Shown: positions 1-64,000 of the stretch, piece by piece
Numbering within the stretch: the first letter of the stretch is position 1
Layout of the letters: each line of letters begins with the position of its first letter
Assembly: GCA_963674825.1 (NCBI GenBank)
Contig: OY771587.1
Location: 128,001-192,000 of the forward strand
DNA from: Candidatus Cloacimonadales bacterium
GTDB lineage: Bacteria > Cloacimonadota > Cloacimonadia > Cloacimonadales > JAIOQZ01
DNA length: 64,000 nt
Direction: 5' to 3'
Translations under genes and position numbers: made by a program
Notes under the pieces: generated by a model
Database searches by the model: none
Seen by the model: the letters and a program-made list of their open reading frames with translations, nothing else
What the model was told of the DNA's origin: nothing

Positions 1-905
1 CCCAGCTTCTTGGCGATGCCCATGTTCAGGATCACGTTGCCTTCTTTGTTTTCTGCAAGCGGAATACCTGCCGGTGGCGTACCGTCGAGTATCTTGAGTG
101 CTGCGGCAGCAGCCCAGCTACCCTGCTCGGAAGCTACTTTCGTGAATCCGATCAGCGCATAGTTTTCCATCCAGTCGTAGATTGTTCCGGTAGGAACCTT
201 CACGTTTTGCAGTACGAACTCCTTCGCTGCACTATCGTCCCAACCCTTGATGCCGGCGTTGTTACCGACAATGAGCATATCAACGCTGGTTTGCAGTGCG
301 ATAAAGCCTTTCTTCCACTCATTGAAATCTTGCACGTAGATTTCTTCGAGCTTCATGCCGAACTTGTTCCTGTAGTTCTCGGCTTCTTTTCGCGCAGTGA
401 GATTATCCGCTTCGATGTACCCGATCTTCTCACCCTTGGCGTATTTCTGCAGCATACCGATAAGCTGTTTGACCGGACCGACTTCGATCATGCCGGTCGT
501 GTTCTTATAGGGCATACCGTAACCAGAAGCATCCCAATTAACACCACAGAATACGAATGGAATATTTGCATCCTTGAAATAGGGCTCAATCAGATATTTT
601 GCGGCATTGTCATCGGAGGTGATTACCACATCCGGCTTCCAGTCTTCGATGACTTTCTTCGCACTCAGCGCAGCTTTTTTCACAAAATCCTCTGAGGGAT
701 TATTCTTCGTATCCATACGGACGATCTTCAGCTCAGCGCCGGAGGGATCGATTACACTCTTCACACCTGAAGTAACGCCATCACTCCAGGCATATCCTTC
801 ATGGTAGGAATCGACATATAAAACCTTTTTGCCCGCGTAGTTCTGCGCAAAGACAAACGATACACAAACGGTGAGTAACACGACCAAAACAAGAAATCTT
901 CTCAT
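1..905 (-). CDS. ABC-type substrate-binding/periplasmic sensor protein (3' end runs off the window); paralog of 960..1913
   Basis: Manual translation from ATG at 905: MRRFLVLVVLLTVCVSFVFAQNYAGKKVLYVDSYHEGYAWSDG..., colinear with the next ORF; AGGAG RBS upstream; absent from the ORF track because it is truncated. Confidence 0.85.
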   Translation of the reverse strand, partial: MRRFLVLVVLLTVCVSFVFAQNYAGKKVLYVDSYHEGYAWSDGVTSGVKSVIDPSGAELKIVRMDTKNNPSEDFVKKAALSAKKVIEDWKPDVVITSDDNAAKYLIEPYFKDANIPFVFCGVNWDASGYGMPYKNTTGMIEVGPVKQLIGMLQKYAKGEKIGYIEADNLTARKEAENYRNKFGMKLEEIYVQDFNEWKKGFIALQTSVDMLIVGNNAGIKGWDDSAAKEFVLQNVKVPTGTIYDWMENYALIGFTKVASEQGSWAAAAALKILDGTPPAGIPLAENKEGNVILNMGIAKKL

Positions 906-959
906 TGGGACACTCCTTTTTTATTATCGTGATTCTGTGATAGTAATCGATAGATGACA

Positions 960-1913
960 TTATTTTATAATCGTTGCACCTTTCAACATCATGGTGTTGA
1001 ATCTGATCCCAAGCTTTTTTGCGATGCTCAGGTTCAGCGCTACAGTACCTTCTTTGTTCTGAGTAATTGGAATTTCAGATGGTGATGTTCCATTTAAAAT
1101 CTTTAGTGCTGCCATTGCAGCCCAACGACCTTGTTCCGATGCCCTTTTCATAAAGCTCACCAATGCGAATTTCGCCATCCAGTCAAGATTGGTTCCAGTG
1201 GGGATTTCTGTATTCGCAAGCACAAACTGATATGCTTCTTCATCATTCCATCCGATTGTGTTTACACTGTTTCCCATTATCAGTATATCAACGCTTAACT
1301 GGAACTCCTTAAAATATTTTTTCCATTCATCGAACCCCTCGACGAACCTCTCGTTAAATTCATAGCCGAATTCCTTCTTTAAGTTTTCAACCTCTTTCCG
1401 AGCGCTAAATGTATCAGATTCGAGAAAACCAATTCGTTCACCTTTAGCATATTTACCAAGCGTGTAGATGAGGTTATCAATTGGGCTTATCTCCAACATT
1501 CCTGTCGTATTTTTAAATGGCAAGCCATACACCGAGGCGTCCCAGTTAATACCGCAAAAAACAATAGGTAGCTCACTATTATTGAAATATGGAACAATAA
1601 AGTACTTTGCGGCATTGTCATCAGAAGTAATAACAACATCCGGTTCCCAATCTGCGACTAACACTCTTGCTTTACGCGCAGCTTCCTGCTTAAAAGTCTC
1701 AGATGTATTATTCTTAGTGTCCATGCGGAAGATCTTAAGTGTTGCACCGGAAGTATCTATAATGCTTTTTATACCCGCAGTAATACTATCACTCCAAGCA
1801 TAACCTTCATGATATGAATCTATGTATAGAATCTTTTTACCTATAAAGTTCTGTGCAGCTATCACAGGGATGCAGGCGAACAAAAGAAACATGACAACAA
1901 GGAACCGTTTCAT
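960..1913 (-). CDS. ABC-type substrate-binding/periplasmic sensor protein
   Basis: Signal peptide; ILYIDSYHEGYAWS, PDVVITSDDNA, PIVFCGIN and QGRWAAMAALKILNGTSPSEIPI motifs typical of type I periplasmic binding folds. Confidence 0.8.
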   Translation of the reverse strand: MKRFLVVMFLLFACIPVIAAQNFIGKKILYIDSYHEGYAWSDSITAGIKSIIDTSGATLKIFRMDTKNNTSETFKQEAARKARVLVADWEPDVVITSDDNAAKYFIVPYFNNSELPIVFCGINWDASVYGLPFKNTTGMLEISPIDNLIYTLGKYAKGERIGFLESDTFSARKEVENLKKEFGYEFNERFVEGFDEWKKYFKEFQLSVDILIMGNSVNTIGWNDEEAYQFVLANTEIPTGTNLDWMAKFALVSFMKRASEQGRWAAMAALKILNGTSPSEIPITQNKEGTVALNLSIAKKLGIRFNTMMLKGATIIK

Positions 1914-2000
1914 GGTATTTTCCTCGTTTTGTATTCATGAAGATAGTATATGAAGAAACGGTTAAAATGCAATTGAAAAGAAATCGGTAAAAAAATGAAT

Positions 2001-2074
2001 TGGCAGGGATGGAAGGAGTCGAACCCTCACATACGGAACCAGAATCCGCTGTCCTACCATTAGACGACATCCCT
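2001..2074 (-). tRNA. tRNA-Gln(CUG), copy 1
   Basis: Cloverleaf AGGGATG...CATCCCT-G-CCA, anticodon loop TT-CTG-GT, T-loop TTCGACT. Confidence 0.95.
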
Positions 2075-2128
2075 ACGAAAGATTTATGGCAAGTTCGTGA
2101 CCAAGTTGTTGATATGGTGATAGAAAAT

Positions 2129-2202
2129 TGGCAGGGATGGAAGGAGTCGAACCCTCACATACGGAACCAGAATCCGCTGTCCTACCATTAGACGACATCC
2201 CT
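2129..2202 (-). tRNA. tRNA-Gln(CUG), copy 2 (identical to copy 1)
   Basis: Exact 74-bp repeat of 2001..2074. Confidence 0.95.
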
Positions 2203-2222
2203 AAGCCTGAAATTCTATATAT

Positions 2223-2297
2223 TGGCAAGGCCGGGAGGATTCGAACCTCCGTATGCCAGAACCAAAACCTGGTGCCTTACCGCTTGGCGACGGCCTT
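2223..2297 (-). tRNA. tRNA-Gln(UUG)
   Basis: AAGGCCG...CGGCCTT-G-CCA, anticodon loop TT-TTG-GT. Confidence 0.95.
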
Positions 2298-2306
2298 GCA
2301 TTGATA

Positions 2307-2400
<94 letters not shown>

Positions 2401-2422
2401 GCATACATTCAATGATCAATTA

Positions 2423-2508
2423 TGGCGGAGGATGAGGGATTCGAACCCCCAAGGGCAAAGCCCGGCGGTTTTCAAGACCGCTGTCTTACCAATTAGAGCT
2501 AATCCTCC
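2423..2508 (-). tRNA. tRNA-Ser(UGA)
   Basis: GGAGGAT...ATCCTCC-G-CCA, anticodon TGA, long variable arm. Confidence 0.95.
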
Positions 2509-2834
2509 ACGTCGGTTGGAGTGCTACAAAAAAATCCGCTGGCTTCTCGTGTCAACGAATTTTTTACACAATCTACAATCCGTCTTCAGCTCGATCCATG
2601 TTGACTGGATTGAATTCGTCCTTTAGACTCCACCAATATAGTAAATCATCTTCACTGATGTGCAAGCGATTCATACACTTTTCGTTTTTTTTTGCATCCA
2701 CAATCTTGTCCGATCTGGCACACTATCTGTTCAGTATCGGCCATTTCATCAAAAGATTATTTTCTCTTTGACATCGCCAACTTCCGAATCAATTTATATT
2801 GTAGTGAAATGCCACAAACAGAAGAGGAATCTGA

Positions 2835-4628
2835 ATGGCCAAAATCGGTTTGTTTTACGGAATTTCTCAAGAGCTCTCGCAGTTGCGGATTGCCAGCCTT
2901 CGTTGTGTTGACGACCAACTTTATATAGACCAACTGCTGGAAGAGCTAATGCCAGTTGAAGAGCATAGCGAAGGTGAAGAATCGTTCTTTGACGACTTCG
3001 ACTTCGGCTCCCCCACTCCCACTTCGGAAGCACCGGCAGAGTTCGAATCCGCCGATGAAGACACATCAGATGAAGTGACCGAAGCGACCATGACCGCGCA
3101 ACAGACCCTGCGGAACCTTATTGATAGCCTTTCCATGCAGGACGCGCTACTCTCGATGAATCTCGATGTATTCAATGTCGAATACAAGACCATACGCGTC
3201 AGTAAGAAGACCGGCAAACGCAAGATGCAGGAGCAGGTTCGCCGTGCATTCGCGGGAAAAGGTCTCCCCCAGCGCGCCTTCACTTGGTTTGAGCATGATG
3301 ACGAATCAATCATCGGAGTGAAGAACTCCGGTCGACTGGAATTGCTGGAGCGCTTCATCGACGCCAGTCAGGTCACCCCCCGTAAATTCCTCAAATACCG
3401 CAGAATGCAGACCAACGAGATCGCCCTGATCAACGCCCTTCGCTATCACTACACGCTCGGAGACGACGAGATCAGCGCTATCTTCTATATCGGTGAAGAG
3501 TACAGCCGCGTTATCCTCATGCAGGGCACTACCTTTGTGAATGCTCTTCCAATCATCAATGAAGGAGCAGAATCGGAGAACGTCGTAGTACGTGTTCATA
3601 GTCGCTTTCTGCTGGAACGCCAGCAAAGCGCGCTACCTCACCTGGATAGAATTTTCCTGGCAGGAAGCAAGCTTAACCGGGCTAAGCTTGAATACCTTCA
3701 GGAGAATGAATCGGATGTAAAAGTGGAATATCTTCTGCCACTGGCATTTATGCACAACGATCTTGATTTCACAGAGGAAGAACTCGCAAGCTATATTGTT
3801 CCCATCTCGCTCGCGACGGAAGTTGCCAAGCAGAAGCATCCGGCGCTGATCCACGCCGATTTCCTGCCGAAATTCATCCTCGAACAACAAAATGTTCTAT
3901 CGATCAGCGTTCCGGGATTCATGGTGCTGATAATCTTGCTTATGGTCTCTTACCTATTCCTGGAGAGCACGTTCACGTTATTGAGCGCGAATTCGTCGGC
4001 AAACCTCGAGATCGAGCAGATTGGAAATCAGATTGAGATCAACAATCAGGTGATCGATTCACTCTCTTCCATCACCCGTCAGATCGAAAAGCTTGAAGCT
4101 GATATGGGATTTTACCGAAAGTATATCGGAGACCGAAACCAGTGGCACTACATCGTCGAAATGCTCGGCGAAAGCTTCCGCGACAACCCTTTGACATGGG
4201 GAACGAATATAATCAAAGAAGATGGTCGCATCCGGTTACAGGGTAGCACCACCTCGCGGAGAAGCATCGTCGATTTCTCCAATCTTTTCCCGCGGAGCGA
4301 GATAAAGAAAATCGAGAAACGCGAGATCGAGGATTACACCGTATGGGATTACGAAATCCTGTTCGATATGCCGGACCCATTTATGAGCCAGCGTGCCGAT
4401 GAGCAATTGATGAACTCAGCGCATAAGAAAGTCACGCCATTCGTGACCATTGCGGATTCACCGTCCGGAAACCTCTACATCGTTAAGAATGGCGATAACC
4501 CTTCCTCGATCGCGCAACAACTTGGAATCGATGTTGAACGGCTTGAGCAGATCAATCGTTTGAAATCGCGGCTTGTGGACGGAAAACGTATCCTCCTGGT
4601 TTACCCCGGGCAGAAACTCCGCTATTAA
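2835..4628 (+). CDS. PilM-like / PilN-like membrane protein with C-terminal LysM domain
   Basis: 597 aa; actin-fold-like segments (AIFYIGEEYSRVIL, IFLAG), one TM helix, coiled coil, PilN-like RIRLQGST, clear LysM (YIVKNGDNPSSIAQQLGI...VYPGQKL). Confidence 0.6.
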   Translation: MAKIGLFYGISQELSQLRIASLRCVDDQLYIDQLLEELMPVEEHSEGEESFFDDFDFGSPTPTSEAPAEFESADEDTSDEVTEATMTAQQTLRNLIDSLSMQDALLSMNLDVFNVEYKTIRVSKKTGKRKMQEQVRRAFAGKGLPQRAFTWFEHDDESIIGVKNSGRLELLERFIDASQVTPRKFLKYRRMQTNEIALINALRYHYTLGDDEISAIFYIGEEYSRVILMQGTTFVNALPIINEGAESENVVVRVHSRFLLERQQSALPHLDRIFLAGSKLNRAKLEYLQENESDVKVEYLLPLAFMHNDLDFTEEELASYIVPISLATEVAKQKHPALIHADFLPKFILEQQNVLSISVPGFMVLIILLMVSYLFLESTFTLLSANSSANLEIEQIGNQIEINNQVIDSLSSITRQIEKLEADMGFYRKYIGDRNQWHYIVEMLGESFRDNPLTWGTNIIKEDGRIRLQGSTTSRRSIVDFSNLFPRSEIKKIEKREIEDYTVWDYEILFDMPDPFMSQRADEQLMNSAHKKVTPFVTIADSPSGNLYIVKNGDNPSSIAQQLGIDVERLEQINRLKSRLVDGKRILLVYPGQKLRY

Positions 4629-4664
4629 ACTATTAAATCACGCTCCCGGAGCCGAACCACCAAG

Positions 4665-5189
4665 CTATTTGATGATCACGCTGGTGTTCATCACTACGCT
4701 ATCGACAAACTCCTTGAACAGGTTGAATCGTACTTTGTCGTCCCGCACGAGGTACGTTGATCGATCCAAATTCTCCGCAATCAAACGAAACTGAGCCGTA
4801 TCGGCAAACACAATCTTCGAGTAGATATCGCTGTTGATCATGAAGAAGATCTTCTCGACCGCCTGCTTTTCATCATGCTCGACAACCATTCGTTCGCTTT
4901 GCAGTTCCAGCGGTTCATCATCCAGATCCACCACCAGCTTCATGGGCGGTTCGGTCGATTCCGAACCTCGAACCTCACATACGATGTACCAGTACGGCTT
5001 CGAGGATTTTTTCTCGAACTGAAGGTAGAATGCCACATCCTGCGAGCCTTCGCTGGTGAAGTCGGCCTTGTCCGTGTAATAGATCTCCACGTTATCGGGC
5101 GTATTATCCACACGATAAACGTCGAACTGTGTCGTGGCACATCCAGCCAGAATCAACATAATTGCCAGGATTGTCATGATCGATTTCAT
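4665..5189 (-). CDS. hypothetical lipoprotein
   Basis: Start at MKSIMT with AGGAGG RBS; lipobox ILAGC. Confidence 0.75.
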   Translation of the reverse strand: MKSIMTILAIMLILAGCATTQFDVYRVDNTPDNVEIYYTDKADFTSEGSQDVAFYLQFEKKSSKPYWYIVCEVRGSESTEPPMKLVVDLDDEPLELQSERMVVEHDEKQAVEKIFFMINSDIYSKIVFADTAQFRLIAENLDRSTYLVRDDKVRFNLFKEFVDSVVMNTSVIIK

Positions 5190-5298
5190 AAGCACCTCCT
5201 TTCCTGTAATAGCATGCAAGTATTGTGCCTTTCAAGAGCGATCATGAAGTTCGTTCATTTTGCAGAAGGGTTTTAAAAGAGAGGGAATTGGGTGAGAA

Positions 5299-6342
5299 TT
5301 AAATTGAAATGGTAAGCTTACCCGCGTCTGCCGTTGTCTGTCCGATCACTGCGGATCGAATGCCCTTTTCGTTCAATTGCTCAACGATCAGCGCAGAGAC
5401 ATTTTGGGGAACGGTGAATAGCAATCCCCCCGAGGTTTGTGGATCAAAGACAATATCGAGTATCCACTGCGGAAGCTCGTTTCCACCACGGACATTATCG
5501 ATCCGGTAGGTAATATTTCCTTTCGTACCGCCGGGGACAAGCCTGTCCTTCGCCATCTCGATCGTCTGAGGATAGACCGGAATCGCGTTGAAATCGAGCT
5601 CTATGCCAATTTTCGTATCCTGGATCATCTCGAAAGCATGCCCTGCAAGCCCGAATCCTGTAACATCTGTACACGCGGAAACAGGATAACCGGTGATGAT
5701 CTCGCTGGCCACCTTATTGAGCATGGCCATGGAACGAGTCACTTCATCGATCAGTGTGTCGTCCGCTTTTCCCAGGCGTATTGCGGTATTGATGATGCCG
5801 TTCCCGATGGGCTTGGTCAGGATCAAGTGTTCGTCAAGCTTTGGCGTGTTATTCAGAAGGAGTTTCGACGGATGTATCAACCCGGTAACTGCAAGGCCGT
5901 ATTTCACACTGTCGTCCTTGATGCTGTGACCGCCCAACAGAGAGCAATTCGCTTCACGAAGCTTGCTCATGCCGCCCTCGGCGATAGCCTTGAGGACAGA
6001 GACATCGAGTTCGTGAATAGGAAAACAAACAATGCTCAGCGCGGTTATTGGCCTGGCCCCCATTGCATAGATATCGGAAAGAGAGTTGGCAGCAGCAATC
6101 TGCCCGAACGAATAAGGATCATCCACCACCGGTGGGAAGAAATCAACGGTTTGAACTACCGCCACATCATCGGAGATACGATACGCACCGGCATCCTCGC
6201 TGTGCCGGAAATCGACAAGCAGGTCCTCGCAAGAGGCTTGGGTCAGATCACCCAGGGATTCGGTTAAGACACACGGTCCTAACTTGGCAGCACAACCGGA
6301 GTACTCGGAGTACTGCGTCAGGCGGATTTTTTCTTCGTTCAT
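5299..6342 (-). CDS. selD: selenide, water dikinase (Cys form, GCAAK motif)
   Basis: RLTQYSEYSGCAAK, EDAGAY, QTVDFFPP, FGQIAAANSLSDIYAMG, GGHS, TDVTGFGL, DPQTSGGLL. Confidence 0.95.
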   Translation of the reverse strand: MNEEKIRLTQYSEYSGCAAKLGPCVLTESLGDLTQASCEDLLVDFRHSEDAGAYRISDDVAVVQTVDFFPPVVDDPYSFGQIAAANSLSDIYAMGARPITALSIVCFPIHELDVSVLKAIAEGGMSKLREANCSLLGGHSIKDDSVKYGLAVTGLIHPSKLLLNNTPKLDEHLILTKPIGNGIINTAIRLGKADDTLIDEVTRSMAMLNKVASEIITGYPVSACTDVTGFGLAGHAFEMIQDTKIGIELDFNAIPVYPQTIEMAKDRLVPGGTKGNITYRIDNVRGGNELPQWILDIVFDPQTSGGLLFTVPQNVSALIVEQLNEKGIRSAVIGQTTADAGKLTISI

Positions 6343-6581
6343 AATCTCTAATTGCGGATCATTTTCCTGTTGGCAGTTTTTTCTTGTAAAGTTTTTTCGC
6401 GCAATTGACACAAGAATCTTCATTGTATCAAACTCAAGTGTAATTATGAATTACATGTAATATTCAACTGCCTAAATCACTTGACAAGTTCCTTTTAGCG
6501 TGACATGATAACGACGTAGAAATTTGATACGCGTCGATTGAAATTCATGCGATAAACAAAGTAAAATATAAGTGAGGCACT

Positions 6582-9500
6582 ATGAAGCACGTTATAAGCA
6601 TTATTATCTTAGCCATGGCACTTACATTGTCTGCTTATACAGCAGATTTTATGTGCAACCCAACAACTGTTGCCTTGGGTGATCCTGTCCTGTTCACATC
6701 GTTAAGTTATCCGGCTGCTACATTCCTGTTCTGGACTTTCGGCGATGGAACAACCTCAATGGGGAATAATATTTATCATACATACCCGGAAGGAGGCCTG
6801 TATTCCGTTACTATGACTGCAACATGGTGGGCTTATGGCAATCTTATGGAGGAGAAAGAGGATTATATTAACGTGCTGGAGGCGCGTTACAACACCAGTG
6901 ACACGGGAGGAACCGTACCTTACACGGCCAGTTTCACAGACTTGTCACTGGGTAGATACGATATATCAATCTGGGACTTTGGTGATGGCTCGCTACCAGA
7001 TATCAATCCTACAGAACCGATACAGCATACTTACACAGAGACCGGGCTGTTCGATGTGTCGCTGACAGTCATGGATTCGACCGGTGTTTTCCATACGTTT
7101 ACGCGTGAGGATCTGATCAATGTGACAAACGATGAACTGAGCGTGCAACTCGGAAGCGATGTAACATCAGGGTCAGCGCCATTACAAGTACATTTCTATG
7201 CAGAAACCACTGGAAACATCCTGAGTTACGACTGGGATTTTGGCGACGGTACCGCCCACAGTTATGAAGCTGATCCTATTCACACCTTTACAACAAACGG
7301 CATCTATACCGTGAGTGTGGCTGTACATGACGGCAACGAACTGGCTATCGATACAAGGCAGGATTACATCGCTGTGGGAACCGTAATCAATACTCAAGTA
7401 CCGATCGATAACGCCTACTGGCCGGCAACCGACAGCCCGTTTATCGTGTACGGAAACCTTGAGGTTGGCGCGGACGGCGTACTGGTTGTCGAGCCTGATG
7501 TCACAATCATGTTCGGCGATGGGCAATCGTTCCAGGTCAACGGACAGATGAACGCGAACGGCGCTACTTTCCGCTCGCTTGAGGGCGGTATCTGGGGCGG
7601 TATCCACTATGGCTCCAATGGATACGGGCAGCTTACGGATTGCGATATCATCGGTGCATTGAACGGAATTACTCTTCAACGGGACTCCCGTTCAAGTCGT
7701 GAAACGCCCACACTTACCAATCTCCGCATCAAGACTTCCAACACGGCCACACGTCCCGACGGGACAGGGCTTACAATCCAAGGAACGTTTGACGATGTGC
7801 TCGATACGATCCTGATTGAAGGCTACGAATACGGTATCGATATCGACAACCTTCAGGGTACCACAACAACCCCCACACTGACCAATATCCGCATCAAGAC
7901 ATCCAACACCGCCACGCGAGAGGCGGCGGAGGCAATCAACATCAACGGTTTATGCGCTCCGCAGATCAACGATGTACTGATAGAGGACTACGATACCGGT
8001 ATCATCATCAACGATACGAGCAGCGATCCACTTGCGACGCCGACCCTGACCAACGTCCGGATCAAGACGTCTAATACCGCTACGCGTAGCGCTACAAAAG
8101 CTATCTCGCTGATTAACGTCGGCGATATCCAGATCGGCGGAACAGACGAGGCCGACTCAGTAGTGATCGAAAACTACCCGTCGGGTATCGAGATGTTCCA
8201 ATCGAGCTTACGATCCCGCGCAACACCAACGCTGACCAACATCCGCATCAAGAATTCCAACACTGCAACCCGTGTCGATACAACCGCGATCTCATTCCAG
8301 GGACCGATCGACGCTCAAATCAACGGCCTTACCATTGAAGACTACGTCACTGGGCTTTATTACGACGGCGACAGCGGAGATACACGCGACACACCGACTC
8401 TAACCAATATCCGCATCAAAAATTCTAATACTGCGACCAGACGATCATCTTGTGGTATGCGTTTCTATAACCTCGATTCCGTGATCATCGGTGGACCGAC
8501 CGAGGCTGACTCGGTTATCATCGAGGGTTATGATGTCGGCTTATCGATCAATGCGAACCTGCTTCGCAGCAGAGCGACACCTACACTTACGAACATCCGG
8601 CTTAAAACCTCAACAACCGCAACTCGTGCAGTCTCACACGGTCTCGAGTTCAACGGCAATGTCACCGCGAACGTTAGCGGAGCAATTCTCGACGGATTCG
8701 ATTACGGTGTCTATTATAACATGAATGGCAACTACCGCGTTCGCGAAACGCCAACCCTGACCAATCTTCGCCTTAAATCGAGTAACACCGCAACGCGTGA
8801 ACTTACAACCGGTATTTTCCTGATGGATGTCGATGCAATCATCATCGGCGACTCAACCCATGCAGATGATATCGTGATCGACGGTTACCCAAACGGCGTC
8901 GAGGTGATGTCTGTTCTCCGTGAAATCACCACGCCGACACTCACCAATCTTCGCTTGAAATCGAGCAACACCGCAACGCGCGATCCGGGAACCGGTATCT
9001 ATTTCGGAGCTGGCACTGCTGGCTTGATCCGAGATTGTAAGATCGAGGACTATACTACGGGTATCGCTCTTGAGCTAACGGATACTGTTGAAGCACATAA
9101 TAACTCGCTGCACAATAATGCTACCGGCATCGAAATGACATCTGTCGCAAGTCCGGTTAACTTGCATCACAACATGATCTACCTCGACTCAGCATATGGA
9201 AATGCGACCATGTCATATGCGGCATTCTCGATTAACTACTCGAACAATGTTATCGTGCACAACAATACCATCTACGATTATAACTACGGCGCTTTCTTCG
9301 CCACATCGAATGCTGACTGGAACATGAATATCGTGTGGGCCGAAGACGATTTCAATAGCGCGATCAGCGCTCCCGATTCAAACTCGACACTCAGCGTGAT
9401 CTATAACAACATGATGGACTATAACACTACGAACGGTAATATCTCTGCTGATCCCAAGTTCATCAACGCAATGGATGGTAACTTTAGCCTACGCGCAAGC

Positions 9501-11078
9501 AGCCCCTGTATCAACGCCGGTGATCCGGACTTCAACGACAACGGCTCCAGCTGGAGCAACGACCCGTTGGATCAGGATCCAGACGGCACCCGTATGGATA
9601 TCGGAGCATTCTGCTATGATGCCAATAGCGCAGTCGTTCCAGGTCAACCCGAAGACGGAATGCCTATTGGAAACAACGTCTCGCTCGATTTCCCGATGGT
9701 GCATTGGTCGGATGACTACGATGTATTCCGCTGGACCATCTATCTCGATACGAATGCAGATTTTAACTCACCCAATGCTATCTACAACGATAACCTCAGC
9801 GAGAACCAGTACGAGTTCACTGCCGGGTACCTTCTGGAAGATACCACATACTATGTAAAAGTGTTGGCGCGGAATATTCGCGATGAATCGAGCGCCCCGC
9901 TGGAATGGTCGTTCCACACGCAGATGCCGGACGGTAGCGGTGATCAGGATAATGGAACCGGCCTTGCCGGAGATGTGGTCGAGACCACTGAATGGGGAGC
10001 TGGAACGTATCAGATGGATATCCCGCAAGTCGGGGGCATAGCCTCACCTTCGGTAATATTCAGTCCGTTCTCCATCCCGACGTCGCAAATCATCCTGGTA
10101 ACTGAACTCGGTATCAAAGGCGGTGCTTCAGGTAGCCAGCAACGAATCGAATTCGAGGAGTTCATCGCGAGAATGGCTTCTGTCGGCTCACTGACCGATC
10201 TTGATATGGCAGTGCGTGTCACCTCGACCGACAACTCGGTATTTAACGGAACATTGACCCTCAATCTGGATGGTTATCCCTACGAAGTGAATTACATCTA
10301 CTACTCGATCGACGAAGGCGTGTGGATCGCGATTCCCAAGTGGGAATCGGGTATGGAAACACCATGCTTCACGTTCGACGGCACGACACTCATTATCACC
10401 GGACTCAGCACCGGCCGTGCAGGCGGTGATCTCGATATCGGCGTTGGTGGTAACGACTTCACCCTGCCGGTTTCCCTTTCGTCATTCGCAGCAACCACAA
10501 CGACAGCCGGATTTGTGCAACTCAATTGGGTGACCGAATCCGAGACCGACATGCTCGGATATAATCTCTACCGCGCTGAAGAAGAGGATCTCAATGAAGC
10601 GCAGCTTGTTACCATACCGATGATCGACGCACAAAACAATGCAAGTGAAACAGCATACGAATTCATCGACGAAGACGTTGCCAACGAACATACTTACTTC
10701 TACTGGCTCCAGATCATCGAGATGACCGGATCCTGCGACTTCTTTGGCCCGATCTCCGTCACGGTGAACGGTGACCCGGATGAACCGCCAGCACCGGAAT
10801 ACATCACGGCATTACAGGGTAACTTCCCGAATCCGTTCAATCCTGAAACGCGCATAAAGTTCTCGCTGGCAGAGCAGACCGACGTAGAAATTAGCATTTA
10901 CAACGTCAAAGGTCAGCGCGTCCGAACCTACAAGATGGACGACTGCCCCGAAGGTAATCACACCATTAACTGGACAGGAAAGGATGACTCGGGAAAACCA
11001 GTTTCGTCGAGTGTCTATTTCATCAAGATGGAGACCGAAACCTACAAGAAGATTCACAAGGCATTGCTGATTAAGTAG
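6582..11078 (+). CDS. large secreted protein: 3 PKD domains, parallel beta-helix with internal repeats, FlgD-Ig/T9SS-like C-terminal domain
   Basis: Signal peptide; WxFGDG PKD motifs x3; DPKF...LRASSPCINAGDP; C-terminal NFPNPFNPET...YNVKGQRVRT. Confidence 0.85.
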   Translation: MKHVISIIILAMALTLSAYTADFMCNPTTVALGDPVLFTSLSYPAATFLFWTFGDGTTSMGNNIYHTYPEGGLYSVTMTATWWAYGNLMEEKEDYINVLEARYNTSDTGGTVPYTASFTDLSLGRYDISIWDFGDGSLPDINPTEPIQHTYTETGLFDVSLTVMDSTGVFHTFTREDLINVTNDELSVQLGSDVTSGSAPLQVHFYAETTGNILSYDWDFGDGTAHSYEADPIHTFTTNGIYTVSVAVHDGNELAIDTRQDYIAVGTVINTQVPIDNAYWPATDSPFIVYGNLEVGADGVLVVEPDVTIMFGDGQSFQVNGQMNANGATFRSLEGGIWGGIHYGSNGYGQLTDCDIIGALNGITLQRDSRSSRETPTLTNLRIKTSNTATRPDGTGLTIQGTFDDVLDTILIEGYEYGIDIDNLQGTTTTPTLTNIRIKTSNTATREAAEAININGLCAPQINDVLIEDYDTGIIINDTSSDPLATPTLTNVRIKTSNTATRSATKAISLINVGDIQIGGTDEADSVVIENYPSGIEMFQSSLRSRATPTLTNIRIKNSNTATRVDTTAISFQGPIDAQINGLTIEDYVTGLYYDGDSGDTRDTPTLTNIRIKNSNTATRRSSCGMRFYNLDSVIIGGPTEADSVIIEGYDVGLSINANLLRSRATPTLTNIRLKTSTTATRAVSHGLEFNGNVTANVSGAILDGFDYGVYYNMNGNYRVRETPTLTNLRLKSSNTATRELTTGIFLMDVDAIIIGDSTHADDIVIDGYPNGVEVMSVLREITTPTLTNLRLKSSNTATRDPGTGIYFGAGTAGLIRDCKIEDYTTGIALELTDTVEAHNNSLHNNATGIEMTSVASPVNLHHNMIYLDSAYGNATMSYAAFSINYSNNVIVHNNTIYDYNYGAFFATSNADWNMNIVWAEDDFNSAISAPDSNSTLSVIYNNMMDYNTTNGNISADPKFINAMDGNFSLRASSPCINAGDPDFNDNGSSWSNDPLDQDPDGTRMDIGAFCYDANSAVVPGQPEDGMPIGNNVSLDFPMVHWSDDYDVFRWTIYLDTNADFNSPNAIYNDNLSENQYEFTAGYLLEDTTYYVKVLARNIRDESSAPLEWSFHTQMPDGSGDQDNGTGLAGDVVETTEWGAGTYQMDIPQVGGIASPSVIFSPFSIPTSQIILVTELGIKGGASGSQQRIEFEEFIARMASVGSLTDLDMAVRVTSTDNSVFNGTLTLNLDGYPYEVNYIYYSIDEGVWIAIPKWESGMETPCFTFDGTTLIITGLSTGRAGGDLDIGVGGNDFTLPVSLSSFAATTTTAGFVQLNWVTESETDMLGYNLYRAEEEDLNEAQLVTIPMIDAQNNASETAYEFIDEDVANEHTYFYWLQIIEMTGSCDFFGPISVTVNGDPDEPPAPEYITALQGNFPNPFNPETRIKFSLAEQTDVEISIYNVKGQRVRTYKMDDCPEGNHTINWTGKDDSGKPVSSSVYFIKMETETYKKIHKALLIK
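7703..8981 (+). repeat. eight intragenic copies of the peptide motif TPTLTNxRxKxSxTATR
   Basis: Counted in the 1498-aa translation; spaced roughly 55-62 aa apart. Confidence 0.9.
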
Positions 11079-11110
11079 CCTGCTGCAAGCACAGCAGATA
11101 TTGACATACT

Positions 11111-11139
11111 TAAAGGGCAGATCATCGATCTGCCCTTTA
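11111..11139 (+). terminator. rho-independent terminator-like hairpin
   Basis: TAAAGGGCAGATC-ATC-GATCTGCCCTTTA downstream of the stop codon. Confidence 0.7.
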
Positions 11140-11143
11140 TCTT

Positions 11144-11233
11144 ATGAAATCACCTTCAGAATGTTGATTTTATGGATTATTGACGAGAATTGGGATAGAA
11201 TTGCCAAGCTGGGGCTTGGCGCTCCAAGGGGAA
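11144..11233. repeat. REP/BIME-like intergenic repeat cluster (modules A and C)
   Basis: 11144..11175 is a variant of AAGAAATCATCTTCCGAATGTTGATTTCATG (61717..61747); 11197..11233 matches the reverse complement of 56990..57026 at 36/37 nt. Confidence 0.8.
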
Positions 11234-11393
11234 TGTAGGCGCTTATGCATCGACTCTGTGAGAGCTTCGAGTTTGCGCTCCGCAAAACTCACAGCATCAA
11301 CATGACACAGCAGTAACAAACCGTTTTTTATTGACACGTGACCGGGGTGAAACAAAGTGTAATGTTCGATGGTTATACTCTGCGAGAGGTTGT

Positions 11394-12338
11394 ATGAAAT
11401 ATCTGAAATATAGTGTTTTGCTACTGCTGGTAGCTCTTGTATTCACTTATACCGGATGCGGAAGCAGTGAGAATATTACATCTACAGACGTCAATGACGA
11501 TCCATCCGATTCAACCGTCACCATCGAGGATCTCGAATTCGGAACCAATTCCACCTTCGACCTCATGACCTGGAATCTGCAGAACTTCCCTAAATCATCC
11601 ACCACGCCAAATCTCGCAGCAACGGTGATTCGCTCGCTTGACCTCGAGGTTGTGGCTTTCCAGGAGATCGAAGACTCGGTGTCGTTCCGGTATCTGCTCG
11701 AAGATCTGGCTGGCTGGAATTGCTGGCGTGCAACAAGCGCTTCATACGATATTAACGTAGCCTACGCTTGGAGCCCGGAAGTCGAAATACAGTCAATTTA
11801 CGAGATTTATACGCATAATAGCCGTGAATTTCCACGCTCACCACTCGTATTCGAACTATCCTGGCGCGGGAATAACCTCATCCTGGTCAATCTGCACCTC
11901 AAAGCGTTGGGCGATAATTATATCGACGAAAACGACAGTTGGGATGAAGAGGTGCGACGTCGCGACGCAGTTGATCTGATAAAAGAATGGATCGACAGCA
12001 ACCATCCGAACGACAACGTAATTGTGTTGGGCGACTGGAACGATCAGCTACAGGAATCGCAGGCAACGAACGTCTTCTGGAGTATACTGCAATCCGACGA
12101 TTACCTTTTTGCCGATCTCGAATTGGCTCAATCCGGCAATGTCGATAACTTTTCGTATCCCATCTACGCATCCCATATCGACCACATCTTGATAACGGAT
12201 GAGCTGATCGATGCGTTTCATGACAGCGCATCCAAAATCGGAACCTTACGAATTGATGAGGTTCTCGATGGAGGCTGGAACGAATACGACGATGATTTAT
12301 CCGATCACCGGCCTGTCGCCATCAGTCTGAATCTGTAA
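11394..12338 (+). CDS. endonuclease/exonuclease/phosphatase family lipoprotein
   Basis: Lipobox YTGC; MTWNL, VAFQEI, NLHLKA, LGDWND, IDHIL, SDHRPV. Confidence 0.9.
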   Translation: MKYLKYSVLLLLVALVFTYTGCGSSENITSTDVNDDPSDSTVTIEDLEFGTNSTFDLMTWNLQNFPKSSTTPNLAATVIRSLDLEVVAFQEIEDSVSFRYLLEDLAGWNCWRATSASYDINVAYAWSPEVEIQSIYEIYTHNSREFPRSPLVFELSWRGNNLILVNLHLKALGDNYIDENDSWDEEVRRRDAVDLIKEWIDSNHPNDNVIVLGDWNDQLQESQATNVFWSILQSDDYLFADLELAQSGNVDNFSYPIYASHIDHILITDELIDAFHDSASKIGTLRIDEVLDGGWNEYDDDLSDHRPVAISLNL

Positions 12339-12353
12339 ACACAAGGAACCTGA

Positions 12354-15300
12354 GTGAAGAAAGATTATTTGATATTTCGAAACGACAACAAAGACCGCGA
12401 ACGCGTCGTCGAAAACCTCGCAAGTTTTTATGTGGCGGTGCTGACATCCGGTGAAGACGTCTCATCGCATGAGATCAACATCCTCTATTCGCTGCTGGAG
12501 AATCTGTTCCGGCACGAAGTTATATCCTGGGAAAACTACCTGCGACAGATTGTCCAGAAACCAATCGATTTCGAAGAAGTGCTGAACTTCCTGAACAAGA
12601 ACCTGATCACACTGGACAAGATTCGTATCCTACTCAGCCTCATCGTGCTGGCGAATTCGGACAACCAGTTCACCTCCTCGGAAGTGACCAAGATCCTCGA
12701 GCTCGCTAAACGGATGAATGTCGAGACCGAAGGCCTCATGTCCATCATCGACGCAATCGAGTACGGCAAGAGCGACCCGGTCTCCATCAGCGGATTCCGC
12801 TATTTCGCGCATACAGATCGTTCCGTCTTCCGCGATTATCTGCTGATCGGGCGCAATCCTGAATGCAGCATCCTTTTCCAGGATAAAAAGTTCGCCGATT
12901 TCGAACTGCTTGTCGTGGAAATTGATCGCTATATCTTCCTGGGAACAAGCCCCGGCACAACCGCGATGGTAAACGACGTGAAGCTCCAGCCCATGCGGCT
13001 CTACACCTTCCCGGAAGATGCCACGCTGAAAATCGGCTCTACCCGGTTCCACGCAAATCACCTTCGCAGAATGTATGCAGCCCGTGAGACGGACGATATC
13101 ATCGATTTCAAGAACGTCGATTACAGCTTCAAGATCATCAATCACAAAAACCACTATTCGGTAGTGGTCGATAACCGCACCGTTTACAAAAACGGCAAGC
13201 AACTTCCGCATCACAAGGAACAGCCGGTTTATTTCGACGATGTCCTGCAAATCAAGGGCTATGAGCCGTTCAACCTGCTCAACGTGATCGAACAACGCGA
13301 GGAGATCGGTGTATCGAATCTGAAACCCTCCGAGCTTTTCATCAACTTCGATGACGACTATTTCAGCATATCTCGCCAGGAATCGCATAAGACCTTCGCG
13401 CGGATCACCATCGACCAGAACGTTTTCACGATCCACCCACCGAGGAAAGTCTGGGACCTCTTTCTGAACAACCAGAAAATCGATAAACCCGCCGAATTCC
13501 TGCTCAACACGGATATCTTCACGCTCAATAAGCGTAACTTCCGCATCAATAACTTCATGGATATCGTTGAGATACCCTTTGAAGTTGAGCAGATTGGATT
13601 CAGGGATATCAAACACTACTTCAAAGACGGTACGCTGGCGGTTGACAGCCTCTCCTTCGAAGCCAACCGTGGCGAACTCATCGCCATTTTGGGCCAGAGC
13701 GGTTGCGGAAAATCGACACTGCTCAAATCCATCTCCGGCGAATATATCCCCACATTCGGCTCGATTGAAATCGACGGTAAGGACTTCTACAGCAACCTGA
13801 ACTTTTTCACGCAGCACATCGGTTACGTACCGCAGGAAGACCTCCTGTTCTCAAACCTGACCGTCTATGAAAACCTGCTCTATCGTGGTAATCTGCAAAT
13901 GCCGCAGATCTCTCAGGCGCACATGGATCAGAAGATCGGCAACATCCTGATGGAGACCAACCTTCTGCACCGAAGAAACGTTCAGGCTGGTGATGTGAAA
14001 AACAAGATGCTCAGCGGTGGTGAACGCAAGAGGCTGAACATCGCACTGGAGCTGCTCTTCGAGCCATCCATCATCATCTGCGACGAACCCACTTCGGGCC
14101 TCTCCTCGCGAGATTCGGAGCAGATCGTCAAGCTACTCAAACAGCTCAGCGTTCAGGGCAAGATCGTAATCATCACTATACACCAGCCCAACCCGGATAT
14201 TTTTTTCCTCTTCGATCGCGTACTGCTGATGGATCAAGGCGGTAAGCAAGTCTATTTCGGAACGCCGGAAGAGGCGTTTTCCTATTTCGATTCGGAAGTC
14301 GAGGAACTCACTGTCAACCGCGAAGGAATCCTACGTAAACGCTCGCTGCGCATGCCCGAATATATGTACGAGATCATCGCGTATCCCGAATACAACCAGA
14401 ATAACGAAGTGACCTACATCCAGACACAGCAGAACATCATGGTAAAGCGGAGGTTTCCACCTGATTACTGGAAGGATAAATTCAAGCGAAAGATGCTGTT
14501 CGACCTGATGCGGATCGATAAAAGCGAAAATGAGAATCCGCAGAAATCTCAGTCTCGCAAGCGCAGGAAACTGGATCTTCGTGGTCATTACGTGCAGATG
14601 AAGACATTCCTGATACGGAATATCTTGATGAAGCTGCGTAACCGCTCCAACATGTTCATCACCTTTATGGAAGCGCCGCTTCTGGCATTCCTGCTGGCGT
14701 TCATCCTCAGGCTCGCGCCTACCGAGGGATCATACACATACTCCGGCAACATCAACATGGGTGTTTATCTGTTTATCTCGGTGATCGTGTTCGTGTTCCT
14801 GGGGTTATCAAGCAGTGTCGAAGAGATTCTATCGGAGCGACGAACGATCCTTCGAGAAAAGATGCTCAACCTGAAGATGAGCTATTTCATTCTGACCAAG
14901 CTCATTTCACTGAGTATCTTCGCGCTGGCACAAGTGCTGGTTTATTACTTTGTATCTGCGCTGTTCCTGGAGATTCGCGGCGTCTTTTTTCCAAGCGTGC
15001 TCTATTTCTTCGCGGCGTCGTTCATTGGATTTTCGATCGGCATGCTGATCTCGACGTTTATTCACAACTCGAAGGCGATCATCAATATCCTGCCGGTCGT
15101 CTTGGTTCCGCAGATCGTCTTTGGCGGAGCGATTATTGAATACGAGCGCATGAACCGACAGATTACGTTCATCAAGAAGAACCCGATTCCCGAAATCGTG
15201 CAGGTCATGCCGTCAAAATGGCTCTTTGAAGGTATCTACACTGCGTATGCCAAAATGAATCCCTACGACTCAGAGCGCGCAAGACTCAAGAAAAAAAGAT

Positions 15301-15623
15301 TGACACTGAAGAATCAATATCGCGATGGTTTGTTAAATACAAAAGAGTATGACGAAGCCAGATACGGGGTTGTTGAGGAATTGGACAGCCTTCCGGATAA
15401 ATATCCGCGCAAGAAATACGTTAACGAGATGATAACGGTATCTGTGGATATCATGAACGGTAAATTCCTCAATGAAAATAAAAATGTCTTCCTGTCGAGC
15501 TATAAACGATTTTTTGGCGTGACATTCAAGACATACTGGTTTAATCTTTTGATGATAACGTTCATGGGAATCATCGTCAACGCGGCGACATTCCTAAGGA
15601 TGAAGTTCTTTTATAGAGAATAG
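12354..15623 (+). CDS. ABCG/White-type ABC transporter (ATPase plus ABC-2 membrane domain) with N-terminal TerB-like and FHA-like domains
   Basis: Walker A GQSGCGKST, LSGGERKR signature, ICDEPTSGL, TIHQP; C-terminal TM helices; N-terminal LANSDNQFTSSEVTKILELAKRM is TerB-like. Confidence 0.85.
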   Translation: MKKDYLIFRNDNKDRERVVENLASFYVAVLTSGEDVSSHEINILYSLLENLFRHEVISWENYLRQIVQKPIDFEEVLNFLNKNLITLDKIRILLSLIVLANSDNQFTSSEVTKILELAKRMNVETEGLMSIIDAIEYGKSDPVSISGFRYFAHTDRSVFRDYLLIGRNPECSILFQDKKFADFELLVVEIDRYIFLGTSPGTTAMVNDVKLQPMRLYTFPEDATLKIGSTRFHANHLRRMYAARETDDIIDFKNVDYSFKIINHKNHYSVVVDNRTVYKNGKQLPHHKEQPVYFDDVLQIKGYEPFNLLNVIEQREEIGVSNLKPSELFINFDDDYFSISRQESHKTFARITIDQNVFTIHPPRKVWDLFLNNQKIDKPAEFLLNTDIFTLNKRNFRINNFMDIVEIPFEVEQIGFRDIKHYFKDGTLAVDSLSFEANRGELIAILGQSGCGKSTLLKSISGEYIPTFGSIEIDGKDFYSNLNFFTQHIGYVPQEDLLFSNLTVYENLLYRGNLQMPQISQAHMDQKIGNILMETNLLHRRNVQAGDVKNKMLSGGERKRLNIALELLFEPSIIICDEPTSGLSSRDSEQIVKLLKQLSVQGKIVIITIHQPNPDIFFLFDRVLLMDQGGKQVYFGTPEEAFSYFDSEVEELTVNREGILRKRSLRMPEYMYEIIAYPEYNQNNEVTYIQTQQNIMVKRRFPPDYWKDKFKRKMLFDLMRIDKSENENPQKSQSRKRRKLDLRGHYVQMKTFLIRNILMKLRNRSNMFITFMEAPLLAFLLAFILRLAPTEGSYTYSGNINMGVYLFISVIVFVFLGLSSSVEEILSERRTILREKMLNLKMSYFILTKLISLSIFALAQVLVYYFVSALFLEIRGVFFPSVLYFFAASFIGFSIGMLISTFIHNSKAIINILPVVLVPQIVFGGAIIEYERMNRQITFIKKNPIPEIVQVMPSKWLFEGIYTAYAKMNPYDSERARLKKKRLTLKNQYRDGLLNTKEYDEARYGVVEELDSLPDKYPRKKYVNEMITVSVDIMNGKFLNENKNVFLSSYKRFFGVTFKTYWFNLLMITFMGIIVNAATFLRMKFFYRE

Positions 15624-15718
15624 CAGCAATGGCGGATGTAGTTCTCTGGTAGAGAATCACGCCTGCCAATTAAAAGGTAATCAACAATAAATCAATAGAA
15701 TAGAGTGAGGAGGATCTC

Positions 15719-16525
15719 ATGAATCGATGGACCATTTTACTTCTTGCAATGGTACTGATTCTGGCCGCCTGTCAGGCGGAGAAAAAGCAGGAGACGGCAC
15801 AGCCCGAACCTGCACAGAAAGAAGCTGTAGATGCAGAATTCTACTACTTCCCGCTTCCTTCTTTCCAGGACGTGTTTGGTAAGCTCGATTACCTCACACC
15901 TGCCGATTTCGGCAAATTCGTCCCGGAAGATTTCAAGCGGATCGACGACGACAACACCAAGGCCGCGTTTGAGCTGGGCTCGCTTTCAGCTGACGCCATT
16001 CTGGTCACCAAAAGCCGCAACCGTTCCAAACTTCTTGGAATCGCTCAGGAGATGATTTTCTACTCGAAGAGCTTCATCGTAGAAGAGCGCATCCTGCAGC
16101 TTGCGGACAAGCTCAAGAAAGAAGTTGAAACGGATAACTGGGAAGCGCTTCAAACAACGCTCGACGAAGATAAGGATAGCGTGATCAACGCGCTTTACGA
16201 AGCACGCGAATACGATAACTTTATCCTGATGCAACTCGGCGGATGGGTCGAAGGCCTCTATCAGACAGCCATGCTTCTCAACGACAATTATGATCGCGAC
16301 AAGACCGATTTTCTCAACCAGATCGGTATACTGAATCAGCTGATCAACAACGTTGACAAGATGCCGAACGAGCACGTGAAAGCCTCGGAAAATTACCAGA
16401 TCGCGCAGAAGAACCTGTATGCGATTCGCGATCTCCTGAAAGCACAGGAAGATCAGAAATATTCCAAGGAAGACGTCGAAAAATTGATCGGTCTGACCTT
16501 GCAGATCAAGCAGGCGTTCAAATAA
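15719..16525 (+). CDS. hypothetical helical lipoprotein
   Basis: GAGGAGG RBS; lipobox LAAC. Confidence 0.8.
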   Translation: MNRWTILLLAMVLILAACQAEKKQETAQPEPAQKEAVDAEFYYFPLPSFQDVFGKLDYLTPADFGKFVPEDFKRIDDDNTKAAFELGSLSADAILVTKSRNRSKLLGIAQEMIFYSKSFIVEERILQLADKLKKEVETDNWEALQTTLDEDKDSVINALYEAREYDNFILMQLGGWVEGLYQTAMLLNDNYDRDKTDFLNQIGILNQLINNVDKMPNEHVKASENYQIAQKNLYAIRDLLKAQEDQKYSKEDVEKLIGLTLQIKQAFK

Positions 16526-16545
16526 TTATCTGCTATAATCATTTG

Positions 16546-16585
16546 AAATCCCGGGTTGTTTTCAAAGCAATCCGGGATTTTTTTT
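16546..16585 (+). terminator. rho-independent terminator
   Basis: AAATCCCGGGTTG...CAATCCGGGATTT followed by a T-tract. Confidence 0.75.
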
Positions 16586-16854
16586 AACTTACGCAATCGC
16601 AATGGCTTTGCCGTTTACATCAACTATACTAAATCACGCAAAGATGAGCGTATTTTCTTACATATCAAAGCTTTAAAGCATTTATATGATTGACCTAAAA
16701 CTAATTTTTCATTAGGAAAAACGAATCTCAAAAGAGGTTAGAAACGCTGGAATCCCTTGTAAATAAGGGGTTCACGCATATTTTTTTATTGACAACATTT
16801 TTAAATTTAGGTCATACAGGTATTTGTAACGCCAAATAAATAACGGAGGTGCGT

Positions 16855-17127
16855 ATGAGCAGAGAAGAATTGGTAGCAAAAATCGCAGAGGAAGCAGGTA
16901 TTACAAAAAAGGCTGCAACCGCTGCACTCAATGCAACAATCGATGGTATCCAGGCCGCTCTGGCAAAGGGCGACAAGGTTTCTCTGGTTGGTTTCGGTAC
17001 ATTTGCCGTGGCCAAGAGAGCAGCTCGTAAGGGAATCAATCCGCAGACCAAGAAAGCGATCAAGATTCCGGCACGTAAAGTTCCTGTATTCCGTGCAGGC
17101 AAGAAACTCAAAGAAGCCGTCAAATAG
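16855..17127 (+). CDS. hup: DNA-binding protein HU
   Basis: GDKVSLVGFGTF...RAARKGINPQT...PVFRAGKKLKEAV. Confidence 0.97.
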   Translation: MSREELVAKIAEEAGITKKAATAALNATIDGIQAALAKGDKVSLVGFGTFAVAKRAARKGINPQTKKAIKIPARKVPVFRAGKKLKEAVK

Positions 17128-17143
17128 TTGCGTTTACTGATTT

Positions 17144-17184
17144 AAGGGATAGAGGCATCTTCGTCTTTGTCCCTTTTTCTTTTT
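17144..17184 (+). terminator. rho-independent terminator
   Basis: AAGGGATAGAGGC...GTCTTTGTCCCTT followed by a T-tract. Confidence 0.65.
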
Positions 17185-17282
17185 CCCAACAACTTGATTT
17201 CTGAAAAATGATAGACAAAAAAAATATCGAATTGCAATCTGACTTCTGAATCCATAAAAAATGAGACGAGAAAGAGGGAACT

Positions 17283-18401
17283 ATGAAATTTTCAGTTGAG
17301 AAGAAAGACTTAACCAGCAGAATACATCATTTATACAATATTGTCCCCTCCAAAAATACAATGCCGATCCTGATGAACTACCTGATCGAAGCATTCGAGG
17401 AATCCAACACGATCCGTTTCACTGCTACCGACCTCGAGATCACCGTGGTGGTGGAATTCGATCTGTTTGTTTCCGAAGGTGGACGTGTTGCCGTTTCTGC
17501 ACGGAACTTCACCGACATCATCAATTCGCTTCCCGATGCGATGATTCATTGTGAAAAGGTTGACGACACGCTGAAGATCCAGTGCGAGAAATCAAGCTTC
17601 GACCTCCTTTGTGCTGACGCCGACCAGTATCCGCTGATTCCTCAGGTCGATATGGAGAACGCGAAAGAGATCAACGCACAGACTTTCTCCAAGATGATCG
17701 AGAATACTCATTTCGCCGTCTCGACCGAGTCTAATCGTCCCATTTTTACCGGTATTTTCTGGCAGATCACTCCGGAACATCAGCTAATGGTCTCTACTGA
17801 CGGTAAAAAGATCGCCGAATTCAAGGTAAACCAAGAAAACGATGTCCCCGAAGTCCTGGAGAAGATCATTCCCACCAAGGGACTGCTCTTCCTCAAGAAA
17901 GCAATAACCGATGACGACAACGTGGTTCATGTGCTCATCGAAGCCAACCGCGTGATGTTCAAGTACGGTGCATATACAATTTTCACACATATCCTCGAAG
18001 GCCGCTTTCCAGATTACACCAAAGCGATGCCGACCGATAACAAGAACGAGCTCATCGTTGACAAGAACCTGCTCCACGCTGCGGTCAAGCGCGTATCACT
18101 CATCGCCTCCGAAGAGACGATGAAAATACGCATGGAAATCGAAGGCAATTCTCTGGTTATCAGCACCACCAACCGCGAAATGGGTGAAGCGGTGGAAAGC
18201 ATCCCCGAGTTCCAGTACAATGGCGATCCGATCAAGATCGCGTTCAATTATCGCTACCTGCTGATGATCCTAAGTGTGATCGAGAGCGACAAGGTGCGCG
18301 TAATGATGGGAAATTCGCAGGGTGCGGTGCTCTTCTTCAATACCGACACGGATTCCAGCTATACAGCGAGATTCCTTTTGATGCCGCTGCGCATTGTCTA
18401 A
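17283..18401 (+). CDS. dnaN: DNA polymerase III beta clamp
   Basis: ATDLEI, STDG, EGRFPDY, IAFNYRYL, C-terminal LLMPLR. Confidence 0.97.
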   Translation: MKFSVEKKDLTSRIHHLYNIVPSKNTMPILMNYLIEAFEESNTIRFTATDLEITVVVEFDLFVSEGGRVAVSARNFTDIINSLPDAMIHCEKVDDTLKIQCEKSSFDLLCADADQYPLIPQVDMENAKEINAQTFSKMIENTHFAVSTESNRPIFTGIFWQITPEHQLMVSTDGKKIAEFKVNQENDVPEVLEKIIPTKGLLFLKKAITDDDNVVHVLIEANRVMFKYGAYTIFTHILEGRFPDYTKAMPTDNKNELIVDKNLLHAAVKRVSLIASEETMKIRMEIEGNSLVISTTNREMGEAVESIPEFQYNGDPIKIAFNYRYLLMILSVIESDKVRVMMGNSQGAVLFFNTDTDSSYTARFLLMPLRIV

Positions 18402-18404
18402 GCT

Positions 18405-19499
18405 TTGAAAGTACATTCACTGCACCTGCAAAACTTCCGTTGCTATCTTGACGCGGCACTGGATTTACCCTCGCAGGGTGCTCTGATCACCGGTCCGAAT
18501 GGCTCCGGCAAGACCAATCTGCTCGAATCCATCCTCTACCTGAGCTGCGGTAAATCGCAGATCGCCGGTTCCGAGCGTGAGATGATTCGGTTCGACAACG
18601 ATTTTCTATTCGCCAAAGCAGCGTGCAGCATTGCTGAAAAAGAACACTCGATATCCATAGGACTCGATCGCAACAACCAGAAAAAGGCGATTGTCGATGG
18701 CACACAGCTCGAGAAAATCAGCGACCTATACCGCTACCTCAAAGCCATCTACTTCTCCCCCACCGATGTCAACATGGTAAGCGGTTCGGGCGGAATCCGG
18801 CGTCTCGTATTCAATCAGGCAATCTCGCAGTATTCGTTTGGCTACCTGGAGAATTATCGTAACTACCAGCGTATCCTCAAACAGCGCAACGCCCTCTTGA
18901 AAACCGACCACTATCTGATCGAAAAAAAGAGTTGGGACAACCAGTTTGCGCAGGCAGCCGCAAAGCTCGTTCGCTTGCGCCTGGAATACCTCGAAGCGTT
19001 TCTTCCGAGATTTCAGGATGCCTACCGAACCATCTCCGGGAATGCCGAAGAAGCGGGGCTGCGCTATCACTCCAGTTTTGATATGGATGACGAGCTTCCC
19101 ATTCTGGAGGCCTATCAGCAGCGCATTGAAGCGATTGCGACGCGCGAGACAGAGTCTCGCTATAGCCTGATCGGGCCACATCTGGACGACTTCATCTTCG
19201 ATCTGAACCGGCATCCGGCACGTGCGTACGCGTCTCAGGGACAACGGCGCAGCATCTCCATCGCCGTGCGTCTTGCACAGGCGGAGTTGATCAAGGAAGC
19301 TTCCGGCGACACCCCCATCATGATGTTCGATGACGTTCTGGCCGAGCTCGACGCCAACCGGGCGCATCATCTGATCGAGATGCTCAATCCCGAGCACCAG
19401 ATTTTCATTGCTACACCAAATCCCGGCGAATACCGCCACTTCGACTTCCGGCAGATCGATGTCACGACCTTACCGCGAGCCATCGAGATCGTATCATGA
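18405..19499 (+). CDS. recF: DNA replication/repair protein RecF
   Basis: NFRCY, GPNGSGKTNLLE, QRNALLK, GPHLDD, SQGQRR, DDVLAELD. Confidence 0.97.
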   Translation: MKVHSLHLQNFRCYLDAALDLPSQGALITGPNGSGKTNLLESILYLSCGKSQIAGSEREMIRFDNDFLFAKAACSIAEKEHSISIGLDRNNQKKAIVDGTQLEKISDLYRYLKAIYFSPTDVNMVSGSGGIRRLVFNQAISQYSFGYLENYRNYQRILKQRNALLKTDHYLIEKKSWDNQFAQAAAKLVRLRLEYLEAFLPRFQDAYRTISGNAEEAGLRYHSSFDMDDELPILEAYQQRIEAIATRETESRYSLIGPHLDDFIFDLNRHPARAYASQGQRRSISIAVRLAQAELIKEASGDTPIMMFDDVLAELDANRAHHLIEMLNPEHQIFIATPNPGEYRHFDFRQIDVTTLPRAIEIVS

Positions 19500-20761
19500 C
19501 AAGCTGTAAGCGCGTTTTCGGTATCCCGTTCAATAAATCCATCCTGGGGTGGATCACCTACGACTTTGCCAATTCGGCCTTCGTGACCGTCATCGTCACC
19601 GTAGTTTATTCCGTATATTTCAAGAAACAAGTTGTGGGCAGCGAAGAGCTCGGAACCGCGCTTTGGGGTCGAGCCGTAAGCCTCTCCATGTTGATGGTAG
19701 CGCTCATCGCGCCTTTTTTAGGGGCAATTGCGGATCACTCAAGCTTCAAGAAGCGCTTTATGCTCATCTTCTGTTATCTGAGCGTGGCCTTCACCGGAGC
19801 GCTCTACTTCGTTAGAGCTGGGCATATCGCTGCGGGAATGTTTTTTTTCATCGTCGCAAACTTCGGTTTCAACGCATCCAACGTCTTCTACAACGCGTTT
19901 CTGCCCGAGCTCTGCACGAGACAGGACATGGGTAAAGTATCCGGTCTAGGCTGGGGATTCGGCTATGTGGGAGGTCTGCTAGCATTGCTACTAAGCTTGC
20001 CACTGGTTAGCCTCAACGTCCGCCTCGTTTTCCCGATGATCGCGCTATTCTACGGCCTCTTTGCCATCGTCACCTTCACGCTGCTCAAAGAGAAGAAAGC
20101 AGCGGCTTCGGCACCTAGCTCCTACATCAAAATCGCCGTCGGGAGAATCGCCAGCACGTTCCGCAATATCCGCAAGTTTCGCGACCTCGTTCGTTACCTG
20201 ATCGCCTACCTGATCTACAACGACGCTATCGTTGTCGTGATATCCTTTGCCGCTATTTACGGTTCCACCCGGTTCAACATGAATGCGCAGCAGCTCATCA
20301 TCTATTTCATCATCGCACAGGTAACATCCATCCTCGGATCGGTTGTGTTCGGCTATCTGATCGACATCCTCAAGGCACGTCTGACCATCACCATCACACT
20401 GTTCCTATGGACGCTTGTCGTGCTGTGGGCATACTTCTGCCGATCGGCCGGGGAGTACTATCTGGTGGGAATTCTGGCGGGGATCGCAATCGGCTCCAGC
20501 CAATCCAGCAGCAGAACCATGCTCGCACTGCTCACACCACGCGAAAAGATGGCGGAATTCTTCGGATTCTACTCGCTGACCGGACGCCTCGCATCCATCA
20601 TGGGACCGCTCGTGTACGGTGAAATCGCACGCGTAACCGGTGATCAACGCAAGGCAATCCTCGCTGTGCTGGTTTTCTTTGTCGTAGGAGGCATTATCCT
20701 GCAATTTGTGAACGAAAATCGTGGTGCTGAGCTCGCTGAAGAGTGGAAAGAAGAAGCGTAA
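19496..20761 (+). CDS. MFS transporter (UMF1/ATG22-like)
   Basis: WITYDFANSAF, FYNAFLP, GKVSGLGWGFGYVG; about 12 TM helices. Confidence 0.9.
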   Translation: MTSCKRVFGIPFNKSILGWITYDFANSAFVTVIVTVVYSVYFKKQVVGSEELGTALWGRAVSLSMLMVALIAPFLGAIADHSSFKKRFMLIFCYLSVAFTGALYFVRAGHIAAGMFFFIVANFGFNASNVFYNAFLPELCTRQDMGKVSGLGWGFGYVGGLLALLLSLPLVSLNVRLVFPMIALFYGLFAIVTFTLLKEKKAAASAPSSYIKIAVGRIASTFRNIRKFRDLVRYLIAYLIYNDAIVVVISFAAIYGSTRFNMNAQQLIIYFIIAQVTSILGSVVFGYLIDILKARLTITITLFLWTLVVLWAYFCRSAGEYYLVGILAGIAIGSSQSSSRTMLALLTPREKMAEFFGFYSLTGRLASIMGPLVYGEIARVTGDQRKAILAVLVFFVVGGIILQFVNENRGAELAEEWKEEA

Positions 20762-20899
20762 GCAGATTCGTTCAAGGCCGGTGCAAGCGTGTTCATTCAC
20801 GTCGAAGGCGTGGTGTTACACGCTGTCGCAGCGGAATTGATCGAATGTGCGTCGCGGAATCCGTTCGCCATAAGCAAACGGCATTCTGAGGCAAGACCG

Positions 20900-21259
20900 C
20901 TACTCGGTTATCATCATCTCGTCGTCATCACCCAGAATACGGATATAAACCTTGTTGGGTACACAAATGATCGGTCTTGCCGGCGTAGAGCTCCAGCCCT
21001 GTTGCACGCATACTTGATGCGGACAGGTCGATCGTAACATATGAACCTTGCCATCCTTGATCTCAGCCGCAATCCCGTCGTCGATCTCGATGATCTGATC
21101 CTCCGACAGCAGAAACGTCCCGATTAATCGGTCACCGTAGCGAATTTCGACCTTGCTGCCGCTCTGCTTGTGGAAATGCGCGAATAGCACGCCGGATATC
21201 ACCAGAAAAACCACGATCAGCGCGATATCGGCACGCGTGATAAGCGATCGAAGCTTCAC
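20900..21259 (-). CDS. NusG domain II-containing membrane protein
   Basis: GTG start overlapping the amrS stop; STCPHQVCVQQGW...PIICVPNK. Confidence 0.85.
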   Translation of the reverse strand: MKLRSLITRADIALIVVFLVISGVLFAHFHKQSGSKVEIRYGDRLIGTFLLSEDQIIEIDDGIAAEIKDGKVHMLRSTCPHQVCVQQGWSSTPARPIICVPNKVYIRILGDDDEMMITE

Positions 21260-22242
21260 TTCCACACTCCATGAATAGCCTTGCCACAACTTCCGCATCG
21301 CGAACCGTCCATTCCTCTTATTGCCACATGATAACCGCTACGCTCGATGACTAGTTCACCGCAGTTCGGGCAGTAGGTACTGGTTCGTTCATCGGAAATC
21401 ACATTTCCTAGATAGACATTGCTGAGCTTCTCTTTTGCGATCTCGTATGCCCTATCAAGCGTCGAGACGGAGGTAGCCGGATTGGTCATCTTGTAGGTCG
21501 GGTAGTATCGGCTGAAGTGTACGGGAATCTCTCGATCGATTGACGCCAAGAAATCGACCAACGCGGAAATTTCCTCATCGCCGTCATTCTCGTCGGTGAT
21601 TAAAAGATTTGTGACTTCCACAAGGCACTGCTTCGCGGCGATCCTGATCGTCTCTTTTACCGGTTCGAGCCTTCCGCCACAGATCTCGCGATAAAAAACA
21701 TCGTTCATCGACTTCAGGTCGATATTCATGGCATCGACGTATGGTAAAAGCTCCCGTAGTGGTTCCGGGTTGATATAGCCGTTAGTGACCAGAATCGATT
21801 TTAATCCAGCCTCTTGGAGCGCTCTGGAAGCATCCAGCACATATTCGTACCAGGTTAGCGGCTCTGTGTAAGTGAAGGCAACCGCCGGCGAATTCTCACG
21901 CTTGCATAGCATCACCAGTTCATCTGGCAATAGCCGTCGCGACGGGCAATCCCCCTGACTGATGCTATAATTCTGACAAAAGCTGCACCGCATGTTACAG
22001 GAATTATGCCCGATCGACAGCACCTTGCTTGTCGGCAGCATATGGTAAAGTGGCTTTTTCTCTATCGGATCAAGACTGAGCGAAACCGTCAGCCCATAGG
22101 ATTCGGCGTAGAGCATGCCATCATGGTTAGCTCGTGCACGACAAAGCCCTTTCTTACCATCGGCTATCCGGCATTCGTGGGGACACAAGTGGCATATCAC
22201 ACTGTTGTCATCTTGTTTCTCGTAAAAATGTGCCTCATGCAT
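21256..22242 (-). CDS. amrS: AmmeMemoRadiSam system radical SAM enzyme
   Basis: CHLCPHEC...GLCRAR, DPIEKKPLYH, CNMRCSFCQN, FTYTEP, NIDLKS. Confidence 0.93.
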   Translation of the reverse strand: MHEAHFYEKQDDNSVICHLCPHECRIADGKKGLCRARANHDGMLYAESYGLTVSLSLDPIEKKPLYHMLPTSKVLSIGHNSCNMRCSFCQNYSISQGDCPSRRLLPDELVMLCKRENSPAVAFTYTEPLTWYEYVLDASRALQEAGLKSILVTNGYINPEPLRELLPYVDAMNIDLKSMNDVFYREICGGRLEPVKETIRIAAKQCLVEVTNLLITDENDGDEEISALVDFLASIDREIPVHFSRYYPTYKMTNPATSVSTLDRAYEIAKEKLSNVYLGNVISDERTSTYCPNCGELVIERSGYHVAIRGMDGSRCGSCGKAIHGVWK

Positions 22243-23464
22243 GATTCTTCAACACCTCAAGCACTGCCTTGAAATTCTTTTCCAGACTGTGCCGATTCTT
22301 TTCCAGTGCTACTCGTGCATTCGAGCCCATCTGATTTCGGAGCGTATCGCTGGTAATAAACTGCTCCAGTACAATCACAAGCTGGCTGTCCTGCACGATT
22401 CGAATCGCGTTGTTTTCCAGCAGGATTCTCACGGTATCCGCGCAGGAAGAGTGAAACGGCCCCATCAGGACGGGTTTGCTGTAATACGAGGGTTCTAGCG
22501 GATTGTGTCCTCCGAAGTCGAAGAAACTACCGCCCACAAGCGCTAGATCGCAGATCGCGTATGCCTTGTTCAAGATCCCCATGCTGTCGATAACAAGAAC
22601 ATCCGCGCTCTTTTCTTCACTCAAGCGCGCGGTGTCGAGTGCGAAAAACGATTCCAGAACCTCACGAAGACGGTCCAGATGCCTGGGTGCGATGACCAGT
22701 TTTATATTAGGATACTGCTTTTTCAAGCTCCTGAATGCGTTACCGATCATCTTCTCTTCGCCAGGACGCGAACTGCCAAATGTCAAGATGAAATCCGTCG
22801 CCTGGAAACCCCATTCTTTGCGAACCGCAGCCACATCGTATTCCGGCAGCTCGATCGCGAATTTCAAGTTTCCGGTGTTCTGCACGTTCTGAAAACCCAA
22901 TTCCAGATAGTGCGCAGCATCTGCTTCGGACTGCGCACATACGACGTCGATATTCTTCCAGAGGGGAACCCACAGGAACGACATCTTGCGATAAGGTTTC
23001 ACCGATTTCGCGGTCAGGCGGCCATTGACCACCACAACGGGAACCCGGAACCATCCCGCCACCAGCAGCAGATTAGGCCACATCTCGGTCTCGGCCACAA
23101 TGATGGCATTGGGCCTCAACGTTTTCATCCGGTGTATCAAAGCAGGAAGATAGTCATACGGGAAAAGTGTAGCCTGGAAAATGCCCTTGATTCCCGAGGC
23201 GGTACGCTGTCCTGTCGTGGTCATAGTGGTAATGGAGACTCGGTATTCGCTGAGATTATGTATACAGTGGTTAATCAATGGCTTGACAGCGTTTATCTCA
23301 CCCACCGATGATGCATGAAACCACAGCGTCTTCGGAGATTTCCTAAGTCGTGGAAACAGCCGGTAAGTCTCTTTTCTGAAGACTCTGCGGTATAAAACAA
23401 GCAGTGGAACGAGGATCAGACTCGCTACATTGTATAAAATCAAGCTTAACCAGTTCATATTCAT
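22235..23464 (-). CDS. waaA: 3-deoxy-D-manno-octulosonic acid transferase
   Basis: WFHASSVGE, TMTTTG, ETEMWPN, NGRL, TGNLKF, APRH, VGGSF, GGHNPLEP. Confidence 0.95.
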   Translation of the reverse strand: MNMNWLSLILYNVASLILVPLLVLYRRVFRKETYRLFPRLRKSPKTLWFHASSVGEINAVKPLINHCIHNLSEYRVSITTMTTTGQRTASGIKGIFQATLFPYDYLPALIHRMKTLRPNAIIVAETEMWPNLLLVAGWFRVPVVVVNGRLTAKSVKPYRKMSFLWVPLWKNIDVVCAQSEADAAHYLELGFQNVQNTGNLKFAIELPEYDVAAVRKEWGFQATDFILTFGSSRPGEEKMIGNAFRSLKKQYPNIKLVIAPRHLDRLREVLESFFALDTARLSEEKSADVLVIDSMGILNKAYAICDLALVGGSFFDFGGHNPLEPSYYSKPVLMGPFHSSCADTVRILLENNAIRIVQDSQLVIVLEQFITSDTLRNQMGSNARVALEKNRHSLEKNFKAVLEVLKNHA

Positions 23465-23561
23465 CCTGTAACGTGATATTCTACTCGATATCAAGCATCC
23501 TGCACGTAATTCTTGACAAGATAAAAATTCAGAAAATCCTATCACATGTAAAGGAGAGTCC

Positions 23562-23978
23562 ATGTCAACCATAGAAACGCCAAGTATCCACCGCAAGTAT
23601 CCGGTGTCGTCCACTGCCAAGCTCATTTTGCTGGTTGCCGTCATCTTCGGCCTCGGGGTTCGCTCCTGCCTGAACCGCAGCGACAAAAAGAATATCCTGA
23701 TCTCGGATGTGATGATTACGGATTACACGACCATCTCGGCGGACGTCTCTTTCGAAGTAGAAAACAAGGCTGGACACGGCTACGAAGACGTGAAGATCAT
23801 GATCAAGGTCTATACCAACGATGGCGAAGAAGTTGCCAGCAGGCTGACGACGGTTGATTTGAAATCGAAGTCTCAGAGACGATTCGTCAAGGTGTTGGAT
23901 AAATTCGACCGGCCCATGACGGATGATGAAGTTCCCTATGCTGACGTGACCCTCTATAAACCAGGAATTTTCGATTAA
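23562..23978 (+). CDS. hypothetical membrane-anchored protein
   Basis: AAGGAG RBS; one TM helix then a beta-rich domain. Confidence 0.7.
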   Translation: MSTIETPSIHRKYPVSSTAKLILLVAVIFGLGVRSCLNRSDKKNILISDVMITDYTTISADVSFEVENKAGHGYEDVKIMIKVYTNDGEEVASRLTTVDLKSKSQRRFVKVLDKFDRPMTDDEVPYADVTLYKPGIFD

Positions 23979-23980
23979 AG

Positions 23981-24262
23981 GTGGAAACAATGTACAAACT
24001 TCCCGATGAACATCTCGAATATGCTAAAAAAATCGCACAGGAAAATCGCAAGAAGAAGAGCTGCAATCTCTGCTACGATCGCGCCTGGACCGGCGTTAAC
24101 CAGGAAAACTACCTGATCCTCTGCCACAAGTGCGTAGATATGGAAAAAGCCCACGAAGCCTGGAAAGAATACGTGCGTGGCGTTCCCGAACTTAAAGCCG
24201 AGTTTGCCGAACTGTTTGAGGACGAAAAAAACGAAGCAGATGAGCCAGCCGAATCGGATTGA
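23981..24262 (+). CDS. small protein with two CxxC motifs
   Basis: CNLC and CHKC; operonic spacing. Confidence 0.7.
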   Translation: METMYKLPDEHLEYAKKIAQENRKKKSCNLCYDRAWTGVNQENYLILCHKCVDMEKAHEAWKEYVRGVPELKAEFAELFEDEKNEADEPAESD

Positions 24263-24668
24263 TTATCGAGATGACGTTATCCCGGATCGCGAGCAGCTCA
24301 TAGCACTCTACAGCAAACATGGATGGACAGCCTACACCGACCATCCCGAAAAACTTGAGACAGCGATACGGTCATCCTCTTTTGTCGCGACAGCCTGGCA
24401 TGGCAAAACGCTTGTCGGGCTTGCGCGAACGCTCTCGGACGAGACGACCGTTATGTACCTGCAAGATATCCTCGTCCACCCGGAATATACCCGACACGGC
24501 ATCGGAAAAACGCTGCTTGAAATGTGCTTGAAACGTTATAAGCATGTGCGCCAGCGTGTGCTGCTGACCGACGACAGACCTGAGCAGAAAGCCTTTTACG
24601 AATCTCTCGGATTCACGAACATCAAAGACTTTACAGCCGCTAATCTAAACTGCTTTGTCCGATTCTGA
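24240..24668 (+). CDS. GNAT family N-acetyltransferase
   Basis: LVGLAR, YLQDILVHPEYTRHGIGK, FYESLGF. Confidence 0.9.
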   Translation: MSQPNRIDYRDDVIPDREQLIALYSKHGWTAYTDHPEKLETAIRSSSFVATAWHGKTLVGLARTLSDETTVMYLQDILVHPEYTRHGIGKTLLEMCLKRYKHVRQRVLLTDDRPEQKAFYESLGFTNIKDFTAANLNCFVRF

Positions 24669-25419
24669 TCTCATCGAATCCAGTCAGGACATCAAAGCCA
24701 TCGTTACCTGCAAATGCAATCAGGTAAATCTTGTGCTTCCATGCAAGGTGGATCGCTTCGGAGGTTGCAGCAGACTGCGATATAATCGCTGCGAAGCCTA
24801 GCCTGACCGCCTTTCTCACGACCTGCGTCGATATCCTGCCACTGCATACCAGCACACAATCTCCTACCGGGACATCCTCCAGGATAACCAGTCCACACAC
24901 TTTGTCTACAGCGTTGTAACGGCTGATATCTTCCGCAAAATAGAGCTGTGTTCCCTCATACAACACCGCGGCACAGTGAACACCTTTGGTCTCAATGTTC
25001 AAGTGTGATTGAATGCTGAATTTTTCCAGCTCCGGAAGCAGAACCACTGGATCAAGCTGCAGCTCAGGAAAAGCCTGCCTACTATCCTCGACGTCCGATC
25101 CATACCCGGGTTCGTTGCCATAATGGTTACGGAACATCGAAATGCGACGGTCGTCGATCGTGGCTGCGACATCGACAACCAATGGATCGCGCGTAATATC
25201 AAGCCCCATATACTCTTCGATATCGCGAAGAATCCCCTCGGAGAATACATAACCCACCGCCAGCTCTTCCAGCATATCGGGAAGCACCGAAAGCTTTACC
25301 AGCTTCTGGCCGTCGATCTTCAATTCCATCGATCGTTCTTGAGCACTCAGCCTCGTTTTCATCTCGTAGCGCCCTTTGCGGTACGCCCCAATCTCGTGCA
25401 GATATCGTTTGTCGTCCAT
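24640..25419 (-). CDS. fdhD: FdhD/NarQ family sulfurtransferase-like protein (degenerate motifs)
   Basis: ELAVGYVFSEG, TKGVHCAA, EDISRYNAVDK, SGRIS, SAATSEAI. Confidence 0.85.
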   Translation of the reverse strand: MDDKRYLHEIGAYRKGRYEMKTRLSAQERSMELKIDGQKLVKLSVLPDMLEELAVGYVFSEGILRDIEEYMGLDITRDPLVVDVAATIDDRRISMFRNHYGNEPGYGSDVEDSRQAFPELQLDPVVLLPELEKFSIQSHLNIETKGVHCAAVLYEGTQLYFAEDISRYNAVDKVCGLVILEDVPVGDCVLVCSGRISTQVVRKAVRLGFAAIISQSAATSEAIHLAWKHKIYLIAFAGNDGFDVLTGFDEIRIGQSSLD

Positions 25420-25605
25420 ACTTTGTCCTTTCGTCCACATGAAACCATCAACCTCACACTCATCCACCCTCGATACGTGCATCGAGTTACTCTGGATGAC
25501 AAGGAGGGGAATTGGTTCCTGTCTCCTCCCCTATATTTTTCCGAATAGAACTTGTCAAAACAAAAGCGAGATGTTTCTTTGAGAAAAACGTTTCGGGAGT
25601 TGAGA

Positions 25606-27801
25606 ATGAGATCCGTTTACCTCGATTACAACGCAACCACGCCGATCGATCCGGAAGTCGCAGCAGCGATGCAACCATTTCTGGGTGAATATTTTGGTAA
25701 TCCATCCAGCAGCCATTACTATGGTGTTCAAACACGCAAAGCGGTTGAAGAAGCACGCAAACATGTCGCCAACCTGCTGCACGCACACCCGGATGAGATC
25801 ATCTTTACCAGCGGTGGCACCGAATCGAATAACTATGCCATCAAGGGAATCGCATTGACCCGTCGCAATCGAGGCAACCACATCATCACAACCGCCATCG
25901 AGCATCCGGCCGTTGTCGAGGTGTGCCGATATCTTGAAAAGCAGGGCTTCCGAATCACCTTCCTCCCGGTTGATGCTGACGGCTTGGTGAATCCCGTCGA
26001 TCTGCAGAAAGCGATCACACCGCAGACAATCCTGGTTAGCGTCATGCACGCCAACAACGAAGTCGGCACCATCCAACCGATTTCCGAACTCTCCGCCATA
26101 GCGCATAGCCACAAGGTCGCGTTCCATTGCGATGCCGCGCAATCGGTAGGTAAAATCCCGGTTCATGTAGACGAGATGGGAATCGATCTGTTGTCTGTAG
26201 CTGGGCACAAGCTTTACGCTCCCAAAGGTATTGGCGCTCTGTATATCAAGCGAGGAATCACACTGGAGAAGCTTATTCACGGCGCGGATCACGAGCAAAA
26301 TCTCCGAGCCGGAACCGAGAACATTCTGGAGATTGCCGGGCTCGGCAAAGCCTGTGAAATTGCCGCTCGCGACCTCGAGAAGAACATGGATCACATGCGA
26401 AAGATGCGCGATCTCTTGCAACACGGGTTGCAGGAATCCGGACTCGATTTCCGACTGAACGGACATGAAGAGAAACGGCTTCCCAACACGCTTAGCCTGT
26501 CGTTCAAGGGTGTCGAAGCAAATACGGCGCTATCTGAACTTGACGACGTCGCCGCGTCAGCCGGCGCAGCATGCCACTCGGATCAGGTGGATGTCTCGGC
26601 GGTACTGGAGGCGATGAAAGTACCGATCGAATATGCGATGGGCACGATTCGGCTCTCCACCGGCCGTACAACGACCGAAGAAGACATTCAATTTGCGGTT
26701 AAACGCATGACCGAGGTCATATCCCGATTCCAGAACGTCGAGGATGAAGCACCCTCGCAGATGATCGCCACCTCGGAAATCAAGCTAACACATTTCACGC
26801 ACGGCATGGGCTGCGCTTGCAAGATTGAGCCGGATGTGCTGGAGAAGGTATTGCGTAAGCTTCCACAGCCGATTCATGAAAATATTTTGGTTGGAACTTC
26901 CACCGCCGACGACGCCGCAGTCTATAAGATTTCTGACGATCAGGCCGTTGTGGTAACACTCGACTTCTTCACTCCCATCGCAGATGATCCATACACCTTT
27001 GGACAGATCGCGGCCGCGAACGCCCTCAGCGACCTCTATGCCATGGGTGCAACACCGCTTTTCGGTTTGAACATCGTCGCCTTCCCCATCAAGCGGTTAC
27101 CACTCGAGGTGCTGGAAGCAGTGCTCAAAGGTGCTCAATCCAAGGCGGACGAGGCAGGCATCTTCATCATCGGCGGTCACTCCATTGAGGATCCCGAGCT
27201 GAAATACGGGATGGTCGCGGTCGGAGTTGTACATCCCGATAAGATCTGGCGCAACGCGGGAATCAAGCCGGGCGATTCTCTTATCCTGACCAAACCTATC
27301 GGAACCGGCGTCCTCTCGACCGCGCTCAAACGCGGCTTGCTGGACAGCGCTCAGGAAGAGAAGCTCTATGAAAACATGTCCACGCTAAATGCCGAAGCGT
27401 ACTCCGTGTTGAAAGAATACCCGGTCAGCGCCTGTACCGACGTAACCGGTTTTGGTCTGCTGGGGCATCTTACCGAGATGTCCGTTCACAGCAAGATGGA
27501 TGTGGAGATTGTTGCGAACGATGTGCCGGTAATGGAGAACGTCATGGAGCTGATCGCAGCGAACGTGGTTCCAGGCGGTACGCGCGCGAATCTGAATCAC
27601 GTTGAGCATCTGGTACATTGGGACCTGGCTTTGCCACAGAAGCTGCTTCTGTGCGATGCGCAAACATCCGGTGGTCTATTGGCGTCACTGCCTTCGGGGC
27701 AAGCCCAAGACGCAATGGAAAAGCTTCAGGAGAAGGGTCTCAATGCAAGGATTATCGGAAAAGCGCTTCAGGAAGGATCGGGAAAGATTTTCGTTCGGTA
27801 G
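25606..27801 (+). CDS. selD: cysteine desulfurase/selenocysteine lyase (class V PLP) fused to selenide, water dikinase
   Basis: N-half YLDYNATTP, FTSGGTESNN, GHKLYAPKG, SAGAACHS; C-half HGMGCACK, DDAAVY, DFFTP, ANALSDLYAMG, TDVTGFGLLGH, DAQTSGGLL; one continuous frame. Confidence 0.93.
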   Translation: MRSVYLDYNATTPIDPEVAAAMQPFLGEYFGNPSSSHYYGVQTRKAVEEARKHVANLLHAHPDEIIFTSGGTESNNYAIKGIALTRRNRGNHIITTAIEHPAVVEVCRYLEKQGFRITFLPVDADGLVNPVDLQKAITPQTILVSVMHANNEVGTIQPISELSAIAHSHKVAFHCDAAQSVGKIPVHVDEMGIDLLSVAGHKLYAPKGIGALYIKRGITLEKLIHGADHEQNLRAGTENILEIAGLGKACEIAARDLEKNMDHMRKMRDLLQHGLQESGLDFRLNGHEEKRLPNTLSLSFKGVEANTALSELDDVAASAGAACHSDQVDVSAVLEAMKVPIEYAMGTIRLSTGRTTTEEDIQFAVKRMTEVISRFQNVEDEAPSQMIATSEIKLTHFTHGMGCACKIEPDVLEKVLRKLPQPIHENILVGTSTADDAAVYKISDDQAVVVTLDFFTPIADDPYTFGQIAAANALSDLYAMGATPLFGLNIVAFPIKRLPLEVLEAVLKGAQSKADEAGIFIIGGHSIEDPELKYGMVAVGVVHPDKIWRNAGIKPGDSLILTKPIGTGVLSTALKRGLLDSAQEEKLYENMSTLNAEAYSVLKEYPVSACTDVTGFGLLGHLTEMSVHSKMDVEIVANDVPVMENVMELIAANVVPGGTRANLNHVEHLVHWDLALPQKLLLCDAQTSGGLLASLPSGQAQDAMEKLQEKGLNARIIGKALQEGSGKIFVR

Positions 27802-28460
27802 TCGTCAGGATCTGAGAAGTCAAGCCACATACGGTTGATACGCGCGTCCATTGAGGGTTCGATATCACGATAGCGTTTCCGGCGTTTGTCGAACCGATCG
27901 ATCCAGACAGGAAATAGTGACCGCCACCGGTCCAGTCGCAAATAACCTTCCTGGAATACGCTCAGATAGGAACGCACAGCGTTTCGAAACATGGATGAAG
28001 GGTACTCAGAGGCCAGGAACAGCAAAAAATGGATAGCATCTTCTTCTGGTTCGCTCATTTGGCTCTCTTCGAAATCGATCATCCACCAGATATTCCCATC
28101 GTAAAGATAATTCCGTGGATTCGTATCGATATGACATAGCGACAGTCCATCGTGCTGTTTCAGGCCGTGAAGCTTCTGATGAAGCCGCGCGATTGGTCTA
28201 AAATCAACGTGCTGATCGCATGTAATGTACTGGAATAAGGTAACCGATGGGATGTAGCTTAGAATCAGCGTGTCACGATTGTTATGATCGAGTAACTGGG
28301 GAGCAAAATCCGGTTTGAGATGATAGATCTTCAACTCGGGATATAAAGAATCTGGATCATGAAACTTCTTAGTGACAGTCTGGCTTTCGGGGTCGATCAG
28401 GAGAATCGATTTACCCGTCTGGATGGTTCTAACTGTTTTCTTGTTTGCTGTCTTCTCCAT
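27768..28460 (-). CDS. APH/protein-kinase-like phosphotransferase
   Basis: HIDTNPRN catalytic-loop motif and IDFE metal-binding motif. Confidence 0.75.
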   Translation of the reverse strand: MEKTANKKTVRTIQTGKSILLIDPESQTVTKKFHDPDSLYPELKIYHLKPDFAPQLLDHNNRDTLILSYIPSVTLFQYITCDQHVDFRPIARLHQKLHGLKQHDGLSLCHIDTNPRNYLYDGNIWWMIDFEESQMSEPEEDAIHFLLFLASEYPSSMFRNAVRSYLSVFQEGYLRLDRWRSLFPVWIDRFDKRRKRYRDIEPSMDARINRMWLDFSDPDDYRTKIFPDPS

Positions 28461-30000
28461 CGAGTGCATCATCGAAAATCACCATTTCCGTGTTCTTGGT
28501 ATAATGACCGAACGAGACATTGTTGCCCGACTTGAATTTCTCCAAAATCTTCGTCATCTGCGTGAAAGCTCCGTCAATCCGATTCAGGTGCTTCTTTTGC
28601 TTGGCGGTAAGACTCCGCGTTTCTTCGAGCATATCGAACATATCGAGATTACCCTTCATAACCATCAGCGGCTGATTCAGCTCATGGTGGGCGGTTACAG
28701 CCAGCGCCAGGGCGGAGTTTCGCTTCTCGAGCTGGATAACTTCCTGCTGGTTTTTTTTGAGCATCAGGTAAGATTTTTCGAGCTCTTCATTTTTCTGCCT
28801 GTAGATCTCGGCCTCTTTCTCTTTCTTCTCAGTTTCGAATCGGGTCTGCATTTCCGCAAGTTTTTTGTTGCTCTCTTCGTTGAAGAGTTCGTCTTTCACC
28901 GAGGAATATTTCAGATGATACTGGTAGGCTCTCTCGAAATCCGCTAGAATTGAATAGAGCTTGGATAGTTCGTAATAGCTGTCCTTGAGATCATAGCGGA
29001 AATTTGATTCGATTGCGGTTTCAACGCTCTTGATAAGAAATGCCTCGGCAGTCTTGAGGTCATCCAGCTTGCGGTGGATTCGGCCCAGATAGCGCAAAGC
29101 CACGACAGTATTTTCCCGGTAATCAATGCTTTCACTAATATCGAGAGCCTGATGCAGGCAACTTACAGCTTGTTCGTTCTCGCCATTGGAGTAGTGAACC
29201 ATACCAATGCCAAGAAGACTGCTGCTCAAGCCCTCTTTATGCCCGATTTCATTGCTGAGAGCCATCGCCTCGTTATAGTATAGCAAAGCTTTGTCGTAAT
29301 CATGAAGCTTGTAGTAAAGTTTGCCCATGTTGTTCGTTGCAAAGGCACATCGCTCTTTGATGCCCAATCCGCAGACAAGATCGTATCCGCGCTTGAAGTA
29401 ATCCAGAGCACGTTCGTAATCTTCTGTAGTCAGGTAAACTTCGCCGATATTGAGAAGCGGATCCGCCATCAAATCGCCTTGATCGAGCTCCTCTGCAAGA
29501 TGTAGCGCTTTGAGCTGATATTCCAGCGCAATATCATAGCAGCCCCAGTTTTGATAGAGCTCGCCCATGTTGATATAGCATATTGCCATTCCGTCTTTCG
29601 AATCCCGTTTCATCTGGATATCGAGCGACTTCTTGTAGTATTCCAGCGCAAGGTCGTTTTGCCCGTAATTAGCATAATTTACAGCGATATTGTTGTAGCA
29701 GCTTGCGACACCGTCCATATAGCCGATATCCAGAGAGAGATCCAGACTCTGGTTGTAGTATTCTATAGCTTTGGGGTATTCGCCAGCTATGCCATAGGAT
29801 ATCCCAATATAGCGCAATGCGTCGCACTCAGCTTCTCGATTTTTGTAGCGACGGGCAAGATCGAGCGCTTTCAAGCCATATTCACGGGCTTTCTCCGTGG
29901 ATATCTGAGAGAAGATTTTACTGATACGGTTGATGATCGGAATTTGTTCCTCTTCGGGTAAATCCGCCATCATCCTTTTCAGTTGCTCGATTGAATCCAT
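28429..30000 (-). CDS. TPR-repeat protein with C-terminal HisKA (DHp) domain and no HATPase domain
   Basis: About 8-9 TPR-like 40-aa repeats, coiled coil, H-box AHHELNQPL; ends about 85 aa later with no N/G1/G2 boxes. Confidence 0.85.
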   Translation of the reverse strand: MDSIEQLKRMMADLPEEEQIPIINRISKIFSQISTEKAREYGLKALDLARRYKNREAECDALRYIGISYGIAGEYPKAIEYYNQSLDLSLDIGYMDGVASCYNNIAVNYANYGQNDLALEYYKKSLDIQMKRDSKDGMAICYINMGELYQNWGCYDIALEYQLKALHLAEELDQGDLMADPLLNIGEVYLTTEDYERALDYFKRGYDLVCGLGIKERCAFATNNMGKLYYKLHDYDKALLYYNEAMALSNEIGHKEGLSSSLLGIGMVHYSNGENEQAVSCLHQALDISESIDYRENTVVALRYLGRIHRKLDDLKTAEAFLIKSVETAIESNFRYDLKDSYYELSKLYSILADFERAYQYHLKYSSVKDELFNEESNKKLAEMQTRFETEKKEKEAEIYRQKNEELEKSYLMLKKNQQEVIQLEKRNSALALAVTAHHELNQPLMVMKGNLDMFDMLEETRSLTAKQKKHLNRIDGAFTQMTKILEKFKSGNNVSFGHYTKNTEMVIFDDALDGEDSKQENS

Positions 30001-30002
30001 AT

Positions 30003-30755
30003 TTACCGTTCCGGTTTCATAACAATCTGAATCTCGTTCTGCGAGAAACCTTTCAAATTTTTAACCATACCATAGATCGCATCGTAAATAATGTCTTGCA
30101 CAAATGGTACCATTGAGATGTCTTTATCGCCGATGCGGATTGAGATTTTCCTGTCAGACTCCGCAACGCAATCCGTTCGTTTCATCTCTCCACTGAGGAT
30201 TCGAGTCACGGCATCGCGGCATGTAGAGCCGCAAGCTGTGCAGCATGAATCATCAGACATTGGTAACACTTTAAACACATTTGCAATCACAATATCTGCG
30301 ATCTTTTTAATATCTTTTACAGGATGGAGGATCGGAACCCCCTTGTATGTGTCATAATTATTTGACACTTTTCCCGAAATTGCGACAACCGTGCCGTCCA
30401 GAAGCTCGTCAATCTGCTCGAAAGTCTCAGCGCAAATAATGCGCGGAAGCGGCTCTTCTTTCATCCCCTCTACAATAACGTAATCAGCGTCAAGCCGTTC
30501 CAGCATCTCTTTGAGTGTAAGCTGGCTATGCCACACCTGATAGGTCTCGTTGAGCCCCCGGGCAAAGACAACTTCGCTGCCGGCTTCCCAGTGCCGCCAG
30601 CTATTGGATCCCTCACGCTCCATGGTGAACTGCTCGTTGTGGATGTCCTTGATGGACTGCACAGTAAAATCGCGACGCCGCAGTTCCTTGATCAGGTTTT
30701 CCGCGACGGTCGTCTTACCTGTATGATGATATCCGGCAATGCTCAATACTTTCAT
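30003..30755 (-). CDS. mobB: molybdopterin-guanine dinucleotide biosynthesis protein B with C-terminal Cys cluster
   Basis: IAGYHHTGKTT, SIKDIH, VIVEGMK, CTACGSTC...C. Confidence 0.9.
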   Translation of the reverse strand: MKVLSIAGYHHTGKTTVAENLIKELRRRDFTVQSIKDIHNEQFTMEREGSNSWRHWEAGSEVVFARGLNETYQVWHSQLTLKEMLERLDADYVIVEGMKEEPLPRIICAETFEQIDELLDGTVVAISGKVSNNYDTYKGVPILHPVKDIKKIADIVIANVFKVLPMSDDSCCTACGSTCRDAVTRILSGEMKRTDCVAESDRKISIRIGDKDISMVPFVQDIIYDAIYGMVKNLKGFSQNEIQIVMKPER

Positions 30756-30764
30756 ATTATACTC

Positions 30765-31406
30765 CTATGGAAGGATGTGAGGCGCCCACTCGAAGAGCAG
30801 GAATTGCAGCCGTCCGATAAGCAGCGAAATTCGCGCCATGGCCGTATAACCAAAGGCCGCACCAAAGCTGACCATCAGGAAATAGATACCGATCTTGGCA
30901 CCGACACCGAACGCGCCTTCTTGCTTCTTGCTGAAGAAGAAGTACATCACTCCGGTAATCGTACCCACAACCATCAGGATTTGCCCGATGATCTCTGCAA
31001 CTGATCCGCTGAACGGATTGATCATGGTGGCAGTCATCTGCGAAATAACATCCGACTTCATGTAACGCATGAAGGAGATACCCGCGGTGGTGCCGATCAT
31101 GAGCGCGATAGGATAGCGGCTGAGCCAGGCGACCTTCGGTACAAGCTGGGTGAGCATGAGAATACCGAGGATTCCCGGGACGATCAGCAGCCAGTGTGCG
31201 CTGAAATCGGTCGAGAGCTTGGTGAAAAGGTTGGGGATCAGGATGAAATAGATCGTATAGACGAACCAGTATCCAGCAGAAAGCCCCACAAATATCTGTT
31301 CAGCAACCTTGTAGAAGGGATTATCCTTGTACAGGAAGCTATAAATACCAAACGTAAGAAGCGCTCCAATCCAGAGCCCGAGCCAGTTCATGAAGTGTTC
31401 CATCAT
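30765..31406 (-). CDS. uncharacterised integral membrane protein (DUF6754-associated cluster)
   Basis: About 6 TM; YSFLYKDNPFYKVAEQIFVGLSAGY, MVSFGAAFGYTAMARISLLIGR. Confidence 0.8.
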   Translation of the reverse strand: MMEHFMNWLGLWIGALLTFGIYSFLYKDNPFYKVAEQIFVGLSAGYWFVYTIYFILIPNLFTKLSTDFSAHWLLIVPGILGILMLTQLVPKVAWLSRYPIALMIGTTAGISFMRYMKSDVISQMTATMINPFSGSVAEIIGQILMVVGTITGVMYFFFSKKQEGAFGVGAKIGIYFLMVSFGAAFGYTAMARISLLIGRLQFLLFEWAPHILP

Positions 31407-32233
31407 TCCCCCTTCTTCCGCTTGCGAATAAAGTGATATTGGTAGTTACCAATTGCGATGAACATGATGATGATCAGGTGCGCGATCGACTGCGCGTCCA
31501 TTCCGCTGGTGGCGATGCCGAGATGCCCGGAGAGCTTCTCGTATTCGGCAGCAGCCTTGAGTCCGCCCAAAAGACCGTAAAGCTGCTTTTGGTCGTTCAC
31601 ATACGGGAGGATCGAAGGAGCGCTGACAGCAGTTGCGCCTCCAGTGGTGATCACTTTGTTCTTGTCATGTGCGACCATCACCCATTGCTTGATGCCGGGA
31701 TCACCAGCTGAAATACTGCATACAAAAGCAAAGTCTTTGAGATTACGGATGCCTTTCATGATGGGCAGTTCATCAATAGGTGTACCGCTCATATCGGTTG
31801 GATAGACATCGCGCATATTGGTCCCCATCTTCTGGATGGTTACGATACCACCTGCTTTGAAGCCGAGGTTCACGAAATCGACACCCTCTCTAATATCGGG
31901 CATCTCTTCCTGAAGTCGCTTGAAGGTCTCTGCACAAAGGCTTGCTCCCATTGGCCAAAGCGCTGTACAGACGACTTTATATTTACGCTCCAGCGCATTT
32001 CGAGCGATCGAATAGGCCATGGGATGGAGCTCAGGCTTACTTGCGGGGTCATAATCGAATGAGATGAGCACATATGAGTCTTCGGGCTGGCTATTGACCA
32101 GTTCATAGACCATTTTGACGTTCTCGGAAGTCTCAATCGGCAGGCCAAGCTTGATGAGAAGCGGAAGCGCTACACCGAGGATAATCAGCAGAAATAGGAT
32201 GCGACGGATATTTGTCGGGCTGATTTTCATCAA
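31403..32233 (-). CDS. uncharacterised membrane-anchored alpha/beta protein (DUF6754-associated cluster)
   Basis: N- and C-terminal TM; SFDYDP, GVDFVNLGF, GLLGGLKAAAEYE. Confidence 0.8.
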   Translation of the reverse strand: MMKISPTNIRRILFLLIILGVALPLLIKLGLPIETSENVKMVYELVNSQPEDSYVLISFDYDPASKPELHPMAYSIARNALERKYKVVCTALWPMGASLCAETFKRLQEEMPDIREGVDFVNLGFKAGGIVTIQKMGTNMRDVYPTDMSGTPIDELPIMKGIRNLKDFAFVCSISAGDPGIKQWVMVAHDKNKVITTGGATAVSAPSILPYVNDQKQLYGLLGGLKAAAEYEKLSGHLGIATSGMDAQSIAHLIIIMFIAIGNYQYHFIRKRKKGE

Positions 32234-32931
32234 TCACCTCCCAGGTATGATCGCTCGATCCCGAGGATGATCCGGAGGCTGCTGCCGATGATACCGAGCC
32301 CTGCGCAGATCATGATGGCGCGCTGGCCAGCGGTATTGGGGTATTTCATGATAAATTCGGCGAGATGTGGTAAATGGAAGAAGCTGAGCGCATCAGGAAG
32401 CCAACCTGTAAGGAAGCTCCCGAGGCTCGTTCTGCCCAGCATCACCAAGACAGCGGCGATAAGCAGCAGATTCGATTCGGCTGTCCGGCCGATGAACGCC
32501 CGATATGCCGCCGAAGCGATAAAGAATGCAAGCAGCGAGAACATCGACGCCGAAAGGTGCTGATATACGTTGTTGAACATATAATCGAATGGCTTGGAAC
32601 CGATGCTTTGCACCAGACTGGTTCCGGCGCCGAGGATGCCAGCATTGTCTTCCGTGCCCCAGAAAAGGCCAAAGATTACCATCACGGCGAAGCTGATTAT
32701 AGTTACGATGAAATATTGCCAGCCGGGCTGCCGGAACTTGATCTTGAGCACATGCACCTTGATGAGGTTCATCTGCCCCAATATAATGGCGAAACCGGCG
32801 ATGATCATGAACCAGTCTTCCAATCCGCCGGTCATGGAACCGAACGGTTTGTGCGGAATGAATTCGGACGCGATCACCAGTACGCCGACGAAAAACGCGA
32901 TGAGAAGTGGTATTCTTCGTTTCATAGTCAA
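32230..32931 (-). CDS. uncharacterised integral membrane protein (DUF6754-associated cluster)
   Basis: About 6 TM; MFSLLAFFIASAAYRAF, PNTAGQRAI, LRIILGIERSYL. Confidence 0.8.
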   Translation of the reverse strand: MTMKRRIPLLIAFFVGVLVIASEFIPHKPFGSMTGGLEDWFMIIAGFAIILGQMNLIKVHVLKIKFRQPGWQYFIVTIISFAVMVIFGLFWGTEDNAGILGAGTSLVQSIGSKPFDYMFNNVYQHLSASMFSLLAFFIASAAYRAFIGRTAESNLLLIAAVLVMLGRTSLGSFLTGWLPDALSFFHLPHLAEFIMKYPNTAGQRAIMICAGLGIIGSSLRIILGIERSYLGGD

Positions 32932-32935
32932 TCCA

Positions 32936-34039
32936 TCAATGCGCTTCGAGGAAGTTTTTCAAAAAATGTACGCCGGAAATCTCGAGGATAATTCCCACCG
33001 TCAGCACGATCATGAATAAGGCTTTGCCCACATCCTGTCCCTTGAGGCTCCCAAGCTGATGAGGATCCTTTGAGAGATACGCGGAGGCTGCAAACAGTTC
33101 TTCGCCGATCAAGGTGTAGTCGCAGGCGGCTACGAAAAACGGTAGCTGGCTGGGCATCGCGGTTCCGGCTGTCTGGATCGCACCGCTGGTGAAGCCTGTC
33201 TCCGCCAGGATGAGAGATTCCGCATAGAAAGCGCCCATCAGGAAGATCGCAGCCGGCTTCTCCCGCAGGATGATGCCATCCACACCTGCAACGAATCCGA
33301 ACTGGTCATCGGTCAGATAAAAAACCGAATCTGGGTGGAACGAATCCGACCTTCCGGCTTTCATATACGATTCCTTGACCGTCTCGCGTGCTGCCGAGAG
33401 CACCATCGAGCGTGACACAGGAACCAGGAGCTTGGTATCGTATTCCGCAGTACGCTGGGCAAGCTTACCGAGTATGGTCAGACCAGCGATAGTTTGCATG
33501 TCGTCCAGGTCCATTATGCCGGGAACAAACAGGATCGGTTTGCCCATTTCCGTGGCGCGGCCAACGGCTTCTTCCATGGAATCAAGTCCGCTGATGCGTC
33601 GGATGTAGAGGTCCTTGCCGGTGCGTGCCGATAAAATGTAATAGATGATTGCCGCTGAGATGATGAGCGACATGATAAGAAGGGAAATCTTGTCCGTATT
33701 GAACCACTGCGCTTCCGCAACTGCTGCTGCCGATGCCTGATCGATAATACCGTTGGAATCGATGACAGATATCCGGTATTCGTACTGCGTGCCGGTCAGG
33801 ATGTTATCGGTGTCACGGTAAGAATCTTTCACAGGCTCAATGGTGGCGACAACTGAAAACGCTTCTTCTCCGGTCCTGCGTTCGATGCGGATGCTGTCCA
33901 CGGCCATGGTTGGTTTCTCCCATTTAAGGTCGATACCCGAACCATCGTCGTTTGGCTGATCGAACGCCTGGAACTCCAATGCGCCGATCATGACTGCACC
34001 CAAAGCCATCAGCAGGAATAAGATAAGCACCTTTTTCAT
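32936..34039 (-). CDS. FN3-like plus DUF6754-like membrane protein
   Basis: Signal peptide, FN3-like domain (YEYRIS), TM, then IRRISGLDSMEEAVGRATEMGKP...CDYTLIGEELFAASAYL; family name from recall, not searched. Confidence 0.75.
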   Translation of the reverse strand: MKKVLILFLLMALGAVMIGALEFQAFDQPNDDGSGIDLKWEKPTMAVDSIRIERRTGEEAFSVVATIEPVKDSYRDTDNILTGTQYEYRISVIDSNGIIDQASAAAVAEAQWFNTDKISLLIMSLIISAAIIYYILSARTGKDLYIRRISGLDSMEEAVGRATEMGKPILFVPGIMDLDDMQTIAGLTILGKLAQRTAEYDTKLLVPVSRSMVLSAARETVKESYMKAGRSDSFHPDSVFYLTDDQFGFVAGVDGIILREKPAAIFLMGAFYAESLILAETGFTSGAIQTAGTAMPSQLPFFVAACDYTLIGEELFAASAYLSKDPHQLGSLKGQDVGKALFMIVLTVGIILEISGVHFLKNFLEAH

Positions 34040-34281
34040 AGAACCCCGCTTGTTTGAATGATATTTTTTAATGTTTGCTTCGCCTTTATTATGTGTCAAG
34101 GAAAATAGTGTTTTGAGTAGAGCGTCTATAATTGTAATCAGCCAACACTTGTCGATTCTCCGAGATCAACTTGAACATCACAGCTCAGAAAATTCCGATA
34201 TCTAAACTAATGATTATACGTACATGATAATTATCTTGACTACTCAACACTTAAAACAATTATGCAGGTAATGGAGGAAAT

Positions 34282-35064
34282 ATGGATCCTATCCGCGAAA
34301 ACGACTTCCTGAAGTATGCAAGATTTAATACAAACACATTGCATTTACTAATCTCAAATGTACTATTCTTTAACCATATATCGAACTATAACGACCCTGC
34401 CGAAGTTTTATTGGACTTCGATTTCTCAGAAAATCACAATGCATACAAAAAACTCCGCAATAGCACTAAATACCTAACATATCATTTATGCTTGGATAAA
34501 ATAATGCGCAGCAAAGAGACCAAGGAAGAATTTAAAAAATCAAGCCCAACAGCGGTTGATCAACAATCAGCTCAAGAGGTCATCACAGATATCCAATCTA
34601 AGTATCGTTGCTGTAGTATGACAAAAGCATTTAGCAGCTTGATGTTCGCTCATTACGCTGACTCACATAAAGGCATCTGCATCGTTCTGGATGGAGACCT
34701 GCAGTATTTTCGAAATGCCAAGCAAGTGAAATACGACTATTACTTCCAAAAAAGTTTTACTGGCTTTGTAAGAAAAACCGAGAGTATTGAGGGAGCATTT
34801 CTTAGGAAGAGCAAAGAATGGAAATACGAAAATGAGTATCGAATACTTAAACTTCCAAGTGAGTTTACTTCAGGTTCTCAATTTGGAAATGGCTATTATG
34901 ATTCAATCCCAAAGAATTCGATCCGAGCTATAATCCTGGGATGTCGCATGAGAGAAAATGATCTAACCATCATACAACAATTAAAGAAGAAAAAATTAAT
35001 TAATTGCAAACTATTTATCTCTGAATTACAGCAATCAAAAATCAAATTAAAGCCATGGCCATAG
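34282..35064 (+). CDS. DUF2971-like protein (AT-rich)
   Basis: YNDPAE, MFAHYADSHKGICI, KSKEWKYENEYRI, IILG. Confidence 0.8.
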   Translation: MDPIRENDFLKYARFNTNTLHLLISNVLFFNHISNYNDPAEVLLDFDFSENHNAYKKLRNSTKYLTYHLCLDKIMRSKETKEEFKKSSPTAVDQQSAQEVITDIQSKYRCCSMTKAFSSLMFAHYADSHKGICIVLDGDLQYFRNAKQVKYDYYFQKSFTGFVRKTESIEGAFLRKSKEWKYENEYRILKLPSEFTSGSQFGNGYYDSIPKNSIRAIILGCRMRENDLTIIQQLKKKKLINCKLFISELQQSKIKLKPWP

Positions 35065-35148
35065 CCGTATTGGAGATTCATACATTGTATTAACTTTGTT
35101 ATACGACAAGTGTAAAAGCTATATTAGACTTGCCAGTCCTCCATCAGC

Positions 35149-38082
35149 TTATAATCTCATCCTCAACGTCTTTATCTCAAAGGGACGGAAGCGTAGCTCA
35201 GTGCTGTTGCCGGCCGGATAATGCACATCCTTCGGGCGTTCCAGCAGGTCGGTCTCGCGTAGTTCGCTCCACGGCTTGGCGGAATGCAGTATCGCTTCAG
35301 CATTGCGGCCTTGTGTCTCGTACAGGCGCAGAATCACGCCTTGTCCGTCTTCAGCCGGCTTCACGGTCTCCAGCTTCACCGAGGGACTCTCCACCCGGTA
35401 GAACCAGCCCTTTTTTGGTGCGTCGTTAACCTGATGCACAAGTAGCGGGGCATTGAGCGCATGAGCGCGTGGAATCACCTCTTCCAGTCCGCCATGATGA
35501 GGCAGATACGCAAAGGTGAATTCGTGCGAGCCGAGATCGGCCAAGGGGTCCACATCCGCCGGAGAGCGGAGCAGATTAAGCTCCATCAGATTATCCAGAA
35601 CGCTGTGGCCGTACTTGCAATCGTTCATGAGGGCAAAACCTCCGTCCGGCAGACTGACATCCGCATAGCGATGACCGCAGACCTCGAAACGGGCGGCATC
35701 CCAGGAGGTGTTGGCGTGCGTGGGGCGCTTTATCAGGCCAAACTGAATCTCGTAGCTGGCCTCACTGGCATGAACAGCCGGTGCCGCCTGTACGCGCAAC
35801 ATCTTGTGCTTCTCCTGCCAGTTCACGTGGTTGGCGATACGTATCTCGCGGGATCCCTGAACGAGTTCGATACGCTGTTCGATCTTAGACTGCCCGATGG
35901 TCAGAATCTGCTTGCGCACGGTACAGAGATCGGTCCGCGTCGTCTCACAGCTTAGCAGGCGAGCCTGTTCGGGTATCGTTTCGCGGTAGAAATGATTCAC
36001 GTCCCACGCACCCCAGTTATTAGGTAGATCTTCCCAAAGCAGTAACCGGTTAGCAGGACCTTCCAGCCATTCACGGCTGGTCTCGAGGTCGTAGATTGAT
36101 CCGATGGTACCATCATCGTTGAAGGTTACGCGCAGGAGATCGTTTTGCATTTCATAGGAGTCTTCAACAACTTGCGAATTCGCTGGCAAAGAGGTTTCGA
36201 TTGTAACGTAGCCATAAGCTGGAACACGCACCTTATGCTCGCTTCCATCCGGCAGGTGTAACAACTCCTCGCGCTGCCAACCGGTGGTGTTCATCACAAG
36301 ATATCGACCCTGTCCCGATCCGAAATGCCGCGCGAGAAGCTCGTCTCGCATGGCTTCCAGCAGAGAATAATTCTTCTTCGAGAGCATTTCGGCATCCTTA
36401 TAGACCCAGCCAATAGACGATCCGGGCAGAATATCGTGGAACTGGTGCAGCAGCGTGTCTTTCCATAGTTGATCGAGATCGATGGACTCTCCAAACGCTG
36501 CCGCCAGAAACTCAACATCGTGCAATATCTGCTCCAGGCGACGATTCCAGCGTTTGGTTCGCGCCTGTGTCGTGTACGTACCGCGATGCAGTTCCAGGTA
36601 AAGTTCTCCGCGCCAGACAGGAAGGCGATCCGATGGAGTTTCGGCAAGCTTGTCGAAGAAATGAGCGACAGTATCCTGTTTCACTCGCGGCGAGCCTTCC
36701 AGATCGCGTTGACGCAGAGCGTATTCGATGTGAGCCTGACTTGGGCCTCCCCCACCATCGCCGATGCCAAAGAGGTTCGCAAAATCATCGCTGACGTCGT
36801 TTTGGGCGTAGCGCTGCTCTGCCTCAATCAATTGCTTGGGCATGTTCGATCCATTATAGTCATTAGTGGGTATGAAATGCGCCAATACACAAGAGCCATC
36901 GATGCCAACCCAGTTGAAGGTGTGGTGCGGGAACAGATTCGTCTCGTTCCACGACATTTTTTGCGTCAGGAAGAAGGGAATCCCGCTTTGATCAAGTATT
37001 TGAGGCAATGCTGCTGAGAATCCGAAGCAATCCGGCAAAAACAGGTATCGCGGGGACTTGCCGAACTCCTCCGCGAAAAAGCGCAATCCGTGCAGGATTT
37101 GCCGGATAAGCGATTCGCCACCCGTAAGGTTAGTGTCCATCTCCACCCATGAAGCGCCCTGGAATTCCCAGCGGCCTTCTTTCACTCGCGCCTTGATCTG
37201 CTCGTACAGCACGGGGTAATCTTCCTTGATCCACTGATAGAGCTGTGGTTGCGACGCACCGAAAAGATATTCGGGGTTGCGTTCCATCAGGCGCAGCGCG
37301 GTAGCGAAGGTACGCCCTCCCTTACGGTGCGTCTCGCGAACGGGCCAAAGCCAGGCCAGATCGATGTGCGCATGCCCGATCGACCATGCGGTTGGCGAGC
37401 TGGCGTATGCTGGTTTCGAAAGCAACTGCCCCGTAATATTGAGGCAATCCTCGATACCTGCACCATCCCTCCAGGCGTTGGCAGCGTCGTTCAGACCGCG
37501 GAAAATCTTCTGTCTTCTCGGTGAACGCTCAGGCAGGGCATCTGCAAGGGACATCAGCACTCTTAAATCCGCTTCGAGCTTGAATGCACTTCGATCGACC
37601 GTCACCATCTCCGCTCGGCGTAATCGGTAATCTCGCGGTCCCTCGCCGAACAGTGTGTTCGCACCGGCTTCCACCAGTAAATTGACCGCCTCGTCGCCAT
37701 TCGCCTTGTCGAACAGCGGCACAAAGCCCTTGGCGGATTCCGCATAATGATCCAATCGGCCGGATAAACCAAGAAATGGCGTTCCATCCACGAAAACGCA
37801 GCCCTCGCCATCCAGGTCGATCAACGCTCCGACTTCCCAGCCTTTGAAAGCAGCAGGTACATGGCCCGAAAAACGAAACCATGCACATGCCCAAAGCTCG
37901 CCCCAGGGTTCTTCCAATGCAATGGGTTGATACGGTGCAGTCAGGGCTGTCTCGTATGGAATAGGCGTATCCGGGTGGTGGATGTATTCAGCGCTCAACG
38001 GCGCACGATGCGGGTAAACACGGGATTTGACTGCTTCAGCGAAGCGTGCGATACGTCTTTTATATATCTTCTCGTTTTGCAT
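35149..38082 (-). CDS. alpha-mannosidase, GH38
   Basis: GHAHIDLAWLWP, LPDCFGFS, GDGGGGP, GELYLELHRGTYT, HQFHDILPGS, NDCKYG; no signal peptide. Confidence 0.95.
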   Translation of the reverse strand: MQNEKIYKRRIARFAEAVKSRVYPHRAPLSAEYIHHPDTPIPYETALTAPYQPIALEEPWGELWACAWFRFSGHVPAAFKGWEVGALIDLDGEGCVFVDGTPFLGLSGRLDHYAESAKGFVPLFDKANGDEAVNLLVEAGANTLFGEGPRDYRLRRAEMVTVDRSAFKLEADLRVLMSLADALPERSPRRQKIFRGLNDAANAWRDGAGIEDCLNITGQLLSKPAYASSPTAWSIGHAHIDLAWLWPVRETHRKGGRTFATALRLMERNPEYLFGASQPQLYQWIKEDYPVLYEQIKARVKEGRWEFQGASWVEMDTNLTGGESLIRQILHGLRFFAEEFGKSPRYLFLPDCFGFSAALPQILDQSGIPFFLTQKMSWNETNLFPHHTFNWVGIDGSCVLAHFIPTNDYNGSNMPKQLIEAEQRYAQNDVSDDFANLFGIGDGGGGPSQAHIEYALRQRDLEGSPRVKQDTVAHFFDKLAETPSDRLPVWRGELYLELHRGTYTTQARTKRWNRRLEQILHDVEFLAAAFGESIDLDQLWKDTLLHQFHDILPGSSIGWVYKDAEMLSKKNYSLLEAMRDELLARHFGSGQGRYLVMNTTGWQREELLHLPDGSEHKVRVPAYGYVTIETSLPANSQVVEDSYEMQNDLLRVTFNDDGTIGSIYDLETSREWLEGPANRLLLWEDLPNNWGAWDVNHFYRETIPEQARLLSCETTRTDLCTVRKQILTIGQSKIEQRIELVQGSREIRIANHVNWQEKHKMLRVQAAPAVHASEASYEIQFGLIKRPTHANTSWDAARFEVCGHRYADVSLPDGGFALMNDCKYGHSVLDNLMELNLLRSPADVDPLADLGSHEFTFAYLPHHGGLEEVIPRAHALNAPLLVHQVNDAPKKGWFYRVESPSVKLETVKPAEDGQGVILRLYETQGRNAEAILHSAKPWSELRETDLLERPKDVHYPAGNSTELRFRPFEIKTLRMRL

Positions 38083-38205
38083 GATAACCTCCAGATGATG
38101 CGCTCAAGCGCAGCCAGTAGGTTGATTGGCATCATTGCGGTGTCAAGCGAAATACCTGAAATCTCACAACCTCCGCAAAATAATTGACGGTATGAAATTT
38201 TTTTG

Positions 38206-38233
38206 TTGACGAAATATCTGCGGAATGTATAAT
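38206..38233 (+). promoter_or_regulatory. sigma70-type promoter of trxA
   Basis: TTGACG-16 nt-TATAAT. Confidence 0.65.
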
Positions 38234-38264
38234 ACTTTCTGAAAAATGAAATTTGGAGGACAAT

Positions 38265-38576
38265 ATGGCACTGTCAGCACTGACAAACGATAATTTCGCC
38301 GAATCGATCAAGAGCGGCGTATGTGTGGTGGATTTTTGGGCGCCCTGGTGCGGTCCCTGCCGCATGATCGAACCATCGATCAAGGAACTCGCCGAAGAGG
38401 TCACCGAGGTGAACTTCTTCAAGCTGAACGTTGACGAGGCACAGCAAATCGCGCTGCAATATGGCGTTATGAGCATCCCGACCATCATCATCTTCAAGGA
38501 TGGCGAAGTGAAGGAAACCACCGTCGGCGTATTGCCTAAGGCACAGCTTAAGGACAAGATCAAGGCGCACATCTAA
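38265..38576 (+). CDS. trxA: thioredoxin
   Basis: DFWAPWCGPC, VMSIPT; GGAGG RBS. Confidence 0.97.
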   Translation: MALSALTNDNFAESIKSGVCVVDFWAPWCGPCRMIEPSIKELAEEVTEVNFFKLNVDEAQQIALQYGVMSIPTIIIFKDGEVKETTVGVLPKAQLKDKIKAHI

Positions 38577-38591
38577 TCGGATTTTTCGCGT

Positions 38592-38632
38592 AAAAAAAAC
38601 GGAGTCACCGCCTGGCGACTCCGTTTTCTTTT
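38592..38632. terminator. bidirectional terminator between trxA and the TPR gene
   Basis: A-tract, CGGAGTC...GACTCCG, T-tract. Confidence 0.75.
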
Positions 38633-38642
38633 ATACCAATGT

Positions 38643-39476
38643 CTATTCGTCTTTATTGGTGAGCTGCTTCTTGAAGAAATCCACCGCCCGGTTGATCTCC
38701 GCGATGCCTCGATTGACTGAGCCGATGTAGTAGTTAACCGCAATCTCGGCCGGATCGCCGTCTTTCAGTCCATCGGGGATATCGATGCCGTAGGAGTATA
38801 GCATATCCTGGTCGCCGACCAGGCGCTTGCGCATCTCCAGCGCTCCACGGTGCTCGGGATCGAGCTTTAACACCTGATTGAAGCAAGCGAGCGACTTTTC
38901 CAGTTCCTTCACGCCGAGGTAGGACAATCCCAGATGGTACTGCACGGAGACGATGGAGGGATCTTCTTCCACGATTGCCTCGAAGCACTCGATCGCCTTC
39001 TTGTAATACCCAGCCGCCTTACTGGCGATTCCAAGCTGATAGTAGCCCAGCGTGGCGTTATCCTTTCGTCCCTGAAGCTTCTCGTAGGAAGCGATGCTCT
39101 TCTGAAGCCTGCCGGTGTGGTAGAAGGACAAACCGAGCCAGTAATGTGCCAGGTAGATTTCCGGGTTTAACTCAACGATCCGCTGGAAGATAGCGATCGC
39201 CTTATCGAATCGGGTTGAGCGGAAATAGCCGATACCCAGCCTATAGAGAGCCAGCACATCGTGCGGTTGCTTTTCGATAACGTACTCGTACAGCTTGTTC
39301 GCGTTCTGCATGTCGCCAACAATGTAGTAGAGATCGGCCAGACTGATTCGGATGTCGATACGATCGGGTTGGATTTCGAGGACCTTTTGATAGACCTCTA
39401 CCGCTTCGGATATCTTTCCTTCGATCTTCAATTGCAAGGCTTTTTCGAGAAGTTCGTTGATTTGGCTCATGGTCAT
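38643..39476 (-). CDS. tetratricopeptide repeat protein
   Basis: Six or more 34-aa TPR units (YRLGIGY, YWLGLSF, YQLGIAS, YHLGLSY). Confidence 0.9.
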   Translation of the reverse strand: MTMSQINELLEKALQLKIEGKISEAVEVYQKVLEIQPDRIDIRISLADLYYIVGDMQNANKLYEYVIEKQPHDVLALYRLGIGYFRSTRFDKAIAIFQRIVELNPEIYLAHYWLGLSFYHTGRLQKSIASYEKLQGRKDNATLGYYQLGIASKAAGYYKKAIECFEAIVEEDPSIVSVQYHLGLSYLGVKELEKSLACFNQVLKLDPEHRGALEMRKRLVGDQDMLYSYGIDIPDGLKDGDPAEIAVNYYIGSVNRGIAEINRAVDFFKKQLTNKDE

Positions 39477-39742
39477 CCGCCTTCCTTTTTATTATATAAT
39501 TTATGAAGCCTGATCAATCCTGTAAAGGAAAAAATATACGGGAAGGCAATATACGATCATCTCCGCGCAGCAGATTGGTTCGATCCCCAGCATTGCCGTG
39601 GTGTTTCGCGGCTTTATTTCCGTGTCCGGTAGTCAGGAAGCCGCGGTATATCCACGGCAAAAGGGGGATCGGGCGAAGATGCGTGCGGATGCCAATCTTT
39701 TCCATTGACGCATTCGGGCATCTCAGCAGGATGGTCATCAAG

Positions 39743-39814
39743 TATCAGGGGTGCTCGTAGCGGCTGAGATTAGACCCTAAGAACCTGATCCGGGTAATGC
39801 CGGCGTAGGGAGGT
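39743..39814 (+). ncRNA. TPP riboswitch (THI element)
   Basis: AGGGGTGC...GCTGAGA...ACCC..AGAACCTGATCCGGGTAATGCCGGCGTAGGGA; downstream TCCCCCCTT can pair with the AAGGGGGA RBS of thi4. Confidence 0.95.
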
Positions 39815-39883
39815 AAGCTACTGCATAATTTTTCTCCCCCCTTCGATCCAACCGACTCACGGGCAACCAAAAAAGGGGGAATC

Positions 39884-40657
39884 ATGGAACAACTGGTTTC
39901 ACAAGCAATTCTGGAAACCTTTTTCAAAAAGATGCGCGATGCGCTCAACATCGATGCTGCCATTGTTGGCGGCGGACCATCCGGACTCGTCTGCGCGGAA
40001 ACGCTCGCGAAAAACGGCAAGAAAGTCGCCCTGTTCGAGAAAAAACTTGCACCTGGTGGTGGCATGTGGGGCGGCGCGATGCTTTTCAACCAGATCGTCG
40101 TACAGCACGAAGCCATCCACATCCTGGACGAATATGGCATCTCCTACGAGAAGTATCAGGATGGCTACTACACCGCCGACTCCGTGGAAGCGACCGCAGC
40201 ACTTATCTACCACGCCAAAAAAGCCGGTGTGACAATCTTCAACGGCGTTGCGATCGAAGACGTCGTCTTCCTCAACGAGAAGGTCAGCGGACTGGTCATC
40301 AACTGGACTCCGGTAGCCCATCTGGGCATGCACGTCGATCCTATGGTGATCATGGCGAAAACCGTTCTGGACGGCACTGGTCACCCATGCGAGATTACCA
40401 GCATCCTGGCGAACAAGAACGGCGTCAAGCTGAACACCCCGACCGGCGGAGTTGCCGGCGAACGCTCGCTGGCCGTTGGTGAAGGCGAGAAAGCAACCGT
40501 CGAAAACACCCGCGAAGTATTCCCTGGACTGTTCGTAAGTGGCATGGCCGCAAACGGTGTTCATGGCGCATTCCGTATGGGCCCGATTTTCGGAGGCATG
40601 CTCCTTTCCGGTAAAAAAGCTGCCAAAATCATGGCGGAATCGATCGACAACCAATGA
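39884..40657 (+). CDS. thi4: sulfide-dependent adenosine diphosphate thiazole synthase (non-Cys Thi4)
   Basis: VGGGPSGL, GGGMWGG, HVDP, DGTGH, GMA, RMGPIFGGMLLSG. Confidence 0.93.
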   Translation: MEQLVSQAILETFFKKMRDALNIDAAIVGGGPSGLVCAETLAKNGKKVALFEKKLAPGGGMWGGAMLFNQIVVQHEAIHILDEYGISYEKYQDGYYTADSVEATAALIYHAKKAGVTIFNGVAIEDVVFLNEKVSGLVINWTPVAHLGMHVDPMVIMAKTVLDGTGHPCEITSILANKNGVKLNTPTGGVAGERSLAVGEGEKATVENTREVFPGLFVSGMAANGVHGAFRMGPIFGGMLLSGKKAAKIMAESIDNQ

Positions 40658-41271
40658 AAGACGTTGGATTCTACGCAATTATGACCGCACCGCGCGCCGG
40701 GCATCGCAAATTCGCCGAAGCCTGCGTGGAATGCGGCGTGAAAATCCTGCAACTGCGGGAGAAAAATCTGCCGTACCATGAGCTGCTCGCGATTGCGCAC
40801 GAGGTGAGAGCCATCACAAGCGGTACTGACACACTCTTCGTCATCAACGACCGACCGGACATCGCCACGCTGTGCAATGCTGACGGCCTGCATCTGGGTC
40901 AGGACGATATGGATATCGACGAAGCACGCAAACAGTTCAAGGGAATTATCGGGCTCTCCACCCATTCCATCGAACAGGCAAAGGATGCGCTCAAGCGAAA
41001 TCCAGACTACATCGGATTCGGACCCATCCACCCCACGCCAACCAAGGCCATCCCCGATCCCGCTGTGGGAACGGTGAACCTCGGCAAGGTGATGCAGTAC
41101 GCCGACGTTCCGGTTATCGCCATCGGCGGTTTATTCCCGGAGAATCTGTCCGACGTACTCGCAGCCGGCGCACGCAACATCGCGCTGGTTCGCTACTTGA
41201 TGGAAATGGAAGACCCGCGAGATCGTATCCGACAGATTCAGGAGATCATCGTAAATCACACAGAGAGGTAA
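40654..41271 (+). CDS. thiE: thiamine phosphate synthase
   Basis: LQLREK, INDRPD, GLHLGQDD, GLSTH, GPIHPTPTK, AIGG. Confidence 0.95.
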   Translation: MKDVGFYAIMTAPRAGHRKFAEACVECGVKILQLREKNLPYHELLAIAHEVRAITSGTDTLFVINDRPDIATLCNADGLHLGQDDMDIDEARKQFKGIIGLSTHSIEQAKDALKRNPDYIGFGPIHPTPTKAIPDPAVGTVNLGKVMQYADVPVIAIGGLFPENLSDVLAAGARNIALVRYLMEMEDPRDRIRQIQEIIVNHTER

Positions 41272-41274
41272 TCA

Positions 41275-42564
41275 ATGACACAAATAGAAAACGCACGAAA
41301 GGGCATCGTAACAGACGAGATGCGGCACATCGCATCCGAGGAACACCTCGATCCCGAATTCATCAGACAAGGTGTCGCCAACGGCACCATCGTTATCCCG
41401 AAAAACATCAACCACAAATTCCCTGCGCGTGGCGTAGGAAAAGGGCTTAAGACCAAGACCAATGCCAACATCGGCACTTCCGCGGATCACTGTAACCTCC
41501 GCGAAGAGATCGACAAGATACACATCGCCATCAAGCACGGCGTGGACAGTATCATGGATCTCTCGACCGCTGGGAAACTCGATTTCGCGCTCGAATCGAT
41601 GCTCGCTGCGTCCAGCGTGATGGTCGGCACAGTGCCAATCTACTCCGTCGTGGCCAAGCTGGCGCAAGACGGAAAAGACATCCTCGCTATGACCAGCGAC
41701 ATGCTCTTCGAGGAGATCGAAATGCAGGCAAAGATGGGGGTCGATTTCTTCACTGTCCACTGCGGCATTACCCGTCGCTCAATCTCGTTCTTCGATAACG
41801 ACCCGCGCATATTGGGCGTGGTGAGTCGAGGCGGTTCTCTGCTCAAGCGTTGGATGGTTTACCACGACCGTGAGAACCCGTTGTTCGAGGAATTCGACAG
41901 GCTGCTTGATATCTGCCGTAAATACGATGTTACGCTCAGTCTCGGCGACGGCTTCAGGCCCGGCGCACAGGCAGACGCGACCGATCGCGGTCAGATAGCC
42001 GAACTGCTCGTTCTGGGCGAGCTTGTCGATCGTGCCCGTGAAGGCGGCGTACAGGCGATGGTGGAAGGTCCTGGACACGTTCCGCTCAACGAAATCGTCA
42101 GCAACGTGCAGATCCAGAAGAAGATATGCAACGACGCGCCCTTCTACGTACTCGGACCACTGGCGACCGATATCGCCTCCGGGTACGACCACATCACCAG
42201 CGCCATCGGCGGAGCAATCGCAGCATCAGCCGGTGCGGATTTCCTCTGCTACGTCACACCGTCCGAACATCTCTGCCTCCCCACCGAGGACGATGTTCGC
42301 AAGGGTGTTATTGCAGCCCGTCTGGCAGGCCATTGCGCGGATATCGCCAAAGGTGTCAAAGGTGCGATCGAAAAGGATCACATCGTCTCAAAAGCCCGAC
42401 GTGAATTCGACTGGGAAACCATCTATAAATATTCGCTTGATCCCGAACTGGCACGCGACCGTAAGGAAAATTCCGAGAGTGGCGGAGAAGACCACTGCTC
42501 CATGTGCGGCGAGCTTTGCGCCGTTAAAACGGATCGTAAATCACAGGAAGAATCCAAGAAATGA
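41275..42564 (+). CDS. thiC: phosphomethylpyrimidine synthase
   Basis: NANIGTS, MDLST, GTVPIY, VSRGGS, SLGDGFRPG, EGPGHVP, CSMCGELC. Confidence 0.97.
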   Translation: MTQIENARKGIVTDEMRHIASEEHLDPEFIRQGVANGTIVIPKNINHKFPARGVGKGLKTKTNANIGTSADHCNLREEIDKIHIAIKHGVDSIMDLSTAGKLDFALESMLAASSVMVGTVPIYSVVAKLAQDGKDILAMTSDMLFEEIEMQAKMGVDFFTVHCGITRRSISFFDNDPRILGVVSRGGSLLKRWMVYHDRENPLFEEFDRLLDICRKYDVTLSLGDGFRPGAQADATDRGQIAELLVLGELVDRAREGGVQAMVEGPGHVPLNEIVSNVQIQKKICNDAPFYVLGPLATDIASGYDHITSAIGGAIAASAGADFLCYVTPSEHLCLPTEDDVRKGVIAARLAGHCADIAKGVKGAIEKDHIVSKARREFDWETIYKYSLDPELARDRKENSESGGEDHCSMCGELCAVKTDRKSQEESKK

Positions 42565-43298
42565 CTCCATACCTCCTGTCCATCGCAGCGAGCGATAGCT
42601 CGGGCGGAGCCGGTATCCAGCGCGACCTGCGTACCGCGATCGACTTCGATTGCTGGATGCTTAGTGCGGTAACCGGCGTAACGGTACAGGATTTCAAGGG
42701 ATTACATGGAATCGAACCCGTCTCGTCCGACATCATCCAGCGACAGATCGATAAATCGCTCCACAGCTTCGACGTCAAGGCTGTAAAGATCGGCGCAATC
42801 TGCTCCAGCGAGTCTTTCGCCGCTATTGCACGGTCACTTCGCAACGCGAAGAACATCGTTGTGGATCCTGTCATTGCGCCGACGGTCGGCAAGGCTTTCG
42901 TGGAAGACGCAGCGATCGAGCTGTATCAGCCACTGCTTGAGATCGCACGATTGATCACTCCGAATCGCAATGAATTGGAAACCATCTGTGGCAGAAAGAT
43001 CACCGATTACAGTCAAGCGACTGACGCAGCGACTGAGCTGAACAAGCGCTTCGGTTGTAGCGTTCTGATCAAAGGTGGCCACTTCGAAGGCGAAGACTTA
43101 CGTGACGTGCTGATCGATGAGGGACGGGAAATCCATATTGGCAAGAAACGACACAACTGGCACTATTCCCACGGAACAGGCTGCACGCTATCCACGGCGA
43201 TTGCAGCCTGTCTCGCGCGGGGCATGAATCTCCCTGATGCGGTCAAAGCGGCTTCGCTCTACCTGGAAAAGGAATACGAGCGATTGAATCGGAAGTGA
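42561..43298 (+). CDS. thiD: hydroxymethylpyrimidine/phosphomethylpyrimidine kinase
   Basis: DSSGGAGIQRD, VVDPV, ITPN, IKGGH, HGTGCTLS. Confidence 0.95.
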   Translation: MTPYLLSIAASDSSGGAGIQRDLRTAIDFDCWMLSAVTGVTVQDFKGLHGIEPVSSDIIQRQIDKSLHSFDVKAVKIGAICSSESFAAIARSLRNAKNIVVDPVIAPTVGKAFVEDAAIELYQPLLEIARLITPNRNELETICGRKITDYSQATDAATELNKRFGCSVLIKGGHFEGEDLRDVLIDEGREIHIGKKRHNWHYSHGTGCTLSTAIAACLARGMNLPDAVKAASLYLEKEYERLNRK

Positions 43299-43322
43299 GT
43301 TCTTTATTACTAAAGGCGCAGG

Positions 43323-44204
43323 CTACCAGCAGCTCTTGAGAAAGGTATCGACGTGCTCCACAAAGCGCGGGAAATCGCTGTAAACAGGGCCTGTTTCGCC
43401 TCCGTGCGTCGCACCGGGGACGACCCACAACTCCTTCTCTCCAGTCAGCAAACCAAAGATCTTCTCGCTCATCCAGACCGGTGTAACTTCGTCGTTCTCT
43501 CCGACAATCAGCATCACGGGACGCTTGAATTCCGGGGCGATATTAACAGGAAGGAGCTCATCGGGATAGCCTTCCGGAGCCGTCAGATCGCGATCCGGCT
43601 TCTTGGCTCTGAGAATGGGCAGGACATCGTCGAAGCTTGTCAATAGCGCTCGCAGTACGCAAGCAGTTACTCGCTCGTCCCGCACCGCAGCAGCGAATGA
43701 CAGGTACGCGCCTGTAGAGCCGCCGTATACAGCAACTTTCTTCGGATCCACTTCCGGCTGCTCGAATACCGCATCCAGTACCGCCATGTAATCTTCGATG
43801 TACTCACTGTACGATAGGTGATCTCGGTCGGTGGACCAGTCATCGCTTTCACCGAATCCACGCCAGTCAAACAGCACGACATTATAGCCCATTGGGCAGA
43901 ACGGAACCACGAAGTTGATTTGATTCGCCATATTACCGGCATCGCCGTTGGCAATGACGATCGTGGGATTGGGCTCGATGTTTGCGATGTACCCTTTTCC
44001 AGCTATCTCCCATGTCTCAGGGGTTGGCATCTGCTGCGGAGGGAAGAACCAGCATGCGATATGCAAGCTGTCCGATGTCACGACGTCGAGTTCCTTATAG
44101 AATAGACGCAATCCTTTCGGGTGTCTTTCGTATTCGCGTGTTGGCAGCAGCGAGAAAAGGGTCGCGGCTGATGCTATAATGATGAGAACAAGAATTTTCC
44201 GCAT
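43323..44204 (-). CDS. secreted alpha/beta hydrolase
   Basis: Signal peptide; FDWRGFGES, GGSTG nucleophile elbow, GENDEVTP, GATH. Confidence 0.85.
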   Translation of the reverse strand: MRKILVLIIIASAATLFSLLPTREYERHPKGLRLFYKELDVVTSDSLHIACWFFPPQQMPTPETWEIAGKGYIANIEPNPTIVIANGDAGNMANQINFVVPFCPMGYNVVLFDWRGFGESDDWSTDRDHLSYSEYIEDYMAVLDAVFEQPEVDPKKVAVYGGSTGAYLSFAAAVRDERVTACVLRALLTSFDDVLPILRAKKPDRDLTAPEGYPDELLPVNIAPEFKRPVMLIVGENDEVTPVWMSEKIFGLLTGEKELWVVPGATHGGETGPVYSDFPRFVEHVDTFLKSCW

Positions 44205-44324
44205 AGTCCTTCCTTTCTGGAATTGGGCAAGTTTGGAATCATGAATTTTAATGTCAATTTCGAAATAATCCGCAGGAAAGTACAAGCCGAAGTGTCTTAA
44301 GTGCAAAAGGAACAGGAGGAGAAC

Positions 44325-44843
44325 ATGACACGAATCGTCATCCTGATAACGAGCCTGCTGGCACTATCCAGCCTAGCATTACTCGCACAACCCGCGGACT
44401 TCGAGAGGGGAAGAGGTTCTGGACAGATGTCTTTCAAAAACACAGAAACAATAGAGAAAGTCGGCCTTATCCAGGGTGTTGTCACCGAGACACCGGAACA
44501 ACCCGGCATGATGCGAAACGAATCGAATGATACACGGCGAGGCGGATCCGGTAGAGGACAATTCCAGCCGGAAGAGCATATGTTTGTTAAACTTTATTCC
44601 GGAGAGAGCGTCGATATCGGTACCGAATCCTATTGGAAGTCGAAAAAGCTGAATCTCGAAACAAACAAAGCCATCAAATTTCAGGTGATCCAGCGTGGAG
44701 AATCCGAGGATTACATGGCAGTCAACATGGAATATGAGAATGTCGAATACAAGCTTCTCGACGACAACGGACGCCCAGTCTGGATGAAAGCGATGTCCGG
44801 AATGGGTGGACGCGGAGACGGACCACCCTCGAGACGGAATTAA
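44325..44843 (+). CDS. hypothetical secreted protein (OB-fold-like, Gly/Arg-rich segments)
   Basis: AGGAGG RBS, signal peptide, LLDDNGRPVW C-terminal motif. Confidence 0.65.
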   Translation: MTRIVILITSLLALSSLALLAQPADFERGRGSGQMSFKNTETIEKVGLIQGVVTETPEQPGMMRNESNDTRRGGSGRGQFQPEEHMFVKLYSGESVDIGTESYWKSKKLNLETNKAIKFQVIQRGESEDYMAVNMEYENVEYKLLDDNGRPVWMKAMSGMGGRGDGPPSRRN

Positions 44844-44969
44844 TACGATCAACTGCGAAGTGTTGTCCTCATGGCGCTTCATGCGGGTAATCGTTGATCC
44901 AGGCAGTTCCTGGTGTGCGTCAAGTGCTTAGTAATATCGATGCCGGGGATTGCTCCATACATCTCATAT

Positions 44970-45003
44970 AACCTCCTTCGGACATGACCGGGGGAGGTTT
45001 TTT
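44970..45003 (+). terminator. rho-independent terminator
   Basis: AACCTCCTTCGG...CCGGGGGAGGTT followed by T-tract. Confidence 0.65.
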
Positions 45004-45053
45004 GTGTAGCAGTTGAGATGAGGTTCGAGTATCTTATTCTTGAGGTGAATCTT

Positions 45054-45503
45054 ATGAAAGACGTACTTTCCCTTATGATTCAATTGGAAGAGGACGTATC
45101 GGAGTTTTATGAGAAACTATCCCGCATCGAGAAGCTGGAAGCATATCATAAAATCTTTTCCTACATGAGCAAGCACTCACTCGAGCATAGTAGAGAAATA
45201 CGTGAGGTTGCTGATCATTTCACCGATGCTCCCCTCAATATGCATAAATACATGGCCTTACAGGACAAACTCAAACAGAATCTCCTGAAACAGATGAAAG
45301 ATATTCAGGATGTCGAGCGACTGGGCGAGATGTTGGGTGAATCGGAAGGAATCATGGGCTATGCATACGATCAGATCGCCGGTCACATGGAAGTGAGAGG
45401 AAATCAGATTCTGAACGCCGCCAAAATGATCCGAAAAATCGCCGCCGAAGAGAGGCAGCACAAGAAACAAGTGCTCGATATGGGCCACGCGTTCGTGAAA
45501 TGA
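45054..45503 (+). CDS. ferritin-like/rubrerythrin-like four-helix protein
   Basis: LEEDVSEFYEKL...HSLEH and IAAEERQH motifs. Confidence 0.65.
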   Translation: MKDVLSLMIQLEEDVSEFYEKLSRIEKLEAYHKIFSYMSKHSLEHSREIREVADHFTDAPLNMHKYMALQDKLKQNLLKQMKDIQDVERLGEMLGESEGIMGYAYDQIAGHMEVRGNQILNAAKMIRKIAAEERQHKKQVLDMGHAFVK

Positions 45504-45507
45504 TCCC

Positions 45508-46062
45508 CTATTGCATCGCGTACTCGACCATCACATAAACGGTTTCACCATCGCTGGTCATCGAAAGGCCAATTAACGTCTTGGGTGTTTCCCAATAACT
45601 CGAGACTGCCAGATCCTGATTATCAAGTGCTTCTGGCCAGTTCTCCGGTTTATGATATCGCTCCGTAGATGATGACACATCGTCAATATCCGGTTCGCCA
45701 TAACGTGTTATCAGCTGTTTTTTAATATCATTGAAAGCCTTGATGTAATTGCTGACATCGGGATTTTCCTCATAAACGAAAAACGATCCCTGGATAAGCT
45801 TGTCATCCTCGAAAAGGTAATAGATAGCTACCGTATGCCCGAACGCACTACCGATATAATATAAAGAACCCTCTTCGCTTTCCGCAAGGGCAGCTTCTTC
45901 GCTCAGGATCACCATTTCCTGCGTATCTCCCCAGTTCACCAGTCTGAAATCACAACCCGTTTCCTGTTCGAAGTTCCGGCCTATTGATACATCGTCCTCA
46001 GCTTGTGCACAGAGAGAGAGGGTAAATACAAGAAAGAATAGTGCAATAACACGTGTTTTCAT
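45508..46062 (-). CDS. hypothetical secreted protein
   Basis: GGAGG RBS, signal peptide, FRLVNWGDT, LITRYGEP. Confidence 0.75.
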   Translation of the reverse strand: MKTRVIALFFLVFTLSLCAQAEDDVSIGRNFEQETGCDFRLVNWGDTQEMVILSEEAALAESEEGSLYYIGSAFGHTVAIYYLFEDDKLIQGSFFVYEENPDVSNYIKAFNDIKKQLITRYGEPDIDDVSSSTERYHKPENWPEALDNQDLAVSSYWETPKTLIGLSMTSDGETVYVMVEYAMQ

Positions 46063-46210
46063 GAATCCTCCATTTCAAATAAACCCGGTTCAGCACGAAA
46101 CTTGTATGGCGTTGGAATCGCTGTCAATATGTTTATCGTGTCGGCTTGTTCGAAAATTTCCTTGCAAGGAATTGCACATCCCGAGTAAGTTAGAGAAAAG
46201 GAGTACAATC

Positions 46211-46687
46211 ATGGGAATACCAGTAAAAGATACACAAGCGCCTGCGTTCGCGCTCAAAAATCAGGACGATAAAGAAGTGAAGATAGAGGATTTCCGTGGC
46301 AAGTGGGTGGTGCTCTACTTCTATCCGAAGGATAACACCTCCGGCTGCACACTGGAGGCAAAGGATTTCACCTGCATGGTAGGAGAATTCGAAAAACTCG
46401 ACGCCGTCATCCTCGGGGTTAGTCCCGATTCAATATCCAGCCACCAGAAATTCATCGCCAAGCAGGAGTTAAACCTCGACCTGCTCAGCGACCCGGACAA
46501 AGTCGTACTGGAAGCTTACGGAGCATGGCGCATGAAAAAGAACTATGGCCGTGAATATATGGGCGTCGTGCGCTCGACCTTCCTTATCGACCCGAAAGGA
46601 ATCATCCGTCAGGTCTGGGACAACGTCCGCGCCAAAGGCCACGCCGAGAAAGTACTGCAAACCCTGAAAGAGCTTCAAGCCTCATAA
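46211..46687 (+). CDS. bcp: peroxiredoxin (BCP/PrxQ)
   Basis: VVLYFYPKDNTSGCTLEA, GVSPDS, RSTFLID. Confidence 0.95.
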   Translation: MGIPVKDTQAPAFALKNQDDKEVKIEDFRGKWVVLYFYPKDNTSGCTLEAKDFTCMVGEFEKLDAVILGVSPDSISSHQKFIAKQELNLDLLSDPDKVVLEAYGAWRMKKNYGREYMGVVRSTFLIDPKGIIRQVWDNVRAKGHAEKVLQTLKELQAS

Positions 46688-46695
46688 GGACAATC

Positions 46696-49600
46696 ATGGG
46701 AGGAATGATGAAAAGTGGATTTATACTGTTAATGATTCTATTCACGACCCTGCTGGCTGCGTATCCGTCCAACCAGCCCTACGCCTCGTACTGGCATCCG
46801 AATACGCTGCTGAACTGGACACCGGAAGGCGATCCCGACGCACCATATAACCGTTGTATCGTTCCGCTTCAGGATCGGACCATCGATCCCGATCACATCG
46901 TGAATCCCAACGCACGTCCCAACGAAGGCCGGGTAGCGAACCTCTACATCAGCGCCGGTACCAGCAACAATCCATCGCAGGGCTGGACACAGATCGAAGG
47001 ACCCGCTTTTCATTTCTGGCAGTACATCGATCTGTTCGTCTTCTGGGGTGGTTCAGCCGGTGAAGGGCTCATTCTCGCTCCCACCACGGATATTATTGCC
47101 GCAGCGCACCGTAATGGCGTTCCCATCCTCGGAACCATCTTCTTCCCACCCACCGCTTATGGTGGACAAATCCAGTGGGTGAACGACCTCCTCCAAACCG
47201 ACGGCGGAACCTTCTCCGTTGCGGACAAGCTTATCGAAGTCTGTGAATATTACGGCTTCGACGGATGGTTTATCAACCAGGAAACCGCCGGTGGAAACGC
47301 TTCTACAGCCACATCCATGCGCGATTTCATGATCTATTTTCAGCAGAATTCCGATCTCGAACTGATGTGGTATGACGCCATGACCGAGTCGGGATCCGTA
47401 TCATGGCAGGAACAGCTCAACGGCAATAACGACATGTTCTTCCAGTACGACGGGCAGCTTGTTTCAGAGACAATGTTCCTCGATTTCGGCTGGAACGCCA
47501 ACGACCTCATCACATCGCAGAATAACGCAGACGCTCTCGGAAGAAGCGTTTATGACCTCTACGCCGGTGTCGATGTGCAGGCAAACGGATACAACACATC
47601 CCTCGGATGGGCGAACCTCTTTCCCGACGACGAACCGCACCGGGCCTCGCTCGGATTTTACTGCCCGAGTTGGTGCTATGAGAGCTCTTCCAACGTGCAA
47701 GATTATTTCGAGCGCGCAAACCGCTTCTGGGTCGGCGCAAACCGCAATCCCGCCAATACCGAGACGACATCCAACTGGAAAGGCGTCGCGAACTATATCC
47801 CCGCCTCCACAGCCATTACCGAGCTTCCGTTCGTAACCAATTTCAACACCGGAATGGGCGATGGTTGGGCATTAGACGGTGAAGACGTCTCCAATAGAGA
47901 ATGGTACAACCGCAGTCTGCAAGATATCCTCCCCACCTGGCAATGGATTGTCGAAGGTAACGGAGAGACACTTTACCCGCAATTCATCTTCACCGATGGA
48001 TATCAGGGGAGCAATTGCCTCTGGATCTCGGGTACTTCCAGCATCGAAAACCGCCTGCGCCTGTATCGCACGGCTCTGCCAATTCAATCAGACACACACA
48101 TCGATATCACCTGGCGATATCCAGCAATGGGCGAAACCAGCATGAGCATCGGCCTAACCTTCGCAGATCAGATGGATTCACCTATCGATCTACCCATCGG
48201 TTCCGCACCGAATAACGACTGGCAGACGACTGGCTTCGATCTCGGAAGCTACGCCGGTCGAACCCTGGCGGAGATATCATTCTGCTTCGGTGACGTGAAT
48301 ACCTACCACATGTATATCGGCCAGATTCGCATCTATAACGGCGAGATCTCGCAACCCGCCGCACCCACCAATGTCGTGATCGACAGCAAGGCGGAAGACG
48401 AGCTCGATGAAGCCTCCATCCGGGTGAGTTGGGTCGGTTCGACCGACGATGTTCAAACCTATCACGTATATCGCATCAAGCCGGACGGCAACCGCCAATT
48501 CCTTTGGGGCTGCTGCTCGGATGCCTGCTTCCTGCCCGAGATCAATCGCCTTGGCGACGAGCTTCACACCACGCTGGAAGTCTATGCCATCGGAAAAGAC
48601 GGAGGCCGTTCCGAACCAGCGACCGTGCAATTCGACTGGAACGCCGGGCTCCCACCGGAGCAAGCTTCCACCCCCAATCCCGCTAATGGCGACACGACCG
48701 CGTTCACCAATTGCCTGCTGCTGTGGGGCCCATCACCGAACGCAGATTCATACGATGTCTATTTCGGTACTTCCGAAGAGATGGTGCAGGTAGTAAACAC
48801 CGCAAACGCTTACTACGAGCCGCAAAACGAACTCGATCCGAACACACAGTACTACTGGCGCGTCGATCCGGTGAACGAACAAGCCACGACACTCGGCGAG
48901 ACCTGGACTTTCACCACTACCGAGGGCAACCTGGGCATCTTCACCAACCATGCCGACATCGGTGATGTTTCCACGCCGGGAAGCGTATCCTATCTTGATG
49001 GAGTCTATACGGTTACGGCGTCAGGCAGCGACATCTGGAATTCGTCCGACGAGTTCCACTACGTTTTCAAGAAATTCAGGGGCGACACGCAGTTCAACAT
49101 CCGCTGCACCTCGGTAGAGAGCGAAGACGACTGGACTAAAGCCGGCATCATGATGCGCACCGACTGGAGCGATCCCGGTTCGGCGTTCGCCATCGCGATG
49201 CAGATCACTGACAACCACGTGACCCTGCAATACCGCACCGAGGACGGAGAAAGCGCGTCCTGGATCGGCTACACGACGGGCGGAACCAGCGGCCCGAAAT
49301 GGCTGTACTTGCGCCGTATCGGCAATAATATCCGAGCTTACTACTCGGAGGGTGAAGATCCCGTACCGTTCGATGAGCTGATCCTGATGGGTGATATCGA
49401 CATCCCCGGGATGGACTATGAGGCATACGCCGGTATCGCGCTTAACGCACACGACGACTCCATCGTCGCGGAAGCGGTGTTCGACAATGTAACCATCGCC
49501 GAGGATATCGCCAACGACCCCGATGCACCGGTGTACGAAGATCAACTGCTGCAAAACTACCCGAATCCGTTCAACCCCGAAACATCGATCGAATTCGAGC

Positions 49601-49815
49601 TCAAGCAGGAATCTCGCGTGAAGCTGCACATCTACAACGTCCGCGGCCAACGCGTGAGAACGATCGTCGATGACAGGCTGGAAGCCGGACGCCACACCCT
49701 TCTCTGGCGTGGCGACGATGAAGTGGGCAGCGATGTGGCAAGCGGTGTTTACCTCTATCGACTCTCGATCGATGGGCGCACACTGCCGATCCGGAAGTGC
49801 TTGTTGATTAAATAA
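46696..49815 (+). CDS. secreted endo-beta-N-acetylglucosaminidase, GH85, with FlgD-Ig/T9SS-like C-terminal domain
   Basis: FWQYIDLFVFWGGS, AAHRNGVPILGTIFF, YYGFDGWFINQET, WYDAM, QDILPTW; C-terminal NYPNPFNPET. Confidence 0.9.
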   Translation: MGGMMKSGFILLMILFTTLLAAYPSNQPYASYWHPNTLLNWTPEGDPDAPYNRCIVPLQDRTIDPDHIVNPNARPNEGRVANLYISAGTSNNPSQGWTQIEGPAFHFWQYIDLFVFWGGSAGEGLILAPTTDIIAAAHRNGVPILGTIFFPPTAYGGQIQWVNDLLQTDGGTFSVADKLIEVCEYYGFDGWFINQETAGGNASTATSMRDFMIYFQQNSDLELMWYDAMTESGSVSWQEQLNGNNDMFFQYDGQLVSETMFLDFGWNANDLITSQNNADALGRSVYDLYAGVDVQANGYNTSLGWANLFPDDEPHRASLGFYCPSWCYESSSNVQDYFERANRFWVGANRNPANTETTSNWKGVANYIPASTAITELPFVTNFNTGMGDGWALDGEDVSNREWYNRSLQDILPTWQWIVEGNGETLYPQFIFTDGYQGSNCLWISGTSSIENRLRLYRTALPIQSDTHIDITWRYPAMGETSMSIGLTFADQMDSPIDLPIGSAPNNDWQTTGFDLGSYAGRTLAEISFCFGDVNTYHMYIGQIRIYNGEISQPAAPTNVVIDSKAEDELDEASIRVSWVGSTDDVQTYHVYRIKPDGNRQFLWGCCSDACFLPEINRLGDELHTTLEVYAIGKDGGRSEPATVQFDWNAGLPPEQASTPNPANGDTTAFTNCLLLWGPSPNADSYDVYFGTSEEMVQVVNTANAYYEPQNELDPNTQYYWRVDPVNEQATTLGETWTFTTTEGNLGIFTNHADIGDVSTPGSVSYLDGVYTVTASGSDIWNSSDEFHYVFKKFRGDTQFNIRCTSVESEDDWTKAGIMMRTDWSDPGSAFAIAMQITDNHVTLQYRTEDGESASWIGYTTGGTSGPKWLYLRRIGNNIRAYYSEGEDPVPFDELILMGDIDIPGMDYEAYAGIALNAHDDSIVAEAVFDNVTIAEDIANDPDAPVYEDQLLQNYPNPFNPETSIEFELKQESRVKLHIYNVRGQRVRTIVDDRLEAGRHTLLWRGDDEVGSDVASGVYLYRLSIDGRTLPIRKCLLIK

Positions 49816-49941
49816 AACCTCACCTTATCCCTCCAATATCATGGTTAAGGGGACGGCATATTGCGGGATTAACCCACTTAATCCTTGACACGAGGTTGCA
49901 ATCTCAATTGTTTGAATTAGCTTATTTTCGGATCTTTGAAA

Positions 49942-50296
<355 letters not shown>

Positions 50297-50502
50297 TCAA
50301 AGGATTCTCGTAAATGTCGGAATGAATGCTAATACCCTGCAATCAACGAACACTGGACTGTGCATGCAGCCTGACGAATCTGTTATAGTGATGATCCTAA
50401 AATTATACCCAACATCCATTCGAATGATTACCATCAAGTACGATTCGATATAATGATAAACCAAATCAGAACCGTTAGGATTTTTTCAATCTTAGGAGAA
50501 TT

Positions 50503-51750
50503 ATGAAACCTGCTACATTTATCTTGATCGGAGCTGGCGACCGTGGAAACACCTATGCCACTTATGCTGAGCATTTTCCAGAAAAAATGAAAATAGTCGG
50601 GGTGGCTGAACCACGCGAAGAACACCGTGAAGCCATGATGAGAAAGCACAACATCCCTGTTGAAAATGTATTCACCGATTGGCGACAAGTAGCAATGAAA
50701 CCGCGCTTCGCCGATGCCGTCATTATCGCCACGCAAGATAAAATGCACACCGAACCAGCCATCAAGTTCGCAGAACTCGGTTATCATATGATGCTTGAGA
50801 AACCCATGGCCCCTACGCCAATTGAGTGTGAGCAGATTGTTGAAGCGGTTGAAAGGAACAAGATCATTTTTGCTGTATGCCATGTTCTGCGATATACAAG
50901 CTACACAAAGAATCTGAAGCAACTCCTCGATGCTGGCAGAGTAGGCGATATTGTGAGTGTCCAGCGCTTGGAGCCAGTGGGTTACTGGCATCAGGCGCAT
51001 TCGTATGTACGTGGAAACTGGCGAAACGAAGCCGAATCCAATTTCATGTTGCTGGCAAAATCGTGCCATGATCTGGATTGGATCCGCTACATCGTCGGTC
51101 AGCCTTTTACGAAGCTATCCTCCTTTGGTAATCTGAAGCACTTTCGCAAGGAGAATCAACCGGCGTGGGCTGCTTCCCGATGCCTGAGCTGTCCTGAAGA
51201 GGTTGAGCAAAACTGTCCATATTCGGCAGTAAAGATTTATCTGGGATTTCTGGAAAAAGGCGTGACAGGCTGGCCGGTTTCCGTCCTAACGCCAAACCCA
51301 AGCCGGGAAAAGATTTTGCATGAACTGGCTAATGGCCCATATGGCAGATGCGTGTATGATTGCGACAACGACGTCGTCGATCACCAGGTTGTGAACATGG
51401 AATTCGAAAACGGATGCACTGCCGGTTTCACGATGACGGCCTTCACAAAATCCGGCGGAAGACGCACGCGCATCTTCGGAACGCGCGGTGAGATCGAAGG
51501 CGACGGCAGGTTCATCAAGATCCACGATTTCATGACCAACGAAGACGAGACCATCGACACGCAGATCGCCGGCGGGATCATGAAACAGCATGGTGGCGGC
51601 GATTTCGGATTGATGGAAAATTTCGTGAATGCCCTGCTCGCAGGCGATCCGTCTCTCGTCATCACCGGAGCACGCGAAAGCCTCGAAACCCATCTGGCAG
51701 TCTTTGCAGCCGAAAAAGCGAGAAGAGAAAACCGCATTGTGGAGATGTAG
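50503..51750 (+). CDS. Gfo/Idh/MocA family oxidoreductase
   Basis: IGAGDRG, LEKPMA, HSYVRGNW, KSCHDLD, HGGGD. Confidence 0.92.
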   Translation: MKPATFILIGAGDRGNTYATYAEHFPEKMKIVGVAEPREEHREAMMRKHNIPVENVFTDWRQVAMKPRFADAVIIATQDKMHTEPAIKFAELGYHMMLEKPMAPTPIECEQIVEAVERNKIIFAVCHVLRYTSYTKNLKQLLDAGRVGDIVSVQRLEPVGYWHQAHSYVRGNWRNEAESNFMLLAKSCHDLDWIRYIVGQPFTKLSSFGNLKHFRKENQPAWAASRCLSCPEEVEQNCPYSAVKIYLGFLEKGVTGWPVSVLTPNPSREKILHELANGPYGRCVYDCDNDVVDHQVVNMEFENGCTAGFTMTAFTKSGGRRTRIFGTRGEIEGDGRFIKIHDFMTNEDETIDTQIAGGIMKQHGGGDFGLMENFVNALLAGDPSLVITGARESLETHLAVFAAEKARRENRIVEM

Positions 51751-51753
51751 TTC

Positions 51754-52635
51754 ATGACCGTGTCCTGGAGAATGCAGCACTACAACAATAGTTGCGCGTC
51801 CGCGTGCATGGCGATGCTGCTGAGTCAGCACAGTATCGATAAACAGGACCGCGACGTGATCATCGAGACGCAGATGCCCTGGCTTGTACGGCTGGACACG
51901 AGCAGCATGTCCTATCGGGCCGGCGTGCTGGTTCAGGACAAGGAAACATTCGACCTCATGCTGAACCGCTATGGCCTGGAGTTCATCGAGTACCAGCACG
52001 CTGACTGGCAGGAATACATCGACCGGGCAGACAATCTACTTTCCCGCGGCACGCCCTTCATGACCGGCATCATGAGCTCTTCGCATTCGGGATCGCACGC
52101 TGTGGTGTTTTACGATGCATACCGTGCACTGAATCCCGATACCGGCCTGGACAGAGCGCAGGAATACGCGTTCGAGGATGTGCGGGAGCATGTTGAAATG
52201 AGCTTCACCCTTGAGCAATTCGAGGAAATGGCAAATCCGAACCTGGTCATCGGGTGCCTGGCGGAGGCTTCGGGGAAGACTGCCGACCGCGACGTAGCCT
52301 TGCAGCGTAGCCGGAAGGCCATGAGCGTTTACGCGGATATCGTCCGGCAGCGCTTGAGCAGCATCGCGACACCCGACTACGACGCCTTTTTCCGCTTCAT
52401 CATCGACGTGGTGAAGCCCATCGCGCTCGACCTCTGCACCGCCATCCAGATCAGCGGCACCAATCCAGAGTTCGTCCGCACCCTGACCCACTACAAACAA
52501 GAGGTTATCGCCATCCAGCAGCAGATCAAGTCCGGCCAGCTACAGGACTGGGAAGCTGCGAAGGAGAGAATTGCTGAGGAGGCGGATTTTATTGGAAGCA
52601 ACATAGTACGGCAACCTATTCAAGATGACTATTAG
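51754..52635 (+). CDS. papain-like (C39-like) peptidase domain protein
   Basis: N-terminal QHYNNSCASACMAMLL, SHAVV, LNPD. Confidence 0.6.
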   Translation: MTVSWRMQHYNNSCASACMAMLLSQHSIDKQDRDVIIETQMPWLVRLDTSSMSYRAGVLVQDKETFDLMLNRYGLEFIEYQHADWQEYIDRADNLLSRGTPFMTGIMSSSHSGSHAVVFYDAYRALNPDTGLDRAQEYAFEDVREHVEMSFTLEQFEEMANPNLVIGCLAEASGKTADRDVALQRSRKAMSVYADIVRQRLSSIATPDYDAFFRFIIDVVKPIALDLCTAIQISGTNPEFVRTLTHYKQEVIAIQQQIKSGQLQDWEAAKERIAEEADFIGSNIVRQPIQDDY

Positions 52636-52658
52636 TTACATACCATGCGGGAGACAAT

Positions 52659-54621
52659 ATGGAAAAAGTTACGTTTCTTCCAACCAATGATTTAGCAAGA
52701 GGATACTACCTTGAGATTTTATATAAAGTAGTCACAGAATTCGACAAGAAGAAGTCTCGACGTACTATAAATGATTTTATTGAGATGCATCATATTGTTC
52801 AATACATGAATGAAAATGTTTTTCTCCTCAAATGGACCGATAGTGAGAAAGATATCATTCGAAGAAAAGCAAAAATTTTCCCAGCGATGATCTGTAAATA
52901 CTTCAAGAGTATTAGGTTTCGACAAATAGGAAGACTCTACAAAAAGACGTTGAACGAATATCGGTATGATTTTTGGTTCTTAATGGATAAATATGAGTGT
53001 TTTAATAACATTCCAGAGAAATACTTCCTACGCTATTTGCTTAGATACCAACCAAGATTACTCGACATATTATCACATAAGAAGCTTGTTAGACACTTCG
53101 ATCATGCCTTAAGGAGTTACTTAATTGTTTCAATGGAGACTGCAGAAAAGCTAATTGAGCGGTTTGCATTTGTTAATCATGGCAATCTCTATTTCCCTGC
53201 CTGTCTCACAATTCAAGACAAAGAAAATATTATCCAGAAATACATTATATCAAAGAAAGCAAGCTCAAACTATACTAGTGCAATTGAAAGCATCAGGAAT
53301 TGTTCTAAAGAACTTGAGATATCAGATAAAACACGCCTTGCTGCCAAAAAACGATCTATCCAATTGAATAATGACCTTTTCTCCAAGTCGCAGGTGATAT
53401 CTAATAAAATACGAGTATTGTTTCAAGAACAAGAGATAGAAGTCCATACAAGAAATGAAGGACTGAACCACACCTATTCTTACAGTACGAGCTGGATAGT
53501 TAATCATCTAGACTTCGAAACCCTTTTTAAATAATTTCATCCATTTATTCAACTTCGCTGACTTACAGATGAGGATATCACTTGTGAATAACCCGATTGA
53601 ACCTGGATTATTCCGATACTTACTTCCTCAAGGTAGTACAACGTATAATACAGGATTATCATATCAATACGTAGACCGACTTTCATCCCATCAATTCTAT
53701 CTATATTATAACATCCTTAGAGATTGCAACATTGCTACCGAAGATATGATCGAATGGTTTTTTACTCAATATCTCCCACGCGAGTTTGGAGCTAACGGAT
53801 TTCGTATTATTATGCCTTCATCAAATTCTCGATATTTTGAAAAATGCAGAACCGTTTTACCTGAAATTGAAAGTATATTGAAGCAATTTAATCTATATAT
53901 TAATGATGGCAAGATCGACCATGAATTAATGCAAATAGCATCAAATCCACTTCCTCTGAGCCACTGCTCAAGTTTCCTGCAAAATAAATACATATATCCC
54001 AATACTGATGAAAGCCAAGAATACCGAAATGTAGTCCATCTTCTTTTCTCAGACCAATGCATGCTCAAATACCTAAAACGCGCGAAAAGGAATTATAGAC
54101 ATTTTACAGAATTAATACTGTCTGAGACTGTCAGATACAACGACTACTCCGACTATCTACATAGTAGCTTGGACTGGTTGCAAAGGCATGGCTACATTGC
54201 ACTCCGTAACGATTCGCTATGCTTTTCCAACATAAATCAAGTACAAGTATTGTTTGATCTACACAAGAATCAGACAATAAATTACTGGCGATGCTCTCCT
54301 CAACTTCGCACAGAAATTGACAAACTCATCCAGAAAAGATTGCTGAAAGCTGGAAATAGTCTATTCTCAGCACCAGAACAAGATTACTTTGACTATCACT
54401 TAAATAGAAGAACTTTTAGCAATTCCTTGGACTTGAGAAACAAGTACTTGCACGGCACACAGCCTGATCCCGAAGACGACAAACAACATGAAGCCAACTA
54501 TATGATCATCTTGAAGCTATTGATTCTTATCATTATCAAAATTAACGATGAATTTTGCTTACATGATGATAAAAAAAAAGGAAATCCTTCTCACCCATAT
54601 ATGACATTACCATATGAATAG
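52659..54621 (+). pseudogene. AT-rich gene of about 650 aa split by a +1 frameshift (ORFs 52659..53534 and 53569..54621); C-terminal RxxxxH HEPN-like motif
   Basis: Removing one T from the T5 run at 53524..53528 joins both ORFs (…ETLLNNFIHLFNFADLQMRISL…); DLRNKYLHG near the C-terminus. Confidence 0.65.
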
Positions 54622-54627
54622 ATACTC

Positions 54628-56607
54628 TCACTTCACCAGCAGGGCTTTGCTGACTATCTCCTTCTCGTCGGTGGCGAGCTTGAGCAGATAGACGCCGGAG
54701 GCGACCTCTTCCCCATGCGCGTCGGTACCGTTCCACACAACCTGGTGCTGCCCGGCGGCGTAGCGCTCGTTGGCGAGAGTGCGCACCTTGCGGCCTCGGA
54801 CGTCGTACACCTCCAGCCGGGCACGGGAATCGTGCTTCAGGCTGAACGTAACCGTCGTGGACGGGTTGAATGGATTGGGGTAGTTGGTCAGACACCAGGA
54901 ATATTCCGGCGCGCTGGGGTCGTCGGTGGCGTTGCTCACGATTATCGACCAGTTCACTTGCGCAGCCTCGAAACCATCCGATATGACGCACTGCATCGTG
55001 TATTCGCACATTTCCGTGAACTGCGCTTGAACCGACGCGGTGGAATCGGCGTATAACTCTCCGTCCAGGTACCACTCGTAGAAGAGCGAATCGCCATCTT
55101 CATCAGTCGCTTCGACCGCGAACTCGATCTCCTCGTTCGGATAGACGTAGATCTCCTGCATTTCTGGAATGATCGTCAGCACCACCGGCTCGTGGTTGAC
55201 GACGGTAATGTAGTCTTCGAACACCACCGAAACGCTGTCGCCGTCGTTGTAAGCCGTCATTTTCACCGAGAAAGTACCCTCAGCGCCGTAAGCATGTGCG
55301 GGATTCTGTTCCTGCGAATCGTAAACGCCGTCATTTTCGAAGTCCCAGTTATAGCTCGCCGGACCATGCAGGGTCATGTCCGTGAACTGCACAGCTCGTG
55401 ACGGGGAAGGCTCGGTGTCGTCGGCTACGAAATTCGCAACCATCAGGGTATCGACAGTCACGCTCATCAGGAAATCGTAGGCATCGGTCGCCATCGCCTG
55501 TTGTGCTTCGAGAATCACCTGATCTTCAGGCATAAACGAGGTCCAGCTATCAAAATAGGTGTCGAATGTATCAAAGAGCTCCTCTTCCATGGGGAAAACC
55601 TGTTCCCAGATGCCGGTTTCATCGTTGTTCACAAGCTTGTAACTATCGGCATAGAGCGTGCTGCCGGGGCAGTCGTAGATCATCCCCTTGAGCTCGATCG
55701 CCCTTTCGCAGAGGGCAGAGGAATCATCGGTGTTGGTCTCTTCCGGTGGTAATCCCACAGGAAAGACCGGCACAGCGATCGCGCCGGCAGGCTGTCCGAG
55801 CAGCGCCCACATGACGGTCAGTTCGGCTGGCTCGTACGGGAGCACGCCGCGGAAAACAGCCGTCGAACCGTTTCCGGGATTGCTGATGCTCTGGTTGGCG
55901 CGGACATAACCCCAGGGCTTTCCGGGCTCATATTGGGCAAGATAGGGGATTTCATAGGGGATGCTTTGGGAATCGGAGAGATCCCGCGAGTGAATCTGAA
56001 GGATGGAGCGGTAGTTGATATTGTTGTCCGCCTGAAGCTCTTCCATGATCGCGTTGCTGCGGTTATAGCGCTCAATACCGCTGCTACCTTCGCCATTGAA
56101 GGAGAAATTCGCGCGCACGATGTAGCCATTGGGGTCGTCTTGCGTATCGAATTTCCAGTACTCCGTGGTTCCCACCTCATACATGGCGGCACCGCCTTCT
56201 GCGTCGATCACAGCGTAATTTGTGTGGGTATCGCGTCCCTCAGCGTTGGTGCTGTCCAGAATCGCCTCGAAGTCGGCGAGTGTTTCGCACCGCGCCAGGC
56301 AATACAGCATCAGATCGCCGTTTCCCATGGGACGGTCAAGATCGCTGGAGAGGGCGTTTCCGATAGCGAAGCCTTTCTCATTGACCCCCATCCAGAAGTA
56401 ACTCGAGCCAACGCTGCCGATGCCGATGAAGTCGTTGCGGCCTTCGTCGTTGAACTTGACCACCTGACTACCGCCGACATCGCGGCTCTTCCACATCAGT
56501 GGCCGTCCGTCGTTCGTCACGCTGCCCGATGCAACGCCGATGGTGCAGGCAAATCCGTGCATCATGGCAAATAATAACAATATCGTGAGTAATATCTTCG
56601 CGTTCAT
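54628..56607 (-). CDS. secreted Ntn-hydrolase (C45/C69-like) with PKD and FlgD-Ig/T9SS-like C-terminal domain
   Basis: Signal peptide ending at A-CTIG (N-terminal nucleophile Cys), DGRPLMWKSRD, MGVNEKG, WDFENDG, NYPNPFNPST; true start MNAKILL. Confidence 0.85.
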   Translation of the reverse strand: MNAKILLTILLLFAMMHGFACTIGVASGSVTNDGRPLMWKSRDVGGSQVVKFNDEGRNDFIGIGSVGSSYFWMGVNEKGFAIGNALSSDLDRPMGNGDLMLYCLARCETLADFEAILDSTNAEGRDTHTNYAVIDAEGGAAMYEVGTTEYWKFDTQDDPNGYIVRANFSFNGEGSSGIERYNRSNAIMEELQADNNINYRSILQIHSRDLSDSQSIPYEIPYLAQYEPGKPWGYVRANQSISNPGNGSTAVFRGVLPYEPAELTVMWALLGQPAGAIAVPVFPVGLPPEETNTDDSSALCERAIELKGMIYDCPGSTLYADSYKLVNNDETGIWEQVFPMEEELFDTFDTYFDSWTSFMPEDQVILEAQQAMATDAYDFLMSVTVDTLMVANFVADDTEPSPSRAVQFTDMTLHGPASYNWDFENDGVYDSQEQNPAHAYGAEGTFSVKMTAYNDGDSVSVVFEDYITVVNHEPVVLTIIPEMQEIYVYPNEEIEFAVEATDEDGDSLFYEWYLDGELYADSTASVQAQFTEMCEYTMQCVISDGFEAAQVNWSIIVSNATDDPSAPEYSWCLTNYPNPFNPSTTVTFSLKHDSRARLEVYDVRGRKVRTLANERYAAGQHQVVWNGTDAHGEEVASGVYLLKLATDEKEIVSKALLVK

Positions 56608-56843
56608 GGAATCCCCCTTATCAAAACCGATGATGCCGATGGATTTAAATGATGGCAAGGAAAATCTGTGATGCAAGTGGATCGTAATCCATCGTGTCAT
56701 GCTGCGTACAACGCAAAAGCGTATCGAAGCTCGACACGACGAACCATGTGATCCAGCATCGCTTTGTAGCGCTCGATCTCCTGTGTGTTTGCATGCAAAC
56801 ACGAATCCCGAGTGAAACGATAGCGAGCCAGGTGTGCGTTCTC

Positions 56844-57096
56844 CATGGAACGCGGACGTCCCCGTCCGCCTCCACATCTCCATCAACCTTCCACGATCCA
56901 TGAAATCAACATTCGGAAGATGATTTCTTGAAGAAAAGGGCAGGCACAGGGACCTGCCCCTACAGCGCACCCGGTACTCCGGGTCTTCTTTCCCCTTGGA
57001 TCGCCAAGCCCCAGCTTGGCAATTCTCCATGAAATCAACATTCGGAAGATGATTTCTTGAAGAAAAGGGCAGACACAGTGGTCTGCCCCCTACAGC
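56844..57096. repeat. REP/BIME-like composite cluster (modules D, A+B, C, A+B)
   Basis: About 70-bp direct repeat at 56897..56966 and 57026..57096, each ending in a GGGCAG..CTGCCC(C)CTAC hairpin (GTAG-type on the minus strand); other modules recur at 11.1-11.2 kb and 61.7-61.8 kb. Confidence 0.85.
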
Positions 57097-57220
57097 TAGG
57101 TAGGCGACAAGTATTCTTTCGCGCAGGAATTGGGGATAAATCATTTTCATTGACAAAATACAAGTTTGGAACAATAAGTATAATCTCTGACCCAGTGGAT
57201 TTGATGAAAGGTGTAATGTA

Positions 57221-58849
57221 ATGGCTTACAGAGTTTTAGCAAGAAAGTACAGACCGCAGCGCTTCGAAGATGTCTATGCACAGGAGCATATCACCCGTAC
57301 GCTGTCCAACGCGATCAACCTCAATCGCATCGCGCACGCATACCTGTTTACAGGACCGCGCGGCGTCGGGAAAACCTCCATGGCACGTATCTTCTCAAAA
57401 AGCCTCAACTGCGTGCACGGACCGACTCCCGAGCCCTGCAACGTCTGCGACAACTGCGTCGAGATCACCGCTGGGACATCCTCGGATGTGATCGAGATCG
57501 ACGGCGCTTCCAACACCAGCGTGGAGGATGTCCGCGACTTGCAACGCGAGCTGATGTACGCCACCTCGAAATCAAAGTACAAGATTTATATCATCGACGA
57601 AGTCCACATGCTCTCTAAAAGCGCATTCAACGCGCTGCTCAAGACGCTCGAGGAACCACCCGAGAACGTGATTTTCATCTTCGCGACCACCGAGCCACAC
57701 AAGATTCTGCCTACCATCATCTCGAGATGCCAGCGCTACGATTGCCGCCGTATTCCGGTGGAAGACATCGTCAAGCAGATGCAATCCATCGCCGATTCGG
57801 AGGAAATATCGTTCGACGAGGATGCGCTCTATACCGTTGCACGAAAAGCGGATGGTTCCATGCGTGACGCGCTTTCGCTGATGGACCAGGTCATTTCCTA
57901 CGGCAGCCAGGAAATCACCGGCGAGCTGGTACAATCCATCTTCGGCATTCTTCCCGCAGAAACTTACATCGAGATGCTCGATCACGTTCAGAAGCGTGAC
58001 TCGACCGGCCTGCTGGTCAAGCTTCGCCAGATTCTGGACAGCGGAAACGACCTGCAGGAATTCCTCAACGGCTACCTCGACACCCTGCGCAACCTGCTTC
58101 TGCTCAAGGTCGGTGTCGACCTTCACGAACTCCCCGCAAGTATCATCAATGAGCTCAAGCTCCGTTCGCAGCAGTTCACAGAAAACGACCTGCTCTACAT
58201 GATTTCGCTGCTCATAAAGGCAAAGACCGACGCCCGGTTCGGAAGCGATCCCGTGCTACTCACCGAGATGGTCTTCATCAAGCTGACGCGCATCTCCGAA
58301 ATCCAGTCGCTGGACACGATGATCGAGATGCTGAACAAGCAACCGGTGGAAAGCCGCCAGGAGACCGAGGCATTCTCCGGCATCCAGAAAGAAATCCTGC
58401 ACTACACCCGAGACCGCGAGACCGAAAAGATCGTTCAGGAAGTGAAGAAGCAAAAACCTGAGGTAGAGAACCTCGATCTGGCATACGTTCAGGGCAGATG
58501 GGAAGACTTCATCAAGAAACTGCAACGCGAAAAGTTACAATTATCCGCAATCTACCTGCAAGAAGGCAAGATCCTCACCGTTCGCGACAATCTGATTGAA
58601 GTGGAGCTGAAGAGCCCTACCGCGATGTCGTCCATGCAGCGCAACCTGGAAGATATTCAGGCATGCGCGCAGAAGCACTTCGGGATCAAGCCGCGATTCA
58701 AATTCACCGTCTGCGAACCGGAGCAGGAGCAATACATCTTGAACCCAACACTCGAGCAGATTCGTGAAGAGACACCCGAGCTCGCCGAATTCATCGAGAT
58801 GACCAAGTCAAAAGTCGAATCCCGCACGCCAACGAAACTGAACCAATGA
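57221..58849 (+). CDS. dnaX: DNA polymerase III subunit gamma/tau
   Basis: LARKYRP, GPRGVGKT, Zn motif, IIDEVHML, LLKTLEEPP, SRCQ, GSMRDAL. Confidence 0.97.
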   Translation: MAYRVLARKYRPQRFEDVYAQEHITRTLSNAINLNRIAHAYLFTGPRGVGKTSMARIFSKSLNCVHGPTPEPCNVCDNCVEITAGTSSDVIEIDGASNTSVEDVRDLQRELMYATSKSKYKIYIIDEVHMLSKSAFNALLKTLEEPPENVIFIFATTEPHKILPTIISRCQRYDCRRIPVEDIVKQMQSIADSEEISFDEDALYTVARKADGSMRDALSLMDQVISYGSQEITGELVQSIFGILPAETYIEMLDHVQKRDSTGLLVKLRQILDSGNDLQEFLNGYLDTLRNLLLLKVGVDLHELPASIINELKLRSQQFTENDLLYMISLLIKAKTDARFGSDPVLLTEMVFIKLTRISEIQSLDTMIEMLNKQPVESRQETEAFSGIQKEILHYTRDRETEKIVQEVKKQKPEVENLDLAYVQGRWEDFIKKLQREKLQLSAIYLQEGKILTVRDNLIEVELKSPTAMSSMQRNLEDIQACAQKHFGIKPRFKFTVCEPEQEQYILNPTLEQIREETPELAEFIEMTKSKVESRTPTKLNQ

Positions 58850-59940
58850 TCCTCGCTTATGCTCTGACCGGCTTTTATTGCCTGCTGCTGCTATTCCTGA
58901 CCATCGGTGTGCTGCTCCATCGCAAGCCAAACTGGCATCCACACCGCACCATCAGCGTTATCGTTGCCGCGCGTAACGAAGAGAAAAGCCTGCCACAACT
59001 GCTCGAAGCCCTCGCCAAACAGGATTATCCAGCCGATCACTTCGAGATCGTTCTGGCAGACGACCGCTCCACCGACGGGACATGGCAGATCATGCAGGAT
59101 TTCTGCGAATCTCATCAGCATGTCATTGCCCTACAAGTCCTCGAAACCGACGACGGCCATCCAGGCAAGAAACGAGCCCTCGCCAGAGCCATCGAAGCAT
59201 CTTCCGGTCACATCCTGGCCTTTACCGACGCCGACTGCCGACCCGGGCCCAACTGGCTTACCGAGATCGACCGGCACATCACCGAAAAAATCGACTTCGT
59301 AGCTGGCTACTCCCCGCTGATTACTGCTTCGGGAACTATCATCGATGGACTGAAAAACCTTGAGCGCGCATCCATCTTCGCCGTCACATCCGGCAGTCTC
59401 GGCTGGAACTGGGGCCTGACCTGCACCGCACGCAACATGGCCTATACACGTGAGCTGTACGACAGCGCGGACGGCTTCAGCGGAATCGATCATATCCGTT
59501 CCGGCGACGACGACCTCATGCTGCAAAAGCTTCATCACTTCTCGAAAGGCATGCGCTTTATCTTCTCACAGGATTCCATTGTGCCCTCTTACGAAAACGA
59601 CGATGTTGCCACGCAGATCAACCGCGAAACACGACGAGCCTCGAAATGGCGTTACTACCCGGCGTCCCTGAAGATCATCACCCTGCTGGTCATGCTCTTC
59701 TATCTCTGCCTGGCGTGCTGCCTCACTGGCGCGATCATCCATCTCGTCAGTTGGCCCGTCTTCCTGAGCATACTGGCCGCGAAGATATGCAGCGAATTCC
59801 TGATCCTCCTGACCTTCCTGATCCGCATGAAGCGGACACCCCTACTCCTGTGGTTCCCGCTCGCGGAAACCCTCTACGTACCCTACTTCATTTACTTCGG
59901 AATACGCGGCACCTTCGGCGCGTATCGCTGGAAGAGCTAA
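58846..59940 (+). CDS. glycosyltransferase family 2, membrane-bound
   Basis: SVIVAARNEE, DDRSTD, GKKRAL, FTDADC, SGDDDL, RRASKW; N- and C-terminal TM. Confidence 0.92.
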   Translation: MILAYALTGFYCLLLLFLTIGVLLHRKPNWHPHRTISVIVAARNEEKSLPQLLEALAKQDYPADHFEIVLADDRSTDGTWQIMQDFCESHQHVIALQVLETDDGHPGKKRALARAIEASSGHILAFTDADCRPGPNWLTEIDRHITEKIDFVAGYSPLITASGTIIDGLKNLERASIFAVTSGSLGWNWGLTCTARNMAYTRELYDSADGFSGIDHIRSGDDDLMLQKLHHFSKGMRFIFSQDSIVPSYENDDVATQINRETRRASKWRYYPASLKIITLLVMLFYLCLACCLTGAIIHLVSWPVFLSILAAKICSEFLILLTFLIRMKRTPLLLWFPLAETLYVPYFIYFGIRGTFGAYRWKS

Positions 59941-60008
59941 GCCTGCAAGAAGTACTTTAACCACACATAAACTATCCCAACCCCGCTCCTAAATTTTAGT
60001 TAATTATC

Positions 60009-60036
60009 TTGACATCGCTTTCATTTTCCGTACATT
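60009..60036 (+). promoter_or_regulatory. sigma70-type promoter upstream of terS
   Basis: TTGACA-16 nt-TACATT, then GGAGG RBS and ATG at 60055. Confidence 0.55.
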
Positions 60037-60054
60037 CAGTCGCGGAGGGTGACT

Positions 60055-60480
60055 ATGTCAGAAAAGAAAACCGTACGGTACAATCCAAAGCTCCATCCGC
60101 ACATGATCTATATCTACAGAAAGCAGGGGTGCGATCAGAAGGAACTGGCGGAGATGCTCGGGATTGAGATCAAGCAATTGAACGGGTGGCTCAAGCGTTA
60201 TCCAGAAGCAAAACAGGCATATCGTATCGAACCAGGAGAGATGGATCGGATCATCCAGCAAGCGCTGATGAAGATGGTGGACGGATATGAAAAGAAAGAG
60301 ACCGTCGAGACCTACAAGAAGAACAAAGACGGTGAAGAGGAGCTTGTCGAGCGCAAGGTAACTACGCGGCACGTGGAGGGTAATCCGGCCGCGCTGAAAC
60401 TGTGGCTGGAGAAGTTCTTGAAGAATAATGAAGATGACGACGAAAGCGCCGATTATGAGGACAAGGAGTTTCTGGATTGA
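60055..60480 (+). CDS. phage terminase small subunit-like HTH protein
   Basis: HTH QKELAEMLGIEIKQLNGWLKRYPE; ALMKMVDGYEKKE...VTTRHVEGNPAALKLWL; stop overlaps terL start. Confidence 0.75.
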   Translation: MSEKKTVRYNPKLHPHMIYIYRKQGCDQKELAEMLGIEIKQLNGWLKRYPEAKQAYRIEPGEMDRIIQQALMKMVDGYEKKETVETYKKNKDGEEELVERKVTTRHVEGNPAALKLWLEKFLKNNEDDDESADYEDKEFLD

Positions 60481-61712
60481 TTCTGAAGCTGCGGCGTAGC
60501 GACTACCTCCCACATCAGTGGGAGTTCCTGACCAGCGAAAATCCATTCAAAGCGCTGGTGAGCGGCTTCGGTGGCGGGAAGACCCATGTCTTCCTGCGTG
60601 AAACGCTCCTGAACCACCTGTTTATGAAAAACAAGCAGGGAAAATCCAACGGCTGGATCGTCTATCCCACCTACGCGCTTGCGGAAGAACTCTTCTGCGA
60701 GCCGTTCAAGGAGCTCCTGGACAAACAGCGGATCAAATACGATTACAAAGCGACCCGCCTGAAGTTCGAGAGCAGATTCGGCACGATCAGGGTTTACCAA
60801 CTGCAAACGCCGCAGCGCATGGTCGGCACAGAGCTGACCTACATCGGCTTCGATGAATTCGACATCGGCAGCTACAAAAACTGCGAGATGGCCTACCGGA
60901 AAGCGATTGGCCGTCTGCGGGGCTGTGAAAACGCCAAACTGTATATTGTAACCACGCCGGAAGGCTTCCACTACACACACAAGCTCTTCGTTGAGGAAGG
61001 GGCCGATAAACATCTGATCAAGGCGAAAACAACTGATAATCCCCACCTTCCGGCGAGTTACATCCACTATCTTAAAAGCCAGTACGACGCCGTCCTGCTC
61101 AGGCGGTATATGGACGGTGAATTCGTGAACTTGAACACAGCGCAGGCGTATTACAGCTTTGATCGTGAGCGCCACACGGGAAATCCCGAGATCACAAGCG
61201 CGCAGGAGTACTACGTCGGCATGGACTTCAATATCGATCCCATGACAGCCATCATCGGCGTCATGCAGGGGGAAAAATTCGTCATCCTGGACGAGTTCTG
61301 GCTCAAGAACAGCAACACCGAGCGAATGTGCCAGGTGATAGCGCAGAAGTACGCCCCCCGCAAGGTGGTCGTATATCCAGATATGACCGGCATCAAACGC
61401 TCCACGAGTGCTGCGGTGGGCATCACCGACATCAAGATATTGAAAGCGCAAGGCTTCCAGGTTAAGGCCACGCGCAATCCACTGGTTCGCGACCGCATCA
61501 ACGCAGTCAACAACTCGCTGGCAAAGAATAATCTGCTCATTGCGCAGCATTGCAAGCACCTGATTCGCGATCTCGAGCAGGTCTGCCGCGACAGCCACGG
61601 AGAACTCGACAAATCGAACCCGGATCTCACCCACATCTCCGATGCGATGGGCTACGCGGTGTGGAACCTCTTCCCCATCGTCAGTCAACCGGACTGGAGG
61701 ACCTCAGCATGA
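60477..61712 (+). CDS. phage terminase large subunit
   Basis: LPHQ, Walker A GFGGGKT, Walker B IGFDE, TTPEG, DNPHL, nuclease GMDFN and HISDAMGY. Confidence 0.92.
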   Translation: MILKLRRSDYLPHQWEFLTSENPFKALVSGFGGGKTHVFLRETLLNHLFMKNKQGKSNGWIVYPTYALAEELFCEPFKELLDKQRIKYDYKATRLKFESRFGTIRVYQLQTPQRMVGTELTYIGFDEFDIGSYKNCEMAYRKAIGRLRGCENAKLYIVTTPEGFHYTHKLFVEEGADKHLIKAKTTDNPHLPASYIHYLKSQYDAVLLRRYMDGEFVNLNTAQAYYSFDRERHTGNPEITSAQEYYVGMDFNIDPMTAIIGVMQGEKFVILDEFWLKNSNTERMCQVIAQKYAPRKVVVYPDMTGIKRSTSAAVGITDIKILKAQGFQVKATRNPLVRDRINAVNNSLAKNNLLIAQHCKHLIRDLEQVCRDSHGELDKSNPDLTHISDAMGYAVWNLFPIVSQPDWRTSA

Positions 61713-61716
61713 GAAA

Positions 61717-61829
61717 AAGAAATCATCTTCCGAATGTTGATTTCATGAGGCGGTGTGTCGTCCATCGCTACGTCTCGGCAAGTCGGGCCACACGGCAAGG
61801 AGATGCGGACGTCTCGTCCGCGTTCCATG
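61717..61829. repeat. REP/BIME-like modules A and D between terL and portal
   Basis: 61717..61747 is the exact reverse complement of 56899..56929; 61805..61829 matches 56844..56869 (GCGGACG/CGTCCGC stem) in reverse. Confidence 0.85.
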
Positions 61830-61900
61830 AGGGAAGTGCGACCGCCGGAACCTTTCTCAACTCGTAACTCGTAACATATAAGTTATTTAAGGAGGGTAAA

Positions 61901-63274
61901 ATGGAAACCATGATCAGAAACATGCAGGCGGTGGCTCGCTGGAATGAGGATATCCAGCGTCGTCTGCGCATCCAGAAATATCTGGATTATTACCGCAACC
62001 GGTGCGGAAATTACATCGCGGAGCGGATTGACGGGATGGTCGATACCGAGGAGGCCAAAGAGCTCAAGAAGTATATCGAGCACGACAACATCACTGAGCG
62101 TTTCATCGAGGAGATCAGCCTGGTGTTCGCAGAAAAGGTACGAATCACCGCGCGACGTCAGCAATCCGATGGACAGCTCGTTAATGACACCGACGCCCAG
62201 AAGCAGCTCGACCGGCTTTTGCGGCTCTCAAGATTCCAAGTAACCATGAAAGAAGTGGAGCGGCTCAGCAAGCTCATCTTCGATGTGGCGGTGTTACCGC
62301 AGGTTCGCGATGGCAAAATTGAGCTGGATATCATCACCGGCGACAAGGCATTTGTAGTACAGCAGGAGAAGAATCCGCTCATGGCTGAGCAATTCTACTA
62401 TCAGGTGGGAGTCCGGGAAAACACCGCACTTGCGGACCGCGTGGATGTATACCACTACTGGACATCCGAAGGCCGAAAATACCAATGCGAAATCATGCTC
62501 AACGGTCGTCCCGACCCGCAGAGCGTCCAGCACCTGAATCACATTCCTTACGATCACATGCCGGTCATCATGTTCCGCAGCTATCTGCCCATCGACGCAT
62601 TCTGGTACGACGGCGAGAACGCGATCGTAGAAAAGAATATCGCCATCGATCTCAAACGCACCGACCTCGCCATGGCGGAGGCATACAACATCCCACAGCT
62701 CCTAACCACAGGCACACGCGAGAATCAGGACCTCAAAAAAGGCCGCACCTTCAAGATCGATATCCCGCGCAACGACATGGGAGAGGCTGTCGGCGACGCT
62801 AAGTACCTTGCTCCAAAGGAGCCGCTCGAGGAGCTTAACGAGATGATCCTGAGCCGCATCGAGCAACTTGGATTGTCGAAGGGGCTCTCACGCTCGATGA
62901 TTACCGGAGCAAACGCATCTTCGGGGTACGAACTTGCGCTTTCGAAGTATGAGATTGTGGAGCGTAACCGCAGGCAGCGCGATTACTATTATGATTCGGT
63001 GGTGGAGCTGGTGCAGACGATGATCGTTACCGCCAACCGAGGACTTGGTTGGGAAATCCCGGAAGACCTGGTTCTGGGTGTCGATTTCGGCGAGATTCGC
63101 TTTGCAGTCTCTGACGAAGAGCGCGAAAAGACACGCCAGATGAAACTGGAAAATGGAACGGTATCGCGCATTGACCTGATGATGGAAGATAATCCGGAGC
63201 TTGATCGCCAAACGGCAATCGAAGAAGCGAAACGGATCGACGGAGAGAATTGGAAGTTCAGCGCGGTAAGTTGA
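61901..63274 (+). CDS. phage portal protein (SPP1 gp6-like)
   Basis: Follows terL; 457 aa; YLDYYRN, HDNITERFIE, NHIPYDHMPVIMF, NASSGYEL, VDFGE, EEAKRIDGE. Confidence 0.8.
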   Translation: METMIRNMQAVARWNEDIQRRLRIQKYLDYYRNRCGNYIAERIDGMVDTEEAKELKKYIEHDNITERFIEEISLVFAEKVRITARRQQSDGQLVNDTDAQKQLDRLLRLSRFQVTMKEVERLSKLIFDVAVLPQVRDGKIELDIITGDKAFVVQQEKNPLMAEQFYYQVGVRENTALADRVDVYHYWTSEGRKYQCEIMLNGRPDPQSVQHLNHIPYDHMPVIMFRSYLPIDAFWYDGENAIVEKNIAIDLKRTDLAMAEAYNIPQLLTTGTRENQDLKKGRTFKIDIPRNDMGEAVGDAKYLAPKEPLEELNEMILSRIEQLGLSKGLSRSMITGANASSGYELALSKYEIVERNRRQRDYYYDSVVELVQTMIVTANRGLGWEIPEDLVLGVDFGEIRFAVSDEEREKTRQMKLENGTVSRIDLMMEDNPELDRQTAIEEAKRIDGENWKFSAVS

Positions 63275-64000
63275 CCATTACATCACCATATCCGTAATAT
63301 TGCTCGGACTCTTCCACTATGTAATAAATGACGCGCAGCAATTCGCCTGCTTCGGCATCGACGCCGGTCACAGAAACATTGTGGAAACCGGTAACAAGTT
63401 GGCTGTTCATGATCTCATGGACAACCTCGCCGTCTTGATCGACCAGAATCATGATGACACGTGCCGGAGCATTAATCGAAAAGCTGATGGTGAAGGAATC
63501 CTGGAAGCTATTCGGATAGGCTGGATAAACCCTTGGATACCCGGACGGATTCTGGTCCGTGCCGACTTCAATCGACGCGGGACCTGTTCTCTCCGGGTTT
63601 TCTTCATCCACTGAATAAGCGAGTAACCAGTAGTAATAGGTGAAGCCTTCCATCAAGTTTTCGTCGATATAGCGATAGGGACATGGCGTTGCCTGGTTTT
63701 CGGAAGCGATTATTTCTGATGTTATCCGATGGGATGATTCGAACTCCGGTTTTATGCTGCGATTCAAATGGTAACCGAGCATATCAACTTCATAGGTTGT
63801 CGTCCATTCCACAGCGAAATAGTCTTCGGATAGCGCCGTGACGCTGAAAGTATCGATATATGCATAACGATCGGGGCTAACAGGTACCACGCCTGACATG
63901 GTAGTCATGCGCCAGTCGAGGGTATCGACAGGAGTCTGGGGATCGCCGAAATCGTCGGTCTTGGTGTAGTAATAAAAATCACCAATATAAGCCTGGAAGT
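63258..64000 (-). CDS. hypothetical exported protein (5' end beyond the window) with a domain shared with the C-terminus of 6582..11078
   Basis: Frame is open to the window edge (FQAYIGDFYYYTKTDDFGDP…); WTTTYEVDMLGYHLNR…YYYWL parallels WVTESETDMLGYNLYR…YFYWL; YPAYPNSF. Confidence 0.75.
   Translation of the reverse strand, partial: FQAYIGDFYYYTKTDDFGDPQTPVDTLDWRMTTMSGVVPVSPDRYAYIDTFSVTALSEDYFAVEWTTTYEVDMLGYHLNRSIKPEFESSHRITSEIIASENQATPCPYRYIDENLMEGFTYYYWLLAYSVDEENPERTGPASIEVGTDQNPSGYPRVYPAYPNSFQDSFTISFSINAPARVIMILVDQDGEVVHEIMNSQLVTGFHNVSVTGVDAEAGELLRVIYYIVEESEQYYGYGDVMVNLPR

Follow-up and report, generated by a model that had tools for sequence, protein, structure and literature searches.

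The gene transfer agent (GTA) RcGTA (Rhodogtaviriformidae) is laid out as a single head-tail cluster with terminase, portal, and capsid genes. PBSX sits at a single locus that includes a repressor and encodes a contractile tail used for killing; capsid-forming satellites of the PICI type carry their own integrase and primase and are tail-less and mobile, and tailocins consist of tail genes and lack those for head and packaging. Few GTA lineages have been defined genetically, and reviews state that distant GTAs are not findable by homology and that the TerS of described GTAs is without a detectable DNA-binding domain (PMC11841831). For the RcGTA particle, the available part of PMC7296036 gives segments that amount to a tape measure of ∼216 residues, together with five tube rings and a 49-nm tail, and does not mention "tail completion." FpGTA from Faecalibacterium, as presented in the available part of PMC12946183, is podovirus-like, with terS, terL, portal, scaffold, and capsid genes in one operon and a TerS without an obvious DNA-binding domain.

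We compared these systems with three phage-type genes, terS, terL, and portal, located in a 64,000-nucleotide stretch of DNA (the window) from a Candidatus Cloacimonadales bacterium (genome G000). We consider it well supported that this trio is the packaging half of an old, vertically inherited, immobile kit of phage origin. Judging from the sequences, we lean toward the view that the host uses the kit, which is divided between two loci, as a GTA-like particle that would carry pieces of the chromosome.

The terS gene (positions 60055 to 60480, plus strand, 141 aa) matches the terminase small subunit family PHROG 309 (E value, 9e-15). Its stop overlaps the TTG start codon of terL (60477 to 61712, plus strand, 411 aa), which matches PHROG 2 (E value, 1e-39) and Pfam Terminase_6N and 6C above the cutoff. 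The portal gene (61901 to 63274, plus strand, 457 aa) matches PHROG 533 weakly (E value, 7e-7), had no Pfam portal match in the profile search, and its profile retrieved no relative with a solved structure; its assignment is backed by the place of the gene between terL and MuF/scaffold in related phages and by a precomputed PF05133 match on two homologues. All three frames are open, as a preliminary description of this DNA had stated, and each gene is intact and single copy in G000, where terL is the only match to PHROG 2. TerL has predicted ATPase and RNase H-like nuclease domains, and the Walker, TTPEG, and nuclease motifs noticed earlier are indeed present (SGFGGGKT, GFDEFD, TTPEG, GMDFN, YPDMTG, and HISDA) and common, with small changes, to G001, G003, and G011. 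The protein is 90, 83, and 57% identical to its counterparts in G003, G001, and G006, respectively, and scores weakly against the PBSX-family model TIGR01547 (35 bits for a cutoff of 105). The dN/dS ratios are 0.07 to 0.10 for terL, 0.07 to 0.09 for portal, and 0.09 to 0.17 for terS.

A predicted sigma-70-type promoter-like site, TTGACA-16-TACATT (60009 to 60036, plus strand), precedes terS. The site is where it had been described and its arrangement is kept before terS in G001, G003, and G006, but in a single genome the pattern is not above chance (3 found versus 3.6 in shuffles), and 87 intergenic sites of G000 have a promoter pattern of the terS type. Downstream, a convergent host gene for an exported protein or lipoprotein (285 aa, minus strand, from its stop at 63258 to past the window end at 64000) overlaps the end of portal, as already reported, and is followed by a MORN-repeat gene. 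This junction is identical in layout in G001 and G003, where the exported protein is 53 to 54% identical, and a MORN homologue flanks the portal side in G006 too. The left flank is not conserved: host dnaX and a GT2 glycosyltransferase gene (57221 to 59940, plus strand, Pfam matches) adjoin the trio in G000 only, and dnaX lies ∼0.9 to 1 Mb from it in G001 and G003, so the proposed synteny with dnaX-GT2 was discarded. Public contigs from two runs of one sample, which may be the source sample, span positions 61718 to 64000 with zero differences, and they, together with the conserved junction, dispel the suspicion of a misassembly at 63.27 kb. The terL-portal gap (61713 to 61900) holds a 31-bp imperfect inverted repeat (61717 to 61747) that is identical to 56899 to 56929 and 57028 to 57058 and matches 11146 to 11170 at 23 of 25 positions, in agreement with the repeats noted earlier at 11.1 and 56.9 kb. 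Since this repeat is dispersed in the host (15 copies in the genome at ≤3 mismatches) and the gap is only 12 to 18 bp long and repeat-free in G001, G004, G006, and G007, it tells little about age; it is a passenger and no part of the phage-derived element.

The preliminary description had called the trio an orphan, which holds within the window and not genome-wide. The search that it recommended for capsid and tail genes elsewhere led to a 10.4-kb scaffold-capsid-short-tail-lysin operon (G000 C1:2,506,186-2,516,619), 1.56 Mb from the trio on the shorter arc. This operon encodes a scaffold, a GP7-type capsid, a 151-aa cement-like protein, adaptor-like and terminator-like proteins, a tail tube, two chaperone-like proteins, a 361-aa tape measure, hub-like, distal-tail-like, and fibre-like proteins, a 58-aa protein, and an M15 lysin. 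We saw no terminase, portal, or integrase gene at the locus, and it is the only scaffold, capsid, neck, tail-tube, tape-measure, tail-tip, and lysin set of G000. Each half of the kit stands behind its own conserved, predicted sigma-70-like promoter. The capsid (PF20911) has as closest solved structures 3J4U and 3J40, which we take to be BPP-1 and epsilon15, and its family takes in podophages of roughly 40 kb. A prohead protease search gave no match for the kit, and no clear holin was found in G000. The hub model is poor past residue 290 (mean pLDDT of 44), and we interpreted only its N-terminal beta-sandwich, a low-confidence model that resembles ConA/LamG.

With this operon in hand, the trio can hardly be a co-opted DNA translocase or nuclease working independently of it, a translocase having been the alternative first put forward. 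Such an activity would suit the trio's own promoter and its separate location in g1 and g4, but it is scarcely credible because the complete head-tail operon is co-maintained: portal and capsid genes occur together in six of six well-assembled family genomes, form one block in G004 and G007, and stem from one phage family.

We then looked at the distribution of the kit in the family, sampled as 8 genomes from 4 genera. The capsid gene was found in all 8, compared with 2 of 224 other Cloacimonadota genomes; the family capsids are 65 to 95% identical and single copy, save for a 34% identical copy in a Mu-like prophage of G004. The portal gene is present, in single copy, in 6 of the 8; the two genomes without it have completeness values of 90 and 81%, and G002 also yielded no orthologue of the flanking gene. 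Head-tail gene order is conserved in the family. The kit occupies two separate loci in G000, G001, G003, and G006, and in G004 and G007, from one genus, the halves lie next to each other, permuted in order and with the terminase replaced, their portal and capsid genes being 12.5 kb apart end to end in one block. At the G004/G007 locus we saw no endolysin gene, and the G001 locus lacks the fibre-like gene. Database proteins 52 to 89% identical appear to be further family members, known from proteins alone.

The existence of related free phages, the variable left flank, the different terminase and gene order of G004 and G007, and the GC3 of TerL (0.73, the 99th host percentile) could also point to a plain defective prophage still awaiting decay, or to related phages having inserted several times independently. 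Sequence comparisons make this very improbable, and we regard it as largely refuted. Every element frame recovered is open, and the ratios proposed earlier as a check are far below 1, with median dN/dS values of 0.096, 0.098, and 0.094 over 16, 15, and 13 element genes against G003, G001, and G002; constraint is among the strongest for TerL, portal, and capsid. Median pS, in comparisons where dS is near saturation, was host-like (0.59, 0.67, and 0.63 for the element versus 0.65, 0.71, and 0.60 for other host genes, against G003, G001, and G002). Purifying selection is equally true of working phages. The tree comparison, also suggested at the outset, gave agreement, the element tree sharing 5 of 5 splits with the rpoB/rpoC tree (8 taxa), or 5 of 6 when the partial genome G005 is included. 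Element GC3 (0.57 to 0.73) is near that of the host (0.58 ± 0.07), unlike that of Mu-like genes (at least 0.80 in 8 of 12); a codon-usage likelihood score did not separate the two gene groups, and only GC3 did. There is a single copy per genome, with no att-like repeat at the trio (the longest word common to its flanks is 8 nt) and the nearest tyrosine recombinase ∼124 kb away, in line with the first account. Neither G000 locus has an integrase, repressor, or replication gene, which an active temperate prophage would carry together with att sites and a contiguous late region; as a positive control, a Mu-like prophage of G000 shows transposase and repressor. A link of the kit to the Mu-like prophages was dropped, as the protein families differ.

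Further evidence comes from phage-like relatives, namely loci L053, L090, L093, L106, L109, L110, and L115 (IMG/VR and metagenomes) and a prophage-like copy in G135, whose portals are 36 to 42% identical and whose capsids are up to 49% identical to ours. These unnamed free phages, which occur sporadically, are probably the ancestral stock of the element. They share its families in the order terS-terL-portal-MuF-scaffold-capsid-cement-adaptor-tail completion-terminator-tube-chaperones-tape measure, and they still have MuF, tail completion, and early genes, along with a long tape measure. In the portal tree, the family sequences group in a single clade (SH-aLRT, 98) separate from 18 phage-like loci, the corresponding capsid-clade support being only 81 to 90, and, unlike the free phages, the bacterial element has a hub with the ConA/LamG-like domain of the low-confidence model. 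MuF is present in G135 and in all 24 phage-like loci whose sequence continues for ≥600 nt past portal, and in none of the 8 family genomes; the tail-completion gene is in 1 of these 8, and the tape measure has 317 to 361 aa in the family versus 899 in L053 and 767 in G135. Both the shared MuF loss with a short tape measure and the congruent trees speak against an undecayed prophage or repeated insertions. Scans of metagenomes and viruses with the portal profile returned phage-like loci only (36 to 48% identity) and no family-type element. G004 and L093 are 59% identical in TerL, 43% in portal, and 36% in capsid, and by these values the packaging motor of G004 looks replaced, not lost.

A plausible origin, in our reconstruction, would be a phage fixed with a break at muF, between portal and scaffold, followed by loss of the early region, which would give the permuted order still present in G004 and G007, and later by a split of the element in two.

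The genomic features fit, as far as sequences can tell, the GTA criteria of PMC9662315. The virion proteins derive from caudoviricetes (TerS, TerL, portal, capsid, tube, and tape measure, known from genes alone); the element is fully endogenized, at two loci in four genomes without integrase or att nearby; and it is inherited vertically and has codiversified with its host, with the displaced terminase of G004/G007 as the exception. As to packaging of its own genes, the halves are 1.56 Mb apart in G000 but form the 12.5-kb block in G004/G007. That definition further includes the packaging of mostly random host DNA and its delivery to other cells, which the kit would be expected to perform. RcGTA resembles the kit in being endogenous and vertically inherited, in spreading its head-tail-packaging genes over several loci without any for replication or integration, and in having a short tape measure and competence-type recipient genes. 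By description, the kit departs from it in ancestry (GP7-type capsid plus scaffold, no prohead-protease match), in retaining the TerS helix-turn-helix (HTH), and in the separation of terminase and portal from the capsid gene, which RcGTA has in one cluster. FpGTA (PMC12946183) and Brachyspira VSH-1/BhGTA are likewise independent and nonalphaproteobacterial, with a divided genome and their own lysis genes; compared by description, the kit is instead split between portal and scaffold and has a tail with tube and tape measure. Tail genes, the lack of an integrase, and fixation across the family set it apart from PICI-like satellites, and the strongly constrained capsid, portal, and terminase set it apart from tailocins.

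TerS differs from that of described GTAs. In an AlphaFold2 model it has an N-terminal three-helix HTH (helices 14 to 23, 28 to 35, and 39 to 48, pLDDT 81 to 90) that aligns with phage TerS, a helix/beta-hairpin core, and an acidic tail; its best fold match, the SF6 TerS 3ZQQ, is weak (E value, 0.019). The HTH has a dN/dS of ∼0.2, indicating purifying selection. This would suit a resident helper that mainly packages another mobile element (satellite, island, or Mu-like prophage) or DNA downstream of a retained pac. The terS promoter region is conserved, and the SPP1 pac site overlaps both terS and its promoter (PMC6316719); G000 also carries three Mu-like loci and, at tRNA-Thr (C1:1,796,734), an integrase island. 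We nevertheless judge such a role unlikely: within TerS, conservation is lowest in the HTH (71% versus 94% and 49% versus 70%), the TerS candidate of G004/G007 gave no PHROG match and shows no HTH evident by eye, and the Mu-like prophage has a TerS, TerL, portal, and capsid/protease of its own that belong to other families.

A kit that is domesticated and whose particle does not serve gene transfer is possible, though doubtful. It might kill, as a DNA-filled particle of the PBSX kind, serve in adhesion or as a decoy, or be a means of lysis and DNA release, and all the evidence for domestication fits equally. PBSX-like particles are also host-kept and nonreplicating, and PBSX packages host DNA and, according to the available part of PMC12946183, does not inject it. 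Both ejection helpers, MuF and tail completion, are lost; in some phages, loss of either reduces infectivity or prevents assembly (PMC6316719, PMC11784142), so the particles may deliver poorly. Evolution is fastest in the fibre-like gene (dN/dS, 0.27 to 0.34; identity, 44 to 46%). Against such a particle stand the tube-type, noncontractile tail with a short tape measure and the absence of any sheath, toxin, or immunity gene seen in the operon. No repressor gene such as that of PBSX was seen. The high constraint on TerL, portal, and capsid and the apparent single replacement of TerL imply that DNA packaging matters.

We thus return to the multilocus, host-maintained, GTA-like reading, which had been the main proposal of the preliminary description and which the distant capsid and tail genes, the dN/dS ratios, the trees, and the sound assembly support; the GTA function itself we infer. 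Under it, a regulator would switch on both operons in some cells, and portal, scaffold, and capsid would form a prohead. As there is no phage replicon to copy, TerS-TerL would cut chromosomal DNA and fill heads with it, probably by headful packaging. A short noncontractile tail would be attached, its ConA/LamG-like hub domain and variable fibre would bind, and the lysin would release the particles. The DNA would then reach relatives, probably via the periplasm and machinery of the ComEC/DprA/ComM type, a route that would explain the loss of the infection-efficiency genes MuF and tail completion. G000 has comEC, dprA, and YifB/comM above the cutoff, and competence genes are common in bacteria.

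As for the regulator, no lexA passed the cutoff in G000, and SOS control was set aside since the five matches were three Mu-like repressors and two other S24-type proteins. No conserved palindrome common to both promoters was seen, and Rfam gave nothing meaningful in the scaffold leader. The sequence TTTTCCGTA was rejected as a common mark of both promoters; it is unique to these two sites in G000 and not kept in relatives. A CG before the −10 box and an AAA[G/T]TT tract before the −35 box, a combination defined after the fact and no more than a lead, occur among the 87 sites at both kit promoters only.

Our literature search found no Cloacimonadota GTA, nor, by title and abstract start, work on a Cloacimonadota prophage capsid or terminase. 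The kit would thus be a complete, family-wide GTA candidate in a phylum without one in the literature found, and comparison with its free-phage relatives lets the course of domestication be read directly: MuF and tail completion were lost, the tape measure shortened, the gene order was permuted, the element split, and the terminase was exchanged. More speculatively, and at rather low odds, it may be an independent Cloacimonadota GTA, frozen by the muF break, in which the DNA-binding TerS, having been kept, would make packaging of the chromosome processive, with its start at a single fixed pac-like site or a few of them, and a shortened, lectin-tipped tail would deliver the DNA to the competence machinery of the recipient; if true, this would amount to lateral transduction in domesticated form, without any remaining prophage. 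The kept HTH makes it testable whether a packaging motor must drop its DNA-binding domain to serve its host.

The packaging trio comprises terS (window 60055-60480; PHROG 309), terL (60477-61712; PHROG 2) and portal (61901-63274), and close homologues are named Candidatus Cloacimonetes. We found all three frames open, as the preliminary description had judged, and each has a PHROG match; the portal match is weak (PHROG 533, E 7e-7), but the call is backed by the gene's place in related phages, after terL and before MuF/scaffold. Also borne out were the preserved ATPase and nuclease motifs of TerL, the promoter-like site in the sequence before terS, and the overlap of the portal end with a convergent gene, at 63.27 kb, where the assembly proved sound (the genome, G000, is a single contig of 3.89 Mb, 99.6% complete, in which the window is C1:128,001-192,000). 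The palindrome noted in the terL-portal gap is a 31-bp repeat (61717-61747) with further copies at 11.1, 56.9, and 57.0 kb (11146-11170, 56899-56929, 57028-57058); it is a dispersed, REP-like host repeat of about 15-19 genome copies, 15 of them at up to 3 mismatches. Among the other genomes of the family (f1), the gap measures 12-18 bp in G001, G004, G006, and G007 and 164 bp in G003. Synteny next to dnaX-GT2, which the preliminary description had proposed to test, did not hold, the left flank not being conserved and dnaX lying far away in G001 and G003; the right flank is kept across genus g1, and its MORN gene is also found in g4. To the left, window 52659-54621 carries ORFs of 291 and 350 aa, both low in GC (0.35) and lacking a Pfam match; they may be a single split gene or a defence island, and the corresponding place in G003 holds a methyltransferase-like pair.

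Capsid and tail genes, which the preliminary description had proposed to seek elsewhere in the genome, were found at G000 C1:2,506,186-2,516,619. The clue was that the portal orthologue of G004 and G007 (genus g2) adjoins genes with G000 homologues at 2.51 Mb. This locus encodes a scaffold-like protein (weak matches), a capsid protein (Pfam GP7, E 1e-23; PHROG 212), proteins of 151, 245, and 150 aa, a tail tube (PHROG 290; Pfam Phage_tube_2 below the cut-off), two chaperone-like ORFs, a tape measure of 361 aa, tail-tip proteins of 607 and 149 aa, a fibre-like protein of 299 aa, another protein of 58 aa, and an M15 peptidase. The names cement, adaptor, terminator, chaperone, hub, and distal tail are presumed from position and general knowledge, not from family matches. 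The locus contains neither terminase nor portal, and in G000 as a whole PHROG 2 and GP7 are each matched once. The contig distance between the two halves is 2.31 Mb; on a circular chromosome the shorter arc between them would measure 1.56 Mb. The trio, intact and on its own in the window, might be taken for a stand-alone translocase; with the head-tail operon present in the same genome, we find this barely credible.

A promoter-like site precedes the scaffold gene, with TTGACA in 8/8 genomes and the full pattern in six. Two inverted repeats are conserved in the scaffold leader (G000 C1:2,506,230-2,506,360; L027:16230-16360): CGGTG-N5-CACCG followed by TAAAAAATGA, which in its strict form is unique in G000, and GCTGAC-N4-CAGCG, ahead of the ribosome site. 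Six genomes across g1, g3, and g4 have them, and they were not seen in g2; the spacer varies and the stems are nearly invariant, which is compatible with an RNA hairpin or a DNA operator, and an Rfam search of the leader gave no match. Directly upstream of the operon, G000, G002, and G003 carry a tandem pair of genes for 133-aa proteins, which begin with a hydrophobic, pilin-like N-terminus and have no family match (L027:14786-15807; G000 C1:2,504,785-2,505,806), in place of which the G001 operon is divergent from a YifB/ComM gene. At the other end the lysin is exchanged, an M15 peptidase in g1 (G000 L028:7019-7620) and a GH108 lysozyme plus holin-like ORF in G006 (g4; L046:10716-11787), and a 54-58-aa protein ahead of it is common to both.

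We then looked into the distribution of the element. The capsid gene was found in 10/232 genomes of the phylum: all eight of f1, covering four genera, plus G011 and G135. The portal profile matched a single copy in 6/8 f1 genomes and 5/224 others, two of them marginally; it found no portal in the assemblies of G002 (90% complete), where the right-flank orthologue was not found either (best match 28% versus 53-54% in G001 and G003), and G005 (81% complete). The G000-type TerL is present in G000, G001, G003, and G006, and that of G004 and G007 (475 aa) belongs to another family (PHROG 979). Head-tail gene order is kept as far as contigs extend. The element is split in g1 and g4, the G006 halves lying on different contigs amid host genes, and forms one 12.5-kb block in G004 and G007, in the order scaffold-capsid-tail-holin-like-[three host-like genes]-terS-terL-portal, the host-like genes carrying a promoter-like site. 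In G011, from a sister family, two tail-tube genes are in tandem (L047, contig C328), and a methyltransferase-like gene precedes terS on another short contig.

The congruence with the host tree asked of a long-resident element was recovered, a tree of five element genes and a host tree of rpoB-rpoC-rplA-rplJ agreeing in 5/5 splits for eight taxa; adding G005 produced one weakly supported conflict (0.67 and 0.77). In wider trees from a quick search, the f1 portals and six database proteins grouped in a single clade (SH-aLRT 98), separate from 18 phage-like loci, and the capsid clade had support of 81-90. GC3 is 0.57-0.73 for the element, 0.58 +/- 0.07 for the host, and 0.66-0.88 for a Mu-like prophage at 2.87-2.90 Mb, which has a transposase, a repressor, a terminase, a portal, and a tape measure (887 aa) of its own. 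This transposable prophage (C1:2,869,000-2,902,500; GC about 0.6) is interrupted by a ~10-kb low-GC block of host-like genes; of two further copies, at about 990,500-1,025,200 and 3,775,500-3,779,500, the second in the genome is 87-91% identical and the third is partial, early region only. Elsewhere (C1:1,796,734-1,824,400) an integrase adjoins tRNA-Thr, and the island behind it ends in apparent type I-E cas genes and a CRISPR array, judged by eye from ORF translations.

Purifying selection was likewise confirmed, dN/dS (Nei-Gojobori, synonymous values near saturation) being far below 1 with medians of ~0.1. Between G000 and G003 it was 0.089 for terS, 0.067 for terL, 0.069 for portal, 0.037 for capsid, 0.073 for tube, 0.12 for tape measure, and 0.34 for the fibre-like gene. 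Against G003, G001, and G002, element medians were 0.096, 0.098, and 0.094 (16, 15, and 13 genes), and other host genes of the same regions gave 0.127, 0.116, and 0.066 (dS defined in 42/47, 30/48, and 7/10; left out as presumed antisense shadows were 8, 6, and 5 host rows, all with dN/dS > 0.6 apart from a single antisense frame); median pS was 0.59, 0.67, and 0.63 for the element and 0.65, 0.71, and 0.60 for the host. Between G004 and G007, dN/dS was 0.005-0.20 where defined. Their dS is uneven (L021/L022): against 0.30 for rpoB, it is 0.1-0.6 left of and within the capsid gene (capsid 0.52) and 1-2 over most other element genes, from tail to packaging, and over the host genes of the right flank, a pattern suggestive of a regional tract of recombination. 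Neither a regulator nor evidence of expression was found, nor in G000 a clear holin. Given the selection, and with no att-like repeats flanking either half and the three tyrosine recombinases each at least 124 kb away, we regard decay as very unlikely. Domestication by the host lineage is very probable.

The relatives in IMG/VR and metagenomes have the canonical contiguous gene order, with MuF/gp7 after portal (of 7 aligned members, one matches the Pfam family at E 1e-8). A profile matched 24/24 phage-like loci with at least 600 nt past portal (28 loci examined, several being redundant records and 7 having gone into the profile), and also G135, but 0/8 f1 genomes. Within f1, the tail-completion gene (PHROG 26) was found in G006 only, whose sequence was in the search profile, and the tape measure has 361 (g1), 317 (g2), or 319 aa (g4) versus 899 and 767 in phage-like relatives. 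According to PMC6316719, SPP1 gp7 is dispensable for assembly and raises infectivity about fourfold; loss of tail completion is described, in PMC11784142, as making lambda and Mu less infective and blocking assembly of P2, TP901-1, and SPP1. Taken together, muF loss, the promoter-like site before scaffold, and the g2 order fit a simplest history in which a phage broken at muF would have become fixed, lost its early region, and later had its halves separated. The g2 TerL shares 59% identity with its counterpart in phage-like locus L093 (portal only 43%, capsid 36%), from which we infer that the terminase was displaced; such a displacement suggests that the ability to package DNA had to be preserved.

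The nearest cultured TerL matches, about 35% identical, are Salmonella phage LSPA1 and its kin, which we take to be headful packagers. RcGTA-like TerLs group with headful viruses, according to PMC7947584. The main mismatch with GTAs as described in PMC11841831 is the HTH retained in TerS, with dN/dS of 0.20-0.22 versus 0.03-0.11 for the TerS core; since it is still constrained, and two phage pairs gave 0.18 and 0.10, its faster evolution is no proof of lost specificity. We consider pac-started packaging, or a role as helper, doubtful. Three of the six GTA features in PMC9662315 are supported by the genomic data, so the element is a candidate GTA/viriform, of independent origin and not an RcGTA-family member. 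Among open-access papers, judged by listing, we found none on a Cloacimonadota GTA. FpGTA, a comparably divided kit, can form DNA-filled particles (PMC12946183). RcGTA, with five tube rings, ejects its DNA into the periplasm, from which it is taken up by a competence-type route (PMC7296036), and G000 has genes for ComEC, DprA, and YifB/ComM. A DNA-filled particle with another host use seems to us unlikely, if less so than the pac-started or helper reading; we lean slightly toward the element mediating GTA-like transfer of host DNA.
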